Shown here piece after piece: positions 1 through 64,000 of a stretch of DNA of 64,000 bases. Location: the NCBI RefSeq assembly GCF_044704955.1, contig NC_091991.1, positions 166,036,001-166,100,000 on the forward strand. The letters are read 5' to 3'. The notes below the pieces were generated by a model. That model was not told the origin of the DNA. It worked only from the letters and a program-made list of their open reading frames with translations, and made no database searches. The position numbers and the translations under genes are program-made. Within the stretch, counting starts at the first letter, position 1, and each line of letters starts with the position of its first letter. The DNA comes from Pristiophorus japonicus. Lineage: Eukaryota.

Positions 1-169
1 GACAGCGGAAGGAGCATGCAGAAAACCAGTCCCACCCTCCCTTACCCTCAACGACTATCTGTCCCACCTGTGGCAGGGACTGTGGTTCTCGTATTGGACT
101 GTTCAGCCACCTAAGGACTCATTTTAAGAGTGGAAGCAAATCTTCCTTGATTCCGAGGGACTGCCTATG
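1..169 (+). mobile_element. RTE/BovB-like LINE 3' end (cut by window edge)
   Basis: Encodes the C-terminal TICPTCGRDCGSRIGLFSHLRTHF C2H2-like motif and ends GAGGGACTGCCTATG, as do the other RTE copies in the window. Confidence 0.85.
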
Positions 170-319
170 CATTAAAATCGACAATTAAATCAATTAACGT
201 TTTACCAGAACTTAAATCAACTTAAAATTTCATGGTAGTCTACAACAGTCTTTGAAATTACTCACGAATTGTACCTCTTGCAAAGGTGCAGTCTGTGTGG
301 AGATTGTAGCTTTGGAGAG

Positions 320-830
320 CCCTTCCTGGTGTGGCACTGTGGAGCCCCACAGACCAGGAGTCCCCATTTCACTAGGGGATCTCAGCATGAGGAGTGAAGA
401 CAATGTTTAGATTTAGTTGTGATTTGTGATCAGGTAGCAAATGATCAATAGCTCCCCTGATGACTATCTGATCAAAGGCACTGCTGAGCGTAGTGCTCAT
501 CCATACAGGCCAAAGGTCACTAATTCAATTTCTGGTCTGTGCTGATTGAGCTAATTCAGCTGATGTTGCCTCATCTAGCAATTGAAATGCTGCAATTGTG
601 CTCAGGATTACTAGACGAGGAAAGATGGGGAGGGGGATGGGAGGGGAGAAATCAGCGAGATTAATGCTTCTGTCACTATCCTGCTGAAAATAAAGCGCGG
701 ACAGCAGTTGAAAATAAGACCGGGTTCAACTGTGATGCCTTCCAGACCAAATAGTCTACCCGCACTCACTGTACATAAAGAATGGCCACTTGAGCAAGGT
801 GCCAGCAGGGATCACGTGTCCATGGTGCCA
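320..830 (+). mobile_element. Old degenerate SINE-like repeat (related fragments near 18200, 19680, 30730, 34195, 38840, 53580)
   Basis: Shared motifs such as GGTCTGTGCTGA-TTAGCT, CTGTGATGCC and GAATGGCCACTTG recur in several degenerate copies on both strands; family name not assigned. Confidence 0.5.
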
Positions 831-1092
831 GACCCGAGCCTGTGCCATCAGCAAAGGAGGGCAGAAAATTGTAGGAAAAAAACCCTAGTGGGGGGTTTCT
901 ACTGATATTCCCATCCATTAGACCACAGGCTGGTAAGTGCACAAGCAGCCAACCAAATATGGTGTGATTCAAAACTTCTGTCATTGTTACTGAAGGGCTG
1001 GTAAATAAAGCTGCCTTAGTCAGGACAGATGGGAATAACTAAATTCCAGCACGTCCTTCAAAATGACAACTTAATTCTATATTCTATATTCA

Positions 1093-1500
1093 AAAAGGAG
1101 TTAGATGAAGTCCTTACTACTAGGGGGATCAAGGGATATGGCGAGAAAGCAGGAATGGGGTACTGAAGTTACATGTTCAGCCATGAACTCATTGAATGGC
1201 GGTGCAGGCTCGAAGGGCCGAATGGCCTACTCCTGCACCTATTTTCTATGTTTCTATATTAAGTGGTTTGAAGATTTTTTTTCTGAGGAATGTTGGTGGA
1301 AGTTCCTCTTCCCAATGAGCTGCTCCAACAGACCTCCCAGTAGCATCACACATTACCTTTTGAATGATAAGGGAGCCAAGGGTTATGGGGGAACAGGTAG
1401 GGAAATGGAGTTGAGGCCAAGATCAGATCAGCCATGATATTGAATGGCGGAGCAGGCTCGAGGGGCCAAATGTCCTCCTCCTGCTCCTATTTCTTATGTT
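1093..1500 (+). mobile_element. Two CR1 LINE 3' end fragments
   Basis: AGGGAGTTAGAT...GAATGGCGG-GCAGGCTCGA-GGGCC-AATG-CCT-CTCCTG 3'UTR with TTCTATGT/CTTATGTT tails. Confidence 0.8.
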
Positions 1501-1564
1501 CATCACAATGATGTACTTGTCTAATTGTTATGCTGGAAGGTTCTTCAGAAACCTTCCTATCACA

Positions 1565-1697
1565 TTCTGATAAAGGGTCATCAACCCGAAACGTTAACTC
1601 TGCTTTCTCTCTCCACAGATGCTGCCTGACCTGCTGAGATTTCCAGCAGTTTCTCTTTTTATTCCAGATTCCAGCATCCACAGTATTTTGCTTTTGT
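1565..1697 (+). mobile_element. Penelope-like element (PLE)-derived repeat with degenerate minimal hammerhead ribozyme core
   Basis: CTGATAA-A-GGGT-catca-ACCC-GAAACGTT at 1567-1595, then CTCCACAGATGCTGCCTGACCTGCTGAG shared with copies near 52355 and 57750. Confidence 0.65.
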
Positions 1698-2671
1698 CCT
1701 ATCACATTATGTTGTGCTTTACATACCAATTATATTAAAGAAGGCATGACAGGTTCCTCAGAGATCAGCATCAGTGGAGGGTGGGAGCAGGCAGGTCATC
1801 CTTATCAGTAAGTGGTACATGAACACCAAAGAATGTAAAGAAATTTGAAGGAATCTTACTGTTAAATGATTTTTTCAAGTGTTTTATCTGTTACAGTTAA
1901 TGATGCAAGCTTTACTTCTGAAGGTAGCATTTCTTCAGACTGACCTTCCAACAATTCCTTATATAATTAATTTGTGTGCAATTATTCGTAGTTTCTCAAG
2001 GTGACAAATACCAGCAGGAACTCTCAGGAGCTTCAGTAAAGTCCTCGTGGCTTCTCCGGTTTCAGACATTTGGCACAGGCTTCATGAACCAGAGCTTCAG
2101 TCCATGTTCATTCTTTCTCTTACACTTACAGGATAGAATGGCATCAAGCACACACTGTAACACAGACGTGCAGAGGATTGTCCCTTGCCTAGCAATAAGA
2201 ATGCAGGAGGTCTTCTTCTTCAAGATCCCTTCTGCCTGGTCATGTTTCGAGCAGAATGAATAAGGCATTACTGCAGTTAGGAAATTGGCTCATATCCATG
2301 ATGATAATTACATGTGACCGGCTCATTGTAGTTGTAGAAAACAAGCCTTTCATAGTAAGCATATCCATTTAGTGCATGTGCATACATGAGTCCGTGAATA
2401 CAACCAATCGGATCAAATATACTGGATAAGCCATAATGTGCAAATAACCCCACATCAGTCAGTTACTGTTAATGAGATGTTGGAAAAAAAAGCTCACAAA
2501 ATGACCTCCTTGCATCCCCCACAAAGGCACAGTACATAAGTGAACTGTGTGGTCTGGCACGGAATAGAAGGTGCCTTGACCTGATTGCTAACCTGTGCTG
2601 TCTCTTGCAACTCATAATGCTTGAGATCTGATGTTCTAAATCCTCTCACAGAGTCACAAACTAGTTTCTTG

Positions 2672-3124
2672 GCTCTCTGGGCAGGCCACATAGTTCGCTT
2701 GCCAGAAACAAGACTCCCTAAGCAATTGTTCTATGTGGAGCTCCTTCACGGTAAATGAGCCAAAGGTGGGCAGCGGAAACGTTACAAGGACACCCTCAAA
2801 GCCCCCCTGGTGAAGTGCGACATCACCATTGACACCTGGGAGTCCCTGGCTGAAGACCGCCCTCGGTGGAGAAAGTGCATCCGGGAGGGCATTGAGCTCT
2901 TCGAATCTCAACGCCGTGAGCATGAAGAGGTCAGGCGCAGGTAGTGGAAGGAGTGTGCGGCAAACCAGTCCCACCCACCCCCCACCACTTCCCCCGACGA
3001 ATGTCTGTCCCACCTGTGACAGGGTCTGTGGCTCCCGTATTGGACTGTTCAGCCACCAAAGAACTCACTTTAGGAGTGGAAGCAAATCTTCCTCGATTCC
3101 GAGGGGCTGCCTATGATGGATGAT
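2672..3124 (+). mobile_element. RTE LINE 3' fragment
   Basis: WAGHIVRL...RLPKQL...CPTCDRVCGSRIGLFSHQRTHF and ATG-repeat tail. Confidence 0.85.
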
Positions 3125-3539
3125 CTTGGTGAATTCAAATCTCCCAATCAATAACCCTGTACAACCCCTGTATATCCAGAGAGATATGTTTCATCCATAG
3201 CACAATTGTCATAGTACCCATGTTGGGATTTGATTTTCAACAGAAACTACAGGGTGGATCAAGCTCTGTCTCACCTTGTGAAAGGCACAGAAAGTCAGCA
3301 TTTTACAGCTGCATGTACAAACATAACATATGCTGCCATACAGCTGATCTACAGGAAATGATGCATCCCCAACAATAGTGTATTATGCACCAGGTGGTGA
3401 CTTATGTCACACAATCCATATACCATCACGCAATAGTATAAAATTTCACCTCTCTGTTACTTTGGCAGTGACCCTTTTCACGTATTGTAGACTCTCAACA
3501 TGATTTAAAGGGGAATTGCATTTAAGAAATTGATTCCAC

Positions 3540-4142
3540 TCACAACCCTCTGTGACCATTGTGTATTATCCCTTCTCATCCTCCTCTGCCTCTCTGCAAG
3601 CATTGACATGGTCAATCACACTATCCTCCTCAAATGCCTCTCCTCCGTTGCCCAGTTTGGTGGGACTGTGCTCGCTTGGTTGCACTCTCTTACCCTATCC
3701 AATCATAGCCAGAATATCTCCAGCAATGGCTTCTCTTACCATTACCTCCAGATTTTTTCCAAGGATCTAGCCTCAGCTTCCTTTTCCCCATCTATGCGCT
3801 GGCCCTTGGCGATATTTTCTCCAGAACAAGGTTAGGTTGCACATGTACGCTAATGACACCCAGCTCTACCTCTCTATCACCTTTCTTAACCCTTCCACTG
3901 CCTCTGTGTTATCAGACTGATCTGACAATTAGTTTTGGATGTCCCACAATTTTCTCCAGCTAAGCATGGGAAGACTGAAACCATTGTTAAGACCCTCCTT
4001 AAATCCCATCTCTTTGACCAAGCTTTTGGCCACCATGCAAAGATTTCCTGCCTTGGCTTGGTGTCTGTGTTTTTGATTATGCCTCTGTAAAGACTTGGGA
4101 TTTTTTTCTATATTGAAGGTGCTATTTCCGTGTATATTGTTG
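3540..4142 (+). mobile_element. L2 LINE fragment (decayed RT region and 3' end)
   Basis: LLCLSASIDMVNHTILL, relic YADDTQLY (TACGCTAATGACACCCAGCTCTAC), CTCTTTGACCAAGCTTTTGG 3' motif. Confidence 0.75.
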
Positions 4143-4494
4143 CTTTTTTTACTTGGGCTGTCTGGATCACCTCAGCAATTATTCATGTTAAGAATAATGT
4201 GCCAGTAGTGTCACAGTTGTGAATTAGTGATATGGAGGTATCTTGTTGCCTCTGCCTGGGATCATTAGACTCCTCACAGCCCATGGGCTAAACCTAAGTT
4301 TTTCTGGACTTGTATGACTTAGTCACTGAGCCATGAGGAACCTGATGAAATAAGTAATTTTTCACAATTACTGCCTCCATGCTACCTCTGGCAGGAGAAG
4401 GAATTTTGTAGGCTGCAGATCTCTGCTCAAATGCTGTTATTTCTATTCCACGCAGTAGTGAGCTTTTGTGGAGTAGTGCCATTTGAGATGAATA

Positions 4495-4838
4495 CTATCT
4501 ACTGGATGCACTGCAGCAGCTCACCAAAGCACCAAACCTGTGACTTCCACCACCGAGTAGGACATGAGCAGCAGGTGCATGGAAACACCATATCCTCCAA
4601 GTTCCCCTCTCGGCCACACACCATCCTGACTTGGACATATATCACCATTCCTTTATTGTTGCCAGGACAAAATCCTGCAGCTCCCTACCGAACAGCATTG
4701 TGGAAGCACCTTCACCACACGGACTGCAGCGGTTCAAGAAGAAGGCCCACCATCACCTAGCAAGGGCAACTAGGGATGGGCAATAAATGTCGGCCTTGCC
4801 AGTGGATGCTCACATCCTAAGAATGAAGGTTTAAAAAA
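4495..4838 (+). mobile_element. LINE 3' end (CR1/L2/Jockey group) with AATAAA and A-rich tail
   Basis: GGACTGCAGCGGTTCAAGAAG...GGGATGGGCAATAAATG, recalled as a common shark LINE 3' end; clade uncertain. Confidence 0.6.
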
Positions 4839-5927
4839 TGAAGTGCGATCTGCCAATCAATGCACAGAGAACTGGCAAACTTCACTAACATAAAAATTGA
4901 CTGAGGCTGGGCTTCAAAGGTTAGCCTCAGTTTGAGATTTCCAATGCTCTGCAACCAGAGCTACCAGTCAGTGCCAAGAACAGTCAGCTTATCTCCTTTC
5001 ATTATATTCCAGCCCAGATAGATGGGTTAATGGGCTCTTTAATTCAAAGGTGTTATGTGAGATGACTTTGGACCATATCAACCTAATGCCCACTGAATGT
5101 TAACTTCTACCACAAAACTTTCCCACATTTGGTATTAATTGGCACAAGAAAGGAACGAAAAAGTCTGTCAGTTATGAGATTCCATCATATACGTGGATTG
5201 TGATTTTGAGATCTCCATATTCAGCACAAAAGAAACATTTGGTTTCACTTACTGTTAAAAGATTTAAGACTTCCTGTGGAAGGCATTCAGATCACAGCCA
5301 TGTTCACGCTGCAGATTGTTCAGGTTTTTGCATTACTTCCAGTGTTTTCATAACATTTTCCCACAAGGAGAATTTAACTTGTCTGTTGACGTAAATCCTT
5401 TTTATAATTGTTCACATCAAATATCGCACCAGAGGAGGGATCCAGAAATGTTATGTGATTATTTTTCAATTGGAATTAGGTACAGGGCAAACTTTGCATT
5501 TCACTTTATGTTCCTTTCGTATGATTTTCTCCTCTTACCTCTCTTTCCCATAAGATATTGACTTGTGCTAGGGAAAGGTGGCATGGATATGATTCCAACG
5601 GGCAATGGCAGCCTTCCCGTACTCGCCCAAACCATCACTTCAAACTCTACAGATGGTGCCACAATAGAAGGAGTGGTTAATATGGTGAAAGATTGAGATA
5701 AGTTCTGGAGGGACTTAGACTGGTTGATGAGGTGGGCAGGCAATTAGCAGAGACAGTTTAATCTAGATAAAGTTTATTGAATTAATGGGAAATGCAAATG
5801 CAATAGGAAAAGGATCTGGGAGCTATAGTAGGTCACTTCCTCAGGACACCAGTCTGCCTGCTGTTATGAAATGCGATGTTAAGTTGCATAAAAGAGTAGA
5901 TCGAAGGAAATTACTGTATTTTATAGT

Positions 5928-6238
5928 GTCAACTGTGACTCAGTGGTAGCACTCTCGCCTCTGAGTCAGAAAGTTGTGGGTTCACAAAATCAAGGCTGAC
6001 AGTCGAGCACTGTCGGAGGTGCCTTCTTTTGGATGAGACGTATTTTTATCCCTCAACCAATATCATTTAAAATCAGATGATCTGTTCATTATCACATTGC
6101 TGTTTGTGGGAGCTTGCTGTGTGTAAATTGGCTGCCGCGTTTCCTACCTTACAACAATGACTACATTTCAAAATTACTTCATTGGTTGTCAAGTGCTTTG
6201 GGACATTCTGAGGTCGTACAAAACGTCTTTCTTTCTTT
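5928..6238 (+). mobile_element. SacSINE1/DeuSINE-type SINE, internally deleted
   Basis: tRNA-like head GTGACTCAGTGGTAGCACTCTCGCCTCTGAGTCAGAA and body ATCACATTGCTGTTTGTGGGAGCTTGCTG. Confidence 0.75.
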
Positions 6239-7351
6239 CGATAGTGTGTTGGTCCAGCCACATCTGCAGTACAGTATTTTGTGCAGTTCTGGAACCCTTA
6301 CTTCAGTAAAGATGTAGCTGAGTGTAAAAGACACAGGGAGGAGCTGCAAAAATGTTTAGGGGAACAGAGGACAAAGCATATGAGATAGATCCACGTAACT
6401 GGGACTCGCCTTGTTAGGGAGACGATGAACGAGGAGGGATATGATTGAATCATCAGTCAGGGCTATTGGATTTGGTGCAGGAGCATGAAACAGGAAAGGT
6501 GAAACCCACGCTAGTATCGATGTGGAATGAGTCAGAGCTGGAGACAGGTGCTGAGAAAAGAGAAGTGGCCGTGAGAGTGAGTCTTGGCAACTAACAGGGT
6601 GGTAACGGCCTCAATGTTAATAATCATCCTGTTGTCAATTTCAGAGGGGCCTACTGCTGGGTGGCCAAAGTACCTGGCGGTAGGTTCATTTTAATAACCA
6701 TATTAGATGCTATGACCTACATAGAACCCTGATTGTCATTATAGAATAGAACTGGTCGGAGCGTGCATTATGCACTCTTTGATCAGTTTCATTAGCAATA
6801 GAACCGAAGTGGTCCTGGATAAATAAGTTTTAAATTATTTCTGTGGGGGGCAGGAGGAGCCTCCCTCTCCCATTCCTTGATTGCAGCACCCAGGGCCCCT
6901 ACCTCCTCACCCGCCTGGACTTACCTTGGAGCCGGTCCACTGCCACAGAAGAAGCCAGCCCCATACTGCTGTTTCAGGTGTCCAATATCAAAGGCAACCA
7001 TCTTCCTTCCCCTCCTTCACCCCCACCTCCCCCGACCCAATCAAGATGGGTTCCAACGCTGGGAATCCCATCAGGCACCTGCCAAAACTATTTATATTAG
7101 GCTGACCTTGGGATGGCTGCTTTTAGAAAAATTGTAAGAGGAGGACAATTCTCACCCAACACTTTGATCCAGTCAGGCTGTAGACTCAGTACTGTATTGA
7201 AGTTCCCTACAACACTTTTGTAGAGAACTTCATGGCTAAGTTCAATGTATAATTTGATCCAGTCAATGAAAGGCAAGCTACAGAGCAGCAGAAGGATGCA
7301 GAAGATCAATATATAGTGCTTCAATGCATCACATCACTAACACTCACAGGT

Positions 7352-10300
7352 TCAGATAATGCATAGCACCAACACTACCAAATTCAGATAACGCATAGCA
7401 CCAACACTGCCGTGCTCAGATAATGCATAGCACCAACACTGCCGTGCTCAGATACACACAGCGCCAACACTGCTGTGCTCAGATAACGCACAGCGCCAAC
7501 ACTGCCGTGCTCAGATAACACACAGTGCCAACACTGCCGTGCTCAGATAACACACAGCGCCAACACTGCCGTGCTCAGATAATGCACAGCACCAACACTG
7601 CCGTGCTCAGATAACACACAGCGCCAACACTGCCGTGCTCAGATAACACACAGCACCAACACTGCCGTGCTCAGATACACACAGCACCAACACTGCCGTG
7701 CTCAGATACACACAACGCCAACACTGCCGTGCTCAGATAACACACAGCGCCAACACTGCCGTGCTCAGATACATACAGCACCAACATTGCCGTGCTCAGA
7801 TACACACAGCGCCAACACTGCTGTGCTCAGATAACGCACAGCGCCAACACTGCCGTGCTCAGATACATACAGCACCAACACTGCCGTGCTCAGATACACA
7901 CAGCGCCAACACTGCCGTGCTCAGATACACACAGTGCCAACACTGCCGTGCTCAGATAACGCACAGCGCCAACACTGCCGTGCTCAGATAACGCACAGCG
8001 CCAACACTGCTGTGCTCAGATAATGCACAGCGCCAACACTGCCGTGCTCAGATAATGCACAGCACCAACACTGCCGTGCTCAGATACACACAGCGCCAAC
8101 ACTACCGTGCTCAGATAACACACAGTGCCAACACTGCCGTGCTCAGATAACACACAGTGCCAACACTGCTGTGCTCAGATAACACACAGTGCCAATACTG
8201 CCGTGCTCAGATACACACAGTGCCAACACTGCCGTGCTCAGATAACACACAGTGCCAACACTGCCGTGCTCAGATAACACACAGCGCCAACACTGCCGTG
8301 CTCAGATAACACACAGCGCCAACACTGCCGTGCTCAGATACACACAGTGCCAACACTGCCGTGCTCAGATACACACAGTGCCAACACTACCGTGCTCAGA
8401 TAACACACAACGCCAACACTGCAGTGCTCAGATACACACAGTGCCAACACTGCCATGCTCAGATAATACACAGCGCCAACACTGCCGTGCTCAGATACAC
8501 ACAGTGCCAACACTGCCGTGCTCAGATAATGCACAGCGCCAACACTGCCGTGCTCAGATAACGCACAGCGCCAACACTGCCGTGCTCAGATACATACAGT
8601 GCCAACACTGCCGTGCTCAGATAACACACAGTGCCAACACTGCCGTGCTCAGATACACACAGCGCCAACACTGCCGTGCTCAGATAACACACAGTGCCAA
8701 CACTGCCATGCTCAGATACACACAGTGCCAACACTGCCGTGCTCAGATAACGCACAGCGCCAACACTGCCGTGCTCAGATAACAAACAGCGCCAACACTG
8801 CCATGCTCAGATAACACACAGTGCCAACATTGCTGTGCTCAGATAACACACAGTGCCAACACTGCCGTGCTCAGATAACACACAGTGCCAACACTGCCAT
8901 GCTCAGATAACACACAGTGCCAACACTGTCGTGCTCAGATAACACACAGTGCCAACACTGCCATGCTCAGATAACACACAGCGCCAACACTGCCGTGCTC
9001 AGATAACACACAGCGCCAACACTGCCGTGCTCAGATACACACAGTGCCAACACTGCCGTGCTCAGATAACGCACAACGCCAACACTGCCGGAGCTCAGAT
9101 ACACACAGTGCCAACACTGCCGTGCTCTGATAACACACAGCGCCAACACTACCGTGCTCAGATAACACACAGTGCCAACACTGCCGTGCTCAGATAACAC
9201 ACAGTGCCAACATTGCTGTGCTCAGATAACACACAGTGCCAACACTGCCGTGCTCAGATACACACAGTGCCAACACTGCCGTGCTCAGATAACACACAGT
9301 GCCAACACTGCCGTGCTCAGATAACACAGCGCCAACACTGCCGTGCTCAGATAACACACAGCGCCAACACTGCCGTGCTCAGATACATACAGTGCCAACA
9401 CTGCCGTGCTCAGATACACACAGCGCCAACACTGCCGTGCTCAGATAACACACAGTGCCAACACTGCCGTGCTCAGATACACACAGTGCCAACACTGCCG
9501 TGCTCAGATACATACAGTGCCAACACTGCCGTGCTCAGATAACACAGCGCCAACACTGCCGTGCTCAGATAACACACAGTGCCAACACTGCCGTGCTCAG
9601 ATACACACAGTGCCAACACTGCCGTGCTGAGATACACACAGTGCCAACACTGCCGTGCTCAGATAATGCACAGCGCCAACACTGCCATGCTCAGATACAC
9701 ACAGTGCCAACACTGCCCTGCTCAGATAACGCACAGCGCCAACACTGCCGTGCTCAGATACACACAGTGCCAACACTGCCGTGCTCAGATAATGCACAGC
9801 GCCAACACTGCCGTGCTCAGATACATACAGCGCCAACACTGCCGTGCTCAGATACACACAGCGCCAACACTACCGTGCTCAGATAACACACAGCACCAAC
9901 ACTGCCGTGCTCAGATACACACAGTGCCAACACTGCCGTGCTCAGATAACACACAGTGCCAACACTGCCGTGCTCAGATAACACACAGCGCCAACACTAC
10001 CATGCTCAGATAACACACAGTGCCAACACTGCCGTGCTCAGATAACACACAGTGCCAACACTGCCGTGCTCAGATACACACAGCGCCAACACTGCCGTGC
10101 TCAGATACACACAGCGCCAACACTGCCGTGCTCAGATAACACACAGCGCCAACACTGCCGTGCTCAGATAACACACAGCGCCAACACTGCCGTGCTCAGA
10201 TACACACAGTGGCAACACTGCCGTGCTCAGATAACACACAGCGCCAACACTACCATGCTCAGATAACACACAGTGCCAACACTGCCGTGCTCAGATAACA

Positions 10301-11305
10301 CACAGTGCCAACACTGCCGTGCTCAGATACACACAGCGCCAACACTACCGTGCTCAGATACACACAGCGCCAACACTACCGTGCTCAGATAACACACAGC
10401 GCCAACACTACCATGCTCAGATAACACACAGTGCCAACACTGCCGTGCTCAGATAACACACAGTGCCAACACTGCCGTGCTCAGATACACACAGCGCCAA
10501 CACTGCCGTGCTCAGATACACACAGCGCCAACACTGCCGTGCTCAGATAACACACAGTGCCAACACTGCCGTGCTCAGATAACACACAGCGCCAACACTG
10601 CCGTGCTCAGATAACACACAGCGCCAACACTGCCGTGCTCAGATACACACAGTGGCAACACTGCCGTGCTCAGATACACACAGTGGCAACACTGCCGTGC
10701 TCAGATAACACACAGCGCCAACACTGCCGTGCTCAGATACACACAGTGGCAACACTGCCGTGCTCAGACACACACAGTGCCAACACTGCCGTGCTCAGAT
10801 ACACACAGTGGCAACACTGCCGTGCTCAGATAACACACAAAGCCAACACTGCAGTGCTCAGATATACACAGTGCCAACACTGCCGTGCTCAGATAATGCA
10901 CAGCGCCAACACTGCCGTGCTCAGATAACGCACAGCGCCAACACTGCCGTGCTCAGATAACGCACAGCGCCAACACTGCCGTGCTCAGATACACACAGCG
11001 CCAACACTGCCGTGCTCAGATACACACAGTGCCAACACTGCCGTGCTCAGATACACACAGTGCCAACACTGCCGTGCTCAGATACACACAGTGCCAACAC
11101 TGCCGTGCTCAGATACACACAGTGCCAACACTGCCGTGCTCAGATAACGCACAGCGCCAACACTACCATGCTCAAATAAAGCACAGCGCCAACACTGCTG
11201 TGCTCAGATAATGCACAGCGCCAACACTGCCGTGCTCAGATAACGCACAGCGCCAACACTGCCGTGCTCAGATACACACAGTGCCAACACCGCCGTGCTC
11301 AGACA
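7352..11305. repeat. ~3.95 kb minisatellite, 31/32-bp unit GCTCAGATA(A)CACACAG(T/C)GCCAACACTGCCGT, roughly 125 copies
   Basis: Directly visible head-to-tail tandem array without unique spacers. Confidence 0.98.
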
Positions 11306-11857
11306 CCCGTGCATATGCATAATCGGCTGCCCAGAAACGGAAGTGTCACTCCCCCTGTCACTCACTATTCACTCTGTTAATGTAACTGAAATCCTGTCTG
11401 ACAACACTTCAGGGGCAAAGTGGGGGAAAATGGTTCCTTCCACATCTGTGCCACAATTAAATTAAAACATTTCCAGGACCAGCCAGAGACTGGTACATTC
11501 ATAAACATTATTCCAATAACCTACTCACTTGTTCTACAGCAACTGAATTGGGATTACCAAAACAAATACTTGCTTAGGCTGGCCTTGTCTTGGATCTTAT
11601 GAATAATTATGAGGAGAATACAAGTATTTGTCCATGGAATGCAAATCGCCATATCGGAGAGGATCTTTTATACTCCAATAAATTATACAAACTAATAAAT
11701 TAAGAAGGGCATTTGCCATTTTTAGGAAACGTTGCTGGTCCCTCTCCAAATAGTTAAAGAAACTGCTGACAGGAAGCTTTGCTATTTTACAGTGTCTCTG
11801 CTTATCTGGATACTTCCTGTGGATTAAACTGACGGCCAATCAGGTAATCACTGTGAA

Positions 11858-12032
11858 AGAAAGACTTGCATTTATACAGTGCCTTTCACTACATTAGGAC
11901 ACCCCAAAGAGCCAATGAAGTACTTTTTGAAGTGTGGCCACTGTAATAATATAGGAAACGCAGCAGCCAGTTTGTGCACAGCAAGCTCCCACAAACAGGA
12001 ATGAGATAAATGGCCAGATCATCTGTTTTAGT
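11858..12032 (-). mobile_element. SacSINE1/DeuSINE-type SINE 3' fragment
   Basis: GAAAGAAAGACTTGCATTTATA...GCAAGCTCCCACAAACAG. Confidence 0.75.
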
Positions 12033-12176
12033 CACACAAAAAATAGAACCTTTAATAACATGGAACTGAGCAGGTGTATACTCTCTCTCTTCCACCTTAC
12101 CCCAATCCCCACAGACAAACCAGAGAAATAAATGTAGTTTTCTATTTAAGATTCTCTGCTGTTTAACAGAAATACT

Positions 12177-12740
12177 CATCATCATAGGCAGTCCCTCGAA
12201 ACATAAGAACATAATAAACGAGGCTAACTTGCTTCCATGCCAAAAAAGGATGAGTTCACAGGTGGTTCAATGGAGGACCTAATATTCCAGGTCCTAAACT
12301 ACATCCTGAAGGGTGGAAGATGTCTGTGCGTGGATTTTTTTAACGTGTGGCGGCTGTTTCATACCAGCCACCACACGGGCTTGACAGAGCTCGGTATTGG
12401 TCCAGTGGCAAGGATTAACCAAGACGACTGGAGACCAGCTCTGCTGCACGGACCTAGTGCGCACACATATCGCAGTGTGGGCCGGCCCGTGCTGCCCCTG
12501 GGCTTCTGGCCCCAAACTCGCGCCTCTCCTGGGTCCCGGTCACGTCCCTCTACAGTCTCTCGCCGCTCCTTCACCCTGATCTTGCCGCTCCTGCTGTATC
12601 TGCCCCAGCTCCAATCACCGACCTGGACCTTGATGACATCACTCTTCACTGCCGTCGCCCTCCTGCACCAACTCGCACTGTTCCCTGAAGTAGTATGCCT
12701 CCACGCTGCTCCCGAGGTCTCCATACCGCTCCTTTTATGG
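12177..12740 (-). mobile_element. Non-autonomous bipartite RTE-derived element, copy 1
   Basis: RTE 3' tail (CATCATCATAGGCAGTCCCTCG) joined through a short linker to sequence matching the 5'UTR of the full-length RTE at 62780-62910; collinear with 19925-20465. Confidence 0.75.
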
Positions 12741-13420
12741 TTATACTATGGTTATCATGTATCCTGAAGTAAGCTGACTACTAAAGGCAAATCCAGTAGG
12801 CAAATTTATATCCAGTAGGATATTTATATCCTAGTGCTACCGCAGTTGTGGTATATACAGTAATTAGTACTCTTTCTTCGATGCTTCAGGTATTAGACTG
12901 TCACTTTTTGCTAGAAGGTCATTCCTTATGATGCAACTTCTATTTAGAAATCGTGCGGTTGTGGGAAAAGCTCAAATGACTGCTTAACAAAGGTGACCTG
13001 AAGAATGAATAACACGGGAATGAACACAACACCAGTTATTAGTGACATTGCAGAATGCCTTAGAAGACCTCGGCTCTGATTTTAAAAGGAGGAGGGGTGC
13101 GTGTGTAGTCTGCGCGAGCCCTGAAGCTAGCGGCGAAGCCGGTGGAGACAGCGGACATGTAGGCCTGGCCCAATTGTAACGGCCGGGCCTCATTTCTATA
13201 AATGTTCTCGGTGACCCACCCAAACCCAGTCAGATTGACTACCTGGTCACGGACCCCACAAGAAAACCAATAAAATAGATTTGAAAATAGTGTAATGTGG
13301 GAAAATGTGAGGTTATCCACTTTGGTAGGAAGAATAGAAAAGCAAAATATTTAAATGGAGAGTGAGTACAGAATGCTGCGGCACAGAGGGATCTGGGTGT
13401 CCTCGTATATGACACACAAA

Positions 13421-14027
13421 GGGCTAGAAATTCAATTGGAGAGCATTTACGGCGCTAATATCGCCCAGACGCTAAATTTAGCGCCAGAAGATTTTTAGCG
13501 CCCGGGCCCAGCAAAATTCAGTTTCAGCGCCCTGAGAGTGGAGTGGAGCGCTAAGGGAAGCGTTCTACACTTCTCTTAGGGCGCTAGACTGGATGCGCAT
13601 CTGAAGATCCCGTGCTGAAGAGCTGGCAACCTAAGAGAGGCCTTCCCTGCAAAAAAACCCATCAGAACAAATTTCACAAAAAACATTCCCTATACATTAC
13701 TCACCCCAAATAAAATTACATCGCAACAAAAAAATTCAGAAAAATCAATCACACTTACCTGATGCAGTCATGCCTTCCCTTAGTACCCCGGGACATCTCT
13801 CAATGCCAGCTTTCTCTGGTAGGGTCACCGTGAGTCGCTACGGGTGGCGAGCGAATCAAAGTTTGCTTCCGTGCCGCTACCAGGGGCATTGCACACTGGC
13901 GCAACGCTCCGGGGCGATACTCCTCAATGCCGCCGGTAACCGCACACTGAAGTTGCTGAGCGGTGCTACTGCCAATACTCGCTGCCGCTAACCCTTTAGC
14001 GGCGCTATCCTACCAAATTTGTAGCCC
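13421..14027. mobile_element. PIF/Harbinger-like MITE
   Basis: TIR GGGCTAGAAATT ... AATTTGTAGCCC (11/12), 3-bp TSD AAA, interrupts CR1 coding sequence. Confidence 0.75.
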
Positions 14028-14697
14028 AAAACGTTAGCATGCAGGTACAGCAAGTAATTCGGAAGGCAAATGGAATGTTGCCCTTTATTGTGAGGGGGAT
14101 GGAGTATAAAAGTAAGGAAGTCTTGCTATAAGGGCTAAGCCATTTAGGACTGAGATGAGGAGAAATTTCTTCACTCAGAGAGTTGTTAACCTGTGGAATT
14201 CCCTACCGTAGAGAGTTGTTGATGCCAGTTCATTGGATATATTCAAGAGGGAGTTAGATATGGCCCATATGGCTAAAGAGATCAAGGGGTATGGAGAGAA
14301 AGCAGGAAAGGGGTACTGAGGTGAATGATCAGCCATGATCTTATTGAATGGTGGTGTAGGCTCGAAGGGCCAAATGGCCTACTCCTGCACCTATTTTCTA
14401 TGTTTTTATGTTAACGGTACAGGGCATTGGTGAGGCTACACCTGGAGTAATGCGTACAGTTTTGGTCTCCTTATTTAAGGAGGGACATACTTCCATTGGA
14501 AGAAGTTCAGAGAAGGTTCACGAGGTTGATTCCTGAGATGAAGCGGTTGTCTTATGAGGAAAGTGTGAGCAGGTTGGGCCTGTACTCATTGGGGTTTAAA
14601 AGAATGAGAGGTGATCTTATTGAAACATTTAAGATTCTGAGGGGGCTCGACAGGTAGATGCTGAGAGGATATTTCCCCTCGTGGGGGAATCTAGAAC

Positions 14698-15127
14698 TAC
14701 AACAACAACAACTTCTATTTATATAGTGCCTTTAGCGTAGTAAAACATTCCAAGGCGCTTCACAGGAGTGTTATATGACAAAAAAATTAATTTGACACTG
14801 AGCCACATAAGAAGAAATTACAGCAGATGACCAAAAGCGTGGTCAAAGAGGTAGCTTTTAAGGAGCATCTTGAAGGAGGAAAGAGAGGTTGAGAGGCGGA
14901 GAGGTTTAGGCAGGGAGTTCCAGAGCTTAGGGCCCAGGCAGCTGAAAGCACGGCCACCGATGATTGAGCGATTATAATCAGGGGTGCTCAAGAGGGCAGA
15001 ATTGAGAAGCTCAGATATCTTGGAGGGGGGTGGGTTGTGAGGCTGAAGGAGATTACAGAGATAGGGAGGGGTGAGGCCATTGAGGGATTTATAAACAAGG
15101 ATGAGAATTTTGAAATCGAGGCGTTGA
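14698..15127 (-). mobile_element. L2 LINE 3' fragment nested in CR1
   Basis: (CAA)n tail, TTTATATAGTGCCTTT, GACCAAAAGCGTGGTCAAAGAG. Confidence 0.8.
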
Positions 15128-16289
15128 ATCTAGGGGCCATAGTTTCAGAATAAGGGTTGAAACTAAGATGGAGATGAGGAGGAATTTCTTCTCTCAGAGT
15201 GTCGTGAATCTTTGGAATTCTCTATCCCAGAGAGCTGTGGAGGCTGGGTCATTGAATATATTCAAGATTGAGATAGACAGATTCTTGAACTACAAGGGAG
15301 TCAAGGGTTATGGGGAACAGGCAGGAAAGTGGAGTTGAGGCCAAGATTGATCAGCCATGATCTTATTGAATGGCGGAGCAGGCTCAAGGGGCCATAGGGC
15401 CTACTCCTGCTCCTATACTTATGTACTTATGTTCTTTGTGGTATAAAAACAGAAAATACACAACAGGCTGAACACAATAAAAAAGTGAAAAAAACATGTT
15501 AAAGTTTTGGATATTGACCCTTTGTCAGAACAAATTACTAAAAGATAGAAAGAACTTTCATTTCTATAGCACCTGTGATGATCTCAGGGTGTCCCAAAGC
15601 ATTTTACAGCCAATGAAATGCTTTTGAAGTGGAGTCACTATTGTAATGTTAACCTGATTGTCTCTTTTCAGATTCTGACTGGCTGTGTATTTTCAGCATT
15701 TTCTCATTTGATTTCAGATTTTCAGCATTTGATCGCCCCTGATCGTCTTCTCAGCCATCCCCTCTCTCCCCCTCCTCCCCATCATTCTCCAGGCTGGTCC
15801 TGTTCTCTCCCTCGCCCCTGCCCCCCGATCGTTCTCCAGGCCCACAATGTTCTCTGCCTCCCCACCGATCACCCCCCGGCCCCCAATGTTCTGTACAATG
15901 CCATGGTGAAGTCTTAGTAGATATTGGTCTGTTGATTGCATTGGTAGCAGTAGGACCAATTTGAATTGATGCATTACCATAGAAGTATATTGACGCAATT
16001 TTAAAGCATACTGACTCGAGAAGAATTTTTCATGTACTTTATTGGTACCGGTACGCCAGGTGACAATTCAGTGCAATGTTTCAGCTCATAGGAAACACTG
16101 TGAACATGGGTTAAACGTTAAGGGAGAAATTATGGATTAGAACAAGGATAGGACAGAAGTTATCAATCATAATACAATATCCTTTGACATTTCTCAAGCA
16201 TCAAATGAGGCTCTTAATCGGTATAATTACAAACATTTGGTGATCCAGCTATTGAGTGCACAATGCTTGTGTATAATAATCCCATTTAC

Positions 16290-16680
16290 AACAACAAGTT
16301 TCATTTATATGGCACTGTTAACTTAGAAAAACCCACAGAAGTGTGAAGAAAATATTCACTGAAACTAAAGAAGAGAAATTAGGAGGAGTGTTTGGTCCAA
16401 GAGGTGGGTTTTAAAGAGGCTCTTAAAGGAGTAGTGTGAGGTGGAGAGGTGTGGGGTGGTTTAGGAAGGGAATTCCAGAGCACGAAGCCTTGGCAGCTAA
16501 AGGTACAACCACCAGTGTTGGGACAAAAGAAAAGGGAATGCACAGGAGGCCAGAGTAACAGAGTGTTCAGAGGGTTTGAAAGGCTGAAGGAAGTTACAGA
16601 GCTTGGGCGGGGCAGGGCCATGGAGGGGCAAAAATTTTACATTTGAGAAACCAGGAGCAATAATGAGTATCTTGGACTGA
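16290..16680 (-). mobile_element. L2 LINE 3' fragment
   Basis: ACAACAAGTTTCATTTATAT...GGAATTCCAGAGC; homologous to 14698-15127. Confidence 0.7.
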
Positions 16681-17847
16681 GTGTGGGTAGGATGTAGACA
16701 GCAGAGGGTGGAGGGCGAGAGCTTGGCCAAGAGGGAATTGATTGGGGGATGATAAAGGCATGGACGAGGGTTTCACCAGCAGATGGGCTGAAGTTGGGGT
16801 GGAAGTGGGAAATGGTGAATGGAGGCGGTCTCTGTTATCGAGAAGATATGGAAAGTACTTTGATCTGTATAATGCCATGGTCTTGGTAGATATTGGTCAT
16901 TGATTGCATTGGTAGCATTAGGAGCAATTTGAATTGATGCATTAACATAGAAGTATATTGACAAAATTTTGAAGCATGCAGACTCGAGAAGAATTTTTCA
17001 TGTACTATATTGGTATCAGTACACCAGGTGACAACACTAACCTCCTATAACTGTCACATTAACTAAGGGTGAGGCTCAATGACTCGAAGACAGTACTATC
17101 TGAAAGAGACTCCAGAACTTTGCTCCATGAGCCATTAGTAATGGGCCATTGACAGTGTTAATCTTATTCCTGTGCTGCTTAGAATAATGGTTTCCTCAGG
17201 CACGTAAGAAATTAATTACTAGTTTGAAATACTTCAACCAAAATCCATTTAGCCATTTTCCAAATATAATTTGAAGCAAATTTTAACAAACATACACTTT
17301 ATAAGAAAGCGTACATTTAAAAGATTAATGTGTTGGTATCTGAAGGGGAAATTACCCCACTGAGTGCTGAAAACATAATCCAGAGAAAATCTTTGTTATG
17401 CTTGGATCTGGAATATTCCTGCCAATGTTTTCCCTGGATGAGGAATTGTACATAACAAAGCTACATAGGAAGTGATGTGTATCGCTGGAATTCCACTCAT
17501 ATCATATTTATGCTTACTTTGGTCAACGTGAGCCCAAGGAGTGCCCACTGGAATGTCAGAATCTACTACTAAACTAGGCCAGACATCAGCAATTTAAACC
17601 AACAATAACTTGCATTTATACAGTGTACATTCATGTAAAAACATAGCTCACTTTATAAGGGGAAGAGAATATGCTGAGCAGCGTACATGGAAAATTAAGG
17701 GAGAGGAAACTAAAGGCATGGTTCAAGAAGTAGGCTTTTTTTCTGTAGTCTTATTCTTTCATTCACCATTGTAGTACTGACTTCCAAACCTCCTAACTCG
17801 TGGAGATCAGCACACAAGTCTATTCATAGTCACTAATGTGCGACTGT

Positions 17848-18018
17848 CATCATAGGCAATCCCTCAAAATCGAAGAAGACTTGCTTCCACTCTAAAGGTG
17901 AGTTCTCAGGTGACTGAACAGTCCAATACGGGAATTACAGTCTCTGTCACAGGTGGGACAGACAGTCGTTGAAGGAAAGGGTGGGTGGGGAGCCTGGTTT
18001 GCCGCACGCTCCTTCCGC
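17848..18018 (-). mobile_element. Short 5'-truncated RTE insertion
   Basis: CATCATAGGC tail; 9-bp TSD TGCGACTGT at 17839-17847 and 18019-18027. Confidence 0.85.
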
Positions 18019-18369
18019 TGCGACTGTGACATGACATCAGTAGTTGCTGCTACTGTCCCACCTCTGCTGCTCTACCATTTTACAGAGATTTGAACTTTAT
18101 TTATTAGTTGAAATGGATTGGAAATGAAAGAGAATTGCCAACATAAATACCAGGGCTGGTTTGTTCCTGGATAACCCCTTTAGTGGAATAGCTATTTTGT
18201 TACTTAACCTACTTTTAGTGTAATTCTCCCCGATGCCCTGGTGGGTGAGGGTGCCATTAGGTGCAGTACTGAGACATACTGAGAGGTCCCAGGCTTGGTT
18301 CCAAGTCTGTCTGCTTCGGCTGACCTCAGTTGTGGAAGCCACTGGACATCAAAGAAAAAAATCAGCCAA

Positions 18370-19668
18370 GGAGTACTGTGTCCACTTCTGGGCACCACAC
18401 TATAGGAAGCATGTTTAGGACTTGAAGAGGGTGCAGAGGAGATTTGCCAGAATGGTACCAGGGATAATGGACTTCAGTTATGCGGAGGGACTAGAGAAGC
18501 TGAGATTGTTCTCCTTAGAGCAGAGAAGATTAAGGGCACATTTAATGGAGGTATTCAAAATTAAGAGGGTTTTGATAGAGTAAATAGGGAGAAACAGTTT
18601 CCAATGACAGGAGGGTCAGTAACCAGAGGACACAGATTTCAGATAATTGACAAAAGAATGAGGGAGAAGATGAGAAGACATTGCGGCCGAAATTCAGATG
18701 CATCAGAAAGTTGGCGTACCTTTGAGTTTTAACTGGTACTCACCGCTGGAATTCTTGGACTTTTCAGGACTTTGCGTGTGCATGTGCACCATCACTCTCT
18801 CTCTCCTCCGTTAAAGGGGAGAGATTCGATCGTTTTTTTAACTTTGGCCACTGGGCCACCAGGGAGGGTTTCAGCCGGGCCAGCGGCCTGCCACACAAGA
18901 GGGGGTGCTAGACTGCCCGTTGGTGGCCGGCCGAACCCGGGGGGCAATATTTTGACGGCTGACCGGCAAGTCGGCTGGCAAATATTCTTCCATTGCGGCT
19001 GCCGCAGTGGGCCCTCCCCTTTAGGGGCGGTCACGCTGCCGGGCTGCACACAGTCTGCAGTGGGTGCACCAGCAGAAAAACCTGCCGGGGGCACCGCGCG
19101 GCAGGTGATCAAGGGATTCAGCTGAATATGGCTGGTAAGTAGTTTTTTCTTGCTTTGAAATGGGACTGCAACTACTTGGGCAGAATGGGGTCCAGGCCGA
19201 AAAACCCCTGACCTGGATTTAGGTTGGGTTGGCCTGTTGACCCCAAAGCGGCGGCCATTCGATTTTTAGGAATGGTCGCCGCAAATGGAATGTCGGATCC
19301 ATTATTTTTACGCGGCAGTCCTGCCCGAAAGGGTGGTGGAAACAGGTTCAATTTTGACTTTCAATTGGATAAATACTTGAAAAGGAAACATTTTCAGGGC
19401 TATGGCGAAAGAGCAAGGGAGTGGGACTTCTTGGATAGCTCTTCATATGATGTTCACACATACTTCCAACAGGGTGATAGGATTGGGATTCGTTGTGAAA
19501 AAAATGCCTGTTTCATTGGCTAGATTAGTTAGTCTTGCATAGGTTGCAGAATTATATATTTCTGTGAACCTCATAAATAAAGGTAAAATGGTTATGATGG
19601 TATAACAAATACCAATGCATTTTACATGATGGGCCGAATGGCCTCCTGTACTGTATCATTCTATGGTT
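18370..19668 (+). mobile_element. CR1 3' fragment interrupted by a GC-rich MITE-like insert (~18683-19350) and a duplicated segment (19440-19625)
   Basis: EYCVHFWAPHYRK, LEKLRLFSLEQRRL; tail GGGCCGAATGGCCTCC...ATTCTATG. Confidence 0.65.
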
Positions 19669-19924
19669 GATCATTATCCAGTGATCCCTGGTAGAAAATG
19701 AATGTGTCTGAATCTTGCTTGAGAACAAGATCAAACTCAGCTGTGATAGTCCTGGTCAACACTCACTGCCTAGACTCCTACATGAAGAATGGTTAAGTGG
19801 GCAAGGTACCAAAGTTATAGCTAAACCCTGCATGAGACATCAACCATCCGGACTCCATGGCTTGGTATCTGTTCCTCTATCTATCACCACTGTGCAGCAC
19901 CTTGGGGCATTTTCTGATGTTAAT

Positions 19925-20465
19925 CATCATCATAGGCGGTCCCTCGTGTTGGGGATGACTTGCTTCCACACCAAAAAGGGATAAGTTCGCAGGTGTTTCA
20001 GTGAAGGACCTAATATTCCAGGTCCTGAACTACATGTTGAAGGGTGGAAGATGCCTGTGCTTGGATTTTTTTAACGTGTGGTGGCCATTGCACACCAGCC
20101 ACCACACGGGCTTCACAGAGCTAGGTCTTGGTCCAGTGGACCAGCTCTGCTGCGCGGACCTAGTGCGCACACATATCGCAGTGTGGGCTGGCCCGTGCTG
20201 CCCCTGGGCCCTCGCCTCTTCTGGGCCCTGAACTCACACTTCTCCTGGGCCCCGATCACATCGCTCTGCAATCTCTCGCCACTCCTTCGCCCTGACCTCG
20301 CCACTTCTGCTGTAACCGTCCATGCTCCAATCAGCAACCTTGTTTATGGTGACGTCCAATCCAGTCGCACTCTTCACAGCCGTCGCCCTCCTGCACCAGC
20401 TCGCGCTGCAACTTGAAGTGGTCCCGACCTGCTGATGGTCCTTGCAGGTCGGGATCACCGTGCCG
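19925..20465 (-). mobile_element. Non-autonomous bipartite RTE-derived element, copy 2
   Basis: Collinear with 12177-12740 over about 500 bp. Confidence 0.75.
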
Positions 20466-20589
20466 AAACACAAGTCACAAAGTAGCAACACGGACAATAA
20501 AGCCATAAAACAGCAAACAAAGCACTGGGGGTCACTTCTAGCGGGATAGAACTGAAAAGCAGAGAAGTTGTATTACACGTGTATATATA

Positions 20590-20949
20590 CAGGTGGAACC
20601 TCCCTTATCTGGAACCCTTGGGACCTGGCCTGTTCTGGATTAGGAATTTTTCCGGAGGGGTGGTCATGTTAAATTGGATGGTACAGGTACTGAGCAAGGG
20701 GATATCGGGGCTGGCTGGCTTGGGGCTGGGAGTGCGGCAGAGAGATAATGGCGGAGGAGGGGGGGAGATAGTGGAGCGTGGGGTCAGGCCAGCGATTGCA
20801 AGAGTCGGCAGCGAGGAAGGACTTCAATTTGTTCATGTCGGAGTTCTGCGCATGCGCCACTCGGTGGCCAAGTATGGTTCTGGACGAGGGGTGGTTCCGG
20901 ATAAGGGAGTTCTGGATAAGAGAGTTCTGGATAAGGGAGGTTCAACCTG
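20590..20949. mobile_element. Tc1/mariner-pogo (Tigger-like) MITE
   Basis: TA|CAGGTGGAACCTCCCTTATC ... GATAAGGGAGGTTCAACCTG|TA: 20-bp TIR (19/20) with TA TSD; subterminal GGATAAGGGAG repeats. Confidence 0.85.
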
Positions 20950-21004
20950 TACTTTGGTTAGACCACACTTGGTATACTGTGAGTTCCACATTCTATTCAC
21001 TCAC

Positions 21005-21900
21005 TAGGTAAATAAGTTTCTCCTGAATTCCCTATTGGATTTATTCATGACTATTTTATATTTATAGCCCCTAGTTCCAGGCTCGCCCATAACTGGAAAC
21101 ATCTTCTCTACGTCTGACCTATCAAACCCCTTCATAATTTTAAAGACCTCTAATCAGCTCACCTCTCTGGCATCTCTTTTTCAGAGAAAAGGGCCCCAGC
21201 CTGTTCAGCCTTTCCTGGTAGTTTCCCCGGGCTGGAGAGTCGAGAACCAGGGGATCACAGTCTCAGGATAAGGGGTTCGGCCATTTAAGACTGAGATGAG
21301 GTGGAATTTCCTCATTTAGAGGGTGGTGAATCTTTGGAATTCTCTGCCCAGAGGGCTGTGGATGCTGAATCGTTGAGTATATCCAAGTCTGAGATCGATA
21401 GATTTTTGGACTCGAGGGGAATCCTGGGATATGGAGATCGGGCGGGAAAGTGGAGTTGAGGTCAAAGATCAGCCACGATCTCACTGAATGGCGGAGCAGG
21501 CTCGAGGGGCCGTATGGCCGACTCCTGCTCCTAATTCTTATGTTCAGATTAGAGGCAGGAAGAATGTTCCCGTTGCTGGGGAGTTCCAGAACCAGTGGTC
21601 ACAGTATAAGAATAAGGTGTAAGCCATTTAGGACCGAGATGAGGAGAAACTTCTTCACTCAGAGAATGGTTAACCTGCGGAATTCTCTACCACAGAAAGT
21701 TGTTGAGGCCAGTTCATTAGATATATTCAAAAGGGAGTTAGATATGGCTCTTACGGCTAAAGGGATCAAGAGGTATGGAGAGAAAGCAGGAAAGGGGTAC
21801 TGAGGTTGAATAATCAGCCATGATCTTATTGAATGGTGGTGCAGGCTCGAAGGGCAGAATGGCCTACTCCTGCACCTATTTTCGATGTTTTTATGTTTTT
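21005..21900. mobile_element. Cluster of CR1 3' fragments (one minus, two tandem plus)
   Basis: FRTEMRRNFFTQRMVNL, CR1 3'UTRs and tails. Confidence 0.8.
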
Positions 21901-22148
21901 ATCTGTAGTTATTCACATCACCACTACATTCTGAGCTACTTTGTATTAAGTGTCGTATCGCCAATTCACTGTAACCTTCATCAACGAGTATATTCCTTGC
22001 ACAGTTATTGATATGTCTGAAGCAATAAGGGACAAGCATGTTAAGCAGCAGAGAATAAATGTCTGTAGCAGCCAAACTGTTCGGAAATGTGGAAAACCCT
22101 CCCTAAGCTTCTCTGCCTCTCTCTCCTCCTTTAAGGCGCTCCTTAAAG

Positions 22149-22682
22149 TGTCAGCTGTGGCTCAGTGGGCAGCACTCTCGCCTGAGTCAGAAGGTTGTGG
22201 GTTCAAAGCCCACTCCAGGAACTTGAGCACAAAAATCTAGGCTGACACTCCCAGTGCAGTACTGAGGGAGCGCCGCACTTTTGGAGGGGCCGTGCTGAGG
22301 GAACACTGCACTGTCGGAGGGACAGTACTGAGGAAGCGCTGCACTGTCGCAGGGGCAGTACTGAGTAAGCGCCACACTGTCGGAGGGGCAGTGCTGAGGA
22401 AGTGCCGTCTTTCGGATGAGACGTTAAACCGAGGCCTCGTCTGCCCCCTCACCCGGATGTAAAGGATCCCACGGCACTATTTTAATCCCTAAATCAACAT
22501 AACAAAAACAGATTATCTGGTCATTATCACATTGCTGTTTGTGGGAGCTTGCTGTGCGCAAGTTGGCTGCCCCATTTCCCACATTACAACAGTGACTACA
22601 ATTCAAAAGTACCACATTGGCTGTAAAGCGCTTTGAGACGTCCGGTGGTCATGAAAGGCGCTATATAAATGTAAGTCTTTCC
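22149..22682 (+). mobile_element. Near full-length SacSINE1/DeuSINE-type SINE with internal ~33-bp tandem expansion
   Basis: A/B-box-like TGGCTCAGTGG and GGTTCAAAGCCC; Deu-domain-like TTAAACCGAGGCC...AAAGGATCCC; L2-like tail GGCGCTATATAAATG. Confidence 0.85.
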
Positions 22683-22685
22683 TTT

Positions 22686-22850
22686 TTACCTCACACTTCT
22701 CCGGATTGAATTCCATCTGCCACTTTTCTGCCCACTTGACCAGTCCATTGATATCTTCCTGCAGTCTACAGCTTTCTTCCTCACTATCAACCACACAACC
22801 AATTTTTGTATCATCTGCAAACTTCTTAATCATATCCCCTGCATTCAAGT
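22686..22850 (-). mobile_element. CR1 RT fragment
   Basis: KFADDTKIGCVVDSEEESCRLQEDINGLVKWAEKWQMEFNPEKCEV. Confidence 0.85.
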
Positions 22851-23254
22851 CTAATGGCCCGAAATTGATGGCCTTACCACCCACTACCGCTCACTACATT
22901 ACAACAGAGACTGCACTCCAAAAGTACTTCATTGGCTGTAAAGCACTTTGTGATGTTCGACAGTCGTGAAAGATGCTATATAAATGCAAGTCTTTCTTTC
23001 TGAGAAACCTACATCTTTGACCAAGCTTTTGGTCACCTATCCCAATGTCACCATATTTGACAAATTGTAAGAGGATAACATTTAAATTAACTAAGTAGAG
23101 GATGCCAACATTAAAAAGATCTGAAGTGCATTAAATAAAAATCTGGTACACAAGTAATAAATGGGAAGAAATGGGAAACTAAACTAAAATCACATCTATA
23201 ACATAAGTGACATATATAAAACGTAAGTAGATAGACTTTTAAGCAAAATGATGG

Positions 23255-23379
23255 ATCCTGTGTCATGCGGGAACTCCAGGACACTGCATTAGTCCTGGGT
23301 AACTGCATGTCCAGGATGTGCCTCCAGTTGCTCGAACTCCAGCTTAGGGTTTCTGAGCTTGAGTGGTTGGAGTCACTGC
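23255..23379 (+). mobile_element. CR1 ORF1 fragment
   Basis: MRELQDT..LGNCMSRMCLQLLELQLRVSELE resembles the CR1 ORF1 zinc-finger/leucine-zipper region. Confidence 0.55.
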
Positions 23380-23439
23380 AAATCCACACACCGGCATCAT
23401 CCGCCCTTCAACATGTAGTTCGGGTCCTTCATTCGAAAC

Positions 23440-26400
23440 TGTTGTGTATCTGTAAAGCATGCACTCCCATGTTCTGCCACCAGGGAGTGCATCCCCTAAA
23501 GTCCCAAGGGATCCCAGCATCCCTTGGGAGCACTGTATATAAGCCGGTCCCTAAGGCCTGTTCCTCACTCTGGAGTGTCTTAATAAAAACTGAGGTCACT
23601 GTTACTTTAACCTCCCTGTGTGCAGTCTCATCTGTGTTCGGAACACAATAACTGGCGACGAGTATACGAATCCAACGCAAAGATGCAGCAAACTATGGGC
23701 ATCCTGGAGAAGTTCTCGGAGGGTGAGGACTGGGAAGCCTATGTCGAACTGCTAGACCAGTACTTTGTAGCCAACGAGCTGGACGGAGAATGAAGCACTG
23801 CAAAAAGGAGAGTGGTCCTCCTCACGGTCTGCGGAGCACCGACCTACAGCCTCATGAAGCATCTTCTGCCTCCGGTGAAACCCACAGATAAGTCGTATGA
23901 GGAGCTGTGTACACTGGTTCGGGAGCATCGTAACCCGATGGAGAGCGTGCTGATGGCGAGGTATTGGTTCTACACATGCCAGCGATCTGGAGGTCAGGAA
24001 GTGGCGAGCTACGATGCTGAGCTAAGGCGACTTGCAGGACAATGTGAGTTTGATGGCTACCTGGAGCAAATGCTCAGAGACTTTTTTGTACTGGGCTTTG
24101 GCTACGAGACCATCCTACAAAAACTTTTGACTGTAGAGACACTGACCCTCAGTAAGGCCATTGCGATAGCACAGGCGTTTATGTCCACCAGTGATAACAC
24201 CAAACAAATCTCTCAGCACACAATGGAACTGTGTTTGCGAGCAGAAATGTACAGGGCAGAAACCATGAGTCTGCAACTGCCAGCAGGCCTCAGGTGACCC
24301 AGATGACTCAGAGTCCGCAACAAAGGATGAATGCAAGGCAATTCACACCTTGTTGGTGTTGTGGAGGCTTCCATTCAGCCTATTCATGCCACTTCAAAGG
24401 GTATGTTTGCAGGAGCTGTGGAACAATGGGGCAACTCCAACGAACTTGCAGATGAGCTGCAGGCTCTGCCAAACCCACGTGGCAGAGGAAGATGGATCCA
24501 TGCTGGATCAAAGCAATTCCGAGCCTCAGACAGAGGAGGCAGATGCTGAAGTACACGGGGTGCACACATTTTCGACGCAATGTCCACCTATAATGCTAAA
24601 TGTAAAATTGAATGGCTTATCCGTAGCCATGGAACTGGACACTGGCACTAGCCAATCCATCATGAGTAAAAAGATGTTTGAGATACTGTGGTGCAACAAG
24701 GCACTCAGACCAGCCCTGAGCCCTATCCATACGAAACTGAGAATGTACACCAAAGACCTTATCACTGTCCTGGGCAGCGCCATGGTCAAGGTCACCTACG
24801 AGGGCACGGTGCACGAACTGCCACTCTGGATTGTCCCGGGCGATGGCCCCACACTGCTTGGAAGGAGCTGGCTAGGCAAAATCTGCTGGAACTGGGATGA
24901 CATCCGAGCGCTATCACATGTCGATGAGGCCTCATGTACCCAGGTTCTTAACAAATTTCCTTCTCTTTTTGAGCCAGGCATTGGAAACTTTTTCGGGGCG
25001 AAGGTGCAGATCCACTTGGTCCCAGAGGCATGACCCATTCACCACAAGGCGCGAGCGGTACCTCACATGATGAGGGAGAGAGTGGAAATCGAGCTGGATA
25101 GACTGCAATGCGAGGGCATCATCTCCCCAGTGGAATTCAGCGAGTGGGCCAGCCCGATTGTTCCAGTACTCAAAAGTGATGGTACGGTCAGGATTTGCAG
25201 CGATTATAAAGTAACTATTAATCATTTCTCGCTACAGGACCAATACCCGCTGCCCAAGGCAGACGACCTATTTGCGACGCTGGCAGGAGGCAAGACGTTC
25301 ACCAAGCTCGACCTGACTTCGGCCTACATGACGCAGGAGCTGGAGGAGTCTTCGAAGAGCCTCACCTCCATCAACACGCACAAGTGACTGTTCATCTACA
25401 ACTGATGCCCGTTTGGAATTCAGTCGGCTGCAGCGATCTTCCAGAGAAACATGGAGAGCCTACTCAAGTCGGTACCACGCACGGTGGTTTTTCAGATCGA
25501 CATATTCGTCACGGTCGGGACACTTAAGAGCTCCTGCAAAACCTGGAGGAGGTCCTCCAGCGACTGGATCGCATAGGGCTGTGGCTGAAGAGGTCGAAAT
25601 GCGTCTTTATGGCAATAAAAGTGGAGTTTTTGGGGAGAAAGATCGCGGCGGACGGCATTCGGCCCACAGACGCCAAGACAGAGGCTATCAGGAATGCGCC
25701 CAGACCACAGAACGTCACGGAGCTGCGTCCGTTCCTGGGACTCCTCAACTATTTTGATAACTTCCTACCGGGGTTAAGCACCCTCTTAGAGCCCCTACAT
25801 GTGTTATTGCGTAAAGGTGAGAACTGGGTATGGGGAAAAAAACCAAGTAATTGCTTTTGAGAAAGCCAGAAACATTTTATGCTCCAAACAAGCTGCTTGT
25901 ATTGTATAACCCCTGTAAAAGACTTGTGGTAGCATGTGATGCATCGTCGTACGGAGTCGGGTGTGTATTACAACAAGCTAACGTTGCGGGGAAGTTGCAA
26001 CCTGTCGCCTATGCCTCCAGGAGCTTGTCTAAGGCCAAGAGGACTTACAGTCTGATTGAGAAAGAGGCATTAGCGTGTGTGTTCGGGGTAAAGAAAATGC
26101 ATCAAATTTGAGCTGGAAACTGATCACAAGCCCCTCATATCCCTGTTCGCTGAAAACAAGGGGATAAATACTAATGCCTCAGCCCGCATACAAAGGTAGG
26201 CACTCGCGCTATCAGCGTATAGCTATACCATCCACCACAGGCCGGGCACCGAGAACTGTGCGGATGCTCTCAGTCGGCTACCATTGCCCACCATGGGGGT
26301 GGAAATGGCGCAGCCTGCAAACTTGTTGATGATGGCGCAGTCCGCAGACTTATTGATGGTCATGGAAACGTTTGAAAAAGATAAATCACCTGTCACGGCC

Positions 26401-27979
26401 CGCCAGATTAGGACTTGGACCAGCCAAGATCCTCTGCTGTCCCTAGTAAAAAACTGTGTACTGCATGGGAGCTGGGCCAGCATCCCCGTTGAAATGCAAG
26501 AGCTAATCAAGCCGTTCCAGCGGCGAAAGGACGAGCTGTCCATTCAGGCAGACTGCCTGTTGTTGGGTAGTACTACCCAAAAAGGGCAGGGAGATGTTCA
26601 TCTCGGATCTCCACAGCACACACCCAGGTATAGTAATGATGAAAGCGATAGCCAGATCCCACGTGTGGTGGCCCGGTATCGACTCTGACTTAGAGTCCTG
26701 TGTACGGCAATGCAGCGTGTGTGCTCAGTTGAGCAACATGCCCAAAGAGGCACCACTAAGTTTGTGGTCCTGGCCCTCCAGATAATGGTCAAGGGTCTAT
26801 GTCAACTATGCGGGCCCGTTTCTTGCTAAAATGTTCCTGGTGTGGTGGATGCTTTTTCAAAATGGATTGAATGTGAAATAATGTCGGGAAGCACCGCCAC
26901 CGCCACCATTGAAAGCCTGAGGGCCATGTTTGCCACCCACATACTGGTCAGTGACAATGGGCCGTGTTTCACCAGTGCCGAATTTAAAGAATTCATGACC
27001 CGCAATGGGATCAACCATGTCACCTCGGCCCCGTTTAAACCAGCCTCCAATGGGCAGGCAGAGCGGGCAGTACAAACAATCAAACAGAGCCTTAAACGAG
27101 TCACAAAAGGCTTACTCCAAACCCGCCTGTCCCGAGTACTGCTCAGCTACCGCACGAGACCCTACTAGCTCACAGGGGTGCCCCCGGCTGAGCTACTCAT
27201 GAAAAGGACACTTAAAACCAGATTCTCGCTGGTTCACCCCAACCTGCATGATCAGGTAGAGAGCAGGTGACAGCAACGAAATGTAAACGGTGGTCGCGCG
27301 TCACTGTGTCACGGGAAATTGATCTGAATGACCCTGTGTATGTGCTAAACTATGGACATGGTCCCAATTGGATCGCGGGCATGGTGATAGCTAAAGAAGG
27401 GAGTAGGATGTTTGTAGTCAAACTAGACAATGGACAAATTTATAGAAAGCACCTGGACCAAACGAGGCTGTGGTTCACAGACTGCGCTGAACAACCCACA
27501 GCAGACACCACCTTTTTTGAGCCCATAACACACACCCAAAGGATCAATGACACCACCCCAGACCAGGAAATCGAACCCATCATGCCCAACAGCCCAGCAA
27601 GGCCAGGCTGACCCAGCAGCCCTGCAGGGCCAACAACACACCAGCCTAGCGAGGGCACAGCCAACACACCAGAACAGACATTTGTACCGAGGTGGTCCAC
27701 CAGGGAAAGAAAGGCTCCCGACCGCCTCACCTTGTAAATAGTTTTCACTTTGACTTTGGGGTGGAATGATGTTGTGTATCTATAAAGCATGCACTCCCAT
27801 GTTCTGCCACCAGGGAGTGCACCCCTGAAGTCCCAAGGGATCCCAGCATCCCTTGGGAGCACTGTATATAAGCCAGCCCTTAAGGCCTGTTCCTCACTCT
27901 GGAGTATCTTAATAAAGACTGAGGTCATTGTTACTTTAACCTCCCTGTGTGCCGTCTCATCTGTGTTAGGAACACAATA
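23440..27979 (+). mobile_element. Full-length but pseudogenised Ty3/Gypsy LTR retrotransposon (probably Mag-like)
   Basis: LTRs 23440-23650 and 27770-27979 (about 10 substitutions and 1 indel by eye); 5-bp TSD GAAAC; PBS TGGCGACGAG complementary to tRNA-Ser(GCU) 3' end; purine tract before the 3' LTR; order gag-PR-RT-RNase H-IN. Confidence 0.95.
23695..27738 (+). pseudogene. Gypsy gag-pol, disrupted by stops and frameshifts
   Basis: Gag with two degenerate CCHC knuckles, protease MELDTG, RT WASPIVPV/LDLTSAY, RNase H CDASSYGVG, integrase HPGI..WWPGID..C..C, SDNGPCF, NGQAER. Confidence 0.92.
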
Positions 27980-27984
27980 GAAAC

Positions 27985-28055
27985 ACCTGTAAACTGATCC
28001 ATTTTTTGGTGTGGAAGCAAGTCATGCTCGTTTCGAGGGACTGCCTATGATGATG
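27985..28055 (+). mobile_element. 3' half of bipartite RTE-derived element copy 3 (5' half at 23380-23439; split by the Gypsy insertion)
   Basis: Both Gypsy flanks join into the reverse complement of ~19925-20070. Confidence 0.7.
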
Positions 28056-28125
28056 AATGCTCACGGCCACGCGGCTTTTCAACTCGATGCTTCAATGTTT
28101 TGTCCGGGACTCCGGGGAAACCTAA

Positions 28126-29358
28126 ACATAGAAACATAGAAAATAGGTGCAGAAGTAGGCCATTCAGCCCTTCAAGCCTGCACCACCATTCAATAAGATC
28201 ATGGCTGATCATTCACCTCAGTACCCCTTTCCTGTTTTCTTTCCCAACCCCTTGATCCCTTTAGCCGTAAGGGCCATATCTAACTCCCTCTTGAATATAT
28301 CTAAGAACTGGCCTCAACAACTTTCTGCAGTAGAGAATTCCACAGGTTTACAATTCTCTGAGTGAAGAAGTTTCTCCTCATCTCAGTCCTAAATGGCTTA
28401 ACCCTTACCCCTTATCCTTAGACTGTGATCCCTGGTTCTGGACTTCCCCAATATCGGGAAAATTTTTCCTGCAGCTAACCTGTCCAATCCCGTCAGAATT
28501 TTATATGTTTCCATGAGATCCCCTCTCATTCTTCTAAACTCCAGTGAATACAGGCCCAGTCGATTCAATCTCTCCTCATATGTCAGTCCTACCATCCCGG
28601 GAATCAGTCTGGTGAACCTTCGCTGCACTTCCTCAATAGCAAGAATGTCCTTCCTCAGATTAGGAGACCAAAACTGAACACAATATTCCAGGTGAGGCCT
28701 CACCAAAGCCCTGTACAACTGCAGTAAGACTTCCCTGCTCCTATACTCAAATCCCCTAGCTATGAAGGCCAACATGCCAGTTTCCTTCTTCACCACCAGA
28801 CCTCTAGTTGGTTCCTCGACATATTGGTCTAGAAAACCATCCCTAATACACTCCAGGAAATCGTCCTCTACCGTATTGCTACCAGTTTGGTTAGCCCAAT
28901 CTATATGTAGATTAAAGTCACCCATGATAACTGCTGTACCTTTATTGCACGCATCCCTAATTTCTTGTTTGATGCTGTCCCCAACCTCACTACTACTGTT
29001 TGGTGGTCTGTACACAACTCCCACTAGCGTTTTCTGCCCTTTGGTATTCCGCAGCTCTACCCATACAGATTCCACATCATCCAAGCTAATGTCCTTCCTT
29101 ACTATTGCGTTAATTTCCTCTTTAACCAGCAACGTTACCCCACCTCCTTTCCCTTTCTGTCTATCCTTCCTAAATGTTGAATACCCCTGGATTTTGAGTT
29201 CCCAGCCTTGGTCACCCTGGAGCCATGTCTCCATAATCCCAATTATATCATATTCGTTAATAGCTGCCTGCGCAGTTAATTCGTCCACCTTATTACGAAT
29301 ACTCCTCACATTGAGGCACAGAGCCTTCAGGCTTGTCTTTTTAACACACTTTGTCCCT
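28126..29358 (-). mobile_element. Internally deleted CR1: APE endonuclease region fused to ORF2 C-terminus plus 3'UTR
   Basis: LCLNVRSIRNK, IMETWL, VYRPP, MGDFN, EEPTR then directly GMLAFIARG..LVRPHLEYCVQFW; (TTCTATGT)n tail at ~28126-28142. Confidence 0.9.
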
Positions 29359-30062
29359 GATGTTAAAGGCATTATATAAATCACTCATATGATTCTCCAG
29401 CTTGTCCCTCACTTTAACCCTGGGCTCCATCCTAATAAGGAAGGCCTTAGGTTTTTCTTTCTTCAGCTGACTAATATCCTGTGCATAAATTGCCTCATGA
29501 GCAGAGAATGACTGAAGTGAATAAAGAACCTCAAAATCAGGTGTGTGAAAAAAAGCTGCTTAATAACGTGGCCATTCTTTAAAAGAGGAAACTAAATACA
29601 GAGCTCACGAGAAACAATTCAGCTTTGCCAAAAAAAAGGCAAATTGAAATCAAAAATGTAAAGTGGCAATAACAGGTTATTTTAAGAAGAATGAAGGAAT
29701 ATTTGAGAAATTGGCTCGGGCGTGTTTTCTGGCACGGAACCAGAGACCCGATGCTCGACCACAATTGGGCCTCATCAGCATATTTCCTGCACATTTCGAG
29801 CTGCGGATGTCAGATTTTCTGCAGGTGAAAACCAAGGCCCAATTTTGAGTGGGCCTCAGGCCGAAGTCTTTGGGAGCCCGTTCCAATCCCAAAGCCTAAT
29901 TCACGCTGGTTTCAATTTCTTGGCCACCTTCTTCATAAATGTGGTCGTATAAGGTAAATATGGAAGAAATAGAAGGAATAGATTTTAGGTAGGTTTTTAA
30001 AATTTTCTCCCCCCCCCCCCCACCTCTCTGGGAGATATCGACTCCTTGCTGGGATAAAAGCT

Positions 30063-30721
30063 CTGGTCTACAGGGCTGTAGTAATATCTACCCTCTTGTA
30101 TGGCTCAGAGACATGGACCATGTACAGTAGACACCTCAAATCGCTGGAGAAATACCACCAACGATGTCTCCGCAAGATCCTACAAATCCCCTGGGATAAC
30201 AGACGCACCAACGTTAGCGTCCTCGACCAGGCCAACATCCCCAGCATCGAAGCACTGACCACACTTGACCAGCTCTGCTGGGCAGGCCACACTGTCTGCA
30301 TGCCAGACACGAGACTCCCAAAGCAAGCGCTCTACTCGGAACTCCTTCACGGCAAACAAGCCAAAGGTGGGCAGAGGAAACTTTACAAGGACACCCTCAA
30401 AGCCTCCCTGATAAAGTGCAACATCCCCACTGACACCTGGGAGTCCTTGGCCAAAGACCACCCTAAGTAGAGGAAGTGCATCTGGGAGGGCGCTGAGCAC
30501 CTCGACTCTCATCGCCAGAACATGCAGAAATCAAGCGCAGGCAGCGGAAAGAGCGTGCGGCAAACCTGTTCCACCCACCCTTTCCCTCAACGACTATCTG
30601 TCCCACTTGTGACTGGGACTGTGGTTCTCGTATTGGACTGTTCAGCCACCTAAGGACTCATTTTAAGAGTGGAAGCAAGTCTTCTTCAATTCTGAGGGAC
30701 TGCCTATGATGATGATGATGA
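30063..30721 (+). mobile_element. RTE LINE 3' fragment
   Basis: LYGSETWT..RCLRKILQI..RLPKQAL and (GAT)n tail. Confidence 0.9.
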
Positions 30722-31399
30722 CAGGTTTCTTGGTGCTGGGCGTCCTCTGGTAGCTCACCCAAATGGCCATTATTCAAGTTTGAATTTTGGCAGACTATTT
30801 GACCATGGGAGATCCATCACAGTCAAACCTGTTTTAATCTTCATACGATGTTCACACATACTTCCCCAACAGGATTGTGAAAAAAATGCCTGTTTCATTG
30901 GCCAGATTAGTTAGTCTGGCATAGGTTGCAAAATTATATATTTATGTAAACCTCATAAATAAAGGTAAAGTGTTTATGATGGAATAACAAATACAAATGC
31001 ATTTTACTTCAACACAAGCAGGCTTCTAGAGCAGGCACAGGAGTAAATGGAGGAGCTATTAGTGATTTCTGCCTCTTACCTAAGTAGCAGCAACATTGTT
31101 AGTCAAATGTGGTTATGCTGAGAGGAAGTTATGACTCTGATCTCCCCAATTCAAAACACGTGGAAAGTTTCTGTTAGCTCTGGGCACTACATCAATACAA
31201 GAGTTGCTAGTATTCTAGGTAAACATTAAAAAGTGGAAGAATTTTTGTTTATTTAAGAAAGTATTTTTTTTACACAAAAATCACATTTTAAGGGAACAGT
31301 CCAAAGTGAGGCCGTTAACAGATCTATGAGTGTTCCTTCAAACACTATGCTCCTATTTTCTTTATGCCTCTCACGTTGACACCTCCTCTCCAAAAAGCC

Positions 31400-31915
31400 G
31401 CTTGCCAACAATGTTCTCTTTAAGCTGCGCGGCCGCTCCACGCTCCAGGGATCCCGCGCAACCTGCTTGCCGGATGTGAAATAGCAATACCTCGCATGTG
31501 GGGCCGTGCAGCCCATTAAAGGGGCCGCGCCCCCCCCCCCCCGCAAAATTTACAGGGAACATTGCTCTCCCCGATTTTCCTGGCGTCTCCAGGAATTAAA
31601 GACTAATCTCCCGGGAGCAAAATCATAGGAGCATTGAAAATAAGTACGTATTTTTTCATTTTCTTTTAACATTTTTGTTTATCGGTTATAAAAATATTGG
31701 CAACAGGGCAAAAATGGATGTTTGACTGACAGTCAAGACTCACCCAATCAGATAATGAAGAATTTCTTTGCTACCCAATTGTCGTTGGAAAAAGGTGTGC
31801 CAAGAGGATGGATGTGTTGGGCGACCAATGGCGGGAGCGTGAGGGCGGGTCCGTTGAAAGCAGGAGGTCGTATGATGAAACCTCCAGGGATACATCCAAC
31901 CAGAGTTGTCAACCT
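31400..31915. mobile_element. hAT-like non-autonomous element with a nested small TIR element (31409-31564)
   Basis: TTGCCAA...GAGTTGTCAACC ends shared with 41166-41434; nested piece has TIR CAATGTTCTCT/AGGGAACATTG; no clean 8-bp TSD seen. Confidence 0.55.
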
Positions 31916-32034
31916 CGTCGTATGGAGATAAAATGGGGTATTTGGTTAATGATCAGGTGAGTGAATCTTAATTAATTTTCTTCTCCCTAGCTCAGAGATG
32001 CTAAGGCCAATTCCAGCTCCCAATCACCACTCTA

Positions 32035-32595
32035 GGGGAGAAATTGGCCTGGTTTGCACCTCCCGTCAGTGCCCTGCAGGGGGCGCAGTAATGGGTGATG
32101 AGGGGATACCGACCGGAAGCGGAAAAATCACCGACATCCGCGAACTTCTCTGACGGTCTTGCGCTGGCTCTAACACTTACCGTCGCACTCTCTTGCGCTC
32201 CGTAGATTTTGACCGATGATCACCGCGGGATTCCTCAGCCCTGCACTCTATTAGCGTGCTTGGGGCTGTTATGCACCTAGCACAGGTCCCATGACCCCAC
32301 AGAGACAGGATGAAGATTGGTTCAAACCAGCATTGGCCTTTCCCTTTAAGTGAGGGTAGGAGCCTCCAAAGACGCCACGCTGCACGGAACATTCTTCAGC
32401 ACTCTGCAGCTACTGCCCCTCTCACACACTTTTAGCGCTCTAAGGGAAGTGGCAGTGCTTGATTTAGTGCTCCACTTCCCTCTTGGCGCACTAAAGCCGA
32501 AGTTCCCAGGAGCGGTTAATCATTTTCTCCCGGCGATACTTTTGCGCTCCCTGAAAAGTTAGCGCCCCAAATGGGGCACAGTGCAATTTCCTACG
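32035..32595. mobile_element. PIF/Harbinger-like MITE
   Basis: GGGGAGAAATTG ... CAATTTCCTAC imperfect TIR, CTA on both sides, CpG-rich interior. Confidence 0.5.
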
Positions 32596-32914
32596 CTAGA
32601 TTTTAACTTGGGCTGCATGGTGTAAATGGGCTGGTTGCAACCCTGAAAATGTCCGCCAACATCCTCAAAGGCGCCGTTCGCTAGGCAGTCACGGGGTGCC
32701 CACCTGTTTCATGCGGTAGGCCCTTTAATTATGCAAATTGGGATCCTTTGAATTATATAGGATTCTGATTGCAATTTTGATGGACTTCTGGGTGACTAAT
32801 GCTCCATACGGACAGCAGAGGCCCCAAAATGGTAAGTTCAAAATGGTTTCTGTGGGGCCAGAAGGAGTTCCACAAGGATAATGCAGACTTCCATTTCTCT
32901 AGGACTCCACCGAC

Positions 32915-33445
32915 AACCGTACCCCCCCCCCATCCCCGATTTGTGATCACTCCCTCCCCCTCCCCCCCCCACTACACCCCCTATCCCACCCCCGGCCCCC
33001 GATTTGTGATCGCCCTCTCCCACTGCACCCCCCACCCCCAATTTGTGACCACTCCCTCCCCCTCCCACCGTACCCCCCCCCCACCCCCAATTTGTGATCA
33101 CTCCCTCCCCCTCCCATCACCCCCACACCCCCAGGCCCTCAATTTGTGATAACTCCCTCTCCCTCCCACCGTACCCCCCCCCCACCCCCAATTTGTGATC
33201 ACTCCCTCCCCCTCCCATCACCCCCACCCCCCCAGGCCCTCAATTTGTGATAACTCCCTCTCCCTCCCACCGTACCCCCCCCCCCACCCCCAATTTGTGA
33301 TCGCTCCTTCCCCCTCCCATCACCCCCACCCCCCTGGCCCTCAATTTGTGATAACTCCCTCTCCCTCCCACTGTACCCCCCCCCCCCTCCACTCCCAATT
33401 TGTGATTGCTCCCTCTCCCTCCCAGCGCCCCCACCCCCCACCCAG
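32915..33445. repeat. C-rich minisatellite, ~48-bp unit with ATTTGTGAT core
   Basis: About 10 tandem units AATTTGTGA(T/C)-ACTCCCTCCCCCTCCCA-(C)n, two variants tending to alternate. Confidence 0.9.
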
Positions 33446-34749
33446 GACCTACTTTCTTGTCGGCCTGTTTGGCGTTCGCAGCATGGTGATGAGGCCTAGC
33501 TCTCAAACTGAACTAGTCCTCCAGCTGGCAGCTTCGGGCGACTGACCGGCAGATTGCCCACTGTACGCAAGGCCCTGCCACTGGCGAGGTGCCTCAGAAT
33601 CTTCCAGCTGACATTTTATGCCTTGTGATGACTGATGCTCTTGATGTCTTGACTGCTTGATTTCCAAGGCCGGGATGTCTCAGTGGTCTGCTTTGGTCAC
33701 CCAAAGTTCCTTGCTGTTCCACCAAATGCAAATGGAAGATTTACTGAGAAACAGGCAAAGAAATGCAGCTGTTTCAGTTGCCTTTATCTGCGCTTAAAAC
33801 CCATTGCTAGAAGCAGACTTCAGGGGAAATGCCCTAGAAGCGAGATTTCCTCTAGCCCTTTTACAGTAGGATTTATGTACTTAAAAGCAGCATTAGGAAC
33901 ACACCTTTGATGGAATCCCCAGGATATGTTTGGAATCGCAGCTGTAAAAACTGTAAACCTCTCTGACTTGAGTCATGCTCTGTTGGTTTTAGAAGGAGTG
34001 GGGGAGACCCAGGATCACAGTTGAAATGTCAGAGTTCAGCACTTAAGATTTTGAAATCATGTGTAAACACTGCCTCAGAGCGGGAGATCATTCCATGAGA
34101 AAACCGTTTATTAGTAAACACACAACACAATGACATCAATCTCATTAAAACATTTCATAACCATCCCAATGGTTCGGGGGTAAATTTTCCATCTGTGAGG
34201 CTATACAGAGCCAGGAAGGCTCCATCTTTGATGCCTGATCTGTGCTGAATTAGTTGATCTCAGCGGGGCACTGTAATTGTCCATAGTACCTCTGGGTTAG
34301 AGAGGGATGAATTGGCCAACATTATCACCCGAAATTCCATGGGGATAATGTCGTCTCCTGCAGGAGTTACAGTGGGAGGCCAGAAGCACCCCCATAGAAT
34401 TTCAGGGCTTCCATCATTATACAGTAAACCCACACTCCATTGGCAGTACATGTGTGTGGAAGTCTGGTGAGCACAGGATCAGACTCCACTGATGAACAGT
34501 CTGATGGCATTCACTATAGAATCATAGAATTTCACAGCGCAGAAGGAGGCCATTCGGCCTGTCATGCCTGTGTTGGCACTTTGAAAGAGCTGCCCAATTT
34601 AGTCCCAACCCCATAACCCAGCAAATTAGTCATTACAAATACATGTCCAATTGCTTTTGAAAGTTCCTATAGAATCTGATTACCCCACCCTTTCAGGTAG
34701 TGTGTTCCAGATATTAACAATCTTCTGTGTAACCTTCTCCTAATCATCT

Positions 34750-34980
34750 GTTCTCTCAGGTGGAAGTAGAAGATCCCATGGCACTATTTTGAAGAAGAAT
34801 AGGGAAGTTATCCCCGGTGTCCTGTTCAATATTTATCCCTTAATCAACATCACTAAAACAACTGGCCATTATCATATTGCTGTGCTCAAATTGGCTGCCG
34901 CCTTTCCTACATTACAACAGTGACTACACTTCAAAAAGTACTTCATTGACTGTAAAGAGCTTCGGGACGTCCGGTGGTGA
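34750..34980 (+). mobile_element. SacSINE1/DeuSINE-type SINE fragment (another at 35510-35666)
   Basis: AAGATCCCATGGCACTATTTTGAAGAAG...CCCCGGTGTCCTG Deu-domain-like segment. Confidence 0.75.
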
Positions 34981-36278
34981 CGCGGGGCACAATGGGTTAC
35001 CGCTGCTGCTAAACTCCCGTGGAATTTAGTGGGAGTCGTTAGCGGTGTTGCGCCCAGATGAAAAGACCAGGGAGTCTAACGGGAGGCGCAAATGACCTGA
35101 ATTTCTAGGTCATACTGATTAAGAAAGTTCTATACACCTTTCAGGAATTCATCACCCTTTTAGCCCTTTACTCTGTTTTCCCCCAGTTTATACTATTATT
35201 GCTCTATTATTTTTACATTTCTCTGAAATTTGCCTGCAGATTTTCTACTCTATCTCCTTCTCACTATTTGGGGGTCTATAGTAAACACCCAGAAATGTAA
35301 TAGCTTTTCTGTGCCTTAACTCTAACCAAATAGATTCGGCCTTTGAACCCTCCAGTATATTGTCCTTCTGTAGAACTGTAATATTATCCTTGATCAATAC
35401 TGCCACCACCCACCCACTGAGAAACTCTGAGCTTGATCAATATAAGAAATAATAGCTTCTTGGGTGAACTACTAGCTTGTAAAATCCTACCTCAGTGAGG
35501 AAGTCAAAACATTGCTGTTTGTGGGAGCTATCTGTACACAAATTGGCTGCTGCATTTCCCACATTACAACAGTGACTACACTCCAAAATTACTTCATTGG
35601 CTGTTAAGCGCTTTGAGACGCCTGGTGGTCATGAAAGGCGCTATATAAATCCAAGTTTTTCTTTCTTAAACCGGAGTTAGCACCCCTCTTTGCCTGTGCA
35701 TTCAAATATAAAAGTTATGCTTTGAGTGATGGTGTTAACACCATTTTAGGCAAAAGCTCTGTGCCCTAACTCCTTAAAGTCTAAGAGAAAAACTCCAAAA
35801 AGTTATTTCACAGTAGGCCAAAAAATGTAAAATATGCAGAAAGTGGACCACAACTGCAACCACATAACTATGTAGAATTATTACACAGAGTAATGTATGA
35901 GGTTCTGTAACATGACGAATGATATCAGCATGTACCTCAAAACCTAAACTTTACTTGTAGCTAAAATTTAAAATTCAGTGTCTCTCTCAGGAAAGCTGGG
36001 AAATGAGAAGGGTAAAGTAATACCAGTGAATAGTTTCCTGTTTGCTCAGACTATTAGTTTCAGAGAGGATAATGTGGGGATGGGTGAGGTCCCGAAAAAA
36101 ACTTTTTATTTCATAAAATTTGTAGTAGGCACTGGTAAAAGTTCACGGGTTGAGTGTATGAATCCTTAATGCATTCGTATGAAGTGCCTTTGTGTACAAT
36201 TTTAACACAAGCTTTGATGCTTTTGGGACTGGTGCCTCTGTTAAAATAGCCGATAAAGGAATTTCATATAAATACATT

Positions 36279-36902
36279 GGGCAGGATTTTTGGCTTTTCT
36301 GTTTTCGGGGTGATAATGGCGGCGGGGCGGGAAAGTTAGCAGCCGGGAATAGTTTGCGTTTTTGTATGTGAGTTTGGGCATTTGGGGCCTGCGTCAGGGG
36401 GTACAGCGCTAAGGGAGGCATTGTACACCTTGCGTGGCGCAAGGATGGGAAACTCCCGAGCTAAGGAGCCGGGCCGTGAGCGCTCCGCGGGAGGCCCGGG
36501 GTGGAGGCGGGGGATCCGAAAAAAAACCCAACAAAAACATTCCTAAAACATTGCCCGCGCCACCGCAACACAAATCGCACAAAGAATTAAAACAAAAAAC
36601 ACTCGCACTTACTTTTGTTGTACTTTACCTTCCTCTCCGATGCCAGCATGGCTGGACCGCTCTGATTTCCCAGGTGGTCATTGCGGCACTTCCAGCCGGA
36701 CAGATCGGGCAGGAGCTCAAACTTGCGCTAGTGTCGCAACTAGGGGCGTTGCACAGCCGACACAGCTCTTCCTGACGGTCCTGCTCAGCGCTGCTGCTAA
36801 ACCCGGCTGCAGGATCGCGGAGGGGCGCTGGAGACCTCACCGCTGCCTTTCTCACTGCTCCGGGGTGGAACCCAGAGTGTGAAGGACCGGAAAATCCAGC
36901 CC
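36279..36902. mobile_element. PIF/Harbinger-like MITE
   Basis: ATT|GGGCAGGATTTT ... AAAATCCAGCCC|ATT: TIR 11/12 with 3-bp TSD ATT. Confidence 0.8.
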
Positions 36903-37781
36903 ATTGAGTGTGTATGCACCAACATTAGTTAGTGTGATCACACCCCATAATATTTTGCTAGTGAGTGCAATTCAAAATCAAACAGTGCCAAATATTGTGT
37001 GACTTTTCTCTCTCTCTGTCTGGCTCTCTCTGCCCCACACACACACAGATGCAGACTGGCAAGTACTGTTGGTAAAGTTTCTGAATTTGAACCCATTGAG
37101 GTCCACTGGGCCTTCCATCGTCCCAGAGTCAGTAACCTGACTGCCACTATTGTGAGGGGTAATCACAGGTTCCTACATAGCACTGGCCTCGTTACCATGG
37201 AAAACTGCCACTGCCCTTCCCCCAAAATGTCAAATTGCTCGCTGGCCACCCCCTGCCCGATTAATTCTTACTCACAGCTTTAAATCATTTGGTTGCATCA
37301 GATCTTTTTATTATTGTTTATGTTGAAAATATTCACTCTTGAAGCTCTAACTTTATGTGGTACTTCTTGATAATATTTATCGTGGTCACTCATCCGATGT
37401 ATATCTCCTGCCACTGGGGGATGGTGGTAATTTAGTACTGCCTTCATTTCGCTGCATTAACTGAAGCTAGGCAGCTGTACGTCAAAACCCTGGGAGATAC
37501 TGCTTAGTTCACGTCATCCTGATTCAAACTGAATGTGATCCCTACAGGGGCTGCAGTATAAATGGATCGAGTGGTGACTGTATAAGAATTGTAATTCAAC
37601 CATTGACATTTTTAGTTTGCTAACAGTGGCAGTTTGCTTTGTTGTCATCAGAAATAAATATCTCTCCCTCCTTCACTAATGTGAGTGAAGATGTACCTTT
37701 CGTGTGCTGGCCGCTATTGCAATATCACCGGACACTTGTTTGTGTCCTAAGCTTTGTTTTAATTTCTCACCAATTTTCTTC

Positions 37782-38110
37782 AACAACAACAACTTGCATT
37801 TATTTAGCGCCTTTAATGTAATAAAATGTCCCAAATCACTTCACAAGGGTGTTATCAAACAAAATTTGATACTGAGACACATAAGGAAATTTTAGGACAG
37901 GCGATCAAAAGCTTGGTCAAAGAGGTGGGTTTTAAGGAGCGTCTTAAAGGAGGAGAGTGAGGTAGAGAGGCAGACAGGTTTAGGATGGAATTCTAGAGCT
38001 TAGAGCCTAGGCAGCTGATGGCATGGCCGCCAATGGTGGAGCGATACACAAGAGGCCAGAATTGGAGGATCGCAGAGGTCTTGGAGGGTCGGACTGGATG
38101 AGGTTATAGA
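37782..38110 (-). mobile_element. L2 LINE 3' fragment
   Basis: (CAA)n ACTTGCATTTATTTAGCGCC; AAAAGCTTGGTCAAAGAG. Confidence 0.8.
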
Positions 38111-38389
38111 TTGTCTCTGGTTCCAGGAGTACAGATTGCCATGTGGTACCTCAGCCAACATAGGAATTGCTAGACGAGAAAAGACCAAGTTCCATCTCGT
38201 TCGCCTTCTACCATCCTGGACGGCGCATGATACTGAGTGTATACATTACTCATTTTTTCATAAGAAAGCCTTTCCTTATCAGAGCACTTCAGAAATTTCT
38301 TGGGCCAGGCATAGGAAAATCCTCTGGATGTTCCTCATTCTCCTGCTCATCAATATCTCCTTCCACATCGTCCTTTCCTGTGGTGGTTC

Positions 38390-38741
38390 TGTTATGTCTG
38401 TAATGTACTTATGAATGACTCCACGAGGCAATGTGTTGTAATCAAACTGTAGTGACTTTGGTCCTTTATTCGTAATTCTTGAATGAGGCACAAGCATGAT
38501 GGACAGCCTTTTATACTGGGCCCTGCACAACTATGCAGGTGACCCTCATGTCTCCCACCGCAGTGCCCTCTGGTGGACAGCCTCTGCCACAGGGTCTCCA
38601 CCAGTTGCACCCTGTAGTGGTGCCAGCATAATATATACACAGTGTAAACCTTATTGATAGTACATCAGGTAACAAGTCTCCATCTTATGCAACTATACAG
38701 TGACTACACAGAGAGTATATATATAGTCTGCATATATAACA
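38390..38741 (-). mobile_element. Solo LTR related to the LTRs of 42978-48752
   Basis: TGTTAT...ATAACA termini, 5-bp TSD GGTTC (38385-38389, 38742-38746); reverse complement shares GGGCCCAGTATAAAAGGCTG and CCACCAGAGGGCAC with 42978-43215. Confidence 0.9.
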
Positions 38742-39236
38742 GGTTCCTTCTCCTCCTCCTGCAGCTGGCCTCCTCTCTCCACTTGTGCAGGACGCACCGG
38801 CCATGATTACTCATGATGGAGCATAGTGACCAGTCCAGATTGCAGAATTGTGCTTTCATTGTCAGCAGGTGATTGAATCAGATGGGACATCACAACCTAA
38901 CCTGTGCTCAATTGAAATCAGCAGCAGGTACTGCTTGCCGGGATCATCAGATAGCAATCAGGAGTTGGAACCCTCCCTAACCCAGGGGTACTGATTCTAG
39001 TGCTGCTGCGACTCTAGTTGCGACAAGCTATGCTTGGTATAGACTGTATGGATTGAACCTGGAACCTTCCTGGACTTTATAGCCAGCTATTTATTATGTA
39101 AATCATCACAGAAGCAGACAGTAAATGTTAGCAAATCCAGGCTAATTACTGCTTTCTGAACACAGGTCACTAATTGTTGCTTACTGCAGGTTCAATACTT
39201 CATCCATTCTATTGTATCTGCGGCTATAATGCTGCA

Positions 39237-40870
39237 CTGTGACTCCGGGAGGAACTCCTCAGCCACGGGAAGAAGACGGTTGAGGAGGACTCTAGCGACA
39301 ACTTTCCCAGGGCTGATAGCAGGGAGATTCCTCTGTAGTTTTTTTTTTTGGAAATTCGTAGCCAATCGTTCCAATTCTTTGTCAAATCACAAACGCCAGA
39401 GGTCACCTTGCACATGCCAAGGATCACTCTGCGCCAATGCCCTTAGCCAAAAGGCCTAGAGCCACTGCACCGTTCCTGGAAGTACTGCAATACCAGGTTC
39501 GTGCCATGGAGGTGGATGGGTCAGGTCCCCCACACACCTCCGTGGAGGTGGATGGGTCAACCCACCCCACCCACCTCCTGTTTGCAAAAATGCAAGCATA
39601 TACCTTCCTGACCAGGGAGAAACCACCCGGAGGTCATGGTGGCTGGTCAGGTTAGTTATGCATGATCTTAGCCAAAAGGCCGAGAAGCGACTTGTCCCCT
39701 TTTTTAATGATGGTCACAATCACTGCATCTCTGAGATCTCCCGGCGTGCTCTCCTCCCTCCAGCTGAGGGAGATGAGGTTGTGTATTCACGCCATCAGTG
39801 CCTCTCCGTCATACTTCAATGCCTCAGCAGGGATTCCGTCTGCACTCATAGCCTTGTTGTTTTTAAGCTGTCTTATGGCTTTTTCTACCTCGTGCAGTGT
39901 TTGGGTCTCACTGAGGTGGTGGTGGGTAGCATGCTGCGGGATGGAGTCGAGAACACTCGAGTCCCTCTCGATTAAGGAGATCTTCGAAGTGCTCCTTCCA
40001 GCGGGCCATGACTGCCTCAGTGTCCTTGATGAGTGTTTCCCCGTTCTTGGCCAGCAGTGGGGTGGGGCCTTGGGTGTTTGGCCTGTAGGTGGCCTTGACT
40101 GCATCATGGTTGTCAGCCAGCTGCTGTTTCTCCTGTGCTTTCTCCAGTGCAGCCTTCAGCCACCTGAGAAAAAAAGTGTTTCAAGACCAGGCCCTCAAAA
40201 CTGCCACCAAGCTCATGGTCTACAGGGCTGTAGTAATACCTGCCCTCCTGTATGGCTCAGAGACATGGACCATGTACAGTAGACATCTCAAGTTGTTGGA
40301 GAAATATCACCAACGATGTCTCTGCAAGATTCTACAAATCCCCTGGGAGGACAGGCGCACCAACATCAGCGCCCTTGTTCAGGCTAACATCCCCAGCTTT
40401 GAAGCACTGACCACACTCGATCAGCTCTGCTGGGCAGGCCACATAGTCCGCATGCCAGACACGAGACTCCCAAAGCAAGTGTTCTACTCGGAGCTCCTTC
40501 ACGGAAGACGAGCCAAAGGTGGGCAGCAGAAACGCTACAAGGACACTCTCAAAGTCTCCCTGATAAAGTGCAACATCCTCACTGACACCTGGGAGTCCCT
40601 GGCCCAAGTCTGCCCTAATTGGAGGAAGTGCATCCGAGAGGGCGCTGAGCACCTCGAGTCTCAACGCAGAGAGCATGCAGAAATCAAGCAGGCAGGGGAA
40701 AGAGCGTGCGGCAAACCAGTCCCACCCACCCCTTCCCTCAATGACTATCTGTCCCACCTGTGACAGAGTCTGTGGCTCTCGTATTGGACTGTTCAGCCAC
40801 CAAAGAATTCACTTCAGGAGAGGAAGCAAGTCTTCCTCGATTCCGAGGGACTGCCTATGATGATGATGAT
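39237..40870. mobile_element. RTE LINE insertion with inverted 5' segment (minus ~39234-40144, plus ~40143-40870)
   Basis: 11-bp TSD ATAATGCTGCA at 39226-39236 and 40869-40879 brackets both arms. Confidence 0.85.
39339..39690 (-). mobile_element. snRNA-derived (U2/U1 mosaic) poly(A) retroposon, SINEU-like
   Basis: 28/28 match to vertebrate U2 nt 2-29 (39663-39690); U1-like segment 39591-39659; 32/33 match to the U2 3' end (39466-39498); second U2 5' piece (39442-39460); A11 tail; interrupts RTE coding sequence. Confidence 0.85.
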
Positions 40871-41165
40871 AATGCTGCATCACCAATAGAATAAAATTTT
40901 TGCAATTTAGGGCAGGCATTTGTTACTAACCCCGTGGTATCACTGACACTAATTGTGATAACGAATTTTAATTTGAAATAAACGTAATTTAAAGAACCAG
41001 GCTGTAATTGGGCACTATGTTGAAATTTTCCAGTGATAAGTAATACTAAGGTAACTAAGATAATGACCCTGTGTCTGGAAGTGTCAACACCCACCTGGAA
41101 CCTTTTGGGTGAGTTACTGGAGTGCAGCCATCTTTGATCCCCTCCTTTGCTCCCTGGCATCAGTT

Positions 41166-41434
41166 GGGTTGCCAACCCTCCAGGATTGTCCTGGTATCTG
41201 TAGGAATTGAAGATTAATCTCCTGATCACTGCTGCAAGCAACCCAGGAGAAAGATCATAGGGGCATTAAAAATAAATTGTGTATTTTTTTACATTTTCTT
41301 TGAACACTTTTATTTATTAGTTATAAAAATATTGGAGATAACATGGTTTATCTGTTTGACTGGGTGTGGCGATTGAGGCGGGAGGTCATGTGATCAAACC
41401 TCCAGGAATACTTCCAACCAGAGTTGGCAACCCT
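41166..41434. mobile_element. hAT (Blackjack-like) MITE
   Basis: TIR GGGTTGCCAAC ... GTTGGCAACCC. Confidence 0.7.
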
Positions 41435-41464
41435 TGGGTCAGATCATCTGTCAGGCTCACACTT

Positions 41465-41835
41465 AAGTAATAGCAATCCTTATTTTCAAATCCCTCCCTG
41501 GCCTTGCCCCTCCCTATCTCTGTAATCTGCTCCAGCCCCACAACCCCCAGAGATGTCTGCGTTCCTCTAATTCTGCCCTCCTGAGCATCCCTGATTGTAA
41601 TCGCTCAACCATTGGTGGCCGTGTTCCAAGCTCTGGAACTCCCTGCCTAAACCTCTCCGCCTCTCTACCTCTTTCTTCCTTCAAGATGCTCCTTAACCTC
41701 TTTGACCTTGGTCACCTGACCTAATTTCTACTTATGTGGCTCGGTGTCAAATTTTTATCGCATAACACTCCTGTGAAGCGCCTTGGGACGTTTCACTACG
41801 TTAAAGGCGCTATATAAATACAAGTTGTTGTTATT
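41465..41835 (+). mobile_element. L2 LINE 3' fragment
   Basis: AAGCTCTGGAACTCCCTGCCTAAACC...GGCGCTATATAAATACAAGTTGTTG. Confidence 0.8.
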
Positions 41836-43981
41836 GAGGTATCAGAGGGCGACCAGCGACCTTGGAAACTTCAGCGAGGAGTCAATCGCTGGGAATTTCC
41901 TTGGGACTTCTCCCGCTCTACCACCAGACGTTTGGCAGAAGCCCTCAGGAAATTATTGGAGAGCGTCTCAGGAGAAAAGGGAGGTAGGGAGGGGAGGATT
42001 GAGGAAATAAATAAAAGCTGGCTGCCGTATCTAATCCCACTGCGGTTATTTGCCAGATCGATTCTAGTCAGCCTTGTAACAATGACTTTACCCAGTCACC
42101 TTGGGAATAATTCAATACTAAATGATCATTTTCCTGGATTTGCTACAAAAAGAGCTTGCGTAGCGTACCAGATTTAGCGCAGCGTGCACAATTTGAGGAG
42201 CACTTATTGGCCACGAGTGTCACTTTAATATTATCAAAGTATTGTTGCCTGTGCGAAATACTTCCTGTTATATTGTAGTTAGGTTCGAAGCCAATGAATG
42301 TCGAATTGATCAATACAGTAGGGGGACCAGTTACAGATACTTAATGGAGGGCACTCAATACCATTTGCTTAGGATTGTATTACATTAGTCCATATTATAT
42401 AACATGTAGCATATTTCCCAGTAACCTGCTGCTTCCAAAGGACTTGAAATACCATATTCGCAACGTAAAAATGTACAGAACGGAAAAGATCACTGCAATC
42501 TGACTGGTCAGTCCAAAAATTTGCAAAATTCCACCTCTCACTCATTTTAATATATGAGATGGAGATCCGTGCATTCTGGTGATGCACTATCACCTTCATG
42601 TCATATGTCACCTGTGTCACTCCACCGCTATGCACTCAGTGTACCTGATGCGATGGCAAAAAACATCATTGAATAAGGACTTCAATAAATAAACAACATA
42701 AAAATAACAATGACAATTATCTGGCATTGAGGTTTGTATTTTGCAATTTGTTTTTTGCATTGTTCACGGTGAGTCGGTGGTTTTATAAGAACAGGGTGAT
42801 ATGCCAAGAAGTATTATCAGGGCCACTGGCTTGTCAGCATTGGGAACAGCCCTGGTATATGAGAGCACTGGGAAGGGAGGAATGGGGGGATTCCTAGGTC
42901 TAATAGCATTTTGGGGAGGTGGGGGGGAGGTGGGGGAGGGTGTCTCAGGTTCCAGGATCTAGGATCACTAGGAGATGTGTCATGTATGTAGACCATGTAT
43001 ACTAACTGTATAGTCACATAAGGTGTGCCACCAGAGGGCACTGCAGTGGGAGACCTGAGGGTCACCTGCATAGGTGTGCAGGGCCCAGTATAAAAGGCTG
43101 CCCACCATGTTTGTGCCTCACTCTGGAGTTACAATAAATGGGACTAAGGTCACAACAGCTCAAATACAATACTAGACCTCATGGAGTCATTCATAAGAGT
43201 ATTAAAGACATAACAACTGGCGACAAGATTACAAACTTTCACGCAAAAATGATTAACGTTGGTGCATTAGAAAAGTTCTCAGAGGGTGAAGATTGGGAAG
43301 CCTTTACGGAGCGGCTCGACCAATATTTCGGAGCAAACGACCTGGTAGGCGATGATCCGACCACGCTGGCAGATAAGCGCAGAGCTATCCTGTTGACCAG
43401 TTGTGGGCCCGTGGTCTACGGCCTCGTCAGGGACTTGCTTGCACCAGAGAAAACAACGACCAAGTCATACGAGGAGCTGAAAGTGCTAATTCTGGACCAA
43501 CTTACACTGAAGGAGAGCATCCTCACGGCCAGGCATCGAGGGCCAGGAAATCGCAAAGTACACTGCCGACCTCAGGAGGCTGGCAGGACCGAGTGAATTC
43601 GGCGCATTCCTCGCCGATGCGTTGCGGGACGTCTTTGTAATTGGCATCGGTCATGAGGCCCTTCTTCACAGGCTACTGTCTGCCGAAACCACCGTCACTC
43701 TGCAGAAGGCCATCAGCATCAGCCAGGCGTTCATGACCTCAAGCTGCAGCTCCAAGCAGATGATGACTCACTCTCAGGACTCAAACCCGGCAAGCACTGT
43801 AATTAGAATGGCGCCTTTCACAGGCAGAACTGTTGAACGTGAATCTGCCCAGGTCGGAGCGTACAGGCCCCCGAGTCCTTTAACTCAGAGTCTGCCGAGG
43901 GGTGCAAACGTAAGTCGAGTAGCACCATGCTGGCGTTGCAAAGGTAATCACAGGACTCATCAGTGTCGGTTCAGAGACTAT

Positions 43982-46419
43982 GGGCCCAAGTTTCCACATG
44001 ATAAAAAACAGGCGCCCCTCCGAGCTGGGCGCCCGTTTTTCGCGCCTAAAACGGCGCCAGAAAAAAAACAAGCGATTCTGGAGCGCCCTGCAGCTCCTTG
44101 TCTGCTTGGTGCGGCGCCCAGGGGGGCGGAGCCTACACTCGCGCCGATTTTGTAAGTGGGAGGGGGCGGGTACTATTTAAATTAGTTTTTTTCTTGCCGG
44201 CAACGCTGCACGTGCGCGTTGGAGCGTTCGCACATGCTCAGTGTGAAATAAACATTGGCACTCGGCCATTTTTGTAGTTCTTTGTAGCTGTTTAGTTTTT
44301 GAAAATTTTTTAACAAAAGTACATTGCCATCAGCACAGAGGCTTCTTGTAGCAGTGAGAAGGCTGCAGGAAGCCTCAGAAAGTTGAGGCAGCCGTTTCCC
44401 GACGACCTCCCCCTTTTGCCGTCGGGAAATGATCCTCAATTTCTGAGGCTTCCTACAGCCTTCTCTCTTTCCCGCCAGCCGTCTGGAACGGCTCCATTCC
44501 CCCCCCCCCGGCGCTCGGTCGGCTCCCTCCCCCCCCCCCCCCCCCCCCCCGTGTTCGGTCGGCTCCCTCCCTCCCGCCCACATTCGGTCGGCTCCCTCCC
44601 TCCTGCCCGCGTTTGGTCGGCTCCCTTCCCTCCCCCCCCCCCCGCCCCCCCCGCGTTCGGTAGGCTCCCTCCCTGGCTCCCTCCCTCCCGCCCGCCCGCA
44701 TTCGGTCGGCTCCCTCCCGCCCGCCCGCGTTCGGTCGGCTCCCTCCCTCCCCACCCCCCGTGTTCGGTCGGCTCCCTCCCTCCCCACCCCCCGTGTTCGG
44801 TCAGCTCCCTCCTCCCCCCCTGCCCGCGATCGGTCGGCTCCCTCCTCCGCCCCCCCAGCCCATGTTCGGTCGGCTCCCTCCCCCCCCTCCCCCTCCCCCC
44901 CAGCCCGCGTTCGGTCGGCTCCCTCCTCCCCCCCCCCCAGCCCGCGTTCGGTCGGCTCCCTCCTCCCCCCCCCCCCGGCCCGTGTTCGGTCGGCTCCCTC
45001 CCCCTCCCCCCCGGCCCGCGTTCGGTCGGCTCCCTCCTCCCCCCCCCCCGGCCCGCGTTCGGTCGGCTCCCTCCCCCCCCCCCCCGGCCCGTGTTCGGTC
45101 GGCTCCCTCCCCCCCCTCCCCCTCCCCCCCGGCCTGCGTTCGGTCGGCTCCCTCCTCCCCCCCCCCCGGCCCGCGTTCGGTCGGCTCCCTCCCCCTCCCC
45201 CCGGCCCGTGTTCGGTCGGCTCCCTCCCCCCCCTCCCCCTCCCCCCCGGCCCGCGTTCGGTCGGCTCCCTCCTCCCCCCCCCCCCAGCCCGCGTTTGGTC
45301 GGCTCCCTCCTCCCCCCCCCCCGGCCCGCGTTCGGTCGGCTCCCTCCCCCTCCCCCCCGGCCCGCGTTCGGTCGGCTCCCTCCTCCCCCCCCCCCCAGCC
45401 CGCGTTTGGTCGGCTCCCTCCTCCCCCCCCCCCGGCCCGTGTTCGGTCGGCTCCCTCCCCCTCCCCCCCGGCCCGCGTTCGGTCGGCTCCCTCCTCCCCC
45501 CCCCCCGGCCCGCGTTCGGTCGGCTCCCTCCCCCTCCCCCCCGGCCCGCGTTCGGTCGGCTCCCTCCTCCCCCCCCCCCAGCCCGCGTTCAGTCGGCTCC
45601 CTCCTCCCCCCCCCCCGGCCCGCGTTCGGTCGGCTCCCTCCCCCTCCCCCCCGGCCCGCGTTCGGTCGGCTCCCTCCTCCCCCCCCCCCGGCCCGCGTTC
45701 GGTCGGCTCCCTCCCCCTCCCCCCGGCCCGTGTTCGGTCGGCTCCCTCCCCCCCCTCCCCCTCCCCCCCGGCCCGCGTTCGGTCGGCTCCCTCCCCCTCC
45801 CCCCCGGCCCGCGTTCGGTCGGCTCCCCCCCCCCCCCCCGGCCCGTGTTCGGTCGGCTCCCTCCCCCCTCCTCCCCCTCCCCCCCGGCCCGCGTTCGGTC
45901 GGCTCCCTCGTTTTGTGAGGCTTGCTGCACCATTCTTCCTGGCTGAAGCACTTTCACACAGGTAGGAAGATGGTTTATTTAATCTTTTCTTTGCTTATAA
46001 ATGTTTATTCAGGTTGGATTTATTTGTATAATATTTGTAGAAGTATAAATAAGGATTTATTGTAGAATTTAATGAGTTCCCTTCCCCACCCCTCCCCCCC
46101 ACCTAGTTCTGGACGCCTGATTTGTAACCTGCGCCTGATTTTTTAATGTGTAGAACAGGTTTTTTCAGTTCTACAAAAATCTTCACTTGCTCCATTCTAC
46201 TTTAGTTTGGAGTACGTTTTCACTGTGGAAACTTTCAAATCAGGCGTCAGTGGCTGGACACGCCCCCTTTTGAAGAAAAAATTCTGTTCCAAAGTAGAAC
46301 TGTTCTTCCTGACTAGAACTGCAGAAAAAAAAATGTGGAGAATTGAGAATTCTAAGATAGTCCGTTCTCCACCAGTTGCTCCTAAAAATCAGGCGCAAAT
46401 CATGTGGAAACTTGGGCCC
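43982..46419. mobile_element. 2.4-kb non-autonomous TIR element (PIF/Harbinger-like) inserted between the Gag zinc knuckles
   Basis: Perfect 21-bp TIR GGGCCCAAGTTTCCACATGAT / ATCATGTGGAAACTTGGGCCC; removing it plus 3 bp restores FRDY-VCKGC; the 3-bp flanks (TAT/ATT) do not match exactly. Confidence 0.85.
44500..45908. repeat. C-rich minisatellite, ~35-40-bp unit GGCCCG(C/T)GTTCGGTCGGCTCCCTC-(C)n
   Basis: Directly visible tandem array with variable C tracts. Confidence 0.97.
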
Positions 46420-49218
46420 ATTGTGTGCAAAGGCTGCAGCACAAAGGGCCACCTCCAGCGAATGTACAAAAGAGCTGTGACTCACCACGTGGAAGAGGAG
46501 TCAGCAGATGGCTGTAAATCCAGCGCGGATTACGAGGAGATGGCTAGAGAGGCAACTCAGTCCCAGGACGAAGTGTGTGGAGTATATACCTGCACCACAG
46601 ATTCCAGTGATAATGGAAGTCGAGATAAATGGCGTTCCAGTCTTCATGGAAGTGGACACGGGGGCGAGTCAGTCAGTAATGAGCCAGGAAGCCTTTGAGA
46701 GGCGATGGAACGATCAAGCTGAACAACCCAAGCTGGTCCCGGTTCAGGCAAAGCTGTGCACCTACACCAAGGAACTGATATCAGTTGTTGGTAATGTGGA
46801 TGTAAGTGTGTCCCATGATGGCGCGGTGCACAATTTACCATTGTGGATTGTTTCAGGTGAAGGACCAACTCTACTTGGAAGAAGATGGATGGGGAAGATT
46901 CATTGGAACTGGGAAGACTTCATCTCTCCAGCGATCGACGTCCCCCGTGCTCAGAGGCAGAGCAAGCCTCCACCTTCAGCTGGACCAGGCACCGGAGAGC
47001 AGATCCGCGCAGCCCCCGAGGCACAGACCGCTCATCACGACTGCGTGGCGATGATCCGGCCGAGACGACCCGAACGCACCTTCCTGGTTCCAGTGGCAGG
47101 ACTCCTGGGGAGGGAGATTGGATCCGAGGGCACCTTCCCAGCTTCAGTGGCAGAATCCCTGGGAAAGAAGATCGCGGCAGTCGACATTACGGACAGGGAA
47201 AAGATGGCGTCCAAACCACGAGGTGCAGCGCTAATGGAGCAACGACACGTGGTTCCACGCAAGGAAGACGATTGGGGTAAAAGTAGTAAGGCCATTTTAA
47301 AGGAGGCCAACAACCCGCCATTTTTGAATGAGCTGCTTGAAATTGGTGATCAATGTAAAAGTCCAGCTGTAACGAGCAAAATGTTGTTGAGCGATGTCGG
47401 TTGCAAATTGCAATCAGCCAATGTAGCAGGCAAGCAACTAAAGGTCGTATACAGGTCCAGCAGGCTACCCAATGCTGTGGTCTGAGTCTCCGGGACCTGA
47501 ACGATGTATCATAAAGTGTCCCCACAGCTGACAGAAGTAGACAAGCCGCAGAGTAAACAATCCCCGGAGAGCAGAGGCACCGGTAGCGATACCCTGTCTC
47601 AGATCAGTTTAACATTGCAGGCACCCGATGACATGAACAGCCACGGGCCAGAAACAGTAAACTGCGCCTATGCTCGCAGTCGGCTACCGTCGCCCATCAC
47701 CCGGGTGGAAAAGGCGCAGCCCACAAACCCACTCGCCACCACGGCAATGCCCAAGAGCAAAGGGTCACCCACAACGGCTCCTCCAAACGGGACCTGGACC
47801 AGCCAGGATCCCAAACTAGAGAGTGCTCACAACGGTGCCCTCAAGGAAAGCGAGTCAGCAGTCCCCTGTGAACTGCTAGACAAGACGAGGCAGCCCCACC
47901 GTCGCATAGACGAAACGCTCACTCGCTCAGACCGATTCCCATGGGAGCAGCAGCGACACTGTGCAAACGAAAAGGACAGGGAGGTCACAGACACATCAGC
48001 TGTCTTTGGGCCTGCCCGACACTAGGGAGTAACGTCAAGAGCCCTGAGCTCCGGCAACTCGAGCAAAATGAGCTCACCTTTCCCACAGACCCACTAGCAT
48101 GGGGCGCTGAGCCGCCACCAGACAACCCGGATCTCATCTGGCCCTGCTGGAACTAGACTGTCCTTGTGTACCTGTACTGAGATACCTGTACTGATCATGT
48201 AAATGTACCACACAAAAAGAAACGCAACTGTAATCCACCCAACAAATGTACCAAGATGTAAATGTAAAACCCATGTGATGAACTTGAATGCAACTTGCAT
48301 ACAATGGGCCATTAGCATGATCTCTGTGTGGAGGGGAGATTGGAGTAGTCATGGACTCACAACCAGAAACCACTGGGATCTCCACTGGCAACAAATCTCA
48401 CTACCAACCCACCCAAGCTAGAAGTGACCCTCCAGTGGTCAACCAGGAAGAGCAAAGCCCGGGTCACCGTCAATGTACGAGTCAATTTTCTTTAAAGACT
48501 TGGGGGGGAAGTAATGTCATGTCTGTAGACCATGTATACTAACTCTATAGTCACATAAGGTGTGTCACTAGAGGGTACTGCGGTGGGAGACCTGAGGGTC
48601 ATCTGCATAGGTGTGCAGGGCCCAGTATAAAAGGCTGCCCACCATGCTTGTGCCTCACTCTGGAGTTACAATAAATGGGACTAAGGTCACAACAGCTCAA
48701 GTACAATACTAGACCTCATGGAGTCATTCATAGGAGTATTAAAGACATAACAAGATGGATCCCAGCGAGGACATCAGGAGGGAGTTTAAGCGAGGACACC
48801 TGGTCGGGCATCCAGGGGATGGGGGTAGGAGCCAAGGCATCAGGGCCATGATCGGGGCTGGGGGAGGCCGAAGGGAATCCCAGAAAAATCGGGCAGCTGG
48901 GCCCTGAGTGTGGGGCGGAGCGCTAAAGGAGGCATTGTACACCTCTCTTAGGGCGCTAGGCCGGCTGAGCATGTGAAAATCCCGAGCTAAACAGCTGACC
49001 GGGCCTCCCCCTCACCTGCTGTTCAATTGAAGTCACGCCACCAATGAATAATGATTCAGCCCCCACCTACCTATTGCCCGAGCCTCATCGATGGCCTGAT
49101 TTGGGTTTCTTAAATTTTAAATGAGCGGGAATATGGTTTTGTTGCTCGAACCTGATATTTTAAGCCCTCTCCCGCCCGTCGGCGGTGGTGGGGGTGGGGC
49201 CTATGTATCTCATTCTAT

Positions 49219-49867
49219 AAGCTTGATTTTCCGGTGTTGCCCGCCTTTGTTTTCGCCCCGGTCAGGCGGCAATGGCGGCAGTGAGCTCTTCTGGGAGGGC
49301 GACCGGCTTCCTGCGCCCCGTCGGGGTTTTCGGGGCCGGTTTCGGCGGGGCGTGGAGCATTACCGCCCGGAAGAGGTGAGCTGGTGTGCAATGCCCCTGG
49401 TTGCGACACCGGCTCGCTTTTTTTGACTCCCGCCCGACCCGTACGCCCCACTGTGCGTCTGCTGTGACCGCCTGTGAAAACGGGTGGCCCGACCTATACC
49501 GGCTGCAGTGAGGTAAGTAATGTCCACCTCAGGTAAATGTGATTGTTTTTTCTTTTTTTTTTGCACTTTATGTTGCGGTGGCGTGGGCTATATATTGGGA
49601 ATGTTTTTGGTGGTTTTTTCAAGTTTTTTTTACGCCTCAGGCCTCTCTTAGAGCGCTCCCTGGCCGGCTGTTAGCTCGGGATTTTCGCATGCTCAGCCGG
49701 CCTAGCGCTCTAAGAGAGGTGTGCAACATTTTCCTTAGCTCTCCGCCCCACATTCAAGGCCCAGCTGCCCAATTTTTCTGACTGAGGCGCAAACTGTTCT
49801 TGGGCACAAACATTACCGCCCCGCTACCATTACCGCCCCAAAATCGGCAAAGCCGAAAATCTAGCCC
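49219..49867. mobile_element. PIF/Harbinger-like MITE, same family as 36279-36902 in opposite orientation
   Basis: Ends GCTTGATTTTCCGG ... GAAAATCTAGCCC; interior similar to 36279-36902 and 13421-14027. Confidence 0.65.
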
Positions 49868-50789
49868 AATGTTCTTGAAGAACTTTTTTCAGGCAGGACC
49901 TTCCTCCTTCAAATAAATGCATACGTACTCCCTCCTACCTTAGCATACCAATCTCTTCTTTCAACATGCCTTCTATGCCAACTTTACCCAGAACAGATGT
50001 TAGCCCTACTGGCCTGTAGTTTTCTATGTCTCTTTTTAATGACTGGCCTTTAGCTTCTTTCCAATACTCAGGCACTACTCACAAGGTGGAGCAAAAAATT
50101 GGATAGAAAAAGAAGAAACAGACCAGACAAAACACAAGACTAACATTTGAAAACAATTGCAAAATTCACAATAATTGGAAATATTCTCCTCGTCATTTCA
50201 GTCGCGAAACAACCAGTTATTATCCTAGAACTACTGACCTGCCATAGTCAAATGAATCTAATTTTACAGCTGTAATGCAGATAGAGCTTGGAGCCTCCCA
50301 CTCACACCATCACATGCATCTGATCGAGGTTCCAGTCTGTGCCTGACCACTTTATATTCACAAACAATGCTCACCATTCAAGATGAAAGGATAATTCTGA
50401 CTAAATTTACATTTTGCTAGAAAGTCCACCACAAGACACCGTTTTCTGGCTTGGCTTCCTGCCTAATCAATATTGGTTTTCACAATAGTTGTGTCTAAAT
50501 TAAATAGTCCGAAAGTTTGGAGTAGGATCAATGATAATTCAGTATTCTAGATGAAAAAGCGGGCAACATGCAACACAATAGAAATTGCTCATCACGTGGT
50601 CATGTGCCAATAAACCAGGGTCACTTCAAGATCAGCTACTCTCAGAAGCTGCAGAACCCAATCCGGTTTTACCGTGATTACTCTGACTGTGCTAGAGCAA
50701 AAGAACTAATACAGGTCAATTGAAGCATTCATTCCATTTTGATTCCCAAGTCCAAATACAAACCTTAAGGCAGCATGGCTCTTCTCTTA

Positions 50790-52005
50790 CTTTGTGACTG
50801 TGCCAAAGGTAAACTATCCCTCCTCATCCTCCTGACCTGTCTGCAGCCTTTAACACGGTTGACCATCCATCCTCCTCCAACGCCTCTCCACCACAGTCCA
50901 GCTGGGTGGGACTGCACTCGCCTGGTTCCATTCTTATCTATCTAATCATAGCCAGAAAATCACCTGAAATGGCTTCTCTTCCCACTCCCGCATTGTTACC
51001 TCTGGTGTCCCCCAAGGATCTATCCTTGGCCCCCTCCTATTTCTCATCTATGTGTTGCCCCTTGGCGATATCATCCGAAAACACTGCGTCAGTTTCTACA
51101 TGTACGCTGACGACACCCAGCTCTACCTCACCACCACTTCTCACGATCCCTCCATGGTCTCTAAATTGTTTGACTGCTTTTCCAACATCCAGTACTGGAT
51201 GAGCAGAAATTTTCTTCAATTAAATATCAGAAAGACCGAAACCATTGTCTTTGGATCCTGCCACAAACTGTGTTCCCTAGCCACCGACCTCATCCCTTTC
51301 CCTAGCATCTGTCTGAGGCTGAACCAGACTGTTCGCAACTTAGGTGTCATATTTGACCCTGAAATTAGCTTCCGGCCCTGAAATTAGCTTCCGGCCACAT
51401 ATCCGTGGCATAACTAAAACCACCTATTTGCACCTCCGTAACATTGCCTGCCTCCGCCCCTGCCTCAGCTCATCTGCTGCTGAAGCCCTCATCCATAATA
51501 GAGTCGATTACCTCTAGACTTGACTATTCCAACGCACTCCTGGCTGGCCTCCCACATTTTACCCTACGTAAACGTGAGGTCATCCAAAACTCGGCAGCCC
51601 GTGTCCTAACTCGCACCAAGTCCTGCTCACCCATCACTCCTGTGCTCGTTTACTTACATTGACTCCCGGTTAAGCAACGCCTCAATTTCAAAACTCTCAT
51701 CCTTGTTTACAAATCCCACCGTGACTTCGCCCCTTCCTATCTCTGTAATCTCCTTCAGCCTCACAACCCTCCGAGATGTCTGCGCTCCTCAAATTCTGCC
51801 CTCCTGAGCATCCCTGATTATAACTGCTCAACCATTGGTGGCCGTGCCTTCAGCTGCCTAGGCCCCAAGCTCTGGAACTCCCTCCCTAAACCTCTCCACC
51901 TCTCTATTTCACTTCCCTCCTTTAAGACGCTCCCTAAAACTTACCTCTTTGACCAAGCTTTTGGTCAGCTGCCGTAATTTCTTCTTATGTGGCTCGGTGT
52001 CAAAT
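50790..52005 (+). mobile_element. L2 LINE ORF2 fragment (RT to near 3' end)
   Basis: SGVPQGSILGPLLF, YADDTQLY, VRNLGVIFD, SRLDYSNALL. Confidence 0.9.
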
Positions 52006-52354
52006 TGGGTCTCAGCTGTCATGCCCCCATGGTCAAAATACTTAAGTGCACACACAACGAGTTGGTGAGGTACCAGTGGGCGCCTGGTGCCAGTGGAACC
52101 AGACCCCAGCTAGAGTCAGTGTCTTTAGGAGAGAAGGGGGAAAAAATGGCAGAAAATGATAAGAGTAACAGATCTGCTGTGCCGTTCCTTGGCAAGCACC
52201 ATGAGTGCATATCGCAAAAATTGCACACTCCCAGCCTAATATTCTCCATCCATTAAAGTTAATGGAGCAATGCTGCAGGATCCTTATGCGTTGTTAATGC
52301 TGGAGTCCATTCAGAGTGAATCCGTCATCAATGACAGTACCTTTTAAAATTATA

Positions 52355-52640
52355 AACAGAAAATGCTGGAAATACTCAGCAGGTCAGGCAGCATCTGCGG
52401 AGAGATCAACGTTTCAGGTCGATGACAACAACTTGCATTTAAATAGCGCCTTTAACATGGTAAAACATCCGAAAGCGCTTCACAGGAGCATTATGAAACA
52501 ACATTTGACAGAATCTGATGAAAGGTCATGGACCTGAAGCGTTACCGCTCATTCTCTCTCCACAGATGCTGCCCGACTTGCTGAGTATGTCCAGCATTTT
52601 CTGTTTTTATTTCAGATTTCAAGCATGCACGGTACTTTGC
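52355..52640. mobile_element. Palindromic PLE-derived repeat with hammerhead core, interrupted by an L2 tail (52427-52508)
   Basis: 52355-52426 is an inverted copy of ~52525-52606; CTGATGA-A-AGGTC-atg-GACCT-GAAG-CGTT at 52515-52543. Confidence 0.7.
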
Positions 52641-53160
52641 TCTGGTTACAGTACCTTTTTGATTCATTTTGCACCCTGACTTGACTTACTTTCTTCCACC
52701 TACACCAGAGCATGCAAGAAATCTCTTCTGGGATACTGACAGTATAATGGATGTTTTATTATATAATGGATGTTAAGAGTGAATATTAACTGAGGAATTC
52801 TTTGTGATCATTAATTCAATTGAACTTTTAATTGAATTTAGTTTGAATTAAAATTTCACTGGGACTACGACTTCAAGGACATCTTCATGATGATTATGCC
52901 AAAGGACAGCTGTATGGGACATGTTCCGTGAGTAATCTGAATTCTGTAACAATTAAAATATCTGTTGTGGCATCAATTCCTACCATAATAGAGGTAACAG
53001 TAACAGTTAATACTGTTCAGATTTTGGGGCTGATTCTAAAGCCAGTCAGAATAGACAACACTGAGGTGGATATAGGGACACTTCAGCTGTCTAACCATTT
53101 TTAGGTAAAACCCGATTGTGGAATCACCCAATGCATCACATGGTGTGGCACTTAGCCATT

Positions 53161-53575
53161 AGAAAGAAAAACTTGCATTTATATAGCGCCTTTCATGACC
53201 TCAGGGCGTCTGAAAGCACTTTACAGCCAGTTAAATACTTTTCAAGTGTAGTCACTGTTATAATATAAGAAACACGGTACCCAATCTGAGCACAGCAAGC
53301 TCCCACAAACAGCAATGTGATCATGATCATTTAATTTGTTTTAGCGATTTTGGTTGTGGGATAAATATTGGCCAGGACACCGGGGAGAACTCCCCTGCTC
53401 TTCTCTGAAATAGTGGCAGGGGATCTTTTACGGCCACCTGAGAGAGCAGACATGGCCTTAGTACGGCACTGGAAGTATCAGCCTCAATTTTTGTACTCAA
53501 GTTTATGGTGTGGGATGACAAACCCACAACCTTCTGACTGAGAGGTGAGAGTGCTCCCACTGAACCACGGCTGAT
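53161..53575 (-). mobile_element. SacSINE1/DeuSINE-type SINE
   Basis: Head, Deu-like body and tail all present. Confidence 0.8.
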
Positions 53576-54487
53576 AATTTGTTAGTTGCTACTCTATGCT
53601 GAGTTAGTTGATGACAATGGATGTGTTACAATTGCCTTGGGGTGTAGTGGTGGAGAAATTAGTCAGGATTTCCACGCCTCATCACTGTTTAGTGGCTCCT
53701 ATTCGAAACTGCTCGTATGGTGAGTCAAAGGTTCAATTTGACTACTAGGCTTCCTGTGGTTAAAACAGCCTGCCAACACTCGCTGTCCAAGCTGACACAT
53801 GGCCACTTGAGAGAGCTACGTGAGGGTTTCCTGTGGAACAGTAACCCAACGTGAGTCACTGTCTCCCAAAGTGTGAGCGCTCTCGAGTACAAATGTTATC
53901 ATTTTCTTTTCATGCTAATAGAATTGAAATTCATTTTCAGACACTTCTAGCTAGAGGTGAGCACAGTACTATTCTAAAGGTACAGCTCCAGATCCCCCAC
54001 TCCCCGAACATGTATATGGTTCAATTGAACCCATCCACAAGTTTAGCTTGGCTTAGCTTTCTGAAAGGGACCAGTACTGGCTTTAGGTGCAAGCAACCAA
54101 AGGCAACTGCCCAGGGGAGCCACTAGGCTAAATATTGGTGGTCTGTGATCCAGATGAAGGAGGGAAGGGGAGGGGCCCAGCCTTTAGCCTCTGTCCAGGA
54201 CCCCTACGAGTCTAATGCCAGCACTGAAAGGGACTCTGGCTTTAAGAAAATGTTTTTGTCAATAAGAACTATACATGAATAATGGCAAATTGAAGGGTAA
54301 CCAACACGCAACTGTATGCCCATGAAGCAAACACAATGGCAAAAAAAGAAGAGAAAAATACCTTTTTTTAAGAACTGGAAACAACCAATCTGTTATAACA
54401 TGTTATATATTTATTTTACTGTCTCTTATGATGCCATTTTATAGTGAGCATAATTGCATAAGAATTGGACTTCTAACCAATTTGTAA

Positions 54488-55759
54488 AAGAAAGAAAGAC
54501 TTGGATTTATATAGCACCTTTCATGACCATCATCATAGGCAGTCCCTCGGAATCGAAGAAGACTTGCTTCCACTCTAAAATGAGTCCTTAGGTGGCTGAA
54601 CAGTCCAATACGAGAACCACAGTCCCTTTCACAGGTGGGACAGATAGTCGTTGAGGGAAGGGGTGGGTGGGGAGTCTGGTTTGCCGCACGCTCTTTCAGC
54701 TACCTGCGCTTGGTTTCTGCATGCTCTCGGCGATGAGACTAAAGGTGCTCAGCGCTCTCCCGGATGCTCTTCCTCCACTGAGGGCGGTCTTTGGCCAGGG
54801 ACTCCCAGGTGTCAGTGGGGATGTTGCACTTTATCAGGGAAGCTTTGAGGGTGTCCTTGTAACATTTCCTCTGCCCACCTTTGGCTCGTTTGCCGTGAAG
54901 GAGTTCCGAGCAGAGCGCTTGCTTTGGGAATCTTGTGTCTGGCATGCAAACAATGTGGCCTGCCCAGCAGAGCTGATCAAGTGGTGGTCAGCGCTTCAGT
55001 GCTGGGGATGTTGGCTTGTAGGATCTTACGGAGACATCGTTGGTGGTATTTCTCCAGCGACTTGAGGTATATACTGTACATGGTCCACGTCTCTGAGCCA
55101 TACAGGAGGGTGGGTATTAGTACAGTCCTGTAGACCATGAGCTTGGTCGCAGATTTGAGGGCCTGGTCTTCAAACACTCTTTTCCTCAGGCGGCTGAAGG
55201 CTGCACTGGCGCACTGGAGGCGGTGCTGAATCTCGTCGTTAATGTCTGCTCTTGTTGATAAGAGTCTCCCGAGGTATGGGAAATGGTCATGACCACCAGA
55301 TGTCTCAAAGCACTTTATAGCCAATGAAGTACCTTTGAAGTACCTTTGTAGGTAGCCACTGTTGTAAGGTAGGAAACACGGCAGCCAATTTGCACACAAG
55401 CAAGCTCCCACAAACAGCAATGTGATAATGAGCAGATAATCTGTTTTTTTGTCATGTTGACTGAGCAATAAATATTGCCCAGGACACCGGAGATAACTCC
55501 CCTGCTGTTCTTTGAAATAGTGCCATGGGATCTTTTATGTTCACTTGAGAGAGCAGACGGGGCCTTGGTTCAACGTCTTATCTGAAAGATGGCACCTCCA
55601 ACACTGGAACGTCAGCCTAGATTTTTTTGTGCTCAAGTCCCTGGAGTGGACTTGAGCACAAATCATCATCATCATCATCGGCAGTCCCTCGGAATCGAGG
55701 AAGACTTGCTTCCACTCTAAAAATGAGTTCTTAGGTGACCACTGAGCCACAGCTGACAC
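54488..55759 (-). mobile_element. SacSINE1/DeuSINE-type SINE split by two RTE insertions (54530-55286 and 55664-55738)
   Basis: The first RTE is flanked by 9-bp TSD TCATGACCA (54521-54529, 55287-55295). Confidence 0.85.
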
Positions 55760-55825
55760 CAGAACCTGAAATGACCAAACCTAATTCACAGTTGAGGGTT
55801 CCGTCTTTCAAATGAGATGTGTGTC

Positions 55826-56725
55826 ATTCAGTGGCCCAGTGAGGAGCACCCTCATCTCTGAGTCAGAAGGTTGTGGGTTCAAGTCCCACTCCAGAGACTT
55901 GACCACAAAAATCTAGGCTGACATTCCCAGTGCAGTGTTGAGGGAGTGCTGCATGCCGGAGGTGCTGATTTTCTGATGAGATATTAAACCGAGGCCCCGA
56001 CTGCTCTCTCAAGTGGATGTAAAAGATCCTATGGAATTTCAAAGAAGAGTAGGGGAGTTATCCCAGTGTCCTAGCAAATATTCCATCATCATAGGCAGTC
56101 CCTCAAAATCGAGGAAGATTAGGAAGACTTGCTTCCACTCTAAAAGTGAGTTCTTAGGTGACTGAACAGTCCAATACGGGAATTACAGTCTCTGTCACAG
56201 GTGGGACAGACAGTCGTTAAAGGAAAGGGTGGATGGGGAGTCTGGTTTGCCGCAATCTCCTTCCGCTGCCTGTGCTTGTTTTCTGCATGCTCTCGGCGAC
56301 GAGACTTGAGGAGCTCAGCATCCTCCTGGATGCTCTTCCTCCACTTAGGGCGGTCTTTGGCCAGGGTCTCCCAGGTGTTGGTGGGGATGCTGCATTTTAT
56401 CAAGGAGGCTTTGAGGGTGTCCTTGAAACGTTTCCTCTGCCTACCTGGGACTCGCTTGCCGTGTAGGAGTTCTGAGTAGAGCGCTTGCTTTGGGAGTCTT
56501 GTGTCAGGCAAGTGAACAATTTATCCCTTAATCAACATAACAGAAACAGATTATATGGTCATTATCACATTGCTGCTTGTGGGAGCTTGATGTGCACAAA
56601 TTGGCTGCTGCCTTTCCTACATTACAACAGTAACTACACTTCAAAAGGATTTCATTTGTACATAAATCACTTTGGGACTTCCTAAGGTCATGAATGGCGC
56701 TATATAAATGCAAGTCTTTCTTCAT
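55826..56725 (+). mobile_element. SacSINE1/DeuSINE-type SINE split by a minus-strand RTE 3' fragment (56084-56510)
   Basis: SINE resumes at TTTATCCCTTAATCAAC after the RTE piece. Confidence 0.85.
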
Positions 56726-57361
56726 CTTTAGGTTTAGCTGAGGTCCCGATTGCCCTCTCAAAGTGGATATCAGGCTCATCATTTGCCTGTTAAGTGGCGG
56801 ATTTAAGTTCCACCCCTGACAAGACGATGTGGATAGTGGTAGAAGCAGGGGATAGCTGACATAACCAGAGCTTCCCCGTTACCTTGGGGTTCCACCAGTC
56901 AGGAGCAGGAGCAGGAGAAGGAGGAGGATGATGATCATTTTACACTCCCAGCCACCAGCTCCTCAAGGTTGATCAGCAAGGCTATTTGCAATGTGCCCCC
57001 AGTGCAAGTCAGCAGCCTTCCACCAGCCATGCTGCAGCACTGCATGACATCAGAAGGATAGGTAAAGGCGCACACAAGATAGTCACTAAGGGAATGTATA
57101 AGAGTGATGAGTTGATTTCTTATGGTCATATTGGATGGATAGATGTATAAAGTTGGATTGGAAGGTTTGCTTTGTGGTGGCTTTTATTTCAGTATTATGG
57201 CCAAGAGGATGCTGTGATGGTCAGTCACAGAGGGAAGGTAAGGTGTGGGACAAATGGTAAAAGGGGAATTGGGTTTGTGGTCACTGGTACCACAGGTGGA
57301 TGATTCCATCCTGAATATCCCAGCCAGAAAGGGGCTGCCTGGGTTGTATCCTTCCGTCTGT

Positions 57362-57720
57362 TTCTTCCTCTCTGTGCCTTCCTCTCTGTGCCTTCCTCTT
57401 CTGCGCCTTCCTCTCTGTGCCTTCCTCTTCTGCGCCTTCCTCTCTGTGCCTTCCTCTCTGTGCCTTCCTCTCTGTGCCTTCCTCTCTGTTTCTTCCTCTC
57501 TATGCCTTCCTCTCTGTGCCTTCCTCTCTGTGCCTTCCTCTCTGTGCCTTCCTCTTCTGCGCCTTCCTCTTCTGCGCCTTCCTCTCTGTGCCTTCCTCTC
57601 TGTTTCTTCCTCTCTGTGCCTTCCTCTTCTGTGCCTTCCTCTCTGTGCCTTCCTCTCTGTGCCTTCCTCTTCTGCGCCTTCCTCTCTGTGCCTTCCTCTT
57701 CTGCGCCTTTCTCTTCCTCT
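57362..57720. repeat. Pyrimidine-rich minisatellite, 14/15-bp units TTCCTCTCTGTGCC / TTCCTCTTCTGCGCC
   Basis: About 25 tandem units directly visible. Confidence 0.95.
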
Positions 57721-59186
57721 GAGTGGATGCTGTAAATCTGCAATAAATGCATAAAATGTTTGAAATACTCAGCAGGCCAGCCAGCATCTCAACCTGAGAC
57801 CTGAACTCTGTTTCTCTCTCCATGGATGCTGCCTGACCTGCTGAGTATTTGCAGCATTTTCTGTCTTCTCAGAGGCCTTCTTTTATCATATGAGGCCTTG
57901 ACGCATCCAGCAGCACACCCTGCATGCTTATGTAATGCAGCAAGCTACTCCTTCAATAAAATTGAAAAAAAATCCAGTCCAAAAGCTTAAATACAAACTT
58001 ACCTGAAAGATGTGTGTGTCCCTTTAGGAGGTGTTGACAGCACCTTTGTCACTCTGTTGAATGCTGGTTTTTCATGGTAAGCTTCGGACCCAGTGTTGCA
58101 CTCACACTAACTACGCTGAGGTAACGGTAAGTCGGCGACATTACCCTCATCGCATTTACACTTTCAGCGGCAGCACTTTTACCGGTTGCGCTGCCAGCCG
58201 TCGCAAAATGGCGGACGCCGCGGGACTGCCACCAGCTGCCGGAAGACCGGCGGCCGACATTTTTTTCCCCATCTTATGCCGGAAATAGGTGTCGTTCAAC
58301 ACCCAAATTCCTAGCCCTTAAAGCTTACCCACTTCCTGGTTCACTGTCTGTGAGAATTCTGTGTTTTGATTGGCTGCTTAGACAGCTTGTTGATGTCACA
58401 GCAGCTCGCACAAGGGGATCCCCACTAAACTCCATTGATTGAATTGAACATTGGAAAAACCAAACTTCTCGGCACAGAAATTGCAAGATCTTTGTGCAAA
58501 ACGTACTTGGGGCCAATGGTGAATGCCTTTGCTTTGCCGCTGACCGCAAATTCTGGGCCATGATTTATTAGTTCAAAGTCTTCCACAGTCTCCTTGTTAG
58601 AACTAATAATCATATTATACAAAAGCAAAATACACGAGAAAACATTGACACCCACAGGAACCAACAATGCTGGCCAATAGATGGGATATTCATTTATATT
58701 TTGTAAAGCCATTAATATTTTTTTACAACTTTTACAAAAATCCATGGTATAAATAAATGATTACAGCTCAATGCTCTCAATTTATTATTGCAAAGCCACA
58801 CACAATTAAACTCTGGTTAATTAGGTCAAACACGTTAAGAAATAGAAACAGAGAATCCCATTGAGGTTCACAACTTGTTCCAGCTAAGAACACTGTGGCA
58901 ATACCTACTAATGAGTTTCCACAGATGGAACAATTGAAGATGTTTGCAGTCACTTGATGCTCTCAAATGGAAAATATGAAATTAAATCAGAGGTATCTAT
59001 GGATCAGACCTTTGAGACCTCCTGAGGTCTGGGGAATAATGGAATGAAGGCTTTGGTCTGGGCTGCAGTGATACCACAGTGCTGGTCTCAGACAGGCAGC
59101 GATAGAGAGAGAAGCACAACCAATAACACCTAGATTATACTGTGATTTGAATGCTGCCTGATAGGAGAGAACGTTACACGTATGAT

Positions 59187-59258
59187 ACACATACACAAAC
59201 AAACACGCGCACATATATATATACACGTACACATATACAAACATACATACACACACAC
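59187..59258. repeat. Compound (CA)/(TA) microsatellite
   Basis: Directly visible. Confidence 0.85.
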
Positions 59259-59561
59259 AGGTCCACTCCCCAGTGACTATTTTTAATGCGAGGAGAGAGA
59301 GTTTGTCTTTCTCATAACATTAAGGAGAATCACTATCAAGTGCCCAGAAATCTAAGTGCAAAGCCAGGTGTGAGATGGCCTCTGTACAGGGTCTCACACT
59401 GCGTGGCTTTAGCAGCCCAGAAAATCTTATCAGGAACCACCGCCTGAGTCATACAGTCAATTTTACGTCAGCATGCATTCAGAACCACTGCACACTGTGT
59501 AAGAATGATATTAATGATAAAATTGATTCTATGTATGTATAAATGTTAAAAGTGTAGATTA

Positions 59562-62500
59562 TCATCATCATCATCATCATAGGCAGTCCTTCCGAATCGA
59601 GGAAGACTTGCTTCCACTCCTAAAGTGAGTTCTTTGGTGGTTGAATAGACCAATATGAGAGCCACAGACCCTGTTACAGGTGGGACAGACATTCGTCGAG
59701 GGAATGGGTGGGTGGGACTGGTTTGCCGTGTGCTCCTTCCATTGCCTGCGCTTGATCTCTTCACGCTCTCGGCATTGAGACTCGAAGAGCTCAACGCCAT
59801 CCCTGATGCACTTTCTCCACCTAGGGCAGTCTTGGGCCAGGATCTCCCAGGTGTCAGTGGTGATGTCGCACTTTACCAGGGAGGCATTGAAGGTCCTTAT
59901 AACGTTTCCGCTGTCCTCCTTTGGCTCGTTTACCATGAAGGAGCTCCGCATAGAACATTTGCTTTGGGAGTCTCGTATCTGGCATGCGAACTATGCGACC
60001 TGCCCAGCGAAGCTGATCGAGTGTGGTCAGTGCTTCAATACTGGGGATCTTAGCCTGGACGAGGACATTGATGTTGGTGCGTCTGTCCTCCCAGGGGATT
60101 TGCAGGATCTTGCGGAGACATCGTTGGTGATACATCTCCAGCGACTTGAGGTGCCTTCTATACATTGTCCATGCCTCAGATCCATACAGGATGGCGGATA
60201 TTACTACAGCCTTGTAGACCATGAGCTTGATGGTAGATTTGAGGGCCTGGTCTTCGAACACTCTTTTCCTCAGACGACCGAAGGCTGCACTGGTGCACTG
60301 GAGGCGATGCTGAATCTCCGCATCAACGTCTGCCTTTGTTGATAGGAGGCTCCCGAGATATGGGAAATGGTCCACGTTATCGAGGGCCATGCCGTGAATC
60401 TTGATGACTGGAGGGCTGTGCTGTGTAGCGAGGACAGGCTGGTGGAGGACCTTTGTCTTACGGATGTTAAGCGTAAGGCCTATGCTTTCATATGCCTCGG
60501 TGAATACATCGACTATATCCTGGAGTTCAGCCTCCGAATGTGCGCAGACGCAGGCGTCGTCCGCATACTGCAGCTCAACGACAGAGGTTCGGGTGATCTT
60601 AGACCTGGCCTAGAGCTTCCCACTGGTTCTGTAGTTTAGGTCCACTCCAGCGGGGATCTTGTTGACTGTGAGGTGGAGCATGGTGGCGAGGAAGATTGAG
60701 AAGAGGTTGGAGCGATGACGCAGCCCTGTTTGACCCCGGTCCGGGCCGTGAATTGGGTCTGTAATGGATCCGTTGGTAAGGATCATGGCCTGCATGTCGC
60801 CATGGAGCAGGCGAAGGATTTTGGCAAATGTTTGGGGGCATCCGAAACGGAGGAGGATGCTCCATAGACCCTCACGGCTGACAGTGTCAAAGGCCTTTGT
60901 AAGATCGAAAAAGGCCATGTATAAGGGCTGGCGCTGCTCCCTGCATTGTTCCTGTAGCTGTCGCGCTGCAAAGATCATGTCTGTTGTGCACCGTAGGGGA
61001 CGAAATCCGCACTGTGACTCCGGGAGGAGCTCCTCAGCCACAGGGAGAAGACAGTTGAGGAGGACAACGTTCCCAGTGGCTGATAGCAGGGAAATTCCCC
61101 TGCAGTTGCTGCAATTGCACTTGTTCCCTTTTTAAAAAATGGTCACGATCACTGCATCTCTAAGGTCTCCGGCATGCTCTCCTCCCTCCAGATGAGAGAG
61201 ATGAGGTCATGTATCCGTGCCAACAGCGCCTCTCCGCCATAGTTTAGCGCCTCAGCAGGGATTCCATCCGCACCCGTAACCTTGTTATTCTTGAGCTGTT
61301 TTATGTCTTTGCCTACCTCGTGCAGCGTTGGAGTTTCACTGAGTTGGTGGCGGGTCGCATGCTGCGGGATGGAGTCGAGAACACTCGAGTCAAAGACAGA
61401 GTCTCGATTGAGGAGATCTTCAAAGTGCTCTTTCCATCGGGCCCTGACAGCCTCGGTGTCCTTGATGAGTGTTTCCCCGTTCTTGGCCAGGAGTGGGGTG
61501 GGCCTTGGGAGTTTGGACTGTAGGTGGCCTTGACTGCAGCGAAGAATCCTCGCATATCGTGGCTGTCGGACAGTTGTTGTATCTCCTGTGCTTTCTCCAT
61601 CCACCACCTGTTCTTTAGGTCCCGGGTTTTTTGTTGGACCTGAGCCTTGAGCCGTCTGTAATGTTGTTTTGCAGCTCCCGAGTTGGGTTGTTGCTTGAGG
61701 CTCAGAAATGCTTTGCACTTGTGATCTATAAGTTCTTGGATCTTCTAATTATTTTCATCAAACCAGTCCTGGTGTTTTCTGGTTGAGTGACGTGTCTCTT
61801 CACAGGCACTAGTTATAGAGGCCTGGAGGGCAGACCAAGCGCTGTGGGCATTCAGCATTTCAGGGTCATCAAGGCACGCCAGATTAGCTGTGAGGCGCTG
61901 GCTGTATAGGGCTATCTTAGCTGGGTCTTTAAGTGTCCTGGCATTAAGTTTTTTGCAACACTGCTTCTGCTGTCCCCTCTGCTTTGGGGCAATGTTAATG
62001 TCGATGATGGATCGGATTAGGTGGTGGTCCGTCCAGCAGTCATCAGCTCCTGTCATGGCGCGGGTGATGCGCACATCCTTGCAATCCTGGCTCGGACGAT
62101 GACATAGTCGAGCAGGTGCCAGTGTTTGGAGCGAGGGTGTTGCCACGATGCCTTATATTTGTCTCTCTGGCGGAACAGGGTATTGGTGATGCGGAGTTCA
62201 TGTTCTAGACATTTGTCAGGAGGAGGGTACCGCTGGAGTTGGTTTTCCCTACCCCTCTCTGCCAATTACGCCTCCCCAGAGGGCTGTGTCTTTGCCGACC
62301 ATGGCATTAAAGTCACCAAGGGGATTCAATTTGTCGTCCGTGGGGACACGGAACAAGGATGTCTTGAGGTTGGAATAAAAACCTTCTTTAGCCTCATTCG
62401 TTGCATCGAGTGTAGGGGCGAACGCACTGATGACTATGGTGCATTGGTTCCGGGATAGGGTAAAATGAAGAGTCATGAGGCGTTCGTTAGCCCCGCAGGG

Positions 62501-63173
62501 GGAGCCTTTGAGGCGGTCAACCAGTTCATTCTTGACGGCGAAGCCGACTCCGTGAAGGCGGCGTTCTACCTCTGGTTTTCCTTTCCAGAAAAGGGTATAA
62601 CTTCCACCATGTTCCTTCAGCTGGCCTTCCCCTGCCCGCCGGGTCTCGCTTCAGGCGGCAATGTCAATGTCAAAACGTCTGAGTTCCTGGGCAACTATGG
62701 CGGTGTGGCGTTCCGGCCTCTTGCTGTTGGAATTGTCCACGAGAGTCCGGACGTTCCATGTCCCGAACTTCATATTAGCAAAGTGGAAGATGCCTGTGTG
62801 TGAGTTCTTTTAACGTGGGGTGGCCGCTGCACACCGCAACCACACGGGCTTAGCTGAGCAAGGTCTTGGTCCAGTGGCAAGGGGGTCCAAGACAACTGGA
62901 GACCAGGCATAGCTGTATGAGCCTAATCGCCTACGGCGAGGTGTTGGCCGCAAGCTCGCCGTCGAATAGCGCCATTGATGGTAGATGGCCCGAGGCTTGG
63001 TTGGGGGGCAAGATTTGGAAGGTCACTTCCAAAGTTATTTTAGAAGTTTTAAAGTATTTCCAAATTGTTTAAAAAGATTAAGAGTTGATTAAAAGTTGAT
63101 AAAAATTCGCAATTTATTTTAAAAGTTTCTAAAGGTTGTTAAATAATCAAAGATGTCGATCAATAATAGGTAT
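59562..63173 (-). mobile_element. Near full-length RTE/BovB-like LINE, decayed
   Basis: 5'UTR, single ORF, (ATG)n tail; imperfect ~35-bp direct repeat on both flanks. Confidence 0.92.
59577..62773 (-). pseudogene. RTE ORF (APE endonuclease, reverse transcriptase, C-terminal zinc finger), frameshifted
   Basis: MKFGTWNVRTL, LGDFNA, WTDHHLI, PESQCGFR, FFDLTKAFDTV, LQYADD, FPYLGS, CPTCNRVC..H..TH. Confidence 0.92.
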
Positions 63174-63226
63174 TTCTGTGTATGTATAATGTTAATAAAA
63201 GTGTCGATTATACGGAAAAGCTGCAG

Positions 63227-63704
63227 TGTTGAAACAAAATGGAAGCTCACAGACCTCCAGCATGGTTTTTGTGTATTATGTTAATTGGAAAGCAATTAAC
63301 CTAATCAAGGGATGGCTGGGCCAGTCCAACAGTCACATGCGTGAGGAGAGCTAATAAGGAACTGCCCTGGAACCAAGATCCAATTCTGGGGCTTTCTGAA
63401 GAAGAATGCACTTAAGGAATATTAAAACGCAAGCAGAGATTGCTCTGTCTCTCCTCTCCTGGACACACGACAAGACCTCCCGCTCAAAGACCAGTCGAAA
63501 CAGCAGGCCGTCTGTTCAGCCAGCCAGCCAGAAGAAAGTGACGTATACCTTTTTATAAATCATTATTGTAACATTATATCTGTTGTAACTATTAGACACT
63601 GCTGATAAATGTGCATGAGTGTATGTTTTAATAAACTGTTCCGAGTTGTTTTAAAAGAATCAGTCTCCCTATCAATTTAATGCCAGGCATTTAGAAATCT
63701 TACA
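63227..63704 (+). mobile_element. Possible solo LTR
   Basis: TG...TTACA ends with AATAAA about 70 bp from the end; no TSD and no second copy found. Confidence 0.35.
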
Positions 63705-63877
63705 ACTGATGCAAAGTGTCAGAATAACTGTAGTCTTGAAATTAAGTCTCAGTGCCACATCCTGCTAAGGTATCTTTTTAACTAGTGAAAAGGATTCTAT
63801 TGTCCCTTCATCTAGGCTGCTTGTAAATTATGGGTCTGTTACATTCATGATCGTCATTGCTCTCAATAATGATGATA

Positions 63878-64000
63878 CATCATCATCATAGGCAATCCCG
63901 CAAAATCGAGGAAGACTTGCTTCCCACTCTAAAAATTAGTTCTTAGGTGACTGAACAGTCCAATATGGGAATTACAGTCTCTGTCACAGGTGGGACAGAC
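63878..64000 (-). mobile_element. RTE LINE 3' end (cut by window edge)
   Basis: CATCATCATCATAGGC tail and conserved 3' end. Confidence 0.85.

Follow-up and report, generated by a model that had tools for sequence, protein, structure and literature searches.

According to the published account of Kojima (2015), no SINEU, a short retroposon headed by pieces of U1 and U2 RNA, was found outside crocodilians (PMC4494074). How these elements are transcribed is left open in the texts of Kojima 2015 and 2018, since the promoters of U1 and U2 lie outside the RNA (PMC4494074, PMC5786205). The partner of the crocodilian elements is described as Tx1-Mar, a Mariner-targeting LINE that is related to Keno (PMC4494074). 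Keno itself is described as a LINE of U2 genes (PMC6136364, PMC4640811). Here, we analysed a snRNA-derived element in a stretch of 64,000 nucleotides from the shark Pristiophorus japonicus (contig NC_091991.1, positions 166,036,001 to 166,100,000), hereafter referred to as the window, and searched 5.9 Gb of genome for its relatives. The element belongs to a retroposon family that is very young and dispersed and whose copies end in poly(A). Copies of this family also lie inside U2 genes, at the Keno site, and this is the main point, which a preliminary description of the window had missed.

The element is a mosaic of 352 nt, and all its pieces lie where the preliminary description had placed them (Table 1). 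The host's own U1, U2, U4 and U6 genes served as the comparison set, with shuffled sequences as controls. The U2 head, the stem-loop IV region and the second U2 5' piece each outscore 500 of 500 shuffles against host U2. Head and second piece were correctly recognised as U2. Also present as described are the Sm-site-like ATTTTTG, which aligns with the position of the U2 Sm site, the duplicated stem-loop III unit, a duplication of 36 nt, and the tail of about 90 nt with its A11. For the U2 3' end, the match to stem-loop IV stands, and the identity given earlier as 32/33 becomes 32/34 with host U2. The U1-derived piece is weak in the window copy, its score being matched by 1 of 500 shuffles in one test and by 13 of 2000 in another. 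It is clear in subfamily C, in which 45 of 55 columns are those of host U1 nt 3-57 (0/2000 shuffles). This U1 part had been drawn as far as a TTGCA; U1 nt 3-57 can be retained, as a borderline case in this copy, and the extension to TTGCA is doubtful. In sister copies, U1 nt ~33-47 occurs a second time in this stretch, fused to the Sm-type site.

Table 1 Features of the element and of its flanks, in positions of the window.
Feature	Position	Strand	Basis
Whole element, 352 nt	39339-39690	minus	all pieces at the place claimed earlier
U2 head, U2 nt 2-29, stem-loop I	39663..39690	-	28/28 identical to host U2; 0/500 shuffles
Decayed U2 nt 30-37; branch-point pairing region altered; end at about the Keno nick position	39655..39662	-	alignment with host U2 and sister subfamilies; Keno copy after head nt 37 in array subfamily B
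U1-derived piece, U1 nt 3-57, eroded in the window's subfamily	39607..39656	-	13/2000 shuffles for window copy; subfamily C 45/55, 0/2000
Putative Sm-type site A-U5-G, at the place of the U2 Sm site	39585..39591	-	cmscan alignment and subfamily alignment
Tandem-duplicated U2 stem-loop III, predicted single long GC-rich hairpin	39507..39580	-	TRF period 36 x 2; 5' truncation hot spot at its 5' base
U2 stem-loop IV region, U2 nt 153-186	39465..39498	-	32/34 identical to host U2
Second U2 5' piece, U2 nt 7-25	39442..39460	-	18/19 identical; 0/500 shuffles
Family tail, grown by internal duplication from the tail of an older family	39350..39441	-	12-nt word identical to host U6
Poly(A), 11 nt	39339..39349	-	direct reading
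3' flank: interrupted LINE coding sequence, presumably RTE-type	39230..39338	-	see text for the RTE label
5' flank: same interrupted LINE fragment; 10 nt of target lost at junction	39691..40160	-	comparison with an uninterrupted copy

Rfam profiles of U1 and U2 had been proposed as a check, and they differ in outcome. The U2 profile matches over 39460-39691 with 59.5 bits (E 7e-11) and is the sole Rfam match above cut-off in the window, while the U1 profile gave no match to the window copy. Rows for Prion_pknot and mir-2188 fall below their cut-offs and were rejected. Because the window copy passes the Rfam U2 cut-off, thousands of copies will be mis-annotated as U2 genes. The branch-point pairing region and stem II of functional U2 are absent, and the U1 piece stands in their place. 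GTAGTA, which had been reported as absent, is indeed missing from the window copy, but it is intact in subfamily D (224 exact matches). The element has internal U runs and no head from a Pol III RNA with an internal promoter, and in this respect it is not a classical SINE. Its RNA is predicted to be well folded (z -6.9), chiefly through the doubled stem-loop III, which has a predicted energy of -56.5 kcal/mol, compared with -19.4 for the older single copy. For a U6 origin of the tail, the evidence is divided: the 12-nt identity beats 500 of 500 shuffles, but the whole-tail alignment is not significant (10/500), and the U6-like word arose by point changes from older tails. Complementarity of the tail to U4 was rejected (41/500 shuffles for the old tail, nothing for the young one).

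The element interrupts the coding sequence of a LINE, which we take to be of the RTE type from the earlier note and from a peptide motif. In an uninterrupted copy of this LINE (n=1), 14 nt separate the two flanks; 10 nt were lost at the insertion, 2+2 nt are ambiguous and there is no target site duplication (TSD), in agreement with the loss of about 10 bp read earlier from the window. The window copy is an exception in lacking a TSD, as TSDs are found in most copies. The LINE fragment around the element changes strand near 40160 (39230-40160 on the minus strand, 40089-40763 on the plus strand), either by an inversion or because two fragments lie back to back. Elsewhere in the window, segment 44182-45994 is a long G/C-rich tandem repeat with spurious open frames on both strands. 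A Gypsy fragment of the window has only two protein matches, both of them shark proteins with 65-67% identity, in keeping with a chondrichthyan host.

A 31-nt word from the tail has 2,381 exact matches in the genome, compared with 0 for a control. The 40 best other copies, those scored out of 1,441 candidates, are 97-99% identical to the window element, and the family alignment consists of 41 copies. Words specific to subfamilies B and D have 210 and 224 matches, respectively, those of D lying largely inside the 2,381. Junctions and diagnostic subfamily changes are identical across thousands of copies. The earlier suggestion of an amplifying family instead of a one-off pseudogene is thus borne out, and the single genomic copy that would have spoken against it is not what the genome holds. 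By copies times length, the family covers well under 0.1% of the genome. One copy lies inside a coding sequence that we take, from its peptide, to resemble histone H2B. Young insertions may serve as polymorphic markers.

Ends and targets were described in a sample of 100 copies, the first tail matches by position on contig C1. TSDs, counted when at least 5 non-A-anchored bases were present, occur in 55 of 100 copies and in 2 of 96 mismatched controls, with a median of 13 nt. Of 49 sites, 47 have C or T immediately in front of the TSD, A being excluded by the method, and 43 have A as the first base of the TSD, which gives Y|A, a loose form of the U2 site. Twenty-one of the 100 copies are in tandem with another copy. 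The 5' end falls in the first 20 nt in 56 copies, between there and the Sm-type site in 5, within 1-20 nt past this site in 30 and later in 9, one of these last being a copy with a single stem-loop III that really starts earlier. The hot spot past the Sm-type site could be described as the footprint of an Sm ring that stops reverse transcription. However, it is alike in copies with A or with C before the U run (6/20 vs 18/55), and an older family, which has a canonical Sm site and an ordinary stem-loop III, shows it in only 2 of 40 copies (Fisher p 0.0014). The hot spot coincides with the 5' base of the long predicted hairpin of stem-loop III. For these three reasons, the hairpin is more likely than the Sm ring to determine the 5' ends, either by refolding after copying or by trimming of the RNA up to the stem. 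The RNA may still bind Sm or U2B'' proteins, as had been suggested earlier, but the truncation pattern does not support an Sm footprint.

The host has two types of U2 genes with unrelated flanks. One is a uniform tandem unit of ~770 nt, whose spacer contains (GTT)n/(GAT)n; genes of the other, on contig C9, lie far apart. The head of subfamily D corresponds to U2 nt 1-38 and ends at the Keno site; therefore, A runs directly before U2 nt 39 were searched. Array stretches, which were chosen around insertions, contain 81 intact units, 17 units with the element alone, 11 with the Keno LINE, 1 with Keno and the element, and 2 that are otherwise altered. A genome-wide pattern found 17 family copies behind the upstream sequence of the main U2 type and 1 behind that of the second type; its 2 other matches, of A/C type, are ordinary dispersed copies. 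The resident copies, 18 in total, are inserted at the Keno site, before U2 nt 38-191, and belong to the youngest sister subfamily, B. Such a unit is composed of the U2 upstream sequence, U2 1-28 as the head, the B body, a poly(A) of variable length and U2 38-191, the last being 100% identical to host U2. Among the element units scored, 15 of 16 have 120 upstream nt that match an intact unit exactly, and the same is true for 10 of 12 Keno heads and for 75 of the 81 intact units. Furthermore, one C-type copy precedes U2 38-191. Among the dispersed B copies, eight are within 0-1 base of a copy that resides in a U2 gene.

The mosaic anatomy of the family, its thousands of dispersed poly(A) copies with TSDs, its residence in U2 genes and the intact LINE at the same sites are best explained by a family that a Keno-type Tx1 LINE probably copies and whose RNA probably comes from the U2-resident copies, through the U2 promoter. 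The nick made by the Keno endonuclease would fall between nt 37 and 38 in U2 genes and, outside these genes, at looser Y|A sites. By insertion into a U2 gene, a copy would acquire U2 nt 1 to 28-38 as its head, and we propose that Pol II would for this reason start at U2 +1. Transcription would continue across the genomic poly(A) and probably reach the 3' end of U2. Keno ORF2 would prime on the A tract, so that a shared 3' tail would be unnecessary. Scattered copies, being without a promoter, would mostly be dead. A new subfamily, its U2 head renewed, would arise each time that a truncated or altered copy reached a U2 gene; the U1 pieces would stem from template jumps. The regenerated target would be struck again later, which would yield tandem trains that run from young to old. 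Judged from their sequences, the U2-resident copies are probably the sources, with transcription from U2 +1. A wider reading, which we hold tentatively and with somewhat less than even confidence, is that of a SINE class parasitising the U2 array: the LINE would drop copies into U2 genes, these would give a capped, snRNA-like Pol II transcript that might be handled as a snRNP through its Sm site and stem-loop IV, thousands of promoterless copies would result, and each landing in U2 would supply a fresh head and a promoter. If this reading is true, SINEU would have originated a second time, independently and in a process that is still active; the reading would also explain in general how SINEs headed by snRNA get transcribed and why U2 heads are gained again and again.

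It is also conceivable, though unlikely, that Keno moves the family while its copies in U2 genes are dead ends spread by array turnover, the RNA coming from other sources with an unrelated upstream or internal promoter. Copies of A or C are never found behind U2 upstream sequence with the genome-wide pattern, whose reach ends short of D; as only subfamily B is found there, the pattern does not show where the window's own subfamily comes from. The variant that is most common in the array, carried by 15 of 17 units, is absent from the 12 dispersed B copies with a readable diagnostic arm (7 + 5), and most array copies may therefore owe their spread to turnover of the array instead of retrotransposition. 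Both absences could result from array turnover or from assembly collapse. The main U2 array has, upstream, no PSE or octamer like those before the host U1, U4 and U6 genes, and no octamer is present in the 300 nt upstream of either U2 type; promoter activity of the main array is assumed, because its U2 units are intact and uniform. The 5' region of the LINE has an octamer word at +59, like one ~205 nt upstream of U1 genes, which makes internal signals possible, and flanking promoters are proposed for crocodilian SINEU-2 in the text of Kojima 2015 (PMC4494074). All this would suit dead ends. However, full-length copies end at U2 +1/+2: none of the 15 copies that start there carries more than 1 base of U2 upstream sequence, and no common 5' extension was seen among 56 near-full-length copies. 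The near identity of dispersed B copies to a resident one and the U2 head of subfamily D, with its end at the Keno site, likewise argue for U2-resident sources, and Pol III would stop at the internal U runs, an argument made in PMC4494074.

The LINE that occupies the same site comprises an ORF1 with a CCHC knuckle and an ORF2 with an APE endonuclease, RT and zf-RVT. This is the two-ORF plan of Tx1 elements, and a named Tx1 protein is found among its relatives at 45%. No sequence named Keno is present among the 120 matches listed. The LINE is inserted 37 nt into U2 genes, and downstream of its 3' end lies the target that PMC6136364 quotes for Keno. In the array of contig C19, all 15 LINE copies (15/15) have an open ORF2 frame of 1,147 aa and are 99.1-99.8% identical to the copy on contig C1003. 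In this array (~69.62-69.73 Mb), 16 of the 17 units read are interrupted, and four of the LINEs are tandem second copies in the LINE's own head. The LINE has a U2-like head of its own and inserts there after nt 37, which produces the tandems; it has also inserted once after nt 37 of a B copy. On contig C14, outside the main arrays, U2 38-191 and its 3' flank lie behind a Keno 3' fragment, with three Keno ends in 12 kb, which may be a case of 3' transduction or a small displaced array.

Beyond U2, the LINE is widely dispersed, with 222 genome matches to a word of its 3' UTR. Its first 30 3' ends are all dispersed; immediately behind 7 of them lies a family copy, and 1 further end has a family copy in front. 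Both LINE and family are inserted, antisense to a Gypsy element, at the same fixed base of its RNase H region, and 4 of 100 unbiased copies lie at this site by a strict pattern. Further recurrent targets of the family were seen in at least three other repeats. The Tx1 LINE that had been raised as a possible mobiliser is thus likely, by the shared U2 nick and the shared dispersed targets, and we consider it very probable that the Keno-type LINE moves the family. A search for a Tx1 or L1 element sharing tail or target had been proposed; the target site is indeed common to both, but the tail has no homology to the Keno 3' UTR (183/500 shuffles score as well). This lack, the loose Y|A targets of dispersed copies and a survey whose LINE families were Keno-type only leave some room for another LINE, an L1 or a different Tx1, as the main mobiliser of the dispersed copies, with Keno merely sharing loose target tastes. 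The identical U2 nick of element and Keno, the Keno ends that adjoin family copies in 8 of 30 cases, and the intact and uniform state of Keno make this very improbable.

Older forms of the family survive in the genome, in agreement with the stepwise assembly proposed earlier. In the first of these, a U2 that is nearly complete but for a small deletion is joined to U2 2-30 and a short tail. Next are forms with U2-U1 and one stem-loop III, and then those with a doubled stem-loop III, which comprise subfamilies C, A, D and B; in D, a truncated body carries U2 1-38 at its front. An older SINEU-3-like family, with the near-full U2 and its small deletion, the second U2 5' piece and the short tail (383 exact tail matches), keeps the Keno site and is struck there both by Keno and by the young family. 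Single copies carry a newly added U2 10-47 piece or a host U1 piece in front, and these fresh additions indicate that head addition goes on. Among 25 trains, all 13 that have two different age classes begin at the 5' end with the younger one, in the order B, A, D, C, old. This order is matched by nearest-neighbour distances of 0.002, 0.004, 0.005, 0.007 and 0.010 except for a swap of A and D, which is a near tie, in a train and distance sample that is enriched for A and D and has four B copies (n=4). As the trains run from young to old, 5' to 3', sites were struck again over time, and the age order disfavours the formation of tandems in a single event.

Since the precursors lead to the U2 and U1 of the host genome itself, the family probably has an origin separate from that of crocodilian SINEU, as read from these sequences. 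True kinship with crocodilian SINEU, by old descent or horizontal transfer, would account for the similar plans, SINEU-2 being described as U1 followed by U2, SINEU-3 as a deleted U2 with a short unique tail, and the proposed crocodilian partner as grouping with Keno (PMC4494074). We give it only a slim chance, in view of the full in-genome precursor series back to host U2 and of a U1 piece that is host U1 over 17 consecutive bases. Least credible are independent chimeric snRNA pseudogenes or a working family of variant snRNA genes: all the pieces are known from cellular RNAs, single copies do gain fresh U1 or U2 sequence and the stem-loops are kept, but the junctions and diagnostic changes common to thousands of copies, the poly(A), TSDs and 5' truncations, and the loss of the branch-point pairing region in most subfamilies argue against both, and the independent-chimera version is already contradicted by the family evidence.

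What is new here is that U2-resident SINE copies and an intact partner LINE offer a concrete route for SINEU transcription, together with a readable series of precursors from U2 gene to mosaic in one genome. The SINEU-like class is also extended beyond crocodilians. Its origin there is probably separate, and this suggests that such SINEs arise from U2-targeting LINEs wherever the latter are present. In the literature covered, which included the available text of PMC5381603 and PMC5499810 and lay outside subscription journals, Repbase Reports and Dfam, no snRNA-derived SINE was found in cartilaginous fish.

The shark family has the structure of a SINEU: a U1/U2-derived head, a length below 500 nt, poly(A), multiple copies, a TSD or target deletion, a target preference common with a Tx1 LINE and repeated 5' addition of U1/U2 pieces. 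In the published description of crocodilian SINEU-1, -2 and -3, the likeness covers the U1/U2 heads, the length below 500 nt, poly(A), TSDs or target deletions and internal U runs, and extends to repeated addition of snRNA pieces, tandem copies around a TSD, the lack of a tail shared with a LINE, a Keno-related Tx1 partner and a preference for sites in other repeats (PMC4494074). By the same description, the shark family is set apart by its non-crocodilian host, its own precursor series, the second internal U2 piece and the doubled stem-loop III. Copies in U2 genes are a feature that is not reported in PMC4494074, as far as that description extends. Furthermore, its partner is an intact U2-targeting LINE instead of Tx1-Mar, and much of the family is very young. 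A preference for Mariner-N4_AMi is not seen; judged from target identities, the recurrent targets are U2 genes, the Gypsy site and other repeats.

The partner LINE is like Keno in being an APE LINE before U2 nt 38/39 with the same 3' target; it differs from Keno as described in PMC6136364 and PMC4640811 in being also widely dispersed and in having a non-autonomous companion at the same site. Utopia is described as using the same U2 insertion site, with tandem insertion in U2 genes, but it is a LINE with a restriction-like endonuclease (PMC4640811) and differs from the partner identified in the shark. The nearest precedent for life inside the target gene is provided by the R2 and R2/R1 SIDEs, as presented by Eickbush and Eickbush 2012 (PMC3414825). 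Like the shark family, these are non-autonomous and live in the multicopy RNA gene that their LINE targets; they depend on its transcript, as is proposed here for the shark family, with snRNA added at 5' ends by template jumps. In the same account (PMC3414825), however, SIDEs, which reside in 28S rDNA, are deletion derivatives of the LINE with a ribozyme, whereas the shark family is made of snRNA pieces, has no LINE sequence and is found genome-wide.
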